The position numbers and the translations under genes are program-made. From Setoptus koraiensis (Eukaryota; Animalia; Arthropoda), in contig CM106586.1 of NCBI GenBank assembly GCA_048013815.1, positions 9,982,001 to 10,046,000 on the forward strand: DNA of 64,000 bases. Direction: 5' to 3'. Under the pieces are notes generated by a model. The model had not been told where the DNA came from. It searched no databases and was given only the letters and a program-made list of their open reading frames with translations. Below are positions 1 to 64,000 of the stretch, piece by piece; the first letter of the stretch is position 1, and each line of letters opens with the position of its first letter.

Positions 1-3000
1 CAAGGAGAGAGCTATCGCAAACGGGGGACGCTATCAATGATGATCTAAATTGCAACGGTTCCCCCTATCCCCTATTTCTTATGCCTTGTATTTTGCTACC
101 CTCGTATTTCTCTACGCCACTGAGGACCATTGGCGGCTGCCGTTGCAGTAGCAGCAGAGGCAGCAGTTTGTGCTCGCATGGCAATAAATCTTGTAGTGCC
201 GCCGATGGTCACAGATGCTATGAAACAACAGCTACAACTTAATAATCGATGTTCTCTTGCCGGCCAGTCGTCCAAGTCACAAGTTAGCAACGGCAGCAAT
301 ATATAACAAGAGAGTACTGCCGCCGATATTGTCGATAATTTGCTGCTTCAATGCGATTGATGCCAGCAGCGTCTATGCGTACAACTTCCGGCATGGCGCA
401 CGGCCACCGTCTGGGGCCCCCGAACGAGAGTTGCCGACCAGCCGGCCGGCCAGCTAGCGTCAACTGCGTGCGATGATAATGCAGACAGAATACATGGGTT
501 CACTAATCTAAGCCCAGTCAATGACCCAATGTGGCCCGACATGGAATTGTCAACTGTGCCATTTAGAAAACTAAAGGCTTGCATGCACAGTTGTAGACAT
601 GCAGTTGTAGACGGACTTTGGAAGGGGCCAAAAATGGCTCAATTGCACTGGCGTGGACTTGCGATCCGTCGGACATTCGATTAATGTCATTTGGAACGAT
701 TTGCGCTCCAAGCGGCTGCACCGTAATCAGGCCTGGCATTCCAAGAGCAAACACTCGACATATAGCCCGTCGCGATGGATCATGATGGGCGCTGATGGCG
801 GCGTCGGCCGTTGACGGCAGCGTCGACGTGGGTTGCGCCGGGCAAATGTCCATTTTCATTAGGGGAGCCAGCATAAATGGAAATTAATTCATTTCGCTGG
901 TTGTTGATCACTTGAGTAGTGTGCGGAAATCACTCAAAAGTCAGACACTTGGCGGCAAGCGGCGCTGGCGCTACTGGGCTGAAAAATGGTAGCCAGTTCA
1001 GTTTTATGCTGGCAGTATAAGTATAAGAACATTAATGGCGGCACCAGCGAACGCGCTTGATGCGGACGGACAGTCAGCGGGACTGACCGGCCGACCGGAG
1101 CGCTGGCCGACCGACCGACTGACTGACGGGCGCACGGCTGACAAACCATTCAAACTGTTCGGAGGGACAGCGGCCAACACGAGACCGTTTCGTGCTGGCC
1201 CGTTCCGTGCTGTCGGCCGGCGGGGCCTCTTGTTGTCACGTGCCAGCGTGTCCGCGACATGGCCGGCTGTCCAATTGCTGGCCATCATCTCATCGGTGGC
1301 GGTGGTGAGTGCAAAGTCAAGTTTACCACACCGCATTCATGTTGCGTAACTCGTGACGACTTGCGACTGGCGACATAACTACCATTGGCGGTGTCAGCAT
1401 AAACACAAGAATTCTCTCTCGCTCTTTTATTCTGGGCCCCACACACATTGGCCGTTGGCGCACACTATGAGACACACACAAGCCTGGGCCTGGGCTGCCT
1501 TTGTCGGACAGCCTCAATTCGGACATGCCAGACAATTATTGCACGGAGCTCTATTGTTGTCACTGGCGCTGCGCTCGGTTATCATCATCATGGTTGGCAG
1601 TCGCGCCAGCCAGAGGAATCGCCGCCCAGAATGAACACCCGCGGGCGACAATTGTCAGCGCCCGAATGATGAACAGGCAAAAGTTTGAAAAGGGCCGATG
1701 CAAATGATTGAGTTGTACATCGAGGAACAAGCAATAGAGATAAAACACGATAACACGACAACAACAATATTAACCGCACACCAGCGCACCTAACATGACT
1801 TTACCAGAGACAGACAGAGGGAGAGAGAGTTGGTTTAGCTAACGCACCAGACCACTATTGGGGTGTCGAGTAAAAAGTTCAACGTTGATCGGCCCGCGAA
1901 TGAATCAAAATATACGCGCTGGTGATGAATAGTTTTAGGTGGGACGTGCACCAGTTTACACTTTTTATTCCCGTTATCATACCGTTAACTGTTTCGAATC
2001 AGCGCCAACTGGCATGTGAGTGATGTCAGCTGACTCTCGCCAAAGTATTAAGTGGCAAATATAAAAACGCCAATCTACTCTCCGACAGCGAACATGCAAA
2101 CAACTAATGTAACTTATGTTAAGTCTGTCGATGCATGAACACACCGACGTACACAGGAAGCATTTGGAAGCCACAAGAAAAGCTGCTGATATTGGCTGAA
2201 AAGCAGATGCAACCAGAACGGCAGCAGCAACAACGAGCGGGCCCCACTTCGGGCCACTTGACTTTCGGGGGATAAAGAAAATATTATGGCACGATGCCCA
2301 AGCACTTGATTATGTCACAAACAACTGCACACAATGAGCTCGGGCCATTAGTTGTTGCCGGCGCCCATTGTTGTTGTTCGTAATGAATGACGCTCGATCG
2401 TAAGTGTGTGTAAAGTGGCAATTGTAGCACAGTCATGAATAGCGGAGGGGACCTAATGGTTTCAAGTAATGTTGGCACGGCCAAAGCACCAATCATCCAT
2501 AGATGAATGATAGATCAGTTGGTCGGTGGGGCCGTGATGGCGATTTAAATTTCCATCTAACCATGCTGGCACCAGAAGAAGCTACGCTGGCACCATAACA
2601 ACCGCTTCGCTGGCGCACCACTCATGTTCGCCATCATCAACATATGATGGACAAGATTCGAGGCCTAATCACACCAGCCCCAAAGGCGACGACTGGCCGC
2701 GAAACACGAGCCGAGGCTCTCGAAGTGAAATGACAACGCCAAATGGATTCGCGCGCGCCAAGTGAAGATTCCTTGCTGAGTCTCAGCAGCTGAGAGCTTA
2801 CGGCCGCTCGGCACTTTATGACGCGCAATGTTGCTCTCAGGATTGCTGGCAAAAGTAACCACCAACAATTCAGATCGAGACACCAGCAATCACGGATCGC
2901 TGGTGTTTTCGCGCAACGTGCCGCTAACTGTAAGGGCCTAACATCACGGCTGAATGCAGTGCGTCATATGCCGATATCCGAAACTTTCAGCCAACCAGAG

Positions 3001-4541
3001 CGGTTGGTCACCGGTTCTGCGGCCCGAACCGTGCTCCCGCAATCGCTGGCTAGAGCGAGAGCGGGTCAGACGCGACCAAAGTGTCCATTTGCACTGGCAA
3101 TCTCGTGCCTCTGAAGCTCGTGCTGCAAAGAGCAACTCAAAGATTGAATTCAAGACTGCAATCTTGCACGAATCGTCGGCGGTTCCACTAATGACCAGAA
3201 AAACACCCACAGATCGAATGTGTCCGGAGTGCGCGAGGCCGGATACTCGGTGGTGTCTGGTTGCAATTAGCCCGCGCAAATAACCCTATCAGAGCCAATT
3301 TAAAGTGGGCCCAATTTGTATTGTGGCGAAGCGCACTGTGGATGGCCAAGGGCCACGAAGTTGGGCCCCATAGATATGTATCATTATCAGCTGCGGCGTG
3401 GCACATGATTACGCCGACCAAGAACGGTTACGAAGACGGGAGAGAGGGGCTACAGCTCAGTTAACAAGCGCCCATCTCGCCCACAACCAAGTTCGGTTGT
3501 ACACATGACTAGCAGTGGCCAGAGGTGAATTCCAGTTGAGTTGGCTAGCTAGCCACCTGTGCACGTTGACCTGGTTGGGGTGAGCGTCACGTGTTTGGAA
3601 TAACCGCGGGGTTCGCCGAGGCCAGACGGGAGCCAGCCGGCCAGTCAGCCAGCCAGCCGAGCTAACTGATGGCGTGTTTGCGTGAATTAGTCAGTCAGGT
3701 TTAACAGCATGTAATCTATCTAATACAGCTATATGAATGGCAATGTTGGCCGTGTTGTTGTTGTTGTTGTTACATATTGCGCGTGCATTGAATGATGAGA
3801 TGGGGCGCCGAAAGGTGGGGGCCCTCCGTTGTATCATGCCGGCAAAACGTGCCCATTTCATCACCATGCTCCATCCAATAACGATACGATCTGGCCAGCG
3901 AGGAATGATGCGGCCAAGGCTTATTTATAAGCCCCGTTCGTCTGGCGATGAACAACAGCAACTCTTCAGGAGGTCTAACCGTGTGTCGTCCGACTGACCG
4001 GCCGACCGACCGACCGACACAGGCGACATGCTGAATGGTTATGAGAGCAACGAGTGAAATTGTTGCTCTCGCCGGCCATAATTAATGTATTTTCCCCATC
4101 ACTTCTGGTTGCCACCACTGCTGCCGATAGCACACTGCCATTTTCGAGCCGCCCGACTCAAGTGATCAAGTCCGCCAACAATTGTGCTCCGGCGTGAGTC
4201 TTCACATTTAGATTGCTGATTATGCAATCCAAGACACGCCAACTGGAGGGCAGTAAAGGCGATCCAACGAACAAACAATTATCATTAGCGTTCACAGTGA
4301 CTCCATAAGGAGAAGGAGGAGGAGGAGGCAACATATTGGATATCTGGCCAATATCATGTCGTTGCGCTCATTGATATTCTCGGCCTAGCGCATGCATCGG
4401 CATTGGCAGTATCGCCAGCCAAGTTGATGTACTTATTGAAACTCGGCCAATGGCCACAACCGTTGTGGCACAACGACAGCACAATTGCTGATATTTCGAT
4501 TCGACCAACGAACACGTTCCTATTTGAAATTTCTTTTTAGC

Positions 4542-4544
<3 letters not shown>

Positions 4545-4596
<52 letters not shown>
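4545..4596. repeat. (AG)26 microsatellite
   Basis: Uninterrupted AG dinucleotide run read directly. Confidence 0.95.
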
Positions 4597-4597
<1 letters not shown>

Positions 4598-6664
4598 CAT
4601 CAGCAATAAGATCGGCCAGCGATAAGCGATTTAGCTTTTTTTAGGCCCATTGTTTTAATCTATTTCTAATCTAGAAAACATGCTGTTTCTCTCATCGTTT
4701 GTTGTGTCTACTCGTTAGTCATAGCCAGTTTGTTTGTTAGTTGTTGTTGTTCTTCTAGCCAATTGAATCCAGCATGACAGCCAGGAAGTAGGTTTAATTT
4801 GGCAGTCTCTTTCTCTCTCGCTTGTTCTTTGCTCGCTCTAATTCTATGCCTAGTCTAGTTGCAGTGTAACTAGAGACTCTAGTCACTAGACACACTGAGA
4901 TAGTTTATCTGCCGTTGGAAACTAAACTCGAAAATCAAGATAGCATGAACTCTTCTGGCCTCGGTGTGCGTGTGCGTCGGGATTAATCAGCGACTATGTA
5001 CGCCGAGAAACTGTACACCGCTGTCGCTGGGGCCGAGCACGTGCTCGTGGCTCGTCGTTGCTGCCGCCGTTGCTGGTGATGTTGTTGTTCCGTTGATTTG
5101 GTTTGCAGGCCAACGCTGGGCCCACTGGCGTCCAAAATAACGCAACCAGCATTGCGTAACACACCAAGAGAGGGGCCAAAGGCGAAAGACAAATAACTTG
5201 ATGCTGGCCGCAACTAACAGCGTACGCAAACAAGCTGGCCGCCGACCGCTTGCGCTTGTTCAATCCCGGCGCCAGCGCCAAATATTTTGGCCCCAAGCCA
5301 AACTTGATGTTGCGACGGAGCGTTCTCCTGTGCGCTCCAATTTGAATCTAACAAATGTCCTAATCAGTCCTCGCTGGCTCGGGCCGCGCCGCCCAACGGG
5401 GCAGACTCTGGTGGGCGCCCAACGGAGCGGGCCCATCAGACTGGAGTTGGATCTTTTTAGCGCCACCAGCGCCTTCTTAGCAGTCCCCTCTTGCCAACTG
5501 CGACTTTGTGAGTGTATGTGTGTGTGTGTTCGAATGAAATATTGCTTCTAGCTTTCTGTTGGGCGCCCGCGCAAGCAATAGATCCATATCAAATAATCAA
5601 TGGCAACCAATCTAATCATTTCCTATTTCTTACATCATCGGGGCCGCAACGCACAACAACATTGTGCACACTTAGAGGGGGCTGATTCATATCGAACCAA
5701 ATCACAAGATGGTGGCGTAGCGTTCAATAGGGGCAGTTTTGTTGTTATGCCAGGCCACTCGACTAGTCTAATCCCCCCCCCTCCTAATCAAGGCGCCGTG
5801 GAGGCCTAAACGGCAAAAAATAGGGCCCACGAATGGCTTCTCATTGGCGGGGATTTCTTCGCTCGTTGCACACCCACGCTAACGCGGCATAAATATCAAC
5901 AAACATCATACACAACAAGAATAGCATGGCTTCCAGAATCAACCACAACACCGCTGGCAAACTTGTTCGGGCCAGCTCGCCCCAAAGAGTGTGGCAGCCC
6001 CAGCTAACTCTAACTCGAACTCAACTGACTGGTCGAGTCGGCCGCAACTAATCTTAGCCAGCTCTCGTCAGCATTAGCAGCTAGAGTGCCTTCCAACTTA
6101 ACGGTATCAACGCCTATTTATCAGTGGTGAATTCTATTGAAAATTGTCTCTCAATGGCGGCCAGCTATTCCATTATTCTTTCCAAAATAGATGGATCGAG
6201 GGATTGCCTTTCGGAGCTGTTAATGCCGCCGCCACTTGCACATACTCGCTTTCTCTCCCGAAAATCATCATTATCGAGATTAACGAGACACAGCTCGCTT
6301 GTCTAGGTGATAGGTGAGACATAGTGGGGCGAGTTGACATGGGCCCTGAGAGAGAGAGAGAAATAACTTGCAGCGCAATTGTCACCTTTGCGATTCCGTG
6401 CTTCAGACAATGGCGCGTAGCCGTGGCGACAGTAATTTATTTTATTATTTCGAGGATAAATTGAAAAGATTTAAGCCGGATGAGCTTGGCTCCGTTGTTT
6501 GACTAGCGGGTCAGGTGACTCGATGAGATATTTCGAGCTGCACCATCGAGGCTAGCGGCAGTGAAGCCAACTTGAATGATCAATAAAGAGCAGCACTATT
6601 CAGATTGGGTTACAACAAGCAAACAAGGCGGTTCACGACGGATGTTGCCGTGAGGCCGTTAAAT

Positions 6665-6730
6665 TGTTTTTGTCTCCAGTCAACAATACATAGTACCTAC
6701 ACTATGTATTGTTGACTGGAGACACAAACA
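6665..6730. repeat. Inverted repeat: perfect 24-bp stem (6671-6694 / 6701-6724), 6-nt loop, extendable to 30 bp with one mismatch
   Basis: tgtctccagtcaacaatacatagt and actatgtattgttgactggagaca are exact reverse complements; the loop is acctac. Confidence 0.95.
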
Positions 6731-7072
6731 CTCTATGACGACGCACCAATATATAGATGGCGAGTTAGTGCACCAAGCGCTTCACATCATCATCGGGTTA
6801 CCTCAATTCCTTACCTTACGTAACCAGCTAACGGTCTTTGCGAGAACAGGCCGATTGAAATGTGCTGATTTTGCTTTATTCGCGCTTCAGAGGCACTGAG
6901 GTAGCACCGCCAGTGCCAGGGCTTTTGCTTTAAAGAAAACTTGCATCCATATGAACAAACTTGTGTTATTATGTAAGAGCGGACCGGGCACACAAACACA
7001 ATTTGGCCCCTTTACTAGCATGCAGCTGATGTTATTAATGATGAACATAAAAGTTAACGACCTACATTGTTG

Positions 7073-7094
7073 GTGTGTGTGTGTGTGTGTGTGT
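7073..7094. repeat. (GT)11 microsatellite
   Basis: Direct reading. Confidence 0.9.
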
Positions 7095-9472
7095 GGGAGG
7101 CCATCAGTTTAATTGCATTGGGGCTCACCATTGGCGCCCCATGCAATTGTATGTTTGTGTCTCCAATGGAACAAGTGCCGCCATGTCGCTGGCGATGATA
7201 TGGGATGATGTCGCTATTTAAATTTATAGCTTTGCATTGTTTTCAATTGGACAATGGTCAGTACCATTCGGCCACCACTAGATAGCGGGCCCACAAATCG
7301 TACATACAGACCCAATTTGGGGCCGCATATCTGCTGAGTGTTCCCTACAGAGCTAGCTGGTTGGGCCGGTCAATCAGTGTTGCAGCTTAGAATAGTGGGC
7401 TCGTATTAGTTATTAGTATGATGATGAGTCATACTGCGTGTGAGGTTTGTATTATCATCAGCAATAGCAAAGAGAGCCAGATACCATCAGACGTACACTG
7501 TTTACTGGATGTGCGTTAACGGGCCAAAGGAAACTGTACCCCAAATGATATCGCCGTCGTCTTCTCCTCTCTGTTGTGGGCCCCTAACCAATTTAATCGT
7601 GGCTCTACTGCCGCTGCTACCAGTAATGTGTAGATGGCGTCTGTGACTATGGGCGAGAAGAGGTCATTGCCACTGTTACTGGCACCATGAAATTGGTCAT
7701 TGTTGCAACGGAGGCTTGCACGCCGAATAACTAACAAATGGACAGTCGGACGGACGAAATGACACCATTCTCAGTTTGTGTGTCACACACTTACTACCAT
7801 TGGTAATCTAAGCAAGCCAATAGGACAATAAATTGAGTTAGTGCATTCTGTGAACACCGATAAGATGTCATATTGGATCACAATAGAATGACAACCACTG
7901 CTGTCAAGTTGGTCTAGAAGAGGCCGATATCTAGAGTTAGAGACTTATATTGCTTAGCCCCCTCATAAACTGAAAGTGAGTCATAAGAGTGCTGCCTTTT
8001 ACACTCTAATGAACTCCAGTGAGTAAGAACAAATACAAATATGAAGAAATCGCTCATCATGTAATCCCGGTCCTTGAGGAATTGCCACACAAAACTCAAT
8101 GACAAAAGCCATCCGAATTTCACTTGAGATAATGTGTTCCCAGTTGCTGGTGCCATGTTTGTTTGCACAATCATGCATTATATAATAGTATCATATTTGA
8201 TATTAACCTCATTCGAGCTAATAGGAATACTTTATGGAGCATTGACCATTGCAATCATCATTTTCGTTTATTGCTAAGTTGCGCTATCCAATTGTATCGA
8301 CAAACAGTAGAAGGTGTGGTGCTGTATGTTAATATGGCTATATCAGTTGATGGGTCACCATGGGCAGGTCTGATAGAGCAAGGATAGTCGAGTGAATGTG
8401 CAACTTCTGGCGCTTTGGTAACTATTGTACTTTTTTCATAACTGAAACATGTTTCGAACAGTAACTAACAGACAGCAGGCAACGAATTGGGCCGAGTGAG
8501 CTGAATAATAAACAATGGCTATCGAGATATTTTAGGTAGACATTTGACATCGATGGCGTTTTAATTGTTTGCATAATAGTAAAAACAATACTCATTAGAG
8601 AGAAAAGTTCGCTTTAAGCTACTGCTCAGTTTTTTACGGTTGTTCAGATTGCGCTGAGTACAGGGGAGTAACTTTAGTCGGCGACAAATCGAAAGGGTTG
8701 TATATCTGATTGACAAAGCTAAGTTGTTTCGAGCTCAATTTGTTCATAAACATGTCAGTTCTGATCTATTTCAAGATCTTCTTTAGGCTGTTGAGTCTCC
8801 GTTTACGCTGAGTTGAGTATTCTGGTACGTTGCTGCAATGAGAAGTGATTTTATTGTTGTGAGTCCGGGAATGGTATAAACTTTATTGGTAGCATGATTG
8901 CGAAAAATTTCAATTTGTGTCCTTAACAGATAATTCATGTTTCCCTAGTTACCACAATTTTACGTTATTATGTTAGTTAGTTGCTTTGAGAAGCCGTGTC
9001 CGGTCTTTTCAATTCATATAAATAATGATTTAGCAGGACCGGTCATCCCAATCACTTTGTTAATAAGTTACTTTGCCTTATAAAAACAGTGCTTATGCTT
9101 ACTTATGAGTCCGTTTAGGTGGTTAGCTCGAGTTCATACCGATTATATAATGTCCGATATAAATGTTTCTTTTTACTCTATACTATTGTGCAAAATGCTG
9201 TCATCCAAATCATTCAAACAGCAAGTATTCATCTTTAGTCAATGCGCTCCATAATAATTTGTTTTGTTGAGGCTATGATGATAGCCTCAAATTATATGAT
9301 AAACTAACTCAGCGATCAATAGTAACATCAATCTAATAGTAAGCTTACGCCTTATAATGCCCCTATACGTAATTTAGTTATAAGGCTGTCTCAGTGTAGT
9401 ATAATCCCTCAAAAAGAAGAGTGACATCATATAAATATGGGTCGATAAATATGTAATAAATATTTAAAGTAA

Positions 9473-11400
9473 TCATTGTGTTTTAGGTTGAATCTTGTTC
9501 AATAGACTTGATTGAGATGGTGGTGATTGTATTACTGGTTTGGCTTGTGATGCTGCTGGACTGGTAGGTGATGCAGCAGGAACAGAACTCGGATTTGGCG
9601 AGTTTGATGGCGCTGCTGGTGCGTTTGCCAGTGGAACGGCCGACGATGAGGCCGATTTTGGAGCCACAGGCGATTGTGGCGCCGCCTGTTGTTTCTGTTG
9701 GCTAGCTTGTGAGGATGTTTGTGAGGCTGCTAGAGGCAATTGAACCTTGTTCTCTACAGGCGATGGTGGAAACTTGCTAGAGGCGGAAGCCGACTTAATT
9801 AAGCCACCCACTGACGATGATGATGCCGGCGAAGGTGGGTCAAATAGAAGTGGAACAGCGCTAGACTTTTGTTGGGGTATAGAATCCTTGGAAGCGGAAT
9901 CAGTGGCCGAAGCACCTGAAGCATTAGGAGCACTTGCTGCCGCAACAGATGATTCAGGAGACAGGGCAGTGACTCCTTGAGCGGCTAAATCTTTGTCGCT
10001 TTCACGGCCCACAGTTGACGAGTTTGTTGGACAGGTGGCTCTATCGCTCATAGTTAAACCGCCACGGTTCACTTGAAGTCGGTCCAGTTTCTCGTAGATG
10101 TTTTGTCTGGTTGGATTGGAGATCTTTCCAGATCGGCTGAGAACCCAAATGTATTCTGTGTGTGCGTGTCAAATTGGAAAATTTTGTGGTATTCGTTGTT
10201 AGTATGGATCGGTAGGCAGAGCGTTTAGATAATTGAACGCAATCGGATTGTAATTAAAAAGAGGCAAAAGTTTCGCCCGTCTGGTGTACAATGAGACCTA
10301 CCTGAATGGAATACACCGCTTAGTAGACTGTTGGTACACGAGTAGACTACGGCATAGTCATCGTAATCTGTGTCGATGATTGTGGTCAGTGTGCCCTGGA
10401 ATGGAACTCCAAATCCGTACCTGCGTGGTTGTTGTGGTGCAATAATTGATGTACATAATTAATAAATTGGGTATGATTAATAATAGTGATTCGATATGCA
10501 CCAGTGGCGATACTCGATGATGCAAACGCGGATTCGGCCTGTCGGCGATTGTGGTCGATATTATAGAATATCGGTAAAAGCAGGCCGTTGCGCACAGAGC
10601 GCACGTTCGGCGCAACAACTTGGCCGGCAGGATTGTCGTGATCAAGACGCTCCATATAAAACGCTCAAATCTGTTGGCCAATCTGCAGAAAAGCTGCAGT
10701 GAGGCCGCGAAAACTGTGCCACTCAGGGGTGCACAGCAGCCATGCAAAACCGCGTGTCGATGCGCGCGCTTTTCACGTTACATAAATCCATTGTTCTCAA
10801 AAAGTTCGCTACTGATCCTTACCTAATGCTGTAAAAACCGGCACGATGAACGTCTTGCAAGAGACCGTCACCATTCACGGTTAGTGGAAGACCGGCGCTA
10901 AATTGAGGAGCGAAAAATCGTCGAGGGGATAAATTAATGAAAAGTCAGTAAATATACAACAAAACAATTGTCATCCATTGCTTACATAATAAAAGATACT
11001 CACAGTGAGACGCCTCTTACAACAACATTGACGGTGTTGTCTTGGTCATCGGAATAGTCAACCACCATACAACGCATCATGAGATCAAAAATAGACGGAG
11101 TCTTCTCTACCTCAATCCAATTACCGAAAAACTAAACACACGCGCGTATTCAATTTAGGGGTGCAGAGAAAATTAATAGTTCCATTAGCATCTTCATTCG
11201 GATAAAATCATCAACATCTCGCATAACGAACGCCGAAATAAGCAATTAACCAAACTTACCCTTGTCTTGTCAAAGTTTTCATGGGCTGTGACTGTTGGAC
11301 AGTATCCAGGGAAGAATCTTTGTGCATTGCTCACACCTACAATAGCTAATACAGGAAGTAAAGCTAGTACAATACTCAATACGCTCGATGGTTTTAACAT
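9473..11400 (-). CDS. Apolipoprotein D-like secreted lipocalin with Ser/Pro/Ala-rich C-terminal extension, ~381 aa. Exons 11400-11260, 11131-11004, 10897-10823, 10420-10302, 10155-9473
   Basis: Signal peptide MLKPSSVLSIVLALLPVLAIVGVSNA, then QRFFPGYCPTVTAHENFD. Lipocalin motifs FFGNWIEVEK (exon 2), IIDTDYDDYAVVYSC (exon 4) and YIWVLSR (exon 5). All four introns are GT-AG (donors GTAAGT, GTGAGT, GTAAGG, GTAGGT) and the exons join in frame (phases 0,2,2,1; total 1146 nt). Confidence 0.92.
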
Positions 11401-12259
11401 TGTTGAAGCTTTTGTGTTTGTTGAGAATCTTGTTGAATTTATGAATAGTAGTAACGATAATGTCAATTGACTCTTCCTGATGACAATATAATGCACTGAT
11501 TTCTAATTATATTAATATACGATATTATTTTGTTTGGCAAACAATTCTTATATACTCTTGAGATGTATAACTAAAGATGCCAATCGCTATAATGATAATA
11601 TTCTTTGAGGGAGATTATCACTTCTCATACACCGCATATCAATCAATATTATGATGATGCCTTACACACCAGCTCTACACTACACTAGAACAAGGTCTGG
11701 CTGCTGTTGTTATCATTACTAACACTGAAATCAAATTGAATTTCTCGCCAAATAGTTAGACCTTGATATATTGCAGATTTGTGTTGTAAAAGCAACTTAC
11801 TAGTGAATACTCACACCACTCTAAATATAAATCAGTAAGTCAGAGCGCTAAAAAATAAGTATTTGTGAGTGCCATTTGTTCTACAATGTAGAGGTAACCA
11901 CAACTTTACAATCTACTCTTATTATTATTGCATTTTGCCTTGAACCATTAATATAACGGACTTAAACGACGACCAAATTGATGTTAGCCGATATAACGGT
12001 GCTGTTGCATAACCGGATCAACAGTTAAGTTTAAGCACAATGATGAGGAGACTTTACGCAACTTAGTCTAGACTCACTCTGCATCAATAGTGAAGCCTGC
12101 CAAGGGGGAGGACACCATTCCAATTGCTATCTTGAAAAAAAGTAATTTATTCCGTGTCTATTATTATCACTAACTCTATTGTACATTCGAAGAGTCCAGG
12201 ATGTGGCTCTTTGAAGGTCTCGCTGTGTTTGTCTCTGTGGACTTCCATCAGATAGAGGC

Positions 12260-13107
12260 TCAGACAGTGCCAAGATCGCGGACATGGTAAGTTTCGTGGA
12301 CGCCCATAAGCCATTATCAGCCTTCTAACTCTGTTGCTACGATGAAGGATATAATTAAAATTATATCCAAAACTTATATAAGCTCGACTCAGAAATAGAT
12401 TTCATAGTCTCGCCGATGAAAAATAGGAGTGTCGCAACTCGAAACAATTGGGCAGGATTCAGTTGGCATCTAAAAACAGCCACTGATGCAGCTGAGTGAG
12501 CGATTGGACAAAAGAAGCTACATGCTGTGGACAAGACCAGCAAGCTTTGTTCGTCTTCACACTCGACTTGAGCTGCTCGATTCAAGAATTTAATCATTTG
12601 ATGATCATCTAGATTAATAATATGTATTCAAAGTCCAGTCGGTCTAGTTTTATTTACAACGCATAAGCCGAATTAACTGATCACCTGAATGGTAATTCCA
12701 CAAATTACTCATTACCAGAGTAAAGAAATAAATTTATCATGTACATGTGCTCAGGTATGAATCTTGCTACCTTGTTGAACTGCAACATCAATGGATGGAG
12801 TGAAAAAAAAAATGCTGACATTGAGACGAAAGCACTTCTTCTTAGCAAGAAAATACGAATGTAACTGGACTTGTCAGCATGGTAGAGTGCCACAGAAGTC
12901 ACAATCACATGTGACGAATCCTGCTCCTTCTTTAGAACTTAGAGTTTAGATTCTGCGAGTGACTTTTCTGATCAATGCAATGCACAACTTGAGAAATGGG
13001 ATAGTCACAGCTATCCACGACTCTCCCAAAGGTGACTCGAGGTGTTTTCTTTGATTTTATCCAGCTACACAATCGTCACCCCAGAGAAAACTTGCCATCT
13101 CACATAA
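12260..13107 (+). mobile_element. Heavily decayed hAT-superfamily transposase fragment (C-terminal half)
   Basis: One frame (12361-13107, multiple stops) gives, in the expected order, KLI*ARLRNRFHS (cf. KLIQDVxTRWNS), DW..EAT..G, LATLLN (cf. LATxLDPR) and LEKW...SYPRLS...V.S...SS...E (cf. hAT dimerisation WW..YPxLS..A..L.IPASS...ER). No TIRs identified; alignment by eye only. Confidence 0.5.
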
Positions 13108-15958
13108 TAGAGGAGGTTCAATAATGATAATTTCGCCACAACTTACTTCACTAATTGGAGTAGCATATGCAGATAAAATACTGAGTTTGCCAAGGCTCCA
13201 TCTTAATGTACAGAATAATTATTCGGATCGCTGAGCTCTGTGAACAGTTAAGAATTGCATAGCTGAGTATAAAAATCATGGTCAAGCCAACGAAGCAAAA
13301 TAGTCGCACAGACCTCGCACACAAAATGATAGCGATCTTACGGTAATACTGATGAAGAAACAATGAACATCAAGTTTCAATGCTAGTATTAATTTAGCCA
13401 GTTGTTGCATAAAAGATGAAACTTGTTTCTATTATTACTATGCAACGCTCTCCACTACGGTTATTCAACAGGTGCGACTCGGTAAGAGTTTTGCCGAAAC
13501 AACGATACACTACTTAAGGTAAGTGGTGATCGACTGTTTCTAGCGAGATAGTAACAGCGATGAATTGGGTTAGTAGCGGTCAGTAAGTAGAACCAGACCC
13601 ATTTTATCTTTCATTTTCAAGGTGCGCATAAACTTGAGTTGCAAAAATCAAGATTTAATATGTACCTATGGACAACATTGTGATCCCATTTCAATTTTGG
13701 CTATGGCGGCTGAAGGCAGCCGTGTCTTCAGATGAGGTGATAAAATAGTAACTATACAATAGTAGCAAGAACAACAACAACAGCATCAACGATAATAATA
13801 ATAATGGTAGCCTAACTGGGCATTACTGACAGATACACAGTTTTTACTAGTTGAATAAGATGCAGTGACTGGACTCAGTAGGAGAACAACATAAAAACCA
13901 CTAGTACAAAACTACTGCGAGAATCATCTAGGTCATCTCTCTTGCAATAATCTTATTGTTGCTCATGTTCACATTCATGCCTACCTTATAAAAACATCTG
14001 ATTCAAGTACATATAAACAATCTAAATAGCTAACACAAGCTGTCAATGACCAGCTAGCTTGCCAATGTCGGTCAGAGTGATGATGGATTAGAGACATGTT
14101 GAAACGAATGCAGAAAAAGAACACATGTGAATGTCGGTTGTCCTTGCAGATAGCACTGCCAGACCGAATGGTCAGATACAGCAGCATCAGCGACGTTAGG
14201 CAATTCATAGTCGGCGTGTTATTGCAGCATTAATCAAGATCAATGGTTAAGGTGGTGTTGACTACTATTTTATGATAATTTCTTATTTTCATGGATTGAA
14301 AAAATCTCAGTTATGCGCTTGCTTGTTCATCGGTATAACCAAGCGAACCCATTGCCGCGAATCACCCCATGAGCAGCCAATGGAGCATTTTATCGAAGAA
14401 AAATCAAACATTACTATTGAAAATTATGCCTCTCGAAAACGCACACAAATTGATCCTTGATTGGATCGAATTGATGGAATAGGATGGCGCCTGGCTATTT
14501 AGTGGTCGCATACCATGGTGAATTAAATTTCCCATCGTCTGAAGCAAATCTGGCCAGTATATTTACACACCGTGTACAAAGAGTTCCGTGGTCATGTCTA
14601 ACTATCCGCCAACTATCTGAGCAACATGGCGCTGTTCAATCTGAGGTAATTTGTTCCGAAAGACAAGGTCGTGATTTCACATGCTGGCTGGGGGATGTTG
14701 TGGATCTTTTATTGTGAGACAAGAATGTACGGAGATAAATATATAATATCGGTCAGTGTGCTTATATACCTAATATAAATCTACGCAACCTTCGCATCTA
14801 ACAAGGCTCAGCTTAAGTGCTTAAAACTGACCACACCATTGGGTTCTAATCAGACCGGTTTGTCTATTTTGGCTGACTGGCTAGATTCTCACTAAGTGGC
14901 AACGCTCTTTTGTAAATCTTGATTAATCGACGGCGATGTCTGCCAAATTGACCACATCATAGGCAATATAATTTATTCTGTTCTCGTTAATTGTTGCGCT
15001 AAAAGCAAATTGCTCCGAAAGACGATAGCAGTTGTGTCTGTTTCGAGAATTTGCTCAAATCAAGGCCAGTTACACCTCTTCATTTCTACACAAATTGATT
15101 TACATGTTGCATTGCCGAGTTTGGCCAAGGAATGATGCGATTCACGATGAAACTTGTTCCTTGTTGTCCCTGAAGTTGACTCATTGTCTCATTTCCTCGA
15201 AAAACTGACAAGTAACGTGACAACATGAGCTAACATGACGATTCTTTAGAGCGATCTTCTAGATTGCGACATTGTAATTGCAGTGAATTCTTTTATTTAT
15301 ATTCCGATTGAGTAGGTTCATGATTATATATTCGCCATACATGTATAAATGGTGGTAATTTATTTGTTTACATAACCACTGTTTATAAAACAAGTTGAGT
15401 GGCTCGCTGTTTTATATTATTTTTAAATAGTAACAATAATAGTGTATCCTGAAAAATTCAACTCTCAATTAAATCATCAAGAGACACCAGCGCACCATCA
15501 TACCTGATTGGTTTCTTATCATTGCATGCACGTCCAGCCATATTGATCACCGGACGTTACCTGGACAGCGGATATATTAACAGCTTCGCGTCATCCGAAC
15601 AAGATGACGAGATGCTGCCCTTAGATTGGATAAATCACGACAAGCAATCCGTTGATCAGTGTCGTGAGGTCAATCAAGTCTGTATTGTCCTGGTAGTCCG
15701 ATTCAATATAAAGTGTATTGACCATCGTATTGATAGTATTAGCATGAAGTATGTTCATCAATTAATAATGAATGCTATGAATACTGAGTAAATATAGATG
15801 TTTCTGTTGCATAATACTGTTACATAATGACATGATTGTAATAATAATGATTGGTAGTAACCCTATCCTCAAACAGTTGATCCTTAAATACACTTGATGA
15901 GATTTTTAAATTATCGCATATACGTATTAATTGCTAATAATAGCATAAGTGGTATACC

Positions 15959-18037
15959 CTATAGTGCCGCTTGCAATTTTGCAATTGCTTTCGACGATAA
16001 TTGTCGGCCACTGTTTGCCTTGTAAGTTGTTATTTGCTGGTTGGTTATCTTTGACGACGACGACGACGACGATCCGTCTGTGGCACCACAACCGTCACGA
16101 CCGCCATCAATGGCATCATTTGAGTCACCGTTGCTTTTATTGTTGTGGCAGCCGATAATTAGAGCAGAGGACTGACTCATGGGCAATGACGACGACGACG
16201 ACGAACAGGTTGCATTATGAACAGGTGAAATTATAACAGATGCATAGGTTGAGCAGCCGGTCAGTGTGGTTGGCATTTTAGTGGTATTATTGGTAATATT
16301 AGTTGCTGTTGTTGTTGTGTTGTTGTCCATCAACGATTGGCCGTCGTCATCATCATTACTACTAATATTATTAGTATTAACTAGGCTCTTATCAAAACAA
16401 TTACCTGTTTTACCTAATGCTAACAAATCGAGTTTATTTGTCGCTGTTTTATCACTACCTGTTATTGTTTTCGTTGAACTAGTCACATTATTATGTTCTA
16501 TTGATGATGTCTGCGAATGTAGATCTGGCGATGTGTTAATACCGCAATTACCATTGCCATTTGTGGCTGTTGCATTGGCATTTGTGTTTGCAGTTGTTGT
16601 ATTAGTAGAAGTAATGGTGGTGGTGGTGGTGGCAGCATTGGCTAGGCTAGTAGTGGCAGATGTTATGTAATTGGATAACAACACATAACCAGGCGACGAC
16701 GAATCGCCATCCGATGGTGAATGCCGATTATTAGCAGCATTGTTCTGTTGTTGTTGCTGATGTTGTTGTTGCTGATGTTGTTGTTGCTGTTCCACCTGGC
16801 CGCCATTGTTTGCCGGGCCCATCGACGACTGATGATTATGCTGATGAGATACATTAATTAAATTGGCACCGCTACTGCTACTGGTGATCATTTGATCACA
16901 ACTGTCCGCTGTTGTTGTGGATTGTGGTTTGTTTGTGGGTCTGATACCTTCGATCACGTGCTTCATGCCAGTCACCTGTTGCATCATAGACGCTGCATAA
17001 TCCTGTGTATGATGAGGCTGCTCAATGAGGTTGCCGCATGACGAGTTTTTTATCTGATAAGATACAGGCACATCCCGATGATGATTGTGATGATGTTGCT
17101 GTTGCTGATGATGCCTCATGAGTGGGCCACTGTGAAACTGTTGCTCATTTGGGGCCATATCATCCGATGTGTTGCTGTTGGCATAAATCAATTGGCCCAA
17201 CAACGACTGTTGTTGTTGTTGTTTGCCGTCGGCCGACAGCGTGCTGTCGGCTGCGGGAAGACACTGCAATTGTCGCGACTGTTGTTGTGACTGGATCTGA
17301 TTATGCAATCGATATTGGTTTGTTTGTTGTTCGTGCGTCGTAATAATTTGATTGCTATTATGCAATTGATGCTGCTGCTGCTGTTGCTGCTGAATATGAT
17401 GCGAGCTGCCGGTTATAATGCCCTGCATAGCTGTGTCAGTGTCGTCCAATGCCACCAACGTGGACACCAAGTCGGCATCCTCATCCTCAATGAGATCGTG
17501 ATGCTGCTGGTGCTGGTGCGATTGGTGGTGCGGCTGGTGAGCGTGCTGATGGTGGTGCGACTGGTCGTTGTGGTGATAGTTGCTGGGCTGATTAGGCTGC
17601 TGCTGGTGAAGGTGGTTGTGGTGATTGACAGCACAATTATGCATACTATTATTGTTTATTTGCCGGTGACGGTGACATTTGTTGTTGTTGTTGTTGCTGT
17701 TATGTAACAAATGTAGGTCGGTGTCTACGTGATGATGATGAGATTGAGCGTGTCTGTGTATCAAGGTAGAGGTTGAGTAGTCGTCGTTGGCGTCGGCCTC
17801 TTGAATGTCGCCAGTGGTTGCTTGCTCCATTGTTGACAACAGCTGGCTTGCTGGGTCGTGTGTGTTGGTTGCGCCACTTCCGGTCGGGCCGCCACTGGAC
17901 ACAGGTGAGCCTATGTAGCTTGAAATAATTTGCCCTGGCTGGTAATGATGCTGCTGCTGCTGATGGTGTCTGACGGCGTGAACGGCGGGGTCCAACATGG
18001 CGTCGTCTAGCGCCACTGAGTCGCTGCCAGCGTCACT

Positions 18038-18115
<78 letters not shown>

Positions 18116-21100
18116 GCTGTTGCTGCTGCTGCTGTTGGGGCATAATTGATTGAGCGCTTGCTGTTGGGGCGCCATGGCGGACGCACAAAATAACTGCAAT
18201 TGGTGGTGCTGATGATGAGTGTGACTAGATTGCTGATTGAGTAGCTGCTGCTGGTTGTGCTGCTGGTGTGAGTGTGATACGTCCAGGTGAATGTGATTGG
18301 TGGCAGAATGGTGATGATTGTGGTGCTGTGAGTGGTGCCGATGATGCTGATGATGGCCCGCCGCTGGATTGTGCTGCGACAGGTGATTGTGATGATGCTC
18401 CATCGACATGACACTTATGCCCGTCACCGGCCCGTGGCAAGTGTGACCGGCGTCGGGACTGGACGCGCCCCCGATCAAGCTCAACGGGGGCGCCGCCTTG
18501 ACGCCCAAACCGATGTCGTCGGCGTCGCTGGGCTCACCTGTCCTGTTGTTGCTGCTGTTGTTGATGTTGTTGTTGTTGTCGTCTGTTGCTGTCAGCTGCA
18601 GCACCCGCGGACCTGTTGCCATTTCCGTTTCCGTCTGGGGGCGCTGCTGTCTGAGGGTGGCACCAGTTTGGCCACCAGTATTCTGACAGTCCGATGACAT
18701 AATCGACATAACGCCACTGACAACTGGCGTTGCCTGACCGGACACTGGCGACACCGAGCTCAGGCCCACTCTGGCCAGTCTGTTTTGGGGGCCCGTGACG
18801 CCTGGCGGCGGCGCCAGCCCCAAGTGACCACCCTGGCCGCTCAGATGGGCCCCGAGAGAGGGCGCCACCACGGACAGCGGTTCGCCCATGCTCTGCTGCT
18901 CTTGCGGCTCCACCTGGTGGTGAAGGTGGTGATGACTAATGTGATGCTGTTGTTGTTGTTGTTGTTGTTGTTGCTGTTGCTGTTGTTGTTGGCCGAGGTA
19001 ATTAAGATGATGCTGATGATGATTGAGGCAGGTGGGATTATTTGGGTGCTGGTGCTGCTGTTGTGTGTTGTCCAACTGTCGATGGTGGTGCCTCGGCTGC
19101 TGCTGGTGCTGCTGGCGGGCATTGTCCATGGAGTTTGTGGCTAGTTCCGGCGCCGTTTGGCCGGTTAATCTAGGGGGCGACGACGACGACGAGGCATCTA
19201 TATTGCCGCTATGCTGCTGCTGCTGCTGCTGCTGCTGTATCATTACCACCGAGTCTATGGCGGCCTGGCCGGCGCCGCTGGCGGCGCTCATTTGGGGCGC
19301 GTTTGGGGTGAGCGGCGATTGTTGCAATTGTTGTATTTCGCCCTTGAGCTCGCCAATGATGTTTGTCAGGGCCGTTATGTAATTTTTGGCTGAACATGGG
19401 GGCGCCGTCGCGAGCGTTGCGGGCATTCGCAGCGGCGTGTGTGCGTTAGATTGTTGGTCCGAGCGGACGCATTGTTGTTGCGTTGTTGTTGCGTCGGCGG
19501 CGCGTTGATGTTGCGTCAGCGTTGTCCAGTTGCCCGGCGATTATCATATGATTAGCATAATGGCAAATGATGGTTGATGAACCGACGGCGTCGTTGCGCA
19601 ATCAGAGCGCCCCGTCGTAGGTGGCCCGCGATGGTGGCGAACAGACACAAAGCGAGAGAGAGAGAGAGAGAGAGATGAAAGATTAATGGTTGTGCCCAAA
19701 TACCGGCTAATGAATCATTAGTAATGGTGTGACGCCGTTCAGCTGTCGAGCTGGCCGACAATGAATACGAGCGCAGTGTGCCGCTCGCACGGGATACGTG
19801 CGCGGCCGCGGTCTGGACGACGGGCCCGGCAAGCGACGGGCCGGCGCAATTTGCGGGGCCCCCGTTCGGCCAAACAAAGATTTTAAACGAGATGTTGGAC
19901 TCACCTAGTGTCAGCGTCTCTATTTTGGACAGCTTGCGCTCCATGCTGATGTGCGGTATGACCTCTCTGAGGGCCTGGAAGGCGTCGTTGAGGCTGTGCA
20001 TTCGCATGCGTTCGCGCTCGTTGCTCTCAAGTCGGCGCAAATTGCGCTCCCGCGAACTCAGAGACGACTTTTTGCGCCGCAACAGGGCGGCCCCCTTGCA
20101 CGCGCCGGGCGAATCGGGACCCGCGCCACTGGCTAGCTCATGCTGGTTGTGGACGCCGCAGCTAGTGTTGTTTGCGCTGCGGCTGCTCTCGTTGCCGGCC
20201 TCATTTTCGCCGTCCGTGTCCGTGACGAAACTTCCGGTTGCAGCGGTGCTCAACAACTGTTGCTGCTGACCGCTGCTGTTGGCCGCTTGATGATGATGCT
20301 GCTGCTGCTGTTGCGATGGGGACAATTGCATCAGGTGGGCGCAGTGCGCCGACATGTCCGCCAGTTGCTGTGTGTGGTCGGCGCACTGGGGCGACTGCGG
20401 GCCGGCGGCCCGAACGAGCTCGCCCAAGAACGGGCCGGCGTGCATCAGCGGCTGCTTGCCTGCCGCCTCTTGGTGGCCGGTGGTGTGCTGACCGCTGTTC
20501 ATCAATGATTGTGGGGCGCCCAGGCGGGCAGCGCACAGGCGCGCGTCGTCCGCGCCCGCCGCCGCCGCCCCTCTAAACTGGTGCGCTTGTTGACAGTGTT
20601 CGATGTTGTCCGCGGACAGGGCGTAATGCACGTTGTTGTCGCCGCTGGTCGGTTCGGCCGGCCCGACGCGCTGGTTGAACTGGGGCTCGTCCACGTCCAT
20701 TGCCGTGTCGAGCATCGCCGTTACAGGTTGTTGGTTGGCGTGGGCGTGGGCGGCTTGTTGGGACTGGCAATTGGCGTGCAGCCGGGCCCTGTTGGAGCGG
20801 CGCGTGCTGACCCGATCGAGTCGCTTGCCGGACCTGCCGCCCGCGTTGTGCTGCGCTTGTTGTTGCGGTTGATCCTCGGGGTCGCGCTTGCCGTCCCGCC
20901 GCTCGTCCCGCTGCTCGTACCCGGCGTACCCCATGAACTGGTTCATGCCGGTGTCGATGTCGCTGTCGTTGTTGTCGGCGGTGTCGTTGTCGCCGTTGTG
21001 CTGCTGTCCACTTGTTCGCCTGATTATGCTCGTGGCACGGGCCTGCTGTGCGTACCTGCTGGCCGAAACCGATGCGAGCGCGTCGTTGTCATCACTGGCC

Positions 21101-21147
21101 GCGTTGCACCTATCGGCGGGCTCGCCAATTAACCGATTGTTTGTTTC

Positions 21148-21189
<42 letters not shown>

Positions 21190-24100
21190 GTGTTGCTGTT
21201 GGTGTTGCTGTTGGTGTGGCTGTTGCTGTTGTGCTTGCGCAACATTGATACTGTTTGTGGTTGCGTCATTGCGGTCGCCGGCCACTTGACCAGCGCGCTG
21301 TCGCTTGCCGCTTGCCAAGGCGGCCGCTGCGGGCGCCGTTGCGCTGGACGGCGCCAGCGCTCTAGCGGCGAGCGGTTGTACGGCGCCGCTGGCGCTAGTT
21401 AACTGTCGCTGGGCCCGTCGCGTCGATCTGGTCACTATTGAATGGCTGTTGGCCAGCGTCGTGTGCTGCTTGTGGCCACTTCCGTTCCGGCCCGCGTGCT
21501 GCTGCGGCTGCGGTGGCTGCTGCGGCGCCCGCTCTTGTGTAACAATGACCATTTCCGCCTCTTTCAATTTGCCGGGTAATTGTTGTTGTTGTTGTTGCTC
21601 GTATACACTCATTGTTGTTTGCTCGTGCCCGTGCCCTTGCTCAGGCTCGCGCGATATCATGTGTTGATTGGCGTTTGTTGATTTTGTTGGTATTATGATC
21701 AAGTTGATAACGTTGCCCCGCTGTCTGTGATCTTTGTCTAGCTTGGTTTGTGTGGCGAGAGGCCCCAAATTGGGGCCCGCGTCGCTTGTTGTTGTTGCTG
21801 TTGTTGTTGCTGTTGTTGCTGTTTGTAATCTGTCTTGTTGTGCCGCTATAACTGGTGAGTGGTCGTTGTTTGTCTGCTTATTACTCTCATGCGAGCTCAT
21901 AAGTGAATTATTGGCTGAATCACTTTCATCGCCGCTATTCACTGTTGTTTGCTGTTGTTTGTTGTTTCGGCCGCCAGAGTGCCCGTTGTTGTAGTCATTG
22001 TAATCATTATAATCATCATTGTAATCATCGTTGTAATCAAGCCGCTCGTTGTAATCATTATAGCGCGCTGTGTGGTGATAGTCGTGATCACAGTTGCTCA
22101 CATTGGTGTGTCGCTCGCTGTTGTTGTTGCTGTTGTTGTTGCTGTTGTTGTTGTTGTGACCAACCTGCTCTTGCCTATCGCTAGTGTGGCTTTCTTTCTC
22201 GTATGATGCACTTATTGTTGTATTTATTGTTGCACAACAAGATGATGATGATGATGTAATTATTATTTGCTCACTCGCCGGTGCCCGCCGAGTTGTAATT
22301 GTATCGTCGCTAGCAACAAGCGCACGCAAATGAATGTGATCAGCGTCGGGGCCCGGCGCCGAATTAACGTAAGTGGTCGCCGCTAGTGGCCCCACTGGCA
22401 GCTTCACTTCCTCCAGGATATTATGGTAATTTCTATTCTTGAGCGCTCTCGTTTTGGCCGGGCCAACTTTTTGTTGATCTTGCCCGCTTGGGTCTGTTTG
22501 CCTGGCCTCGTTACCTGTCTTGGCTCTCGCGGCTCTCTCGGCTCCTTTGCTTCTCTCGGCTCTCTGGCCTCTTTCGCTTCTCTCGGCTCGCTCGCTTGTC
22601 TCGCCTCTCGTGATTGTGATTATGTGTGTATCGCTGGGGTCGCTGGGGTCGCTGGGGCCGCTATTGTGCGCCGGGCGCCCTCTCTGTCGGAGCTTCTTCG
22701 AGGCCGGCGAGCCCGCCGAGGCCAGTCTGAGCGCGCGTCTGGTGAGTGGCTTGCAGTGCGGCTGCAGTGGGTGCGATTGGTGCAGTCGGTCAGTCTGTCT
22801 CATAAGTAAATTGTTGTGCTGTCTCAATTGCTCGCTTCTCATTCGCGCTGCCGGCCCCAAAAGTCGTCGTTGTGTGAGCCGCTTTTTTTCACTTGATTCA
22901 TCGTCGTCATTTACATACTCGGCGCACCGCTCGTCGGGCTCGCTGGCCGCGTTTGTCACTGTCGCTGTCTCTGTCTCTGTTTTTGTCTCTGCTGCTGTCT
23001 CTGTCTCGGTTGTTGCTGTTGTCACTGTCGTCGTCGTTGTGTCGGTTGTTGCTGTTGTTGTCACTGTCGCTGTTGTTGTCGCTGTGTGCGGCCGCTGTCG
23101 CAAATTAGAGCGGCGCAATTTCGTCGCAACTGGCCCCTCGGCCGGCGTATCTGTGGCCGCTGTACCTGTGGCCGCGCTGTCCAGGTGAGCGGGCGCCGTT
23201 CGCAATTGTTCTGGTCGCTCTAATGAAATGCGCCCGCTCTGCAACGGTTGTCGTGGGCACTGGCCTAATGAGTGAGCGTCGTTGTCGTGCCAAGTTGGCG
23301 AGATTAATGCGCCGGGCCGCTCGCGGCCCCAATGCCGGTCGCCGGCTGCATCTTGCCGCTGTTGCTGTTGCTGCTGTTGCTGCTGTCGCTGCTGTTGCTG
23401 CTGTCGCTGCTGCGACGGCGGGCCGGCCGGACCGGACAGGCGGGCTCGTTTGCGGGGGCTGCTGGCGGCGAGCGGCGCTCTGTCAGCTATTAATTGTTTC
23501 GCTTTTTGTGGCGCTGCTGTCGCGCTGATCGTTTTAATTGTGCTCGCTGCCAATGCAACCGCGAGCGATTCTTCTGGCGATCGTCGGGCACTGGCTACTT
23601 GTTGTCGCTCACTGGCTGTTTGGCTAACCGCAGCTTCGTTTATCCGCCACCTACCAGCATGCCGGCGACAATTGCGATTTTGCGTCTGTTGGTTGGTGTG
23701 TGTGCGGGACGCGTCGGGCCCGTCAGCCGCCCGCTCGTTCGCTGGTCGGTCGGCCGCTTGTCGCTCTGACGATTCGTTCTGATCCGACGATTCGTTCTGA
23801 TCTGACGATTCGAATCGGCGCCCGTGTTGGCGGGATGCTGGCTGACTTTGCACTGCTCGTCGGCGCTCGTCGGGCCCGCGGATGTCCGACTGCACGGCAA
23901 ACAAACGGCGCTTCGACGATTTGTATTTAAACAGCGTTGTCTCGATGATGCTGGTCGGCGGCTGCTGGTGCGATGCTGGCTGCTCGTGCACTGAGCTTGT
24001 CGCCGAACAATCGTTGCTGTTGTTGCCGCTGTTGTTGTTGCTGTTGCCGCTGTTGTTGCTGCTGTTGTTGCTGTTGCCGCTGTTGTTGCTGTCGTTGTTG

Positions 24101-24228
24101 TTGCTGCTGTGGTTGCTGCTGTCGGTGTCGTTGTTGCTGGCACGCTCACTTTGTTGCACTGACGCTGTTTGCGGTGGTTGCAGTTGCAGTTGGCGTCGCT
24201 GTTGCTGTTGTGCCACTGCCGCTACCAT
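15959..24228 (-). CDS. dimm: dimmed/Mist1 (BHLHA15)-type bHLH transcription factor, ~2,584 aa. Exons 24228-19905 and 19389-15959, intron 19904-19390
   Basis: Exon 1 ends [50 protein letters not shown]|GTGAGT. Exon 2 starts ttcag|CC AAA AAT TAC, restoring [12 protein letters not shown] (helix 2) in frame, nearly identical to the recalled Drosophila Dimm bHLH. First in-frame ATG is at 24228 (the ORF track starts at a GTG, 24273; upstream in-frame TAG at 24306-24304). The bHLH and splice are high confidence; the full extent of the low-complexity flanks as translated sequence is less certain. Confidence 0.85.
18038..18115 (-). repeat. Coding (AAC)25AAT tract encoding Asn26 in dimm exon 2
   Basis: The plus-strand (TTG)26 run at 18039-18116 is read in the dimm frame as 26 consecutive Asn. 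Confidence 0.92.
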
Positions 24229-24351
24229 TGTGCCGTCATCATTATCTCGCCTTGTAACTCGCTTTTGCGCCACTAGGGCCGCTCTATTTTTGTGTGTCAG
24301 TCTCTATGTAGCGGCGGCGCTGGCCCAGTTGCCAGTGGTGAGTTTACAAAG

Positions 24352-24358
24352 TTTATAG
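24352..24358 (-). promoter_or_regulatory. Possible TATA box (CTATAAA) ~125 nt upstream of the dimm ATG
   Basis: Plus-strand tttatag reads CTATAAA on the minus strand. No clear Inr was found at the expected distance, so support is weak. Confidence 0.25.
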
Positions 24359-24638
24359 GCCAGGCGGCGCAACAACAACAACAGCGGGGCTAGTAGCGCG
24401 CCGGGGGCGCCCGCCGACAGCACACTATAGGTTTGCTACATGCACCGCGGCGGCCCACACAGTCTCAGTGACACTCGCCAACTGTTTCGCCGGTGTGTGT
24501 GTGAACTATTAATAATTGGCTGCCGATCGGCCCGCAAATGCGCGCACCGGCCCGCAAATGCGCAAATACGCGCGCCGGCCCGCACTCAGTCTGCTGCAGT
24601 GAGCGGCAGCTCGGCGAAGTGGCCTCGCGACGCGAAAC

Positions 24639-24811
24639 GGGGGCCGCTCGGGCACAAATGGGCGCTGCGGGGGCCGTCGGGCGCAGGTGAGCGCTGGGGG
24701 GCCGGCCGCTCGGGCACAAATGGGCGATGGGGGGCCGACCGTCGGGCACAAATGGGCGATGGGGGGCGTCGGGCGGAAATGGGCGCTGCGGGGGCCGTCG
24801 GGCCGGTCGGG
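24639..24811 (+). repeat. G-rich degenerate minisatellite (~30-bp unit, about 5 copies) matching the canonical G-quadruplex pattern
   Basis: Repeated gggcacaaatgggcg(a/c)tg(g/c)gggggcc units; G5-N6-G3-N7-G3-N6-G5 at 24639-24673. Confidence 0.8.
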
Positions 24812-26877
24812 CAATGAGGAAGTAGAGTATTGTTGTTAGTTGTCGAGTGTTGTGTTTGGGCGTCTTGCGGTGCTTGGGCTGTGTGCTGGGCGTGTTGCTG
24901 GGTTTGGGCGTGTGGCGGCGCCAAGGCCAACTCACTGGCACAATGGCTCAGAACGGACGTAGCTGGTGAACGGAGTAACGGTATTGGCACGGGCCGTTTA
25001 CGCAAGGCCGCGCTGACACTGCAAACGCTGGCGACACACTGGCGGCCGGCAGAGGAATTGCAAGTGTCAGGTCGACGCAGGCGTCGCTAGGCCAATCGAT
25101 TATTTGGCGCTGTTTGGCGGTCATGCGCCTAGGGGCAGTTATCGGTATTATTGGTGCTGTTGGCAGCGCTGCTGATGCTGCCGTTATTGGCGCTATTATT
25201 GCTGCTATTATTAGTGCACTGTCGCGCTGCAATTGCACCGGCCGCTGGCGGCGCGCGACAAGCGGTCAGTCTCAAGTCGGGCAACTCTAGCGGCCGGCCC
25301 GCCAACTATCGACGGTCAATAATTGTTGCGCTCGGCACACCTTGCCGCGCGGTCACTGCAGCCGCACCGGCCGTGAATCGGGCCGCGCCGGCCGTGGATC
25401 GGGCCGCGCCGGCAGCATATCGGTGGCCGGCGGCAGTTGACATGTGCATACGCGACGCGTAATTAGAGCGCCGCGGCCGGAGCGGCGGTCGTTTGCGGCG
25501 CTAATTGAGGCCCGCAGTGCGACCGTGAGCTCTGATTCGTCGGGCTGATTATAATGGCGCTGCGATCGCGATTGGGTCACGTTCGCGCCCGACAGCGGCC
25601 CCCACAATCCCGAGCAGACTCGATCACGAGGTGACCGGGCACCGTGTGACCGAGGAGCCCAACGGATTGTTGTTGCTCGCTCAGCTGATGAGTTGTGAGA
25701 TTTGGTGGCCGCGGCCGGCGCAGTTGCGTAACGGGACTCACAAACAGTTGTCAGTTAGACATAACAAACGGATGACCGACGTACGACGCGTTACATAACC
25801 GATTGCGGGCGCCGATTGTATGGCGGCTACACATTGTGTGCAGCACACAGATTGACAGGCTCGCCAGAGGTAATTATCGCCATTTGACAGCCGGCTGGCA
25901 ATTGTCAATTGGCGCCCGGCCGGCCACTCGCGACAGCTGACGGGCAACACGGTGACAGCGGCCGTGCAAGTGTGACAAGTGTCGACGCGCTGTGCGGCCG
26001 GGCTCGGCCGTGGCACTTGTTTGCCACGGTCAGCCCGTCGCCTGTCAGCACGGGTGCTGTTTGCGGCGCGGCCGGCCCGCGACACGCCCTCGTCATTCAA
26101 GCAACACCCGCAGTGTATCGAGGCCGTTGTTGCCAGATAAAACGAGCTGCGAGCTGGAACACGTCAGCACGTGAGCCAGCGAGCAACGTCAAATGTCAAG
26201 CGTGGTCGGCGTTGTTGCCGCCGGCAGCAGCAGCAACCACAGCAACAACGACAACGGCAGCAACAACAACAACCACAACAACAGCAGCATCGACAACGGC
26301 AGCAGCAACAACGACGACGACGACCGCCGATCCGATGGTGGCTCGCACACGCAGCTGACAGCGAGTCGAAACGGATAATTGTTGGCCGACTGTTTGGCAT
26401 TGTGTCACTTTAATGACTGATTCGCATGCCTCGCTATTTATAGAGATGTCGCACAGCGATGACTTTTCAGCTCGTTTTATCGCTCTGTTTGTGTGTACAA
26501 CAGTGTGTTTCCTGACGCGCCACGACGCCAAATTGAGCGCAACGAGTCACGCGGCGCACTTTCCGGCCCGTCCCGTTCGAGAGCGCTCCGGCGCGGACTC
26601 GGGAGCGCTCCGGCGACCGAAAGCAACAGATCAACCTGCGGATAGCGGCGAGCGAGCGGCCAATAACTGGATGGGCATCTGTTGGACCTATTAGCAGTTA
26701 GCGGCGGCTGCAGTCGGCGTTAACTGTATCAAACCGCCGGCGCGCGATGCTGGCTGTTTGATACTCTTGTGGAGCTTTCGAGACTGCATTTGATACTTTT
26801 CTCGAGCGTTCGAGGCTGCGTTTGACACTGGCGAATCGGTAGCATTTAGCGCCGGCGACTATCGTATATTGATACCA

Positions 26878-26973
26878 TTTGATAGCGCCGAATTGATATT
26901 ATTTGATAGCGCCGAGCTGATGGTGTTTGATACTGTCGCGCTGATGGCGCTTGATACCGTCGAGCTGATGGCG
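26878..26973. repeat. 24-bp degenerate tandem repeat x4
   Basis: Units tttgatagcgccgaattgatatta / tttgatagcgccgagctgatggtg / tttgatactgtcgcgctgatggcg / cttgataccgtcgagctgatggcg. Confidence 0.9.
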
Positions 26974-28074
26974 GCTGATAGGCAGTTGATGTATATATAA
27001 TAGGCCTGGCAAGTTTGCTGTGACAGTTGGTGTGGCCCGATAACAATTGCCGGCAATTGAGCCCGAAACAAGTGCAGCCATAACAATAATAATGATGACG
27101 ACTGTTTGTTTATATTGTTGTCATTAATTTAACTCTCCGAGAGGCGCCCTCGTCGCCATTGTTGCCGTTGGCCGCAGCGATCGTCATTGTTGTAATTAAC
27201 CACTAATGATGTCTACTGTCACACCAGCCAGCCAGCCACAAACTGTTACACAGCAACTCTGCTCCGCTTTACCCGCTCCGCTTTGCCCGCTCCGCAATAC
27301 CCGCGCCATTTCATCCGCTCCGCTTTATCCGCGCCACTCTGCGCTTTTGTCCCGTTTTCGAGCGAGCATTTTCGGCATTTTCGGCGTTTCGGCGTTTCGG
27401 CGTTCGGCGGCGCGGCCATTTTGCGGCACTCACTCACAAATAGGCACAAATAGGCACAAATAGGCATAAGTAGGCAAGCGGGCGACGCGCCGCTCGACGT
27501 CAGCGCCCGATACTGCAAACAAAATGAAATTGCCAACAAAACATGCAGCCACCGCCGGCCCGAAATTGGCACTTCATATACATACATTCATGTATTTGTT
27601 GGCCGAGCCAGTCAAAAGTTACGCCAAACAGCCAAAATACAGCGAGCGCGCCGACTGGCGCTCAAAATTAATGAGTTGCCTCGGCGAGTCGCTCCAGCCT
27701 CGAATTTCGAAGCGACTCAATTTGTAAATTAGCGCCCGGCTCCGAAACGTGTCGCCGGCCTCTCAGGTTACTCGACAGTCGGTCTGTCGTGGCGAATCTT
27801 GCTCTTGGCAAGCTCTCGCTGCCGCTTTTGTCGTTGTTGCTCTTTGGGGCGCTGTGCCGCTTTCGCTCGTGCTGGCGCTGTGCCGTTTTCGCTCTTTCAG
27901 CGCGAGCTGGGGCCCAATTTGTACAATTTGTCGCCAGCCACAAACTCGCAGCCTGACAAACTGCAAATTGCGGGCCCCAATTCACGCAGCCACAAGTCAC
28001 AATTTGTCGCCGTGTCGCCCGGCAGCAAATATTCACTCATTATCTGTTTGCCTGTTTGCGTGCAGCCGTAACAA

Positions 28075-28151
28075 GTCGCCGCCACCCGCAGGTCGCCGCT
28101 ACCCGCAGGTCGCCGCTACCCGCAGGTCGCCGCCACCCGCAGGTCGCCGCC
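28075..28151. repeat. 17-bp tandem repeat x4.5
   Basis: gtcgccgc(c/t)acccgcag units read directly. Confidence 0.93.
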
Positions 28152-30530
28152 TCCCAGAACAGGTGCCACAAGCGCGCTCTGCCAGTTATTGCATAAATTA
28201 TCGGCATTCCGGATACTGTCCGGGCCGGTGCGACGGGCCGGTGCGACGGGCCGCCGAGACGGGCCGCCGATGGCCGGAGATGGATTGTTAAGCTCGCGCA
28301 AACAAGCGGCGTCGGACCCCAATCCATCTAGCTCACCTGTTTGCGGTCGGCCCTTTGGCCCGCGCCGGCCCGATGAGCGCACAATCGGGCAGCCAAATTA
28401 TTGTGCCACATTGCACGCTGTGCCACTTGGCATGTTGTGCTATATGGAAACGAGTTGTCGGGGGCGAGCGCTGCGACAAATAAACAACTTGGTTCAACGC
28501 AGCCAGACGCTCTATTGGGCGCTAATCCCATTTTACACACACACGCACGCAGACAATGATCGATGCAACTTTGCAAATCTCGCTATTGTCACAACACAAT
28601 TATTGTTGCGTAATATTGTGCCTGGGATGCGCACAATGACGCTCACAATGCAATAATAATGATGATACAATGTTCACATTTGCGGCGCTCTGGCAAAATG
28701 CGGCCCGATACAGTGTTCGCGTTGGCGCGGGCGCGGGCTCGGGTCTCGAGACGAAACGCGGGCGAAACGCGAGACGAAACCGGGCGAAACTCGAGGCGAA
28801 ACGCGAGGCGGAAGAGCAAGCCAAAGCCAGCTTACCTATGGAGCGTGCGGCGGCAAGTGCCGTTTTGGCACGATCCGCTCCGCAGTGCGCACCGCTGCGG
28901 TGCTAGGCTGACCCGGGCCCCATGTTCGCGTATGCCCGTCGACGACATACGTTGCAGGCTCGTCGAGCGCCTTCGAGAGCGCAACATCGCGCCTTGCGAG
29001 GGCGAGCGCCCAACTTTCGCGGGCTCGTCGCGAGTCCTCGCAGTCCCGTCAGCAGAGTCTGGCCCGTGCGCCGGCCGATCGACCGTCAGTCCGCGAGCGC
29101 GCGGCCGGCGGCCGGTGACGGGCAACGGATAAATGGGATCTCGCTCTGCGAAAGTCCCGCGTCAAGCGCGCGATTATTGCTCCCCATGCGATCGCGTATC
29201 ATCGACTCAATGCGGCGGCATAAGCGAGCGATCGCTGCTATCATTACGTCATAATCATATTTTAGTCGGCAAAGTGGTCGCCCCCGTTTGACGGCCGACG
29301 TCGAGACGCTCACGACTGGCGAGTTACGAGACGACGAGAGACGCAATTTGTATTGTCGTGTCTTTGTTTTGCCGCTGTCACAATTGTAAATTGTAAATTG
29401 GTCAGCAAAAAACAAAATTGAGGCCACAAATTGAAATAAACAACCAAACAATAAATCACAGCGCGCCCGGCGTCATTATTTGCGCATTACATCGGGCATT
29501 ATTATTGTTATTGCCAGCTAACCAGCAGCTCACCAGCGGCCCCATTGCCCGTTACAAATCGGCTAGAAGTTGCTGGTTTAAATCGGCTGAGTTGCTGTTG
29601 GACATTGCAGCAACTGCGACTGGCGCCGCTGTTGTCGGTGCTCAACGGTTGTTGTTGTTGTTGTTGCTGCCGGGGCCCCATTGATATATGATCGAGATAG
29701 TATTAGCTTAATTGGTGTGAGAGGCTGATATTACGCTGATATTAGGCCGATTTATTTATTACACAAGCTCAACTCGCCAACGAGTATCAGTGAGCGGCGT
29801 ATGGTGGTGAAAATGATCGACCAATTCAACCGAGGCCCAGACAGATGCAGTCAGACAGTAAACATTGGAGCAAAATTAGATGTGTTTTGTTTGAAGAATG
29901 ATGACGTAATTACTCAGCCCGATTCACGTTGTTAGAACTTATCGCTTAGAAGTTGCGCGAAAAGAGGGGCCCCTTCTTTTGCTAAAACAAACACGGCGAT
30001 ACAATCACGGCGATACCCGCTCGCCGATACTCGTAGCGACACAGATACAACGCGCAGCGACGAAAACTCGGCGAGACCCATTTGAAAGTTTTCACTCTCT
30101 GTCTCCTTGGCTGATCCAGTGGGCGCCACTGCGGGCCCGTCCAGCGCCACTGCGGGCCCACTGGGCGCCGTGGGCCCGTTTTGTCCGTGGGCCCGTTTTG
30201 TCCGCGGGCCCGTTCGGCCGCAATCGGCGCCAGAATTGGGCTGAATTCGAACCGGGCAAGCGACGCTCCAAACGAGCCGACCGGCCGAGCGACCGGGCCG
30301 GCCCAAGATGCGGCCCGAGGGGCGCTGGCTACTGCGTGGCTATATATTAACTTGTGCAACACCCACACGCATTATTTGGTATCTGGATAAATTATTTGCG
30401 CTTTGAATAATGACGAATAGCTATTGGCGAAACGCGCCAAAATGCGCCGAAACGCGGCACTGGCGACTGGAAACTAATCTAAACTTAGTGTTGCCACTAA
30501 GCTGAAATAAACTCAACTGGGCCAGCCAAA

Positions 30531-30590
30531 CTGAAATAAACCGAAACAAACCGAAACAAACCGAAACAAACCGAAATAAACTGAAATAAA
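30531..30590. repeat. 10-bp tandem repeat x6
   Basis: c(c/t)gaaa(c/t)aaa units. Confidence 0.93.
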
Positions 30591-30917
30591 AGCAATTCAA
30601 CGGGGCGCGATTCAATCTAGCTGCGACTCTATTGCGAATTCAATTCAATTCAATTCAATTTGAGCCTTAAACTACCGCGCTGCCAATCTCCGTCCCGCTC
30701 TATCCGCTGTTTGTGTGGCTGCCTGACAAACAATTGGGGCCCCCGATTCTGGCTGGCCTCGTCAGCTCGGCGAGCCCCTCGCAGTGAGACTGTCACTGGG
30801 CCCCACTGACGAGGCCTGCCGACAGTGTCTGTTGTAGATGTGCATGCAAAGTAGCTAACTGGCCGGCCAGATGATGATTATATTTTGGCAATGATGGCAG
30901 CGCCAGCTTATGTTCTA

Positions 30918-31004
30918 GTCGGGCTTGTCGGGCTGGTCGGGCTAGTCGGGCTGGTCGGGCTGGTCGGGCTGGTCGGGCTGGTCGGGCTGGTCGGGCTGGT
31001 CGGG
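30918..31004. repeat. 9-bp tandem repeat x~9.7
   Basis: gtcgggct(g/a/t) units. Confidence 0.93.
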
Positions 31005-33077
31005 GGCCCAAAGTCGCTCAGCGGTGTGTGTTTGCGGGACTGTGCAGTTGAAGTTTTTGCCGGGGTGTCGCGCGTCGCGAATCCGTTGCAATCCGTCGCT
31101 GTTGCCGTTGTCGCCGCTGAATTGGAGGCTCGGCAAGCGGTGATGCCGTTGCATCGATGCGGACCCCTCGCAAAGCCGCCCAAAGTGTTTGCGATGCGGC
31201 TGCTGGTGTTATTGTGATGTAATAGCTACAAATAAAGTTTATTTATTTGTAGTGGCGGATTAGTTACTCGTGTGGCGCCCTCCTGTTTGTGTAGCGGCTG
31301 CCGCTGTGTCGTTATTGGGCCAATAGTTGGTGTCGTCGCCGCCGCCGATGATGTCACTACATCGATCGGGCGCCACATCGAGCGGACGCTTCACGCACCG
31401 AGCCGCGGAACACAGCTACACCCGGCGGCTGTACCCAGCTGTATCCAGCGTAGATCCGGCTATTGGGAGCAGGGCCGGCCAGCAGCCGCCGAAAAGCGGC
31501 ACGGGCACGCAACGACCGACTAACAAGTGACCAGAAGCGAAAGAGTTTAGAGTGGCCCGGCTCGCCGGCGATCCGCGACGTGCGGCCGGCGAGTCGCTAT
31601 TGGAGGCCAACTAAGAGCGGGCCCGCTTGCCTCTGCTGGCGGATATTGGCGCCCTCTTGATCGCCGGCCAGCGAGCCACTTGCCGGCTGAATCGGTCGTA
31701 CTGAATCGGTCGGGCTGAATCGGCCGGACATCGCTGGCGCCGCTGCGGACGGACCGATCGCGACTCGCGAGCCTAATGCCCAGATCCGATTGCAGCGCCA
31801 AATGCACCAAAGTTACCGCTGTCGCGGGTGCACCTTTTGCACGAGCCCGGTGCACCCGTGACACCGGCCCACATGTCGGCCGAGTGCGGCGCGTGGGCGA
31901 ACACCCGCGCCGCGGCTCGGTGCGGCGCCCGTTGACTGGCACCGGCAGCCAGCTCGAGCCTCGACTTATGGTGGGTTGAGCGGCCAAAAGAAGCCATACA
32001 ACAACGAGTGGCGCTAAACTGGCGCTTTATGCCCGACCGAATGGTTATATAACCTCCAAATAAGGTCGGCCGAATAACGGTGCGGCTCGTGATTACGTAA
32101 CTTGCTCGTAACTGTTGTCGGCGCTGGTCCACTAACGCTGCCGGTGAGTATAGCTGGCTGGCCCCGTAGCTGGCGAGTGGAACAGACAGTTTATTTCTCG
32201 GTTCTTTGACTGGCTCTGACTAGTTGTCGGGCCGGCCGCCAGTGCGACTTGGCGACGCGAGCCGACAACTGCAAATAGCCGCAAATGGGTCACATTGGCG
32301 CCCATTTGTCGCTATTTGGCGCCCTCTACGCTAGTTAGCGCAACTATGAGCCGGCCCGATCGATCGCTGTTGTCGCACGAGGATTGTAGGCGATTGCATC
32401 ATTTCCTAGTGACAAGCAAACAACAACAACAACAACAGCAAATTACGTCACATTCAGTGTCATTGGCTTTGCTCTTTGGCCGCCCACGTCATTGCAGGCG
32501 AGGGGCCCCAGCGCGTGGAAAGGGCACGCCAAAGGGCTCATGTCACGTCCGGTGGCGCGTTTGGCAACTACGCACAAACACACACACACACAAATACACG
32601 TATGAACGTATAAAAAGTCGATAATATTGTCATCATCTCGTGCAGTGGTCAGCAATCATCGGGGGCGCCACACGAAGCCCGATGGGTGCAACGGGAGCGG
32701 CCAGAGATTAGCGCGCCGCGTTGCGTAACACCGGCCAAACAACAATGCGCGCATCACAATACGTGCGCAGTACGTGCGCAATACGTGCGCGCCTCCACAA
32801 ATAAATGAGTGATAAATAGTGGCCACTTAATAACTCATCACAAATCTCCCATCATCGATCTTGTTGCGATTGATACAATTGAAGACACTGAGCGGCCATT
32901 GTTGTTGCCTCTACAACGGCGATGGTTGCGGCCGAGCGGCGCCACAATTCGTGCTGCCGGGCGCCCGTTGTGCGGCTGCCGGGCCGGACTCGCTGGACCG
33001 CGCAGTCTAGTCCGCAGCACCGGAAACGGGCCGGCGGCGCAAATATTGTTCCAGTTGTTTGGGCTGGCTGTGGCGAC

Positions 33078-33149
33078 TCGCCACTGAACACTGTGACCAG
33101 ATCGCCACTGACCATCGTGACCAGATCGCCACTGACCATTGTGACCAGA
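33078..33149. repeat. 24-bp tandem repeat x3
   Basis: tcgccactga(a/c)ca(c/t)(t/c)gtgaccaga units. Confidence 0.92.
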
Positions 33150-36100
33150 CCGAGCCCGCCGACTGTCCGACTGTCCGTTTGTCCGTTTGTCCGGTTCGCG
33201 GGCCGGCCCCGCAAGCTAAACTAACAAACTGACCGTCGACTGCGCAATGAGTGAAAAGCAACGAAAAGCGTCGCTCATCATGGTACACGTATGACGATCG
33301 TGCCGATATAAATATCACAAGTGTCATAAATGTCGCAAACATATGAACACGTTTGGCTGTTGTGATGCAACGATCAATTTGTTGTCACAATTTTGTCGGT
33401 CGGCCCATGTCGTTTCGTTGCGCCCTCTACGCGACATGTAGCGCAACCGAGCCAAACACATGCGGTAATCCAACAAAACATGACGTAACAAGCGGCAACG
33501 CAGTCGCCCACTGTGATCGCCGCCAACTTGTGTGATCGCCCCTTTCGTCGATTCGGGACACTCCAAACGGACGATCGGGGTGCCCCGAATGGGACGGACT
33601 CGCCACACTGGCCCGGCCACTGGCTCGACGGACGCGGGCGACAGATCGAGTCGGGCATTTGTGTGGCGCAACAACGGACCCGCACCAACAGATGACGAGC
33701 GCTTGTATTCACGCGTGAATACAAGCGAGCATCCAGGTAAGGAGAGCGGCGACAGGTAGGGGGCGCAAAAACAAATTAGTAGCGTGATATTACAATTGCC
33801 TGGCTTGTCAATGAGCGCACAAAATGAGATTGATTGATGGGCGCCCCCGACAAACAAACAAACAAACGAAGAGCAGCGGCAGCCTGGCAAACTTTGCGCT
33901 TGTACGGGCGCTCTGGTGGCTGTAAAATGCCAGCTATCGATCATTAATTAATCCACAGGCAGGCACACAAACAAAGGATAAAAACAATTATGTTGACCAT
34001 GTACTATTGCGCAACACATTTGTATGTATGCTGGGTATACATTGCGGAGTTGATATTGCGGAGTTGATATTGCAGAGTGGATATAATATAAAATAATGTC
34101 GACTTTTTCGCCGCCCTGGCGGCCGACTCGCATATCAGGGCGATAAACTCGACATAATACGCAAGCGTGCGTATATCACGTTGGCGTCAATTTAATTTTG
34201 TTGTCTGGCTTGTATTGCGTAACTTGTAAAAGTGCCCTCAGATACCCCGTATTGCACGGCTATACGGGTGCTATATGGGTGCTGTATGGGTGCTGTATGG
34301 GTGCATGAGGTATGCAGTGGCCGGTGTGATATATGGCGCTGGGTGAGTCAGAGTTGAGATAGCAAGATTGATTGAAAATGTTGACGGCGGCCTAATCTCT
34401 CTGTGGGGCTCTCGGTGTGCCGTTTCGTTGTGCGCCGGCCTACGGTGATAATAGGAAATGGGTCTCAGGTGGCGCTAATAACACAGTGTGTATTATCGCG
34501 TTGGTTATTACGATATGTTTAACATGGTGCCCCGAGCATGTAAGCGCTCATAAACGGACACACGGTGTCGTCGCGAGCAATATACTCTCGCAAATTGTGA
34601 GTCACAATGGATACAAACAACAGGCGATCATGACGGCGACAGAGACGTGCAATAGTGATAATAATAGCGATGCCAACAGCCCAAGTGAGCAGCCGCCGAT
34701 AGGCGGCGGTGTGCGTGTCAACGGCGCCATTTAACAGTTAACATTTAACACAAATTTGACATGATACCTGGAAAACGGCATAAATGGACGATGCGCAAAC
34801 ATAAGGCACAAAATACAAATATCAGCTGACCCATCTGACACCGACAACCATCCGCTGCAACGCCGAGCGAGCGAAATTGTGTTATTACATCATTGTAATA
34901 ACATAATTATCGTGTTGTGTGTGTGTGTGTGTGTTGCGCAACAACAGTGTCACAAATGTCAGCTCGCGCGCCGGTCAGCTGTTGAGGGATTGCGTGGGAG
35001 TATCTTATCACGTATCATTGGTGCCAATGGTGATTGATGATGCGCCTCTACTGGCCACTCGCTGAACTGACCAGTTACTCAGTTAGCCGGTCACTGAGCT
35101 GAGCTGGTCAGTTTAGCGAGCTGGCCAGTTTAGTGACTGTCATCGGCGTCGGTGGTGGCGCTGTCACGCTGACAGGTGAGTCATGTATTGCGTCATTGGT
35201 GTGACCGGTGCCAATACTCCATTGGGTCAATACTGTTGGCAATGCCAACACAAACACCAGCCATGTGACAGCGCCAAATATGACGCGTTATGTGCAATAG
35301 ACACTGTCGCTAATAACTGTGCCGTCCGGCACTCGCACAACTGTTGTCCGGCACAACTGCTGTCCGGCACAACTGTTGTCCGGCCGCCCCACTGTGCGCC
35401 CGCACAGATAAACGCGCGTGACGGGGCCCATTCAATGGGCCCCATAGGCCCTTGTGTGCCGCGATTGTGCGCGTGAGCATGATTGCGCGCACAGACAGAG
35501 CCGCGCCGCGACTCGCGGGGCACAGATACGTTATTTGATACGTTATTTTTATCGAATTACCTGACAGTTTGTTTGTATAATGTCGTGCCGTAATGCTCTG
35601 CAGGGGCCCCGGCGCTCGTCACGTGCTCGCTGGGCCAAAATACCACTGGCACCGCCGGGAAAGTTGCCCGCACAGGCACCCCGCCAAGGTACCGCTACAA
35701 AAGTAGCGGCGCGGAGCGCGTTGCGTGCGCGCCGCCGGCAAGCGCAACTTCCAGCGGCGGCCCCTCGCCAGAATCTCGCCAACTCTTGCCAGAGTCCGAC
35801 GGCGCCCCCACCAAACTGACGGCGTGCGTGCCTACGTGACACTGGCACAATTGTCGCCAGAGTATAAATTAATTAATTTAGATGTGACTCGTGCGTCGCT
35901 AATAGCGGCCCGCCGGGGACAAACAAGCGACGACAAACAGCAAAGTGCCAGCGTCGCCATTATGTAACATTATTCAAATCATTTCAGTTGGTTTGTTTGT
36001 GCAATTGTTTGTGTGCGTCGCCGGCTCAAGTCAGCAAAACCCAAATCACTGCCGCACAGATTACAAACAACAACAGGGCAACAAGATACCCGCGGTGATC

Positions 36101-36597
36101 TCTGACATGCCGAGCGCCGTCCGGTGTCGCTGCCAGCGCCGCCGTATAGGCCTGGCGTACCTGGCGGGCCCGCGATGTTATTGCGGCAGCGCCGCCGCCA
36201 TTACGTAATAATCGCCGGGCGCCGAGTCGAGCCGCCGGTGCGTAATAATCGGCCAGCGCCTAATAATGGCGCCGCCGCGCATGTAATAACATCGTCGGGT
36301 GCGCCCTGTAATAATACCCGTGCCGTCGCACCGCGCTACCGTCACGCTGCACATCCGCATGTGCGGCGCGACGGGCCAGCAGCGATGTCGCCCCGGCCGC
36401 GATGTCTCCCCAGCCGCGATGTATCCCCAGCAGCGGCCCCGGCGAACACCGGGGCGCCCGCCGAAACTTCGGCAGCCAGCGCCGGCCCGAAATTTTGGCA
36501 GCCAGAGCGGCCGAAAGCCAGCCCGCGCCCGCCCGTCTAGGCGTACCTGTCACTACATGCCAGATATACACATATATCTAGCATATCCTGATATTTG

Positions 36598-36621
36598 TAT
36601 ATATATATATATATATATATA
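36598..36621. repeat. (TA)12 microsatellite
   Basis: Direct reading. Confidence 0.9.
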
Positions 36622-39600
36622 GATATATCAGGATACATGTAGTCGGTGGCGCGTTTTAGCCGGTCTCGGTCGGCGCGGATCGGATTGCGTCACAGCGTGC
36701 TGCTCGGCGGCGGCCCGGGCGGCCCCATTAACAGCCGGCGGCCCGTTTTAATGGGCGCCGGCTGAAAGTGTAAAACTGACGCTGCTGCAGTTGATTTTAT
36801 TTGATAAAATCGCGAGCCAAAAACAAATCGCAGCGACTCGCTCAAATCAAATTTATTACGCCGGCAACCGGATCTGGCCGGCGCTGCAAGTTGATCGTTA
36901 GCTCACATCACCTGGCTCCGCTTGCCGGCCCGGCCCGGCTTATACGGTGGCTTGTACAAGCTGGCTCATGCTGCCAGCTATGCAGCGGGCCGGCCCGCAG
37001 TTGCCGTTGCCGGCGGCACATAATGTGCGGCCGGATAATATCCGCACCGGGCGACGCTGCCCGTCGACGATGAGGCCCGTCATGAATATTCAATTAAGCC
37101 ATTGTCGGATATTGTGCGCGCCACTGGCCGGCCCCCCATTCACGACAAACGCCAGTCCGGGCAAACGACAGTCGCTTCGGCCGGGCGAGACGCGACTCAC
37201 CGGACACTTGATTATGGCTCTATTTATATGACTGTTTGCCGCATTTGGTATGCGCAGGGCCCCTTTTTTGCATGTATTTTTAACTAACTTCACTTCACTT
37301 CAATGGCGTCACTTAGCGTGCCCATTAGCGTGCCAACTGGCCTTGTGCCGCGGGCCTCCCACGCACCGTGCACCTTTGCAGGCACGTGGAAAGCGGACAG
37401 TCGACAGTCGAGCTTCTCGGCTATTGGCGCATTCTCGATATCGTGCTCAATTAAAACGTGTAATCTGTCCAATTGAAGCAATGTCGCTGCCGGGCGCACC
37501 TCTGGCCGGCCCTCCGCGTACCTCGACGCGCTCGACATACCCCGACGCGCCTCGACATTCGCCGTACGCGCTTGGAGCGGCGCGCGTTCAGCAAAGCTCA
37601 CGATCGTCGATGGTCGAGCGGCCGCGGGCTTGCGCGCCTCCCTGCCGGCGCCCGACCGAGCGGCCTCCGAACGCCTCACGCCTTTAGCCAGCCAGCACCA
37701 GCGGCACTGTCCGACTGGACCGTTCGCACCGGATGGCGGGCCAAGTGACAAGCCCGGGTTCGAGCTAATGGTTGTCGAGCCGCCGTTCGGGGCAATGGTT
37801 GTCGAGCCACGGCCAGTTGGGAGCGGCCGGCCCGGGCGGCGGGCAAACAACGACGGCGCACAACCGGCAAATTAGTGGCCATTCAATGGGTCAACAGGCC
37901 AACCGTGGGCACACTGGGCGCCGTTGGGCACGGCGGCATTGGGCCGGCAGTTTACGGGCAGCGACGCATGTAAATTATCCGCGTTTGTGTCGTCGTTGTC
38001 GTGGCGCTGGTCATTGTCATTATTGTTATTGTTGCCATTATTGGCGCTGCGAGGCGGCTTGACCGTCGCGCAAGTCTGGGCCAACTCTGGCCAGTGTTGG
38101 CCCGAAACTGGCCAGTGTATCGGCTGAAACTTGCCAGAGCCCGGCCGGTCGGCGGGCCGTCGCGTCCGACCGAGTTTGGCGGCAAACTATGAGAGACTGT
38201 GAGAGCAATAAGCGCACAATGGCCCGACTTGACTCGGCGCGATTGTTGCCGCGTGATCGCCAATATCGCGACTCGCGACCGGCGATATTTGCAAATGTCG
38301 GGCCGGCCCGACATTTGCCAACGAGCAAACAGTTTAGTGAAAAATTTGTGCACAATTCGCTATTCTTCGTTTGTTTGTCTCAAGTGGCCGCGCTGGATGC
38401 CGACGCCGGCCTCTTGTCCGGCGGTGCGCTTCTCGTCCGCCGGTCCGACTCTCGTCCGCCGGTCGCCGTGTGACGGCGCTTACGTAACGGCGATTACGTA
38501 ACGGTGCAAAGGTACGGCTTATGTACTCGTGCTCATGCAACGGTGAGACAGTGGCCAGTTTGCAGCTGCCGGCCGCCAGTTGGCAGTTGTGAGTCACCGG
38601 TGAGCCTGTTTATTATTATCTATTATTTATTATCTGGGGGCGATCGGCGGCGAGCGGCGCAAACAATGCAGCGCAAAGGGGGCCAACTTGACAACTATTG
38701 CATTTTACAGCAGTCGCTACTCGTGCGCCTATTACATAATATATGTTGTTATATATTGTTGTTTGCCAGAGCCGTTATTGCACGGGGCCGGTGTGTTGCT
38801 GTGTCAAGTTGCTTGCAAATTTGCGAATTTGTGGGTCAAGTTGCTCTGTTTCGAGCAAACGCTCGCTTGTTTGCTGAAGAGTCGCAAAGTCGCTAGGTCG
38901 CTCGCAATTGGCGACCTAGCGACTTTGCGACAAATTAAGCAAATCGTCAGCACACACACAATTGCATAATGATGAATAGGCACCGGTGGCGCGGCTTGTC
39001 GCCGGCCTAATGTGAAGGTGACCACTTGCCCGACCGCATCGCTAATGGCTTGCGACGCGCCGTGCCAATGAAGCAATTATTTCGGCCACTCAATTCATTT
39101 CTTGTCGCGCTATGTCGGTCGCGGTCTTGCCGCTTGCGAAGCGCCGGCTCGGACCACCGCTAAGCCGTCTCTGGCCGCTTGAGCCGCCCACGTTGCGCTC
39201 AATCCAGCCGTGAAGCAACGTTCGCCGGTTCACTGGATTCTGGCGAGCGGTTTGCGGGTCAAGATTGTGGGCACCGCGCTGGCCAGTTGTGCGAATGTGT
39301 GCCGTCGTATGCGCGCCAGTGGCCAGTCGCCACATAGGGGATCATCATAAAATTTAGCTGATGATACGATAACAATTGAATAAGTGACAACAGAGGCCCG
39401 CCAACCGCATTAGCATCGGACAAATGGCCTGGCCTCGAATTTGTTGGCGCCTAAAGCCCAAATTCAATTAGTGAGCGCACCGTTAATGCACCCGGGCCGC
39501 GCTTGGCTCGGCCGCCACTGCCGCCGCCGCTGCCGGCCCCGTGAACGCGGGCCCCAATGACCGCCGGCCGGCCGGCCGGCCGACTGATTGAGAGTGCAGC

Positions 39601-40817
39601 CCATTCAGCGGCTCGTGTGATGAAGTAGCGGGCACAGATTAAATTGGTCAATTGATTATTATTATTATCACTATTTGAATTAGTTTATCCGCTGGCGGGC
39701 CTCGCATGCAGCACGCCCCCGTTTCCAATAAGCGCGCTGTGATGAAATTCATCGGGCGCCGGCGCCGCTCAAGCGCCCCCCGTCTGGCGAGCGGCCCCCG
39801 AATTGGACGCAGCCCGAAACGCAGATACAACCGAGCGAGCCGACACAACCTAGCGACCAGATACAACCGCGCGGGCGGATACAAACAACGACGGATACAA
39901 GCGGCGACGGATACAAACGACGACGTATAAAATTGCCACTGCTCTTTATGCGATCGCAAGGGCGCCAACCGACCCAGTTGAGCTGGCTCAGTTGAAGGCT
40001 GAGTGCCGAGCGACGGGCGCCGCTCGGGCCCGCGAGCCGCGCCAGACGGGCAGCCGTTGCCCGAATAAATGGACAGGGCGCGCACCAAATGAAATGGATC
40101 TGGCAATATCGCGCCACTGCCGGCGCTGCTGGCAATTCAATAGAAAAGTAAGTAGTCATCATAAGTAATGGAGTAGCGGCTGACGAATTTGCGTTTGTTA
40201 CTCACACAGTGGTAATTTTATTTGCTCGCTTATCCGCCGCGAATCGCCTGCAATCGACGCCTCAGCCACGGCGAGGCCGAGCGGGCCCCAGCGAGGCCCG
40301 GCGAGCATGCAGAGAGCCCACGCAGAGCCCACGCAGAGCCAACGGAGAGCCTACGGACAGCGTACAGAGAGCATATAGAGAGCATATAGAGAGAGCTTAT
40401 GGAGAGCGTATAGCGGCCATATAGTGGGGCCCCAGCGAGCATCCGCGAGCCGCTATTAGACGAGCTGCGTGCCGGACACGCCAGAGCCCACGGCACTCAC
40501 CCGGCGAGCATATCCAAAGGTTACTGTGTGAACTGTTACTGCGTGGCTCGCGAGCCCCAGCGAGCGGCCCCAAATTGAGTTGCCATTTATTACGTAACGC
40601 GGGGGGCTGCGTCAGACATTTACTGCGTTCGTTATTCAGTATTAAACTTTTCGTGCGCCCTCTTTGTTTGCTTTGTTGTGGGGCCCTTCTGGCGTGCGAG
40701 TGCACCTATCGCTGCATATCGCTGCCCATCGCGCTCGCACACACCCACGCGCATACGTTGCAAATTGTTGGCCGGCCCGCTGGCCGGCCGACGGGTGGGC
40801 GGCTGCCCGCTCCACCC

Positions 40818-40926
40818 GCAGTCGGGACTCCGCAGTCCGGACTCAGCAGTCGGGACTCCGCAGTCCGGACTCAGCAGTCGAGACTCTGCAGTGCGGGCTC
40901 GGCGGTCGGCACTCTGCAGTCCGGAC
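40818..40926. repeat. 14-bp degenerate tandem repeat x~8
   Basis: Alternating gcagtcgggactcc / gcagtccggactca units that decay towards the 3' end. Confidence 0.88.
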
Positions 40927-43900
40927 GGACCAGTAGGGGCCTAGTAGGGGCCAGTAGGGGCCATGTGGACAGCCCTACTGGCCCGTCCGAACCGCGAGGA
41001 TTTTCACAACAACAATTTGCGGCTTGCGAGCCACCCCGTGAGGTGGCGCCCTCTTTGGTCGGGGCTCCGAGTGGCGGGTGCAAATGGTAATTTAACTGAG
41101 TGTCGGCGCGCCGGCAACTCACACTATTTATTTTGCATTGGCAGCGTAATTGAGTGAAAATGGCCCGCTGACTTAATTAGCGTGGCGCGTTGATTGATCG
41201 CCGGCGATGCGATCGGTGGGCCCGTGCCGAATAGTTTGTGACGAGTCGCTGACAATGGGCCAATTAAGTGGCTCTTAATGGTTGATTGTGTGGGCCCGAT
41301 GGACGCTCATTATTGCGAAACTGATTATATTTATACTGATCAATCTGGCGAATGAAGGCCAACAACTTGTCAGACAAGGCTCAAGTTGGCACGAGCACCG
41401 TGCAATTTGACAAAAATAACGCGCCAAGCAGCACATAACTCCAACGATATATTTGCAAATTGCCCTTTAAATGGGGCGCCTCAACTGCCGGCCACGATTT
41501 GACGCCGCCGCCGCTCAATTGATGACGTGAATTTTGGCCGATATAGCGGATTTATTGCAGCAATTTATTTATGGGACTTTGATTTTTATTGGCATGAACA
41601 TATCGCACGGGACTGTTGTCGCCACCTAATCGGGGCCTCAATTTTGCGCTAATCAGGGCCCCAATTTCGCGCTAATCGGGGCACCAATTTTGGGCTAATC
41701 GCGCGCGGGATGCGCCGGTGAGCCGGCAACCGGACGCGGGCCAGTTTGTCCGGCCGGCCGGCCGGCCCGACTTTGCGAAAGGTCAGATGAGTGTTGTCGC
41801 GCCATTTTAGCAACACTCCCGCATCACGTGCATCACAGGTAATATGAGCATAACTGGAGTTTGGAGGGGGCGAGGGGGAAATAAATCAATTTTGTCGGAC
41901 TGGTCGATTGCCACTTACCCGCTGCTGATGAGTGGAACGGTCCGACGATATGGGTTTATGGGGCGCGCATATTGTTTGGCGCGTGGCCGTCGTTTTCGGT
42001 GTCGCAATTGTCGTTTTTGCTGTCGCTATAGTTGTTGTGGTTGTTGTGGCTGTTGTTGTTGTTGCTGTTGTCGTTGCTGGTGTCGTTGTCGCTGCCGCTG
42101 ATGCATTGTTTGTGGCACCCGTTGTTAATCTGGCCCAATTAGGGGCCCCCGTTTAGTTGAGTTGTCCGCACTTTAGAGATAACTGACGGCCGAGCGGGGA
42201 TTATTGGGATTGGATTGCCGGCGATCATTGTGACCATACACGACAGCCGGCAGTGCAGTCTGGCCTGCGGGTCAGTCGGTCAGATGGTGGGCAAACTGAT
42301 TTACCGCCGGCCCAGTTGTCATCAAATGCGCCGCTCGGCGGCCGGATATGGAACAACTGGATATAGCTGGATATAGCCGGATATAACGACTGGCTTTGGC
42401 CGGATATAACGACTAAATCTGGCCGATATGACGACTAAATTTGGCCAATATGAGTGTGTAAAGATGAATGGGTCGATTAATTAAATGACAACGATTAACG
42501 TGTAAACGTTCTAATGAATAACTGATTTTCCGGCGAACTGGCGAATTGGGGCCGGCGCCGCAGCGGGCGCGTGATTTGCATAAATGAGGGGCGCTGTGAC
42601 AGCGCGCGCGCGTGTGTTTGTCGAGCGGGCCAATTGACGTTGACGCAATTTAGTTATTACAGTTATTATGTTGTCATCGCTTGTTGTGCGCTTGTTACGT
42701 AATAATATTTGGGGCTGGGGGGGGGGCGCCACCACTGAAACTACTGCCCCTACTATTACTACTTTTGCTGAAACGACGACCGCTACTCAACCGACTCGCC
42801 AGTTGAACTAAGCGGCGAGCAAACAATGTGTGTGTGTGTGTGTGTGTGTGACTCACCTGACCTCGTCTAACGGTACCCGGCAGCCGTAATATGGCGCGGC
42901 CAAGCAGAGATTGCGTCACGTTGCTGGTGGGGGCCCGGCGAGCCGGCTCACGGATGGATCGTTATGCAAGCGCTTGGCACAGGCACAGGCCGCTGTCGAT
43001 TGGTTGTTGATTTGAATTTGTTGTGCAAGCTCCGGCGAGCCAACTGGCAAGCTAACCGGCAAGCTAACTGTCTGGCTAAATGGCTGGCTAACTGGCTGGC
43101 TTACTTATGCGCTCTTCGTGTGATTCGTGTGATTCGTGTGACTCGTGTGATTCGCGGGATTCGCGGGATTCGCGGGATGTGTGCTCGCTCATATCGACTT
43201 GACGACTAGCGCGCCACCGTTGCGGCCCCAGTCGATTATGTATTATGTAATCGCTGCTGCCGCTTCTAACCAGCTGACTGGCGGCCGGCTAAAATCTAAA
43301 ATAAGCGGCTCGTGCACTGTCTATTAGACAGTGTCTAATAAGCTGCGCGGCCTACACACAGGCCATGCCGACAATCTCAGCGATCTCTCAGCGAAATTAT
43401 TTCGCCGAGCCGCCGACAGAGGATCAGCCAGAGACGAGCGAGCCCTGTCCGCGCGGGCCCCCTTGCGGCTCGCCTCGCTGCTCTGGCGGCCCGCCAGCTC
43501 GGCGGCTCGGCGGCAGCGGGGCCAGCGATGGGCCCAGACAATTTAGCGCACCGTTATTTAGTGCCACTAAATGCGCGCACTCGTTGCCAAACAAGCTCTC
43601 GTTTAGCCAGCCGCGGTGCGCGTCGTTCGCTTGAGCCGGCCCGAACCAGCTCGTCGGCTGGCCCGAACCGCGTCGGCAGCCGGCGCGCTCAGGTAGCCGG
43701 AATACGGTCGCCGGTTGAGACGAGCCAGGCGCGCACTTGTTTGTTTGCGCCTGTATGCACACCTATCCAAATATCCGACCGGCCGACAGTGCCACTACCC
43801 AGCCGCTGGATTGCGAGGGCCGCCGCCGCATTCCGAAGGCCGCCCGGTTCCGGGACGCGCTGACTGCGCGTCTGCGGGCTGTTCGGGCCGCGGATAAAAG

Positions 43901-45578
43901 CCCGAGCACTGGCCTTGTTAGGGGCCGCTAGTTAGGCGCGCGAGTTGTTTCGCGCCGCGCGTCATCCAGTCATAACAGGGCCGCTAATTCGACTAATGGC
44001 GACGAGAGCACAAAATAATCCAATTCATTTTTTTATATTCCGCGTATAAACAAGGTATAAGTACGAATGTTGCCAGCGCACACACCCATTACGACACAAT
44101 ATTTACAAGCAGCCCAACTACTTAGCCGGCCCGCTCTGCCCAATTAGCCATCGGGGGCCCTGTGGGGCCCCGCTCGAGAGCTCGCTCTCCTTTGTCTGGT
44201 GGCCGGATGGCAAATGGCGCAGTCAGCACCTAGCGACTAGCTTGCCAACTTTGCCGACTTTGCCGCGTTGACGGCGGTGAGAGCGTGTGCCACACAGACA
44301 GAGAAAAACTGCTCAGACGAGCCGCGGCTTCTCTGCCCAGACTGGCAACAATAACACCAAAAAGTGTGTTCGCTGTCAGACGTGATTTTGCCGGGCCCCA
44401 ATGCGGGGCTTGCTAATAAGCTGGCCCCAATGTTTATTTATGACGAAGAAAAACGCGTTGGCGAGACCGCGTTGAGACGACCGACGTAGTGGGCGCAATT
44501 TCGCGCTCGGCTGAAAATTTCTCTCAAAATACCGTTTATGCCGCGCCGTGTACCGCGTGACAAATTTGCGCACGGCTCCACACATAAACACTCCAGCGAT
44601 TGCGAGCGACGTCAGAGCAAAATTACGTATACACCGAGCTAAATAATATATATACGCAGCGCGGGATATCGCCCGTAGGTGGCCGCGGCCGGGCCCTCGA
44701 CGGGCTCGAGTTGAGGCTGGGGGTCCGCGACTCACAGGCTCACAGCCCGCGACTCGCAGGCTGCAGCGGGCGCGCAGCTCGCCACAGTCAACAGTGATTA
44801 TCCGTGTTATTGGGGCCGCGGCAATTGCGCGGCCTGACGTGCCCATTACCTCATTACAAATGACAAGTGGCTAGCGGTTTATCGGGCCGCCAGTCCGCCA
44901 GCCGTCGGGCCGCCGTCGACGGGCCGGCCAGGTATCATCATATTCAATATACTGGCAGCGCGGGCGAGTGAATGTTATTCACGCTTTTGGCGCCGCGATG
45001 CACACACAGGCATGAATAATCGGATAGTCGCCGGCGACATTCGGCAACTTGTAATAACAATAATGCCCGCTACATAATAAACAGTCAGCGGGGCCCCGCA
45101 GTCGGCTAAGCCCCGGCGCGAATCACTGCATGGCCGAGGCGCGAATCACTCAGCCGGCAATCTCGGCCGTGGAGTGATTCGCGCCTCGGCCGTCGAGCGA
45201 TTGGCGCCTCTGGCGCGCACTGATTCTGCCGTGCACTGATTCGCGCCTGATGACGAGTCGGGGCCCCAATGTTGTTTATTAAGGGATTTAGTAATGTTGT
45301 TGATCCATTGACACTGGGCGCATTTAATGGGCTTATTCAGCGCGGCATACGGCCGCCAATTGCCGCCGCTAACGACCAGCCGGGGAATAGTGGGCGCCCG
45401 GTAGTCGGCCCGCAAACCTCTTGTTTGTTCAACTCGTTTGCTGCCGTCTCCGGCATTGGCGACATGCCGTCCCCAACACGGGGGCGACGCGCTGTCCCCG
45501 CGACTGGCAACATTTCGTCCCCGAGATTGGCCCCGAATTGGGCCCCCAATGCGCCGCCCTGTCCAGTGTAGGTTCGCC

Positions 45579-45660
45579 CGGCGCTCGCCAGGTGAACGCC
45601 GGGCCGTATCGGCGCTCGCCAGGTGAACGCCGGGCCGTATCGGCGCTCGCCAGGTGAACG
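45579..45660. repeat. 31-bp perfect tandem repeat x2.6
   Basis: cggcgctcgccaggtgaacgccgggccgtat repeated head-to-tail with no spacers. Confidence 0.93.
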
Positions 45661-47709
45661 GACCGTATAGGCGCAACGCCCGACGAGACACCGGGCCGCC
45701 GAGAGTCACCTGTTGTTGGAACTTGGAGCGATTTCCGCTGCCGCTGCTGGCGCCACTGGCCGATTTGTCAGCGATGGCGGCGACAGAGCGATAGCAAGTT
45801 ATGGGGTATATATACTGGGGCGACTACAACGGGAACCGCGCCGCGCCAGATTAAACCATTGGATTCACCGACAAATGCAATGCACGGCAACGCAAACGCA
45901 ATTACAAGACGGATAAACAGACGGCATGCGGGCCCCACTGAGCCAACGCGCTACCCATCGCATGCCCATCAATGTTGGATATTGTTTATGGGGGCGCTAG
46001 TCACGCCAGCCGACAGTTTGATCGGCTGAGTTTGTCAACTGGGTAACAACAAACAACTGACACAAGAGCATTGGGGGCCCGTTTTTTGAGAGGACAGATT
46101 CCATCGACGATAGTCACGCTACCTGGACGTGAGCCTCTATTTGTGTCTCTTTATTTTAGAGTCTCGAGTAGAGGGCGCGATTTGCTGCCAGCGGGCCCAG
46201 TGAGCAGCTCACCGAAAGAGAATCAGCAGTGGGCCCTCTCTGACGGCTCCGGGTCTCGCTCTTCGGGGCCTGCGATGGATGCACAGATACGCGCTCGGGT
46301 ATGCGCTCGGGTATGCGCTCGAATGTGCGCCCGATGTGCGCTCGATATGTAATCGAGCGGGCTCACGTAATCTGGCTACGCGAGCCAGCGGGCCGATAAA
46401 ATCGTTGTCGTGAGATGGAGATGGAATCAGTGGCAGGCAATTTGTCGTTTGTCGCTTATCGTCACACGAGCATCATTATCTGGCCCATCGAGCGAGCGCA
46501 AAATCCCTGCCATAGGTAGAGGTGCGAGCGTCGGCTCTACCTATGGCAGCGTTTTTGCAGCAAACAACCAGTTCGGCCCCACTTGATATCATCTTTTCAT
46601 TATTGGGGCCACAGTGTGTTATATACAGTGTATTATACATTGTGGCATGTTGTATACTGTATATTGTGGCATCGACTGCGGGCAGTCGCGTTGATGGGCA
46701 CCACACCGGGCCGGCCCGCTCCTGCTGATGCAGGCCACTTTGCTGGTTCAGGCCACTTTGCGGGTGGCCACGGCACGCGCACAGTACGTGGCTCCCTCAC
46801 TCAGGCCCCAGAATCACTATTATTGGCGAAATCATCATAGGCGCATCGGACAATGTGAGCCCACATTGTCCCAACTAACACACAAACTGGGCCTCTCATT
46901 CTTCGTGGGCGAAATTGCAAAGTTTGTTCAAATTATCGTTGCAAAGTTGCACAAAAAGGCACTTACCCGGCTCAAAAAAAAAACACTGCACTGGATTTCC
47001 GGCATAAATCCATGCAAATGTTGAGGCCCCGGCACAAATCCGCTCGCGCTGCGCATGCATCTCTCACCAGTGTCTTGGCCATTAGCTGATTTGTCGTTGT
47101 TGATATCATATCAATGATATGTAACGACAACAACAACGAGTCAGTGGGCAAATCGATCATTGCTGTTGTCTTGCCCGATTAGATGGGGTGCGCAAATGAT
47201 TGATATTCGGGCCGCTACGAGGCGTTGAGCGGAGCCTCAATCCGATTGAGTCAATCGAGTTGCTCCACTCGATTGAGAGAATGTCACAGGTGAATTGTGC
47301 CGTCTCGATCGGCCGAGGCCACTGACTTAACTGATAATGTCAGCGTCGTGCAAGCGTCATCGAGAGCTATTTTTAGACGCGCTTAGAGCGGTTGAGCCAG
47401 CCTTTTTTGTTGGATATCTCCACTGTATCAGCAACAGTGTGCGCCTAGGCCAATTTGTCATTGCCACATTGATGCAAATTGATTTTGCAAACAATGATAC
47501 GACAACCCAAACAACCAATTTGTTAATTTCAAGCGTGCATTTCTAACGACATTCCTAATAACACTTCTAACAGCAAGCGGCCAGAAACAATCTTTGCGCA
47601 GCCTTGCGACACCAGCCAGCGCGTACGAGGACACAACCGGCAATCGGATTATTATTGATTATATTATTGATTGAGATTATAACGGACATTGTATCGGATA
47701 TTGGCAGCA

Positions 47710-49347
47710 ATGAGCTCGTACAGATCGACCGGCGTGCTGTTCGCAAACGGATATGTACGGCCTGCCGTTGTTGCCGCGTGGGCGCTGACGCTTTGTTTTG
47801 TGGCACAAATCCAGCCAAGTCAAAAGTCCGGCGTGTTCGCCCTCGATGCGGCCCTCGATGGGGACCGCTCAGAGGAGAACGGCCGGGGAAAGGTGCAGTC
47901 GCTTGTTGGCTTCTACGAGAAACTGGCCAGCAATAATGGGCGCGACGAGCAGGACAGTCGGAAGCTGCAAAGCGGCGAGCAGAGCGCCAAGTCGGCCTCT
48001 TCGTCGGGCCGGGCGGCCAAGTCCGAGCGGCAGCAATCGTCGTCGGAGCGGCAGCTATCGTCGTCTGAGCAGCGTCGCCTGGCGGAGGAGAGTTCGCGAA
48101 GGAGCAGCCAGGAGTCGTCGTCGTCGTCGGCGCATCAGCAGTCGAAATCGTCGTCATCCAGCTCGTCGTCGTCGAGCTCGTCGCGACAAACAGAGCGGTC
48201 GTCGCGCGACCGGCACGAGGCCCGCGACGCGCTGCACGAGTCCGGCCGAGAGAGGGCGCACATAGACGAGTACTGGAGCGGCCCCGACGACGACCAAGAC
48301 CCCGACGATTACCCGCGCGAGCACGATCATCCGCGCGAGCACGATCATCCGCGGGAGCACGGTTATTCAGCGGACGACGACGCGGAGGAGCTGGACGCGG
48401 ACCGGCCCGACAGCGCCCATCGGGACGGAGGGGACGAGGGCGAGTTCGCAGGGGCCTACAAGCACGACGGCGGCGCGAATCCGCCCGATGACGGCTCCCT
48501 GTCCGACGACGAAGAAGAGCGCAGGCTGGACGAGGAACGCGAACTGGACGAACAAGACGAACTCGCCGAACAGGACGAGCTCGCCGAACGAGACGAGCTT
48601 GGCGAAGAACGCGCGACCTCAGAGGAGCGCATCGACGACGAGCTGGCCAGCGAGCAGACGACCGACCGGCTGAGGCAGTCGCTAAGTCGGCGCGAGGAGG
48701 AGCTCGAGGGGTTGCAGTTGGAGCTGTTCGAGGCGTCGCGCGCCAACGAACGGGCCTTGCGCCAGATGGAGGATAATTACAAGTCGAAATTGGCCAGCTT
48801 GGGCCGCCAGAACGAGCTGTGCCAACAGAAATTGGCAGAGAAGGCCAGCGAAATAGAGCGGCTGTTGCAGCGGCTAGACGCGCGCCCCGGCTCAGCGGCT
48901 GGCACCCAGGCTGCTGACATTGGCAAGCTGGAGTCCACAATAGAGCGACAGAAGCAACAATTGGCCGAGCTGAGGGCTCAGTTGGCGGATGCGAGCGCGT
49001 CGCATGAGCAACAAATGGCCGATTTGCGACACTATTACGAAAATGCAAGCGGGCCCGACAATTATGCCGCCAACACTGGGCCCCCACCCGCATACGCCAA
49101 CTACGCTAGCCGAGCCAACGATGGATTGCGCCCGATTGATCCGCTGAGTGCGCTGGCCCCATTGGCGGCCATCGTCGATTACGATCACAAGCAGAACAGC
49201 TGGCGGAGGGGCAAAAAGCATCGGGTGGACGCCTGGCTGGACAGTCAGGCCCGCGAGGCCGACAGGAGGCGCTCGTTCATCAGGGATAAATTGGGCGAGG
49301 CCAAGCAACGCGCCGAACAAACGCGCCAGAATTTGCAGATAAGATGA
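47710..49347 (+). CDS. Uncharacterised 545-aa protein: N-terminal hydrophobic (signal/anchor) segment, Ser-rich and Asp/Glu-rich regions, C-terminal coiled coil
   Basis: Long ORF with strong G/C third-position bias; first ATG at 47710. Hydrophobic stretch PAVVAAWALTLCFVA; internal repeats PREHDH x3 and DEQDELAE-type units; heptad-like LRQSLSRREEELEGLQLELFEASRANERALRQMEDNYKSKLASL. A branch-point/acceptor-like ttctaac...ttctaacag at 47541-47573 suggests a 5'UTR intron. No family recognised. Confidence 0.75.
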   Translation: MSSYRSTGVLFANGYVRPAVVAAWALTLCFVAQIQPSQKSGVFALDAALDGDRSEENGRGKVQSLVGFYEKLASNNGRDEQDSRKLQSGEQSAKSASSSGRAAKSERQQSSSERQLSSSEQRRLAEESSRRSSQESSSSSAHQQSKSSSSSSSSSSSSRQTERSSRDRHEARDALHESGRERAHIDEYWSGPDDDQDPDDYPREHDHPREHDHPREHGYSADDDAEELDADRPDSAHRDGGDEGEFAGAYKHDGGANPPDDGSLSDDEEERRLDEERELDEQDELAEQDELAERDELGEERATSEERIDDELASEQTTDRLRQSLSRREEELEGLQLELFEASRANERALRQMEDNYKSKLASLGRQNELCQQKLAEKASEIERLLQRLDARPGSAAGTQAADIGKLESTIERQKQQLAELRAQLADASASHEQQMADLRHYYENASGPDNYAANTGPPPAYANYASRANDGLRPIDPLSALAPLAAIVDYDHKQNSWRRGKKHRVDAWLDSQAREADRRRSFIRDKLGEAKQRAEQTRQNLQIR

Positions 49348-49626
49348 TGTCAGCTCCGCATGATTGTCAATTGTCAATTGCGACCAGTTGTTATACTAAC
49401 TCAACAAATATAAACCAAACGCAAACCAATTCGATCGCATTCACTCCAATCGACAGATCCAATCAGATTTAAACATTATTAATAATTGATTGAGTAATTA
49501 TTGATTAAAAGCAAATCGGTCACTAAAATCGGTTCTTTTGGGAGAAAATATAGCATTTTCTTGGTTTTTGCGGTTTTTTGGGGTCTCGATACTTTGAAAC
49601 TCCATATACAGTGAGAGCAGGGTGCA

Positions 49627-49989
49627 TTAAGAATCGATGGTTCTGTTGCGTTTCATGACAGAGAGCGAAATATCAGCTCGAACGAGATGTACCGAGATAA
49701 TAGACAACAGAAATGAAAAGTAACGCGAACGAATATAATGCTCGGATGGAACTCGGAGGGCTTCAATTGCTGCTATCTGGAATTTGAATTTTCGGCAATG
49801 GCTATTCTCTTCCAGAACTTTTCTAAAAATTGAAAGGAATTCCTGTCGTGTGAACTCCATATTTGTTGCTGTTTCCAGGTAGATAATTTTCTTTGCTAAT
49901 CTGATCATCTTTTTCCTAAATTGCTTACGCACAGGAAGTTTTAGAACGAATCCAGCCGTCGACATTCTAACCGTTAGGAGAGGACGCAT
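49627..49989 (-). CDS. Divergent histone H3-like (histone-fold) ORF, 120 aa; could be a pseudogene
   Basis: [18 protein letters not shown] aligns to H3 [38 protein letters not shown] aligns to [30 protein letters not shown] aligns to VTIMPKDIQL. An acceptor-like ttcctacag lies just before the ATG. Manual alignment only; the C-terminal part is ~3 aa short and poorly conserved. Confidence 0.45.
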   Translation of the reverse strand: [120 protein letters not shown]

Positions 49990-50169
49990 TGCTGTAGGAA
50001 GTTGATGGGACAACAAATATTATATTGATCTTTCATTGCTGTTTTGGTTTAGTGTTTAGTGGTATTCTCTTCGCCCTGAGGACGAGGGGGCATGTGCCGC
50101 CCATTTTGGGTACTTTGGGTAGCGACGGTTTTGGTGTTCTATCTTGATTCCAATTCCAGAGAAGTTGTT

Positions 50170-51036
50170 GAATTTTCAATTTATCAACTCAACAAGAAAT
50201 ACTTTCATGTGTTCGGTGATAATGACTTCGATGTTGGTTCAACAGATTTAGTTCAGTGTTATATACACCTGAAACCTGATACTATTCCAAATTGTGCAAA
50301 TCCTAGACGTCTATCATTAGCAAACCAGTTCGAAGAACGAAGTCAAATCGAATAGCTACTTAAAGCAAAGTTAATTCGAAGATCTTTCTCTAATTGGGCA
50401 AGTGGTATAACATTCGCTTGCACTCCAGGTATGCGTCCCAGATTGTGTGGTGACTATAGATATTCAAATGAGCACACATTGGATGATCGCCACCCTATTC
50501 CATTAATAGATAATATTATTTCAAGTTTGCAAGGAGCTTCGATCTATTCAAATCTAGATATAGTGAGAGGTTACAACCATATTCCAATAAATGAAGAACA
50601 TAAATACGAGACGGCTTTCATTACGAATATTGGATCGAAGAATGCACCGTCGCTATTCCAAAGTTCAATGGATTACGTACTAAAGGATCATATGGAATAT
50701 GCACGTGTGTACTTCGATGACGTAATCGTCTTCTCCAAAACAATGAGTCAACATCTAGCCCATCTAGAATCAGTTTATAAGTCATTATAAGAACTTCATC
50801 GCAAAGTGAAAGCATCAAAATGCCATTTCCTCAAACCGGAAGTGAAGTTTTGTGGTTATATCATTAGCCACGGTACCAAAAGAAGAGATGAGAAGTTTAT
50901 ATCATCAGTAAAGAACATCAAGAGGCCAACGGATGTTCATGAACTACATCAGTTTCTTGGCCTAGCTAATTATGGCCGTTTATTCGTATGCAATTACGCT
51001 GAAATTGTGAAGCCGTTGAATTACCTTCGAGGATAG
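50170..51036 (+). mobile_element. Decayed Ty3/gypsy LTR-retrotransposon pol fragment (reverse transcriptase plus connection)
   Basis: A single frame with stops at 50353, 50788 and 51034 gives RLCGDYR, PIPLIDNII, LDIVRGYNHIPI, TAFIT, NAPSLFQ, VYFDDVIVFS (YFDD at 50710-50721), KCHFLKPEVKFCGYII and LHQFLGLANY. About ten codons around the MPFGL motif are deleted. No LTR, integrase or gag recognised. Confidence 0.92.
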
Positions 51037-52423
51037 ACGAATTACATTCGTCTATTGTCATCAAGTACAATAGGATATATTGACATAGATTGATAAGTGA
51101 TCAAGTGCCCAGCAACCGACTCTCAGATACCAGCTTTTCTTCATAATTTGGGCTAAATTTCTACTCTTTTCCATGAAAACCACCCGTGTTTCGGTCCTTA
51201 TATGCAAGTTGGTGAAAATCGGTGATTATGAGGAAGAGGGGTTGAATTTCGATTGTTCGGTGACTACAAATACGTTTCAAAATCTTCCTAATGATAAGAA
51301 TGGCTTGCTAGAAAATGTTTAGGTTTTTGCCATGCACAGAAATAGTTCGGTTTGGAACCGATTTGCCCTACACTATCAATAACCAATAAGTTAATTAATT
51401 AGCGCCCTGGCTGACGCAATCATGGCGATCATGGTGAAGGTTACTTGATTAGTAAATTGGCCATTAGTCGTGACTTGTGTCGAGATTGAGGGTACGAGCC
51501 AAACTTCGAGTAAAGCGCCTCGAAGTGTCTTGCAGCCCGCATGTTACTGCAATTTACAGGTGAGCTGGTTACGGGTGCATGAGTGCGACCTTACGGCACG
51601 GAATATCAAATATGTCCGAATAAGTGACACAGGGTGCGCTCTGAAGCCTGTGGTGCGTTAGAGACCTTTAACATACATTTGTGTCAAACTAAATTGTGCC
51701 CAGTGACGTTTTGCGCATTTCCTCCGATGGTCGTGTGACGTCGAAGCCGAGATTTCGTTTGTCGCACGTTTGCTGGATCGCATCATGTCCCGAGGAGATG
51801 CACTCAAGTTGTTGGCACGTCGCAATGACGCAATTGGCCAAGTTGTCGTCGCGTAGTGTGATTGTGTCAAATGTGTGCCTCGCTAATGAGGCTCAATGAC
51901 ACACACACACACACACCGAGCTAGCGAAAGAGCACCGAGCCAGTGTATAAAATGGATACATTTTGTGTCATGTTTTGTGTTATGAGAATTACGTTTGAGA
52001 TTACGTTAGAGATTGGCCCGTCGGCTAATGTCGTGACGCCTGTTGCTTGTTTTGTTTGTTGTTGGCACGTCAGGTATTGTCAGCCATTGTAACCACAAGG
52101 TAATGGCACGAGATGCGAATTGCGCCTGTCGTGTCGCGTTTTGGACAATGTATCCAATTGGATTGGCATCTTCCTTCTAGCAAAGTTCAGTTAGCAGCGA
52201 GCGTGCGTTGTGTCACAAGTGGCTGTCAGATGACTGTCAGATGGCTGTCACTTGTGGCTGTCACAATTGACACAACTCATCTGGCACGAGTGACACAGCT
52301 CACCTGGCACAAGTGACACAACTCACCTGGCCAGCGCAAAGGCCAATAGTTTGCATAGCGAGTTCGGCAGTCAGACACAACAGTTACACTACAGCAAGTC
52401 CGACGTGTGCGCATCAAGAAGCA

Positions 52424-52565
52424 ACCGGCAACCAGCAAGCGACCGGCAACCAGCAAGCAACCAGCAAGCGACCAGCAACCAGCAAGCAACCAGCGAGCAA
52501 CCGGCAAGTGACCAGCGAACAACCGGCAACCAACCAGCAACCGTAAACCAGCAAGCAACCAGCAA
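52424..52565. repeat. Degenerate short-unit (accagca/accggca agca) tandem repeat upstream of the NRF-6-like ATG
   Basis: Repeated caaccagcaagc / caaccggcaa units read directly. Confidence 0.75.
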
Positions 52566-52585
52566 GACAAGTGACAGCGGCCAAA

Positions 52586-55500
52586 ATGAGGCCCCTGGCG
52601 GCTCTGCTCGCGCTGACCGCGGCGACGCTCGCTCTAAAAACGAGCGGCACAGATTGTTTTGGATTGGCCAATTTGAGCCAATACATGCAAAATCCGCTTC
52701 TTCTTCATTTCTCGCTGGAGGGCGAGCCGCCGCTGCGCGAAATTCAGCGCGATCTCGACGACTTCTTCTACCTGAACGAAAACAACGATCGCCCAGTGTC
52801 CGTCACGCGGCTGTCGGGCGAGCCGCCAGCGGGAGCCAAGGACACGGCCGTCAGTTACATAATCAGAACGCTGCACGCAAAATACAAACTGTGCATCAGG
52901 GGCCTGAGCCTGTTCTCGGCCACCTTCTACGACATGCCCGGCGAGAAGGAGCTGGCCAGCGGGCCCCGCACCAACCAGACGCTGTGCGGCCAACAGTTGG
53001 ACTACATGATCGGGGCGGCCGACGCCGACCAGACGCACATTTCGCGCGGCACCAACATCAACGTGATGCGCATTTTGGACACGTTCGGGCGGCCCGGCGT
53101 GAGCACCTTCGAGTCGCAGCTCATCTGGATCGGCAACTACCAGCAGTGCGTCGGTTCGCGGCTGCTGCTGCCGCCCGTCGCCGCGGCAAACGCGCCGACT
53201 GCGGCCGCTGCGGCAAGCGCGGCAAGTGCGGCAAGCGCGGGAAATGCGCCAAGTGCGGACAATGCGGGAAGTGCGGGCGAGTCCGTACCCATGCACTACT
53301 GCGTGGGCCTGTTCCGGTACCCCGAGTGGCCCAACAGCAGCTTCTACGAGCGCAACCTCAACCTGAAGGTGGCGCTGTGCCTGCCGGACACGTGCGACTC
53401 GTTCAGTTACGAGCACCACCGCCAGAGGCTGCTCAAGCTGGCGCTGTCGAACATCGGGCCGCGCCAGTCGGGCCTGTACATGTCGTCGCTGTACTGCCTG
53501 CCCCACAAGCAATCGAAGCTGCTGTCCGCGGAACACAATCCGCTGTACGTGTCGTTTTGGGTATTTTCGGCCGCCTGGCTGGCGGTGGTGGCGGCGTGCA
53601 GCGTGTACCACTTCTTTCTCATCATACAGAACAACACGCGCATAAAGGAGCAAAAGAAGTGCGAGCTGCGCTCGAAATTAATGCAATTAATGTCCGACAG
53701 GAGCGTGGGCGACATATCGGACGCGTCCGAGCTGAAGCTGCTCAACGAGACCATGTCAGCCCAGTATTTACAGATGCGCGTGCGGCAAGTGCGCGAAATC
53801 AAGCAGTTGCGCAGCCTCACCGAACCGGAACACGTGCCCCTCCTGGTGGGCATCTTTAGCATTATCGGCAACTGCCGCAAGCTGTTCACCATCGAGGACC
53901 CGCCCGACGCCGAGCCGCCGCTGGCGTCGGCCCCACGGCTACCCACCGATAACGGTGGCAACGGGACGGACGCGCCGCCCCAGCAGCAGCAGCAGCAACC
54001 GCGCGGCCTAGACAACCGCATTGTCATACTGGACGGACTGAAGGGCATTGCCATGACCATCGTGGTGTTTGGTCACTGCACCCTCGAGGTGATACTGCTC
54101 ACCTTTACCACCGTTGAGGTGAAGGGAAACTTCAATTTCGCCTACAGCGAATACTTTTTCATAGCGCCCTTCATGATGCTCAATTGTTTTCTCATTATAA
54201 CGGGCCTGCTGGCGTCGCTGTTGCTGTTCAAGCAGGGCAAGCGATTTGTCGAATCGCCCCTCAATTGGCTACTCATCACCATCGTGCGCTATTTGCGCAT
54301 CATGCCCCTGCTGCTGTACTCTATCTGGATGTCGAAAGCGCTGTACCGGAAGTTGGGCCAGGGCCCCCTGTGGGACTACGGCACGGCCACCATGACACAC
54401 AACAACATATGCGGGCGCGAATCGTGGTGGCTCAGTGTGTTCCTGTTGAACAATTTGCGCCAAATTAACTTTCAGTGCGTGGGGCCCGCCTGGTATTTGG
54501 CGACAGACTTTCAGTTGTACATGATGACGGCGCCCTTCATCATACTCATGTCCAAGAACCAGCGATTGGGGTATTTGGCCTGTGCCCTGGTGTGCCTGAC
54601 GGGCGTCGTTACGGGCATAGTGACGCTCATGTGGGGCTCCATCGACAAGCTCATTTATTTGATGAAGCCGCCCTACAACGCGGCCCTGTTCGAGGAGGTG
54701 CACTATTACTACACGCTGCCCATCAATCGGGCCGGCCCGTACTTTATGGGCCTGGTGGCGGGCCACCTGATACACCGCATGAATAGGGGCAAGCTGACGC
54801 TGGAGTCGCACTTTGTTTGGGTGCTCAACAGTTGGCCCGTAAACACGGTGCTGGCCAAGGACGACAGCAGCGCCGCCGCCGCCGCTGGCGACAAAACGGA
54901 CGCCCAAACGATGGCCGCCATGTCGTCAAACAATCAGGCCGGCGGCGGGGGCCTGAAACAATTGCTGATTGGCACTTTCAAGACGCATTCGGTGCTCATA
55001 GCGCTGCTCATGACCTTCATGTCGTTCGGCAGTCTGCCCAATTACATACTGATCACCGTGTTTGACATTCAGGGCTCATGGGATTCGCCCCAATGTCGGC
55101 TCATTCTGGCCACACTCATAACACTAGTCACCTATTTCTTTTGTCTGCTGGTGACAATAGCAATGTTTTTTGGCGCAATTGGCTACGACAAGACCTACTA
55201 TTATTCGCTGATAAAGTTGCGCTTGTGGCGGCCCATAGCGCGCGCCTCATTGTCCATACTGGTGTTCCATTATTTCATCATGAAGGCCGTCACCACCAAC
55301 AACGTGTCCTCCTTTGATCCGTCCAGCTTCAAGACGCTCATTACGACCCTGTTCGGCACGGGACTCATTTGCATAATATTGTCAATGGCGCTGTGCGTCG
55401 TGTTCGAATATCCGCTCACCAACACCATCGAGCATCTGCTCAAGACCTACATTTACAAGCGCAAAGCGAGCGCAGGTAAAAAATCGTCGGACAAATCGTC

Positions 55501-55588
55501 GCGCCAGCCAGACAACTCGTTCGGACGGGACGGCGACCATTTTGCGCAAACCAAGTTCGGTTCACAGGTGACATCGGACGCCATTTAG
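52586..55588 (+). CDS. Nose-resistant-to-fluoxetine-6 (NRF-6)-like protein: signal peptide, NRF domain and multi-pass acyltransferase-3 domain, 1,000 aa, intronless
   Basis: Signal peptide MRPLAALLALTAATLALKTSG. NRF-type motifs LDTFGRP...WIGNYQQC, HYCVG and ALCLPDTC. AT3-type motifs LDGLKGIAMTIVVFGH, RYLRIMP, WYLATDFQLY, YYTLPINRAGPYFMGLVAG and multiple TM segments. ATG at 52586 (the ORF track starts at an upstream GTG). Confidence 0.9.
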   Translation: MRPLAALLALTAATLALKTSGTDCFGLANLSQYMQNPLLLHFSLEGEPPLREIQRDLDDFFYLNENNDRPVSVTRLSGEPPAGAKDTAVSYIIRTLHAKYKLCIRGLSLFSATFYDMPGEKELASGPRTNQTLCGQQLDYMIGAADADQTHISRGTNINVMRILDTFGRPGVSTFESQLIWIGNYQQCVGSRLLLPPVAAANAPTAAAAASAASAASAGNAPSADNAGSAGESVPMHYCVGLFRYPEWPNSSFYERNLNLKVALCLPDTCDSFSYEHHRQRLLKLALSNIGPRQSGLYMSSLYCLPHKQSKLLSAEHNPLYVSFWVFSAAWLAVVAACSVYHFFLIIQNNTRIKEQKKCELRSKLMQLMSDRSVGDISDASELKLLNETMSAQYLQMRVRQVREIKQLRSLTEPEHVPLLVGIFSIIGNCRKLFTIEDPPDAEPPLASAPRLPTDNGGNGTDAPPQQQQQQPRGLDNRIVILDGLKGIAMTIVVFGHCTLEVILLTFTTVEVKGNFNFAYSEYFFIAPFMMLNCFLIITGLLASLLLFKQGKRFVESPLNWLLITIVRYLRIMPLLLYSIWMSKALYRKLGQGPLWDYGTATMTHNNICGRESWWLSVFLLNNLRQINFQCVGPAWYLATDFQLYMMTAPFIILMSKNQRLGYLACALVCLTGVVTGIVTLMWGSIDKLIYLMKPPYNAALFEEVHYYYTLPINRAGPYFMGLVAGHLIHRMNRGKLTLESHFVWVLNSWPVNTVLAKDDSSAAAAAGDKTDAQTMAAMSSNNQAGGGGLKQLLIGTFKTHSVLIALLMTFMSFGSLPNYILITVFDIQGSWDSPQCRLILATLITLVTYFFCLLVTIAMFFGAIGYDKTYYYSLIKLRLWRPIARASLSILVFHYFIMKAVTTNNVSSFDPSSFKTLITTLFGTGLICIILSMALCVVFEYPLTNTIEHLLKTYIYKRKASAGKKSSDKSSRQPDNSFGRDGDHFAQTKFGSQVTSDAI

Positions 55589-57356
55589 ACTGCACAATTT
55601 AGAGCCCGCAGCGGCTCTAAATGGTAAGTGGCAGTAGCAGATATTCACAGATTGGTAATGTGACTAACAATTGTGAGATTGTCCGAGATGTGGATCGGTC
55701 GCGCATATTCACGCGTGAATAGCAGCGAGCGAGCGCAAACTGTATGCCTCAACTACTCAAATAAATCAGACTCAACCACTGAGCCAATACAGCCAAGTCA
55801 ATCAATAAACTGCAAACGCATCTAGCCAGCGGCTAGCGGATTTAGCTAGATCACGCTCGATGATTGTGAGTAACACGACATGACAGAGTGAGAGAGATAA
55901 TTGAGTTGTCGTTGCTTGTCAGCGCCATGTAAGCGTATGACTCGGCCATATAACTGGGCCATATAACTTGGCAAGACTTTTTAGTCGAGTCGAAACTTCC
56001 ATTGTTTGCCCAGCGTCTGCTGTGCACGTGTGTTTACGATGCACCGTCGGGGAATACTTTGGGGTATTGGTGCAATGCGCAGCGCTTTGGGGCATTCGCA
56101 TAGTGCGCGACACTTTGGGGTTTTCGCACAGTGCGCGACACTTTGGGGTGTTGGTGGTCGTGCATTCACCCTGGCGCCACAACGCACCAGGGCGAACGCA
56201 CGGCACGCGAATTCGAAAGACGGGGCATTCGCGCGATACATTCTGCCAGAATGATTCTGGCAACATTGCACATATTGCACATATTGCACATGTTGCAATT
56301 ATCCCCGTCTTTCGAACGCTTGCATCATGCGACTCGTATCGCATTGAGCGTGTGCGGGCTGCAGCGGCAGACGTCGGGTCACCAGTGTGACTCGCAAACG
56401 GGGATCTGTGGGGCTGCGAAACGCCATTTCGGGCGCTTTGTCCCTGAGTAACTCTGTGTGCAGCTCGCGTAGCCTTGTGTCACACAAGCTGTGTGCAGAG
56501 TTGTGCGCACACAGTTGGTAGTGAGCCTGCAGTTGCAGTGCAGTTCAGGGTTCTCGCTGGGAATTTGCAAGTGCGCAACTCTCGCACAAGCAAGCACACA
56601 AAAGAACAGCGACGACAACAACAACAACAACATAAACAACGACGTACTGGCTGCAAAGAAAACTCTGGAGCACCGCCAGCCCGGCCAGAGCAGAAAAACG
56701 CACTAAACGAGCGCACCGTCACACAATGTGCGCCTGTGCCCAGTGCTAGCCTGCATGAAGCCTCTGGAGCACGGGCCACCGTTTGCAGGGCGCCGTGTGG
56801 CTCGCAGCGCACAGTCACAACCCCCAGTGCGAATGTTCACACACGAACACGCTCACAGAAACGGCCCCCAGCTTGCACAATACAAACTGCTTGCTAGCGC
56901 GCTCCACAAAACACTTTGCGCCCAGTATATAAGCAGCAACACACACAAACAACAACAACAACATCATTACGAACCAAAACAAAAACAAATTCTCGCTCTT
57001 TTATACCATCGTGTAATAGTGCTTTGAATAGAAGTTACTCGCTGTGAATACACTGTGTATACTAATGTTTGTTAATGGTGTAGAGAAACTCCAGCAAATA
57101 GATAGATAAAACTCGCAAGCTCACCACCACCATTCCCCACAATATACGCAATACCTCTATAATAGACACTACACCACCACCATCACCACCAACAACAACA
57201 ACAATATTAGGCTTCCACCAAAGGACGATTTACATCATCAGCGACATTATTCAGCTATTTAGCAGACGATTCGATTCCATTTATCATTATTATTTGCATA
57301 TTGTTGATTCGACAATTCGATAATTACTAAATCACATACAACACAATAGACAACCA

Positions 57357-58045
<689 letters not shown>

Positions 58046-58479
58046 AAACAATAAGCCCAGTAGTTGACCCATCATTTAATCGACTATGTACGTGTAACCA
58101 AACACGCTAAATACAATACAACAAAACCAACAACAGCAACAACAACAACAGCATCTCTCGGTCCCAGCAAGAGATGCATTTTTTTTCTTCGTCGACGACG
58201 TATGACAAGAAGGAGAAACAAAAAACACAAATCAGACGCTTAAGCTCAGAGTCAATTTATTCAAAATCTATGCAGCTCTACAGCATGTATTATAGATATT
58301 TGTATCAATTTGTAATAGTATAGAATAAAAAAGAATTACCATGATCTAGTTAGAACAACTTATCCGCTGACTGCTACATACTCAGCGTATCAACGTTGCT
58401 GATCAACCATCAATTGGCCTCGTTTATTGAAACAACGCAACTACCAATTATCATTGTCATAGTCAATTGAACTGCCACA

Positions 58480-61400
58480 CTAGGAGTCTTCAAGTTCTAG
58501 TTGAGACCACAGTTCCAAAGCAGCACTCGGAGATGACGGTCCAGGCGACGATGTAAAAGAAGATGGAGGTCCGCTCCAGATGAGCGAGTTACTCAGACTG
58601 TTTCCTGGTGATAACGCCATATTGTGTTGATTGTGTTGGGCAGCTTGAATTGTTCGTGAATCATTGATCGAATTGTTGGAGGATAGAGAGCATGAAGATA
58701 TCTTATGATTTCGGGTCAACTTCTGCAGAAATCTGTTAAATTGTTTTAGCGACAGCTCGTTGTGTAAAGTTTCCAACGGCCTGATTGAGGGCAACGAATA
58801 TGGACAAGGTAAATCCAAATCTTGTGATGATCCAGTTATAACGGCTGTGCTAATGATAGAAGTTGGGGGAGCGCAGAACAATGACAAGTCTGCAACACTG
58901 CAAGCCCTAGGATATGATTTTGAGCATAGCGATTGTGTAGCTTTCTGTTGGTGAGATCCTGTTTGACTCACGGATCTCGGTGGCAGTTGTAGAGTTTTGG
59001 CAGTTAATAACGACGAGCAAAGTTCGTCGCGAACGGTGGCATTATAAGTGTCGCGATTATCATCGGCTATATTCTTAAATAAATCCTGCAAACTTATAGG
59101 ACTCACAGCTGAATGGCTTCGCGAAATTCTCTTCGATTTGAGGGCTAAGATTCTCGCGTTAGCCGCTGTCAATGTGTGACTAGTTTCCGAATCTTCATCA
59201 CTCTCTGTGTTGTAATCTGAATTATTAGTAGAGCGTTCATCATCTGTGTTCTCTTCTTTGATCACAGTGGGAGCTTGAATACCCGAACTACTTGTTGTAG
59301 CTTGATTCGAGGATACAGTTGTAGGCCTACTAGAATAGGGATAATGACTAGCATAATTCTTGCTTCTTGCGTGTGGACGAAAACCAGGTCCCTGCGGCTC
59401 TGTGGGTAAATTATGCTGCTGCTGTTGATTGCCCACACGACCCACAACACCCGAACTAAAATGAATTTCCACATGAAATCTGTCGTCACTAGTGGCCTCT
59501 TTAGTGGGATCTTCGTAAAGCATAATAACTATCTGGGAAAGATAGTTGAGCTCAGAAATGGCACTCAAGTACTCCATAGATCTTCGCCACTGTTCATCAG
59601 CATCCTTAGCCTCTGAGGCCAACAATCCGCCGAAGCGAAGCGCAGTAACAAGTGAATGGATATGACTTTCGCTGGTAAAGTACAACCTCGTACGTACATG
59701 CCTTCCGGGGGACGAAACTCCATGCGAATATTTAGGATCTAATCTGTTGACACTTTCAGTTGTGTCATCGTCACTGGCGGAGTCAGCATTCCTTAATAAA
59801 TCGGCCTGTATTTTGAGCAACAATGGACAGCAGATTCCAAGACCAATCATCAATTTTTCTTGACTAGTTATACCGTATTCTTGGGGTATCACAACATCCG
59901 CTAGAGCTTTAGCATAAATATGAAGTTCGTGGGCAAATGGAAATTGCAACGTCTGCTGATTATGTTGTAGATCGTATTTGATACAGTCGTAGATGTCAGG
60001 AATTTTGCTTATGTCGAAACGTTTTAGCCGTGGCACACTGAAATCTTTTTCCAATTTAGACCAGCGTCTTTGTAACAGATCCCAGGTTTCTCCGTGATAC
60101 AAATGATATTCTTGCGTGTAACCGTTATCCTCTCGTCGGCATTTTATAACATGATTCAATTCTTTTATAAGACGATGAACATTTTGGCAAGCTTGATAAG
60201 GATTTCTGATGAATTTCATTGCCGCAGCTATTGATGGAGAATTGGTGGCATTCAATTGTGTCATATCTTCATCGGTGAAGTCCCCATCCTTTTGCATTAT
60301 GTCGTGCAATCTTTCTTTTACTATCTTTTGATATTTACTAGATTCGCAGTCATTATCCAGTAGTCCGTTTGTATTAGCACTTTTTACCATCTGAAACAAA
60401 ATAGGTGTCAACTCGCCCTCCAATGCCAAAAGGCCCTTGGCAAATGCGGCCGCTGTCATTTGTACTCTACCCTCATCGGAGGCGTATATCTTCAAATCGT
60501 GCCGAAATGTACTATGCAAACGTAATAGTCCCAAACCTTGAGGCCCCGAATAGTCACCGGAAGCAGGGTACAGTCTTCTGAAACACCTTCCTAGTTCTTC
60601 AGCCTGCACACGACCTGCTGGCGTGAGCTCACCGCCCCATTTAAGTATGAGAACAAGAGAGGGATCTCGGCTAACTTCGTCCTCGCTACTAGATCGTCTC
60701 GGTCGTCCATAAGGTTGATACTTGAGCTGGACTTTCCTATTGATGCCCGAAAAATGCCCGTACATTTCTAGTACCGATTTCAGCTGTTCTAGTTTGATTC
60801 TAGGCTCCATAACTTCCCCCTCGGGCATCTGATCGGGTAACTCACCAAGTAAAAATCTAGCGATATCTAGAACCTCTTGCAGTTGCTTTGGTTTTTTCAA
60901 TTTTGCGTGTCCATCTTTTTGATTTCCGTACTTATGATAAAGTTCGAAGAATTTTACGTGCTTTACCTCCATTTTCATTTTTTGTTTCGGTGTTCGATCT
61001 CCATGCCGAATGACGGCTATTACACATCTCAGCTCCATCATACGTCCAAAAGTAGTAGGCACAATTGGTGGATCGTCCAATTGAAACGGTACTGACCACG
61101 GAATATGCAACTGGGGTGCTAGGGCCCTTAGCATAATGTTACCTAATATTTTGGAACAGTCCTCATAGTATTTCATCGAACTCTTAACAAAACTAAAACC
61201 ATTCACATCGCACACATATGACTTTCCATTGGCTCTTAATAGATCGAAGCCACAAACAGTTTGTTTAAATGCCATACAAACTCTTCTAGCAATAAGTTTC
61301 TCCGTATTTGTTAATATGACTGGATATCTGATCTCTTTACCGTTTCCATCTCGTTCGACCTTTCCGTCCAAAGCCGGCGACTTTCTGGCCTCAGCGTGCG

Positions 61401-63276
61401 CGTAATCAGGGCCTGCGGTATATACTTTTACATCAGTTCCATCGGTAGGCATAAACTCTTCATAAATATAAGATCCACTTTTTCTAACACGACTCTCACT
61501 GGAATAGACACTGCTCCTACAGCCTATCTTTCTAAAAAGACGTTGACTGCCGCCTCCCGCATGAGCTGGATAATAGATGTATATGTTGTGATCTTCAGCG
61601 GATATTGGCTTCTCTACAAATGGCTTATTAAACGTAACATTGTTTATTTCAACGTGATCGTCGCTTTCTATGAGTTCACGCTCCTCGAGGTTGGCAGAAT
61701 CTCTATCCAGTACAGCGTAGCGTGGTAACTCAATATCGGCCTCTTCCAAGATTTTGTATACTTTTCTTCTATCTTGAATATCATATTGGATATCAAGATC
61801 ATTCACCAAGAATGGCTTACGCAATCTAGCATACTCTATTGCTTTCGACAATGGAAATCCTTTCGAATGAAAAGATATCAGACAATCGCATAAGGGCCAA
61901 TCGCTTACAGGTTTGTTCAAAATCGTCGATTCATCGAAAACAAGTGTTTTTATATACGGTTCAAAGTAGTCCTCCAACCTCTTGAGAATCTCGGCCATAG
62001 GCTTAGACTGAGCCTTCTTTGCCATGGCGCAAATACCCACTATGACTTGTTGATGTGACTTATCGTAATCATCTTCATCGACTGATTGATTATCCGTAGA
62101 AACATCATCGGACTTATCAGTAGTATGGTCATTTCTGAACTGAGAACTGTCCTCACCAGCCGAATCTCCGGCTTGAAGGTTTATAGGGGTTGCTGGTGAG
62201 TTTTCACTCGGTTGGTGCTCTACATCGGCAGAGCTGCTACCTGCCTCGGTGTCAGCAATTGTATTAAATTTAAGAAAATCTATCAATTTACGTAAGCCAA
62301 ACAAATATTTTTCGTCTCTGGAATCACTATTGACGGGGTGCAGATGGAATACATGAGCAAAGTCAATCAAAGCTAATCGCACAGATTGTTCAACATCGTC
62401 TGATGAAGAATCATACACGATGAGTATGGACGATGAAATGAATTGTAATTGACCGACATTGTAATTGAAGAACCATGATTCAATGTCGTCAAGTTTTTTC
62501 ATCACTCGATCTATTGTCTTGTGCCTGTTCTCACTGGATTCTATTGCCGAGAAGAAGCTGTAGAGAGCCTCTGATAGTTGATTATGGCTCAGCAACGTCC
62601 TGCCGTAATGCTTGTCTTTGTCTAATAAAATTTCACCATTGCTTGAGGTTACTTTCATTCCTAGAATACGAAAACCAAATTCAGATAGCTTGCTATATTT
62701 ATTGGACTCTTCGAGAATTTTCTCTCTTGTTGCATTTGGATCATATGTAACCTGGCCTATTTTGATGTCGATGACACAAGGTGTCAAGCAATGAGCAGTG
62801 AGATCCTCCAGGCTTAGAAAAAGAGATGGATGATCACTAACTGAGTCTCCTTCTTCTGACATTTCCTTATCTTGATTGTATACTAGGCGACATATGCCCT
62901 TATATTGTGGCACGTGCTTGACCAATTTCAACAATGCTTGCTTGTCCAATAAACAGGAACAACAACTGTTTAGATCACGAATTTTAAACAAATCCATATT
63001 GCTATAACTATAATTTTCACTGCTGCTAATTTCTCTATCACAATCGTCGGGGAAATTGGTTTGACTTGGATCCGAAGAAAGGTTTTCCTCCAGTTTGGAC
63101 AACTTGTCTAGTAGCTCATAGAAATATATCTCTCGCTGGCTTCGGACATCCGTCAAGGTTATGGGCTTAAGAATGTGCTTGGTAGTCTTGCAACGATAGA
63201 AGCCATCGTGTCCTGCCACCTGATACTGGCTACATTCGACATCATCGAACATGATATCATGAGATATTTTCATCAT
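58480..63276 (-). CDS. PPIP5K: IPMK-PPIP5K fusion protein, 1,598 aa, intronless: IPK-family kinase + ATP-grasp diphosphoinositol pentakisphosphate kinase + histidine acid phosphatase-like domain
   Basis: From aa ~411: [93 protein letters not shown] (R757), [11 protein letters not shown] and [12 protein letters not shown], all PPIP5K/VIP1 hallmarks. Residues ~17-337 carry IPMK motifs. No stop codon separates the two parts. Confidence 0.93.
62266..63228 (-). other. IPMK: Inositol polyphosphate multikinase (IPMK/Ipk2) domain forming the N-terminus of the fusion ORF
   Basis: [35 protein letters not shown] (PxxxDxKxG), [33 protein letters not shown] and LIDFAHV appear in the order and spacing recalled for human IPMK. 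Confidence 0.92.
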
Positions 63277-64000
63277 ATCACGAGAGACTACTAAGAGTCT
63301 CCGGGCCAGCTGTCTTTGTGTAATGTACTTAATAAATTACTCCACTACCCTGAATGGGATAATGATTTGGCTAAAATTGGTGGCACATCGTTTGCTGTTG
63401 TACTAATATAATGCTAATAATAAATAATAATGTTAATGATGATAATGGTGACAGCTAAATTTGTTTGTTAACCACACCGTACATGCTACAACAATGTGAT
63501 TATTTACATACGTAAATAATAAAAAACAAACATATTCAGTGCAAGCTAGCCAAGGGTGTCTCATATAGTTTCACACGAGATGCAATATGTTCACGAGAGG
63601 CCGCTACGGTTGCCAATAACGATATCACTTTAGCGTCGTTTGCTGCGCTAGACATGCAGCGATTGTGGCCCGCAAGTTGAACTAAAAACACCTTGTTCTC
63701 TTTTCGCAAGAGGGCGCGTGTGCTCAGACTTCGTCATGTTCACTGTGAACAGTTCACATGTGTGTGTGCGCGGTTCTCTCAGAAAAAATAAAAGTAAAAA
63801 TAAAAAAACATGTGTACTCAACATCGCAAGATCAAGTGCGATCAGGGGAAGAAAGAATCGTTGTTTATTTCCATATCTTGTATACATTATTATCATTATT
63901 GTTGTTACATAATCATAACATAAACACAATTGATTTACAGCTCAATTTACATTTAATTTAAATTTGAAATTGCCATGTCAGATGAAATCGCCATGTCAGA

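What the first reader, a model, noticed from the sequence alone, without database searches (positions are those of the whole stretch)
58480..63276. In-frame fusion of two inositol (pyro)phosphate pathway enzymes: IPMK + PPIP5K/VIP1 in one polypeptide
Seen: one uninterrupted 1,598-codon ORF holds a complete IPK-fold kinase (aa ~17-337), a ~73-aa acidic/Ser-rich linker (62265-62047) and a full PPIP5K (ATP-grasp kinase plus RHGxRxP phosphatase domain). The linker has no Met before the conserved VIVGICAM, so PPIP5K has no start codon of its own, and 219 nt leaves almost no room for a separate promoter and UTRs. The linker end (DEDDYD...QQVIVGIC) resembles the acidic N-terminus of PPIP5K2. Established: IPMK converts IP3 to IP4/IP5 (and has PI3-kinase activity); PPIP5K makes 1-IP7/IP8 and hydrolyses the 1-pyrophosphate; animals normally encode them as separate genes, and I know of no natural fusion. 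Inference: a three-catalytic-domain enzyme that physically couples the entry and terminal steps of inositol pyrophosphate synthesis, possibly scaffolding IPPK/IP6K, in a lineage-specific way.
Basis: partly seen in the sequence, partly recalled or inferred. Interest (0 to 1): 0.88.

Follow-up and report, generated by a model that had tools for sequence, protein, structure and literature searches.

The report
IPMK-PPIP5K fusion gene in a mite
In what is probably an early-branching gall mite, two enzymes of inositol phosphate signalling that other animals encode separately (IPMK and PPIP5K) sit in one unbroken gene; no protein library searched holds this combination, but nobody has yet shown that the fused protein is made.

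Summary
Window 58480-63276 (minus strand) is one 1,598-codon ORF. It encodes a complete IPMK-type kinase (aa 1-352), a disordered acidic/Ser-rich linker (aa 353-410) and a full PPIP5K (ATP-grasp kinase, histidine phosphatase domain, conserved C-terminal tail).

- **Not an assembly error.** Contigs from independent public runs carry the same sequence. One differs by only two synonymous changes in the ORF.
- **Both halves look functional.** The IPK part keeps 47 of 49 strongly conserved IPMK columns. Its model matches human IPMK (TM 0.84-0.86). The kinase domain matches human PPIP5K2 at E 2e-167.
- **Both halves are the mite's own genes.** In separate trees each half is sister to all eriophyoid-type sequences (23 PPIP5Ks, 37 IPMKs), and all of those are unfused.
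- **The architecture is unrecorded.** An exhaustive scan of 1.84 billion representative proteins, a search of 5.8 billion clusters and the papers found show no IPK+PPIP5K protein.

My reading is a lineage-specific end-to-end gene fusion in a compact, intron-poor genome. Earlier notes of this scan report many other fusions in the same genome.

No RNA or protein evidence was available, and kinetic coupling of the two enzymes is speculation. This finding was not noted before on other DNA.

The parts
58480..63276 (-). Whole fusion ORF, 1598 codons plus the stop at 58480-58482
   Evidence: identical in independent contigs
62221..63276 (-). IPMK-type IPK-fold kinase, aa 1-352 (Pfam IPK aa 153-336 = 62269-62820)
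   Evidence: Pfam E 4.8e-45. Human IPMK is the best solved relative, E 1.7e-29. AlphaFold2 model has pLDDT mostly above 90 up to about aa 350. Foldseek top hits are human IPMK, TMt 0.84-0.86.
62755..62781 (-). PxxxDxKxG catalytic motif (PCVIDIKIG, aa 166-174)
   Evidence: D170, K172 and G174 are invariant in 45 IPMKs
62353..62367 (-). IDFAH metal-binding motif (aa 304-308)
   Evidence: D305, F306 and H308 are invariant
62047..62220 (-). Disordered acidic/Ser-rich linker, aa 353-410. The fusion joint lies between about aa 340 and aa 381.
   Evidence: pLDDT is below 50 for aa 353-410. IPMK relatives' alignments end at aa 334-340, and their stop codons align near aa 368. The best PPIP5K relative aligns from aa 381 on. 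The frame is open with no Met.
61072..62055 (-). PPIP5K N-terminal and ATP-grasp kinase domain, aa 408-735 (Pfam PPIP5K2_N aa 411-502)
   Evidence: E 2e-167 to the human PPIP5K2 kinase-domain structures 3T54/3T7A over their full length; Pfam
59455..61035 (-). Histidine acid phosphatase-like domain, aa 748-1274, with RHGDRTP at aa 757-763 (60988-61008)
   Evidence: His_Phos_2 E 4.3e-75 over the full profile 1-354; motif position; sequence
58483..59454 (-). Low-complexity C-terminal tail, aa 1275-1598, ending in a motif shared with relatives' PPIP5K ([13 protein letters not shown]...ALELW..LELE)
   Evidence: Comparison with the relatives' sequences

Best explanation
This is a genuine, lineage-specific, end-to-end fusion of the mite's own IPMK gene and its own PPIP5K gene.

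Inferred origin: in the ancestor of this lineage the two genes came to lie head-to-tail. The IPMK stop codon, the spacer and the PPIP5K start codon were then lost, in a genome that sheds introns and intergenic DNA.

Inferred product: one polypeptide of about 180 kDa. A complete IPMK module is tethered by a floppy acidic linker of about 55-70 residues to a complete bifunctional PPIP5K (kinase plus phosphatase).

Inferred working: the modules most likely act independently. IPMK would phosphorylate IP3/IP4 to IP5. PPIP5K would make and break the 1-pyrophosphate of IP7/IP8. The fusion would then enforce equal expression and common location rather than pass a substrate from one site to the next, because IPPK and IP6K steps lie between the two.

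Shown here: the ORF, the domain integrity, the orthology of both halves, the absence of the fusion in relatives and in libraries.

Inferred only: translation as one chain, enzyme activities, and how the fusion arose.
For: - **ORF and domains:**
- **Independent assemblies:** they agree with the window, and the only two ORF differences are synonymous (E594, E1203), against 3 SNPs and 1 indel in about 620 nt upstream.
- **IPK half intact:** it keeps 47 of 49 columns that are at least 90% conserved in 44 stand-alone IPMKs; the median for those IPMKs is 98%. All invariant catalytic residues are present. The model is confident (pTM 0.79) and closest to human IPMK.
- **PPIP5K half intact:** 84-88% identical to relatives, E 2e-167 to the human PPIP5K2 kinase domain, RHGDRTP present.
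- **Orthology:** both halves take the same tree position, sister to all eriophyoid-type sequences with support 98-100. Root-to-tip lengths are similar to relatives (IPK 1.59 against about 1.6-2.3; PPIP5K 0.28 against about 0.45).
- **Relatives unfused:** their genes are separate and unlinked, with an in-frame stop just upstream of each PPIP5K.
- **Joint:** the linker's last ~30 residues (aa 381 on) are homologous to the relatives' PPIP5K N-terminal extension; the IPMK-derived stretch before that is a weaker, inferred match.
- **Linker:** predicted disordered.
- **Genome context:** other in-frame fusions are noted in the same genome (unchecked notes).
Against: - No transcript or peptide evidence. 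All runs found are probably DNA. The assembly paper that fits this genome used no RNA-seq.
- No relative shows the two genes as neighbours, so the tandem-neighbour origin is inferred only.
- I could not test whether the genome holds further stand-alone IPMK or PPIP5K copies.
- That both partners belong to one pathway is more than a random fusion would be expected to give. This leaves room for selection on the fusion.
Confidence: 0.65

Rival explanations
1. The fusion is functional coupling, not just a tether. The IPMK module would supply or pre-phosphorylate the substrate of the PPIP5K module, for example by making a diphosphoinositol phosphate itself, as yeast Arg82 and plant IPK2-type kinases are reported to do. 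The single protein would then carry out steps that are effectively consecutive, and selection would have kept the fusion for that reason.
For: - Both partners belong to the same pathway, unlike most other fusions noted in this genome.
- IPK-family multikinases with pyrophosphate-forming activity are in the literature: reference 53 of PMC8024741, seen, and PMC12445474, listed.
- An unchecked scan note reports an XPR1 with a degenerate inositol-pyrophosphate sensor in this genome. That hints at rewired PP-InsP signalling.
Against: - In the canonical pathway, IPPK and IP6K steps lie between IPMK and PPIP5K.
- The linker is long and disordered, and no interface could be modelled.
- 23 relatives manage with separate genes.
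- I could not test whether IP6K is absent from this genome.
Confidence: 0.15
2. Two proteins are made from the one ORF. An internal transcription or translation start (Met418/Met427 or a non-AUG codon), or proteolytic cutting in the linker, would release a separate IPMK and PPIP5K. The fusion would then exist only at gene or precursor level.
For: - The linker is exposed and disordered, so proteases could reach it.
- For another fusion in this genome a follow-up note proposes cleavage at the joint (s1-322706; unchecked).
- AATAAA motifs stand inside the ORF at aa 192 and aa 543.
Against: - There is no AUG between aa 259 and aa 418. Met418 lies inside the first conserved strand of the PPIP5K N-domain, so a product starting there would be truncated.
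- 219 nt leaves little room for a promoter.
- The frame is kept open across the linker (P about 0.013 by chance). That would not be needed if the halves were transcribed and translated apart (it would still be needed for a cleaved precursor).
Confidence: 0.12
3. The IPK half is a catalytically dead remnant that now serves only as an N-terminal extension or regulatory domain of PPIP5K. A separate active IPMK would be encoded elsewhere in the genome.
For: - The IPK half is only 33-41% identical to relatives' IPMKs.
- It lacks the Cys-rich CPCYG insert that all 37 crown-group IPMKs share.
- Whether a second IPMK exists was not testable.
Against: - It keeps 47 of 49 highly conserved columns, including every invariant catalytic residue.
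- The IPMK-like fold is confident.
- Its branch is no longer than those of stand-alone orthologues, which are themselves only about 54% identical to one another.
- The Cys-rich insert is also missing from outgroup IPMKs, so it is a later gain in the crown group, not a loss here.
Confidence: 0.06
4. The fusion is an assembly or consensus artefact, for example a long-read indel error or a chimeric join that merges two neighbouring genes.
For: The candidate source assembly was built from noisy continuous long reads, if the genome is indeed that one.
Against: - Logan contigs from runs of several studies reproduce all 5,951 nt without any indel in the ORF. One set carries its own SNPs, so it is a different sample.
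- The junction words are held at 99-100% in seven runs.
- Composition is even across the joint.
Confidence: 0.02

Closest known systems
PPIP5K / Vip1 / Asp1 (bifunctional diphosphoinositol-pentakisphosphate kinase-phosphatase)
   Same: The C-terminal 1,190 residues are an ordinary arthropod PPIP5K. They hold PPIP5K2_N, an ATP-grasp kinase (E 2e-167 to human PPIP5K2), a His_Phos_2 domain with RHGDRTP, and the clade's C-terminal motif.
   Different: It has no start codon of its own and carries a whole IPMK in front. None of the 8,000 PPIP5K relatives scored (best 120 listed), and none of the 3,929 hits of the exhaustive scan, has an IPK domain.
IPMK / Ipk2 / Arg82 (inositol polyphosphate multikinase)
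   Same: The N-terminal 352 residues have the IPK fold and the motifs QVAGH, PxxxDxKxG, SS(I/L)L and IDFAH. Human IPMK is the best solved match by sequence and by fold. The domain is orthologous to the stand-alone IPMKs of eriophyoid mites.
   Different: It has no stop codon. Its C-terminal tail runs into PPIP5K. It lacks the Cys-rich insert of the crown eriophyoid IPMKs.
Plasmodium falciparum HDAC2-IPMK (PF3D7_1008000)
   Same: It is the only natural multidomain protein with an IPMK domain that the literature search returned. It too is an intronless fusion gene (PMC12694804).
   Different: The partner is a histone deacetylase, not another inositol phosphate enzyme. The IPMK is C-terminal. The organism is an apicomplexan, not an animal.
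Other in-frame gene fusions noted in this same mite genome (COQ3-MRRF, CIAO1-WDR4, V-ATPase E-B, Pus10-TAP42)
   Same: Each is an intronless end-to-end fusion of two complete genes joined by a short flexible linker in a very compact genome (unchecked scan notes).
   Different: Those fusions are reported as shared by about 30-40 related mites. This one is absent from all 23-37 relatives sampled, so it is younger or confined to the basal lineage. Its two partners also act in one pathway.

Membership tests
IPK superfamily, IPMK subgroup | PxxxDxKxG inositol-phosphate/ATP site motif | tested here: met
   PCVIDIKIG at aa 166-174; D170, K172 and G174 are invariant in 45 sequences
IPK superfamily, IPMK subgroup | SSLL and IDF(A/S)H motifs of the C-lobe (metal and ATP binding) | tested here: met
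   SSSIL at aa 281-285 (S283 and L285 invariant); IDFAH at aa 304-308
IPK superfamily, IPMK subgroup | IPK fold, closer to IPMK than to IP6K or IP3K | tested here: met
   Sequence: IPMK E 1.7e-29 against IP6K 7e-9. Fold: human IPMK TMt 0.84-0.86 at E 2e-20, against IP6K at 1e-13 and IP3K at 1e-12. In the tree it groups with mite IPMKs.
IPK superfamily, IPMK subgroup | 3-/6-kinase activity on Ins(1,4,5)P3 and InsP4 | not testable with these tools
   Needs an enzyme assay
PPIP5K (Vip1/Asp1) | N-terminal PPIP5K2_N plus ATP-grasp kinase domain | tested here: met
   PF18086 E 2.6e-38. Aligns over the full length of the human PPIP5K2 kinase-domain structure, E 2e-167.
PPIP5K (Vip1/Asp1) | Histidine acid phosphatase-like domain with the RHGxRxP motif | tested here: met
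   PF00328 E 4.3e-75 over profile positions 1-354; RHGDRTP at aa 757-763
PPIP5K (Vip1/Asp1) | 1-kinase and 1-phosphatase activity on InsP6, 5-InsP7 and InsP8 | not testable with these tools
   Needs an enzyme assay
Expressed fusion protein (single polypeptide) | Continuous transcript and peptides across the joint | not testable with these tools
   No RNA run was shown to hold the stretch, and the one read-laying run returned contigs that look genomic

The most novel reading that the evidence does not exclude
The fusion is a self-contained inositol pyrophosphate synthase. In this reading the IPMK module has taken over the 5-pyrophosphorylating (IP6K-like) step, or feeds a non-canonical substrate. 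One polypeptide would then make and control IP7/IP8 with three active sites, in a lineage whose PP-InsP signalling (for example the XPR1 sensor) has been rewired. It would be the first natural 'Rosetta stone' linking IPMK and PPIP5K physically.
Probability: 0.1. Interest if true: 0.8.

Novelty: new variant of a known kind. Interest (0 to 1): 0.55.

Why it matters
IPMK and PPIP5K are well-studied enzymes that every other sampled eukaryote keeps on separate genes. A natural fusion gives a ready-made three-active-site construct. With it one can test whether bringing IPMK next to PPIP5K changes the flux to IP7/IP8.

It is also a dated example of how extreme genome compaction creates new multidomain proteins: absent in 23 or more relatives, present in the basal lineage.

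Its weight is limited for three reasons. Expression is unproven. The steps the two enzymes catalyse are not consecutive. The same genome is reported to hold many fusions of unrelated genes, so the fusion may be neutral.

Tried and rejected
- **Two-domain structure model (IPK + linker + kinase).** MAFFT put the IPMK rows onto the PPIP5K region in both attempts (A1, A3). Those alignments were discarded and only the IPK + linker part was modelled.
- **Synteny.** No neighbour gene of the relatives' IPMK or PPIP5K loci matches anything in the window, so the route to adjacency stays open.
- **RNA evidence.** Both run searches returned runs of unknown or DNA kind. The patchy run X5, which I first read as RNA-like, is better explained as a low-coverage DNA skim.
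- **Search of scan findings by sequence, for a second IPMK or PPIP5K copy.**
- **PPIP5K hits with long N-terminal regions (P0204, P0227, P0241, P0255, P0265).** None has an IPK domain.
- **Long 'IPK' proteins of 1,260-1,440 aa.** These are fungal and carry PF03770 only.
- **Randall et al. 2020 on PPIP5K evolution.** Not held.
- **Rfam.** Nothing found in the window.
Full report
**Observation.** The minus strand of the window holds a single 1,598-codon ORF from 63276 to 58480. An in-frame TGA lies directly upstream of its ATG. Its translation carries three Pfam families well above threshold: IPK at aa 153-336 (E 4.8e-45), PPIP5K2_N at aa 411-502 (2.6e-38) and His_Phos_2 at aa 748-1274 (4.3e-75). 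The stretch between the two halves (aa 338-410, nt 62047-62265) is a quarter Asp/Glu and a quarter Ser/Thr. It is open only in the coding frame. A composition-matched random stretch of that length is stop-free only 1.3% of the time. There is no Met between aa 259 and aa 418.

**Is it an assembly artefact?** The single read-laying run (5,951 letters, within the operators' limit) put one contig from each of three runs across the whole stretch. X1 matches with no difference. X2 and X3, which are the same size and may be one data set filed twice, show five SNPs and a 6-nt insertion upstream of the ORF. They show no indel or stop inside the ORF. The two SNPs inside the ORF are both synonymous, at Glu594 and Glu1203. 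The junction itself (61800-62500) is held at 99-100% of its sampled words in seven runs from four studies. GC and GC3 are even across the IPK part, the linker and PPIP5K. I regard an artefact as excluded at DNA level.

None of these runs could be shown to be RNA. The contigs run about 0.7 kb past one end and 2.2 kb past the other end of the laid stretch (about 1.3 kb and 2.8 kb past the ORF), and the low-depth pieces of X5 look like a genome skim. There is thus no evidence on transcription either way.

**What organism?** The PPIP5K half finds its best relatives (76-86% identity) among unnamed intronless ORFs from Logan and plant-metagenome contigs. Aceria tosichella, an eriophyoid mite, follows at 83%, and ticks and spiders lie near 62%. 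In a maximum-likelihood tree the window's PPIP5K sits inside a clade with 100% support, on a long stem, with 23 such sequences including Aceria, and it is sister to all of them.

Earlier scan notes call the genome a compact, probably eriophyoid mite genome on two pieces. The published chromosome-level assembly of Setoptus koraiensis has 47 Mb and two chromosomes, comes from a conifer-feeding early-branching eriophyoid, and was made from DNA data only (PMC11920263). This fits, but I did not show the identity.

**Integrity of the IPK half.** Human IPMK is the best solved relative by sequence (E 1.7e-29, against 7e-9 for IP6K). An alignment with 44 stand-alone IPMKs shows every invariant residue in place:
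- QVAGH at aa 19-23
- the Lys of LKP at aa 37
- PCVIDIKIG at aa 166-174
- SSSIL at aa 281-285
- IDFAH at aa 304-308

Of 49 columns that are at least 90% conserved in the other sequences, the window keeps 47. The median stand-alone IPMK keeps 98%. An AlphaFold2 model built on that alignment is confident up to about aa 350 (mean pLDDT 81.5, pTM 0.79) and falls below pLDDT 50 for aa 353-410. Foldseek puts human IPMK first (E 2e-20, TM by target 0.84-0.86), ahead of yeast Ipk2, IP6K and IP3K.

**Integrity of the PPIP5K half.** The kinase domain aligns over the full length of the human PPIP5K2 kinase-domain structures at E 2e-167. RHGDRTP stands at aa 757-763. The phosphatase domain matches the whole Pfam profile. 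The protein ends in the same C-terminal motif as its relatives.

**Origin of the two halves and place of the joint.** The IPK tree repeats the PPIP5K tree. The window's IPK is sister, with 98% support, to 37 stand-alone eriophyoid-type IPMKs of 341-454 aa. So the IPK half is the lineage's own IPMK orthologue, not a foreign or paralogous domain. Its 33-41% identity to them reflects fast IPMK evolution in the whole clade: the relatives are only about 54% identical to one another. Root-to-tip lengths are similar (1.59 against about 1.6-2.3), so there is no sign of decay or acceleration after the fusion.

Local alignments of IPMK relatives end at aa 334-340, and their stop codons fall near aa 368 of the window. 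The best PPIP5K relative aligns from aa 381 on. The acidic run ending in 'DYD...QVIVGICAM' matches the N-terminal extensions of the relatives' PPIP5Ks. The two proteins are therefore joined essentially end to end. The joint lies between about aa 340 and aa 381. What was lost is the IPMK stop, the spacer and the PPIP5K start.

**Is the fusion found elsewhere?**
- In the relatives, PPIP5K genes have their own start with an in-frame stop 57-78 nt upstream, and unrelated neighbours.
- Their IPMK genes are stand-alone ORFs of 405 and 422 aa on other contigs, without a PPIP5K downstream.
- Pfam scans of the longest PPIP5K relatives show no IPK domain.
- A search with the IPK part, restricted to proteins 879-2,796 aa long, in 5.8 billion clusters returned only fungal long IPKs.
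- The exhaustive HMMER scan of 1.84 billion representatives with aa 1-560 gave 3,929 hits. Each of the best 150 covers either the IPK part or the PPIP5K part, never both.
- The exact protein is not in the 15-billion-sequence collection.
- No ESM Atlas cluster combines the families.
- In the literature, the only IPMK fusion returned was Plasmodium HDAC2-IPMK (PMC12694804). A survey of inositol phosphate kinases across eukaryotes mentions no fusion (PMC8024741).

One caveat applies. No close relative (same genus or family) of the window's species is in these libraries, so the fusion's age within the basal lineage is unknown.

**How it most likely works.** The best-supported reading is a lineage-specific gene fusion that yields three catalytic domains on one chain, with the IPMK module tethered to PPIP5K by a disordered linker. 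Eriophyoid genomes are extremely streamlined; more than 80% of genes are intronless in Aculops (PMC7738191). Scan notes report several other end-to-end fusions of unrelated genes in this genome (not checked by me). Fusion by loss of intergenic DNA is therefore a plausible neutral mechanism. The likely consequence is obligatory 1:1 co-expression and co-location.

True substrate channelling is less likely, because IPPK and IP6K act between IPMK and PPIP5K in the canonical pathway. Still, both partners serve one pathway, and IPK-type multikinases can form pyrophosphates in yeast and plants. A functional coupling therefore remains a live minority hypothesis. Separate products through internal initiation or cleavage cannot be excluded without RNA or protein data. 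They are disfavoured by the lack of an AUG and by the maintained frame.

**Verdict.** The fusion architecture is real at DNA level and appears undescribed. It is a new variant (a new domain combination) of known enzymes. Expression and any kinetic meaning remain to be shown.

Noticed in passing
Alignment A2; relatives P0008-P0044; window aa ~100-150 (about 62830-62980): All 37 crown eriophyoid-type stand-alone IPMKs share a Cys-rich insert (KCNCxID ... CPCYG ... K..C.R.Y) between the N-lobe and the PxxxDxKxG motif. Outgroup mites and scorpions lack it. The window's IPK has only the first CxC part. It may be a zinc-binding module gained after the basal split.
   Followed up: partly
window 15959-24273 (-): Two long same-strand ORFs lie 125 nt apart: 1,573 aa with an HLH domain at aa 1413-1455, and 1,155 aa without any Pfam match. 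The region has 57-61% GC and strong AT skew, while the fusion gene sits in about 40% GC. The window's GC swings between 38% and 62%.
   Followed up: no
window 52571-55588 (+): An intronless 1,005-aa ORF with an NRF (nose resistant to fluoxetine) N-terminal domain and an Acyl_transf_3 domain, convergent with the fusion gene.
   Followed up: no
P0194 and P0076: The database 'PPIP5K' entries from Chamberlinius (2,087 aa, with glutamate-receptor domains) and Pollicipes (1,825 aa, two sets of PPIP5K domains) look like merged gene models in intron-rich genomes. Annotated fusions there are not comparable to this single-ORF case.
   Followed up: partly
P0058, P0074: Proteins that combine EF-hand domains with an IPK domain appear among distant hits. 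This is another non-standard IPK architecture.
   Followed up: no
runs X14, X15: Two air-metagenome runs hold about 4% of the junction's sampled words. This would fit wind-dispersed mites, or a conserved stretch of a relative.
   Followed up: no
window aa 438-448 (about 61933-61965): The window's PPIP5K has a one-residue insertion (Pro in [11 protein letters not shown]) relative to all eriophyoid relatives. The distance from GICAM to RHGDRTP is 343 residues here against 342 in them.
   Followed up: no
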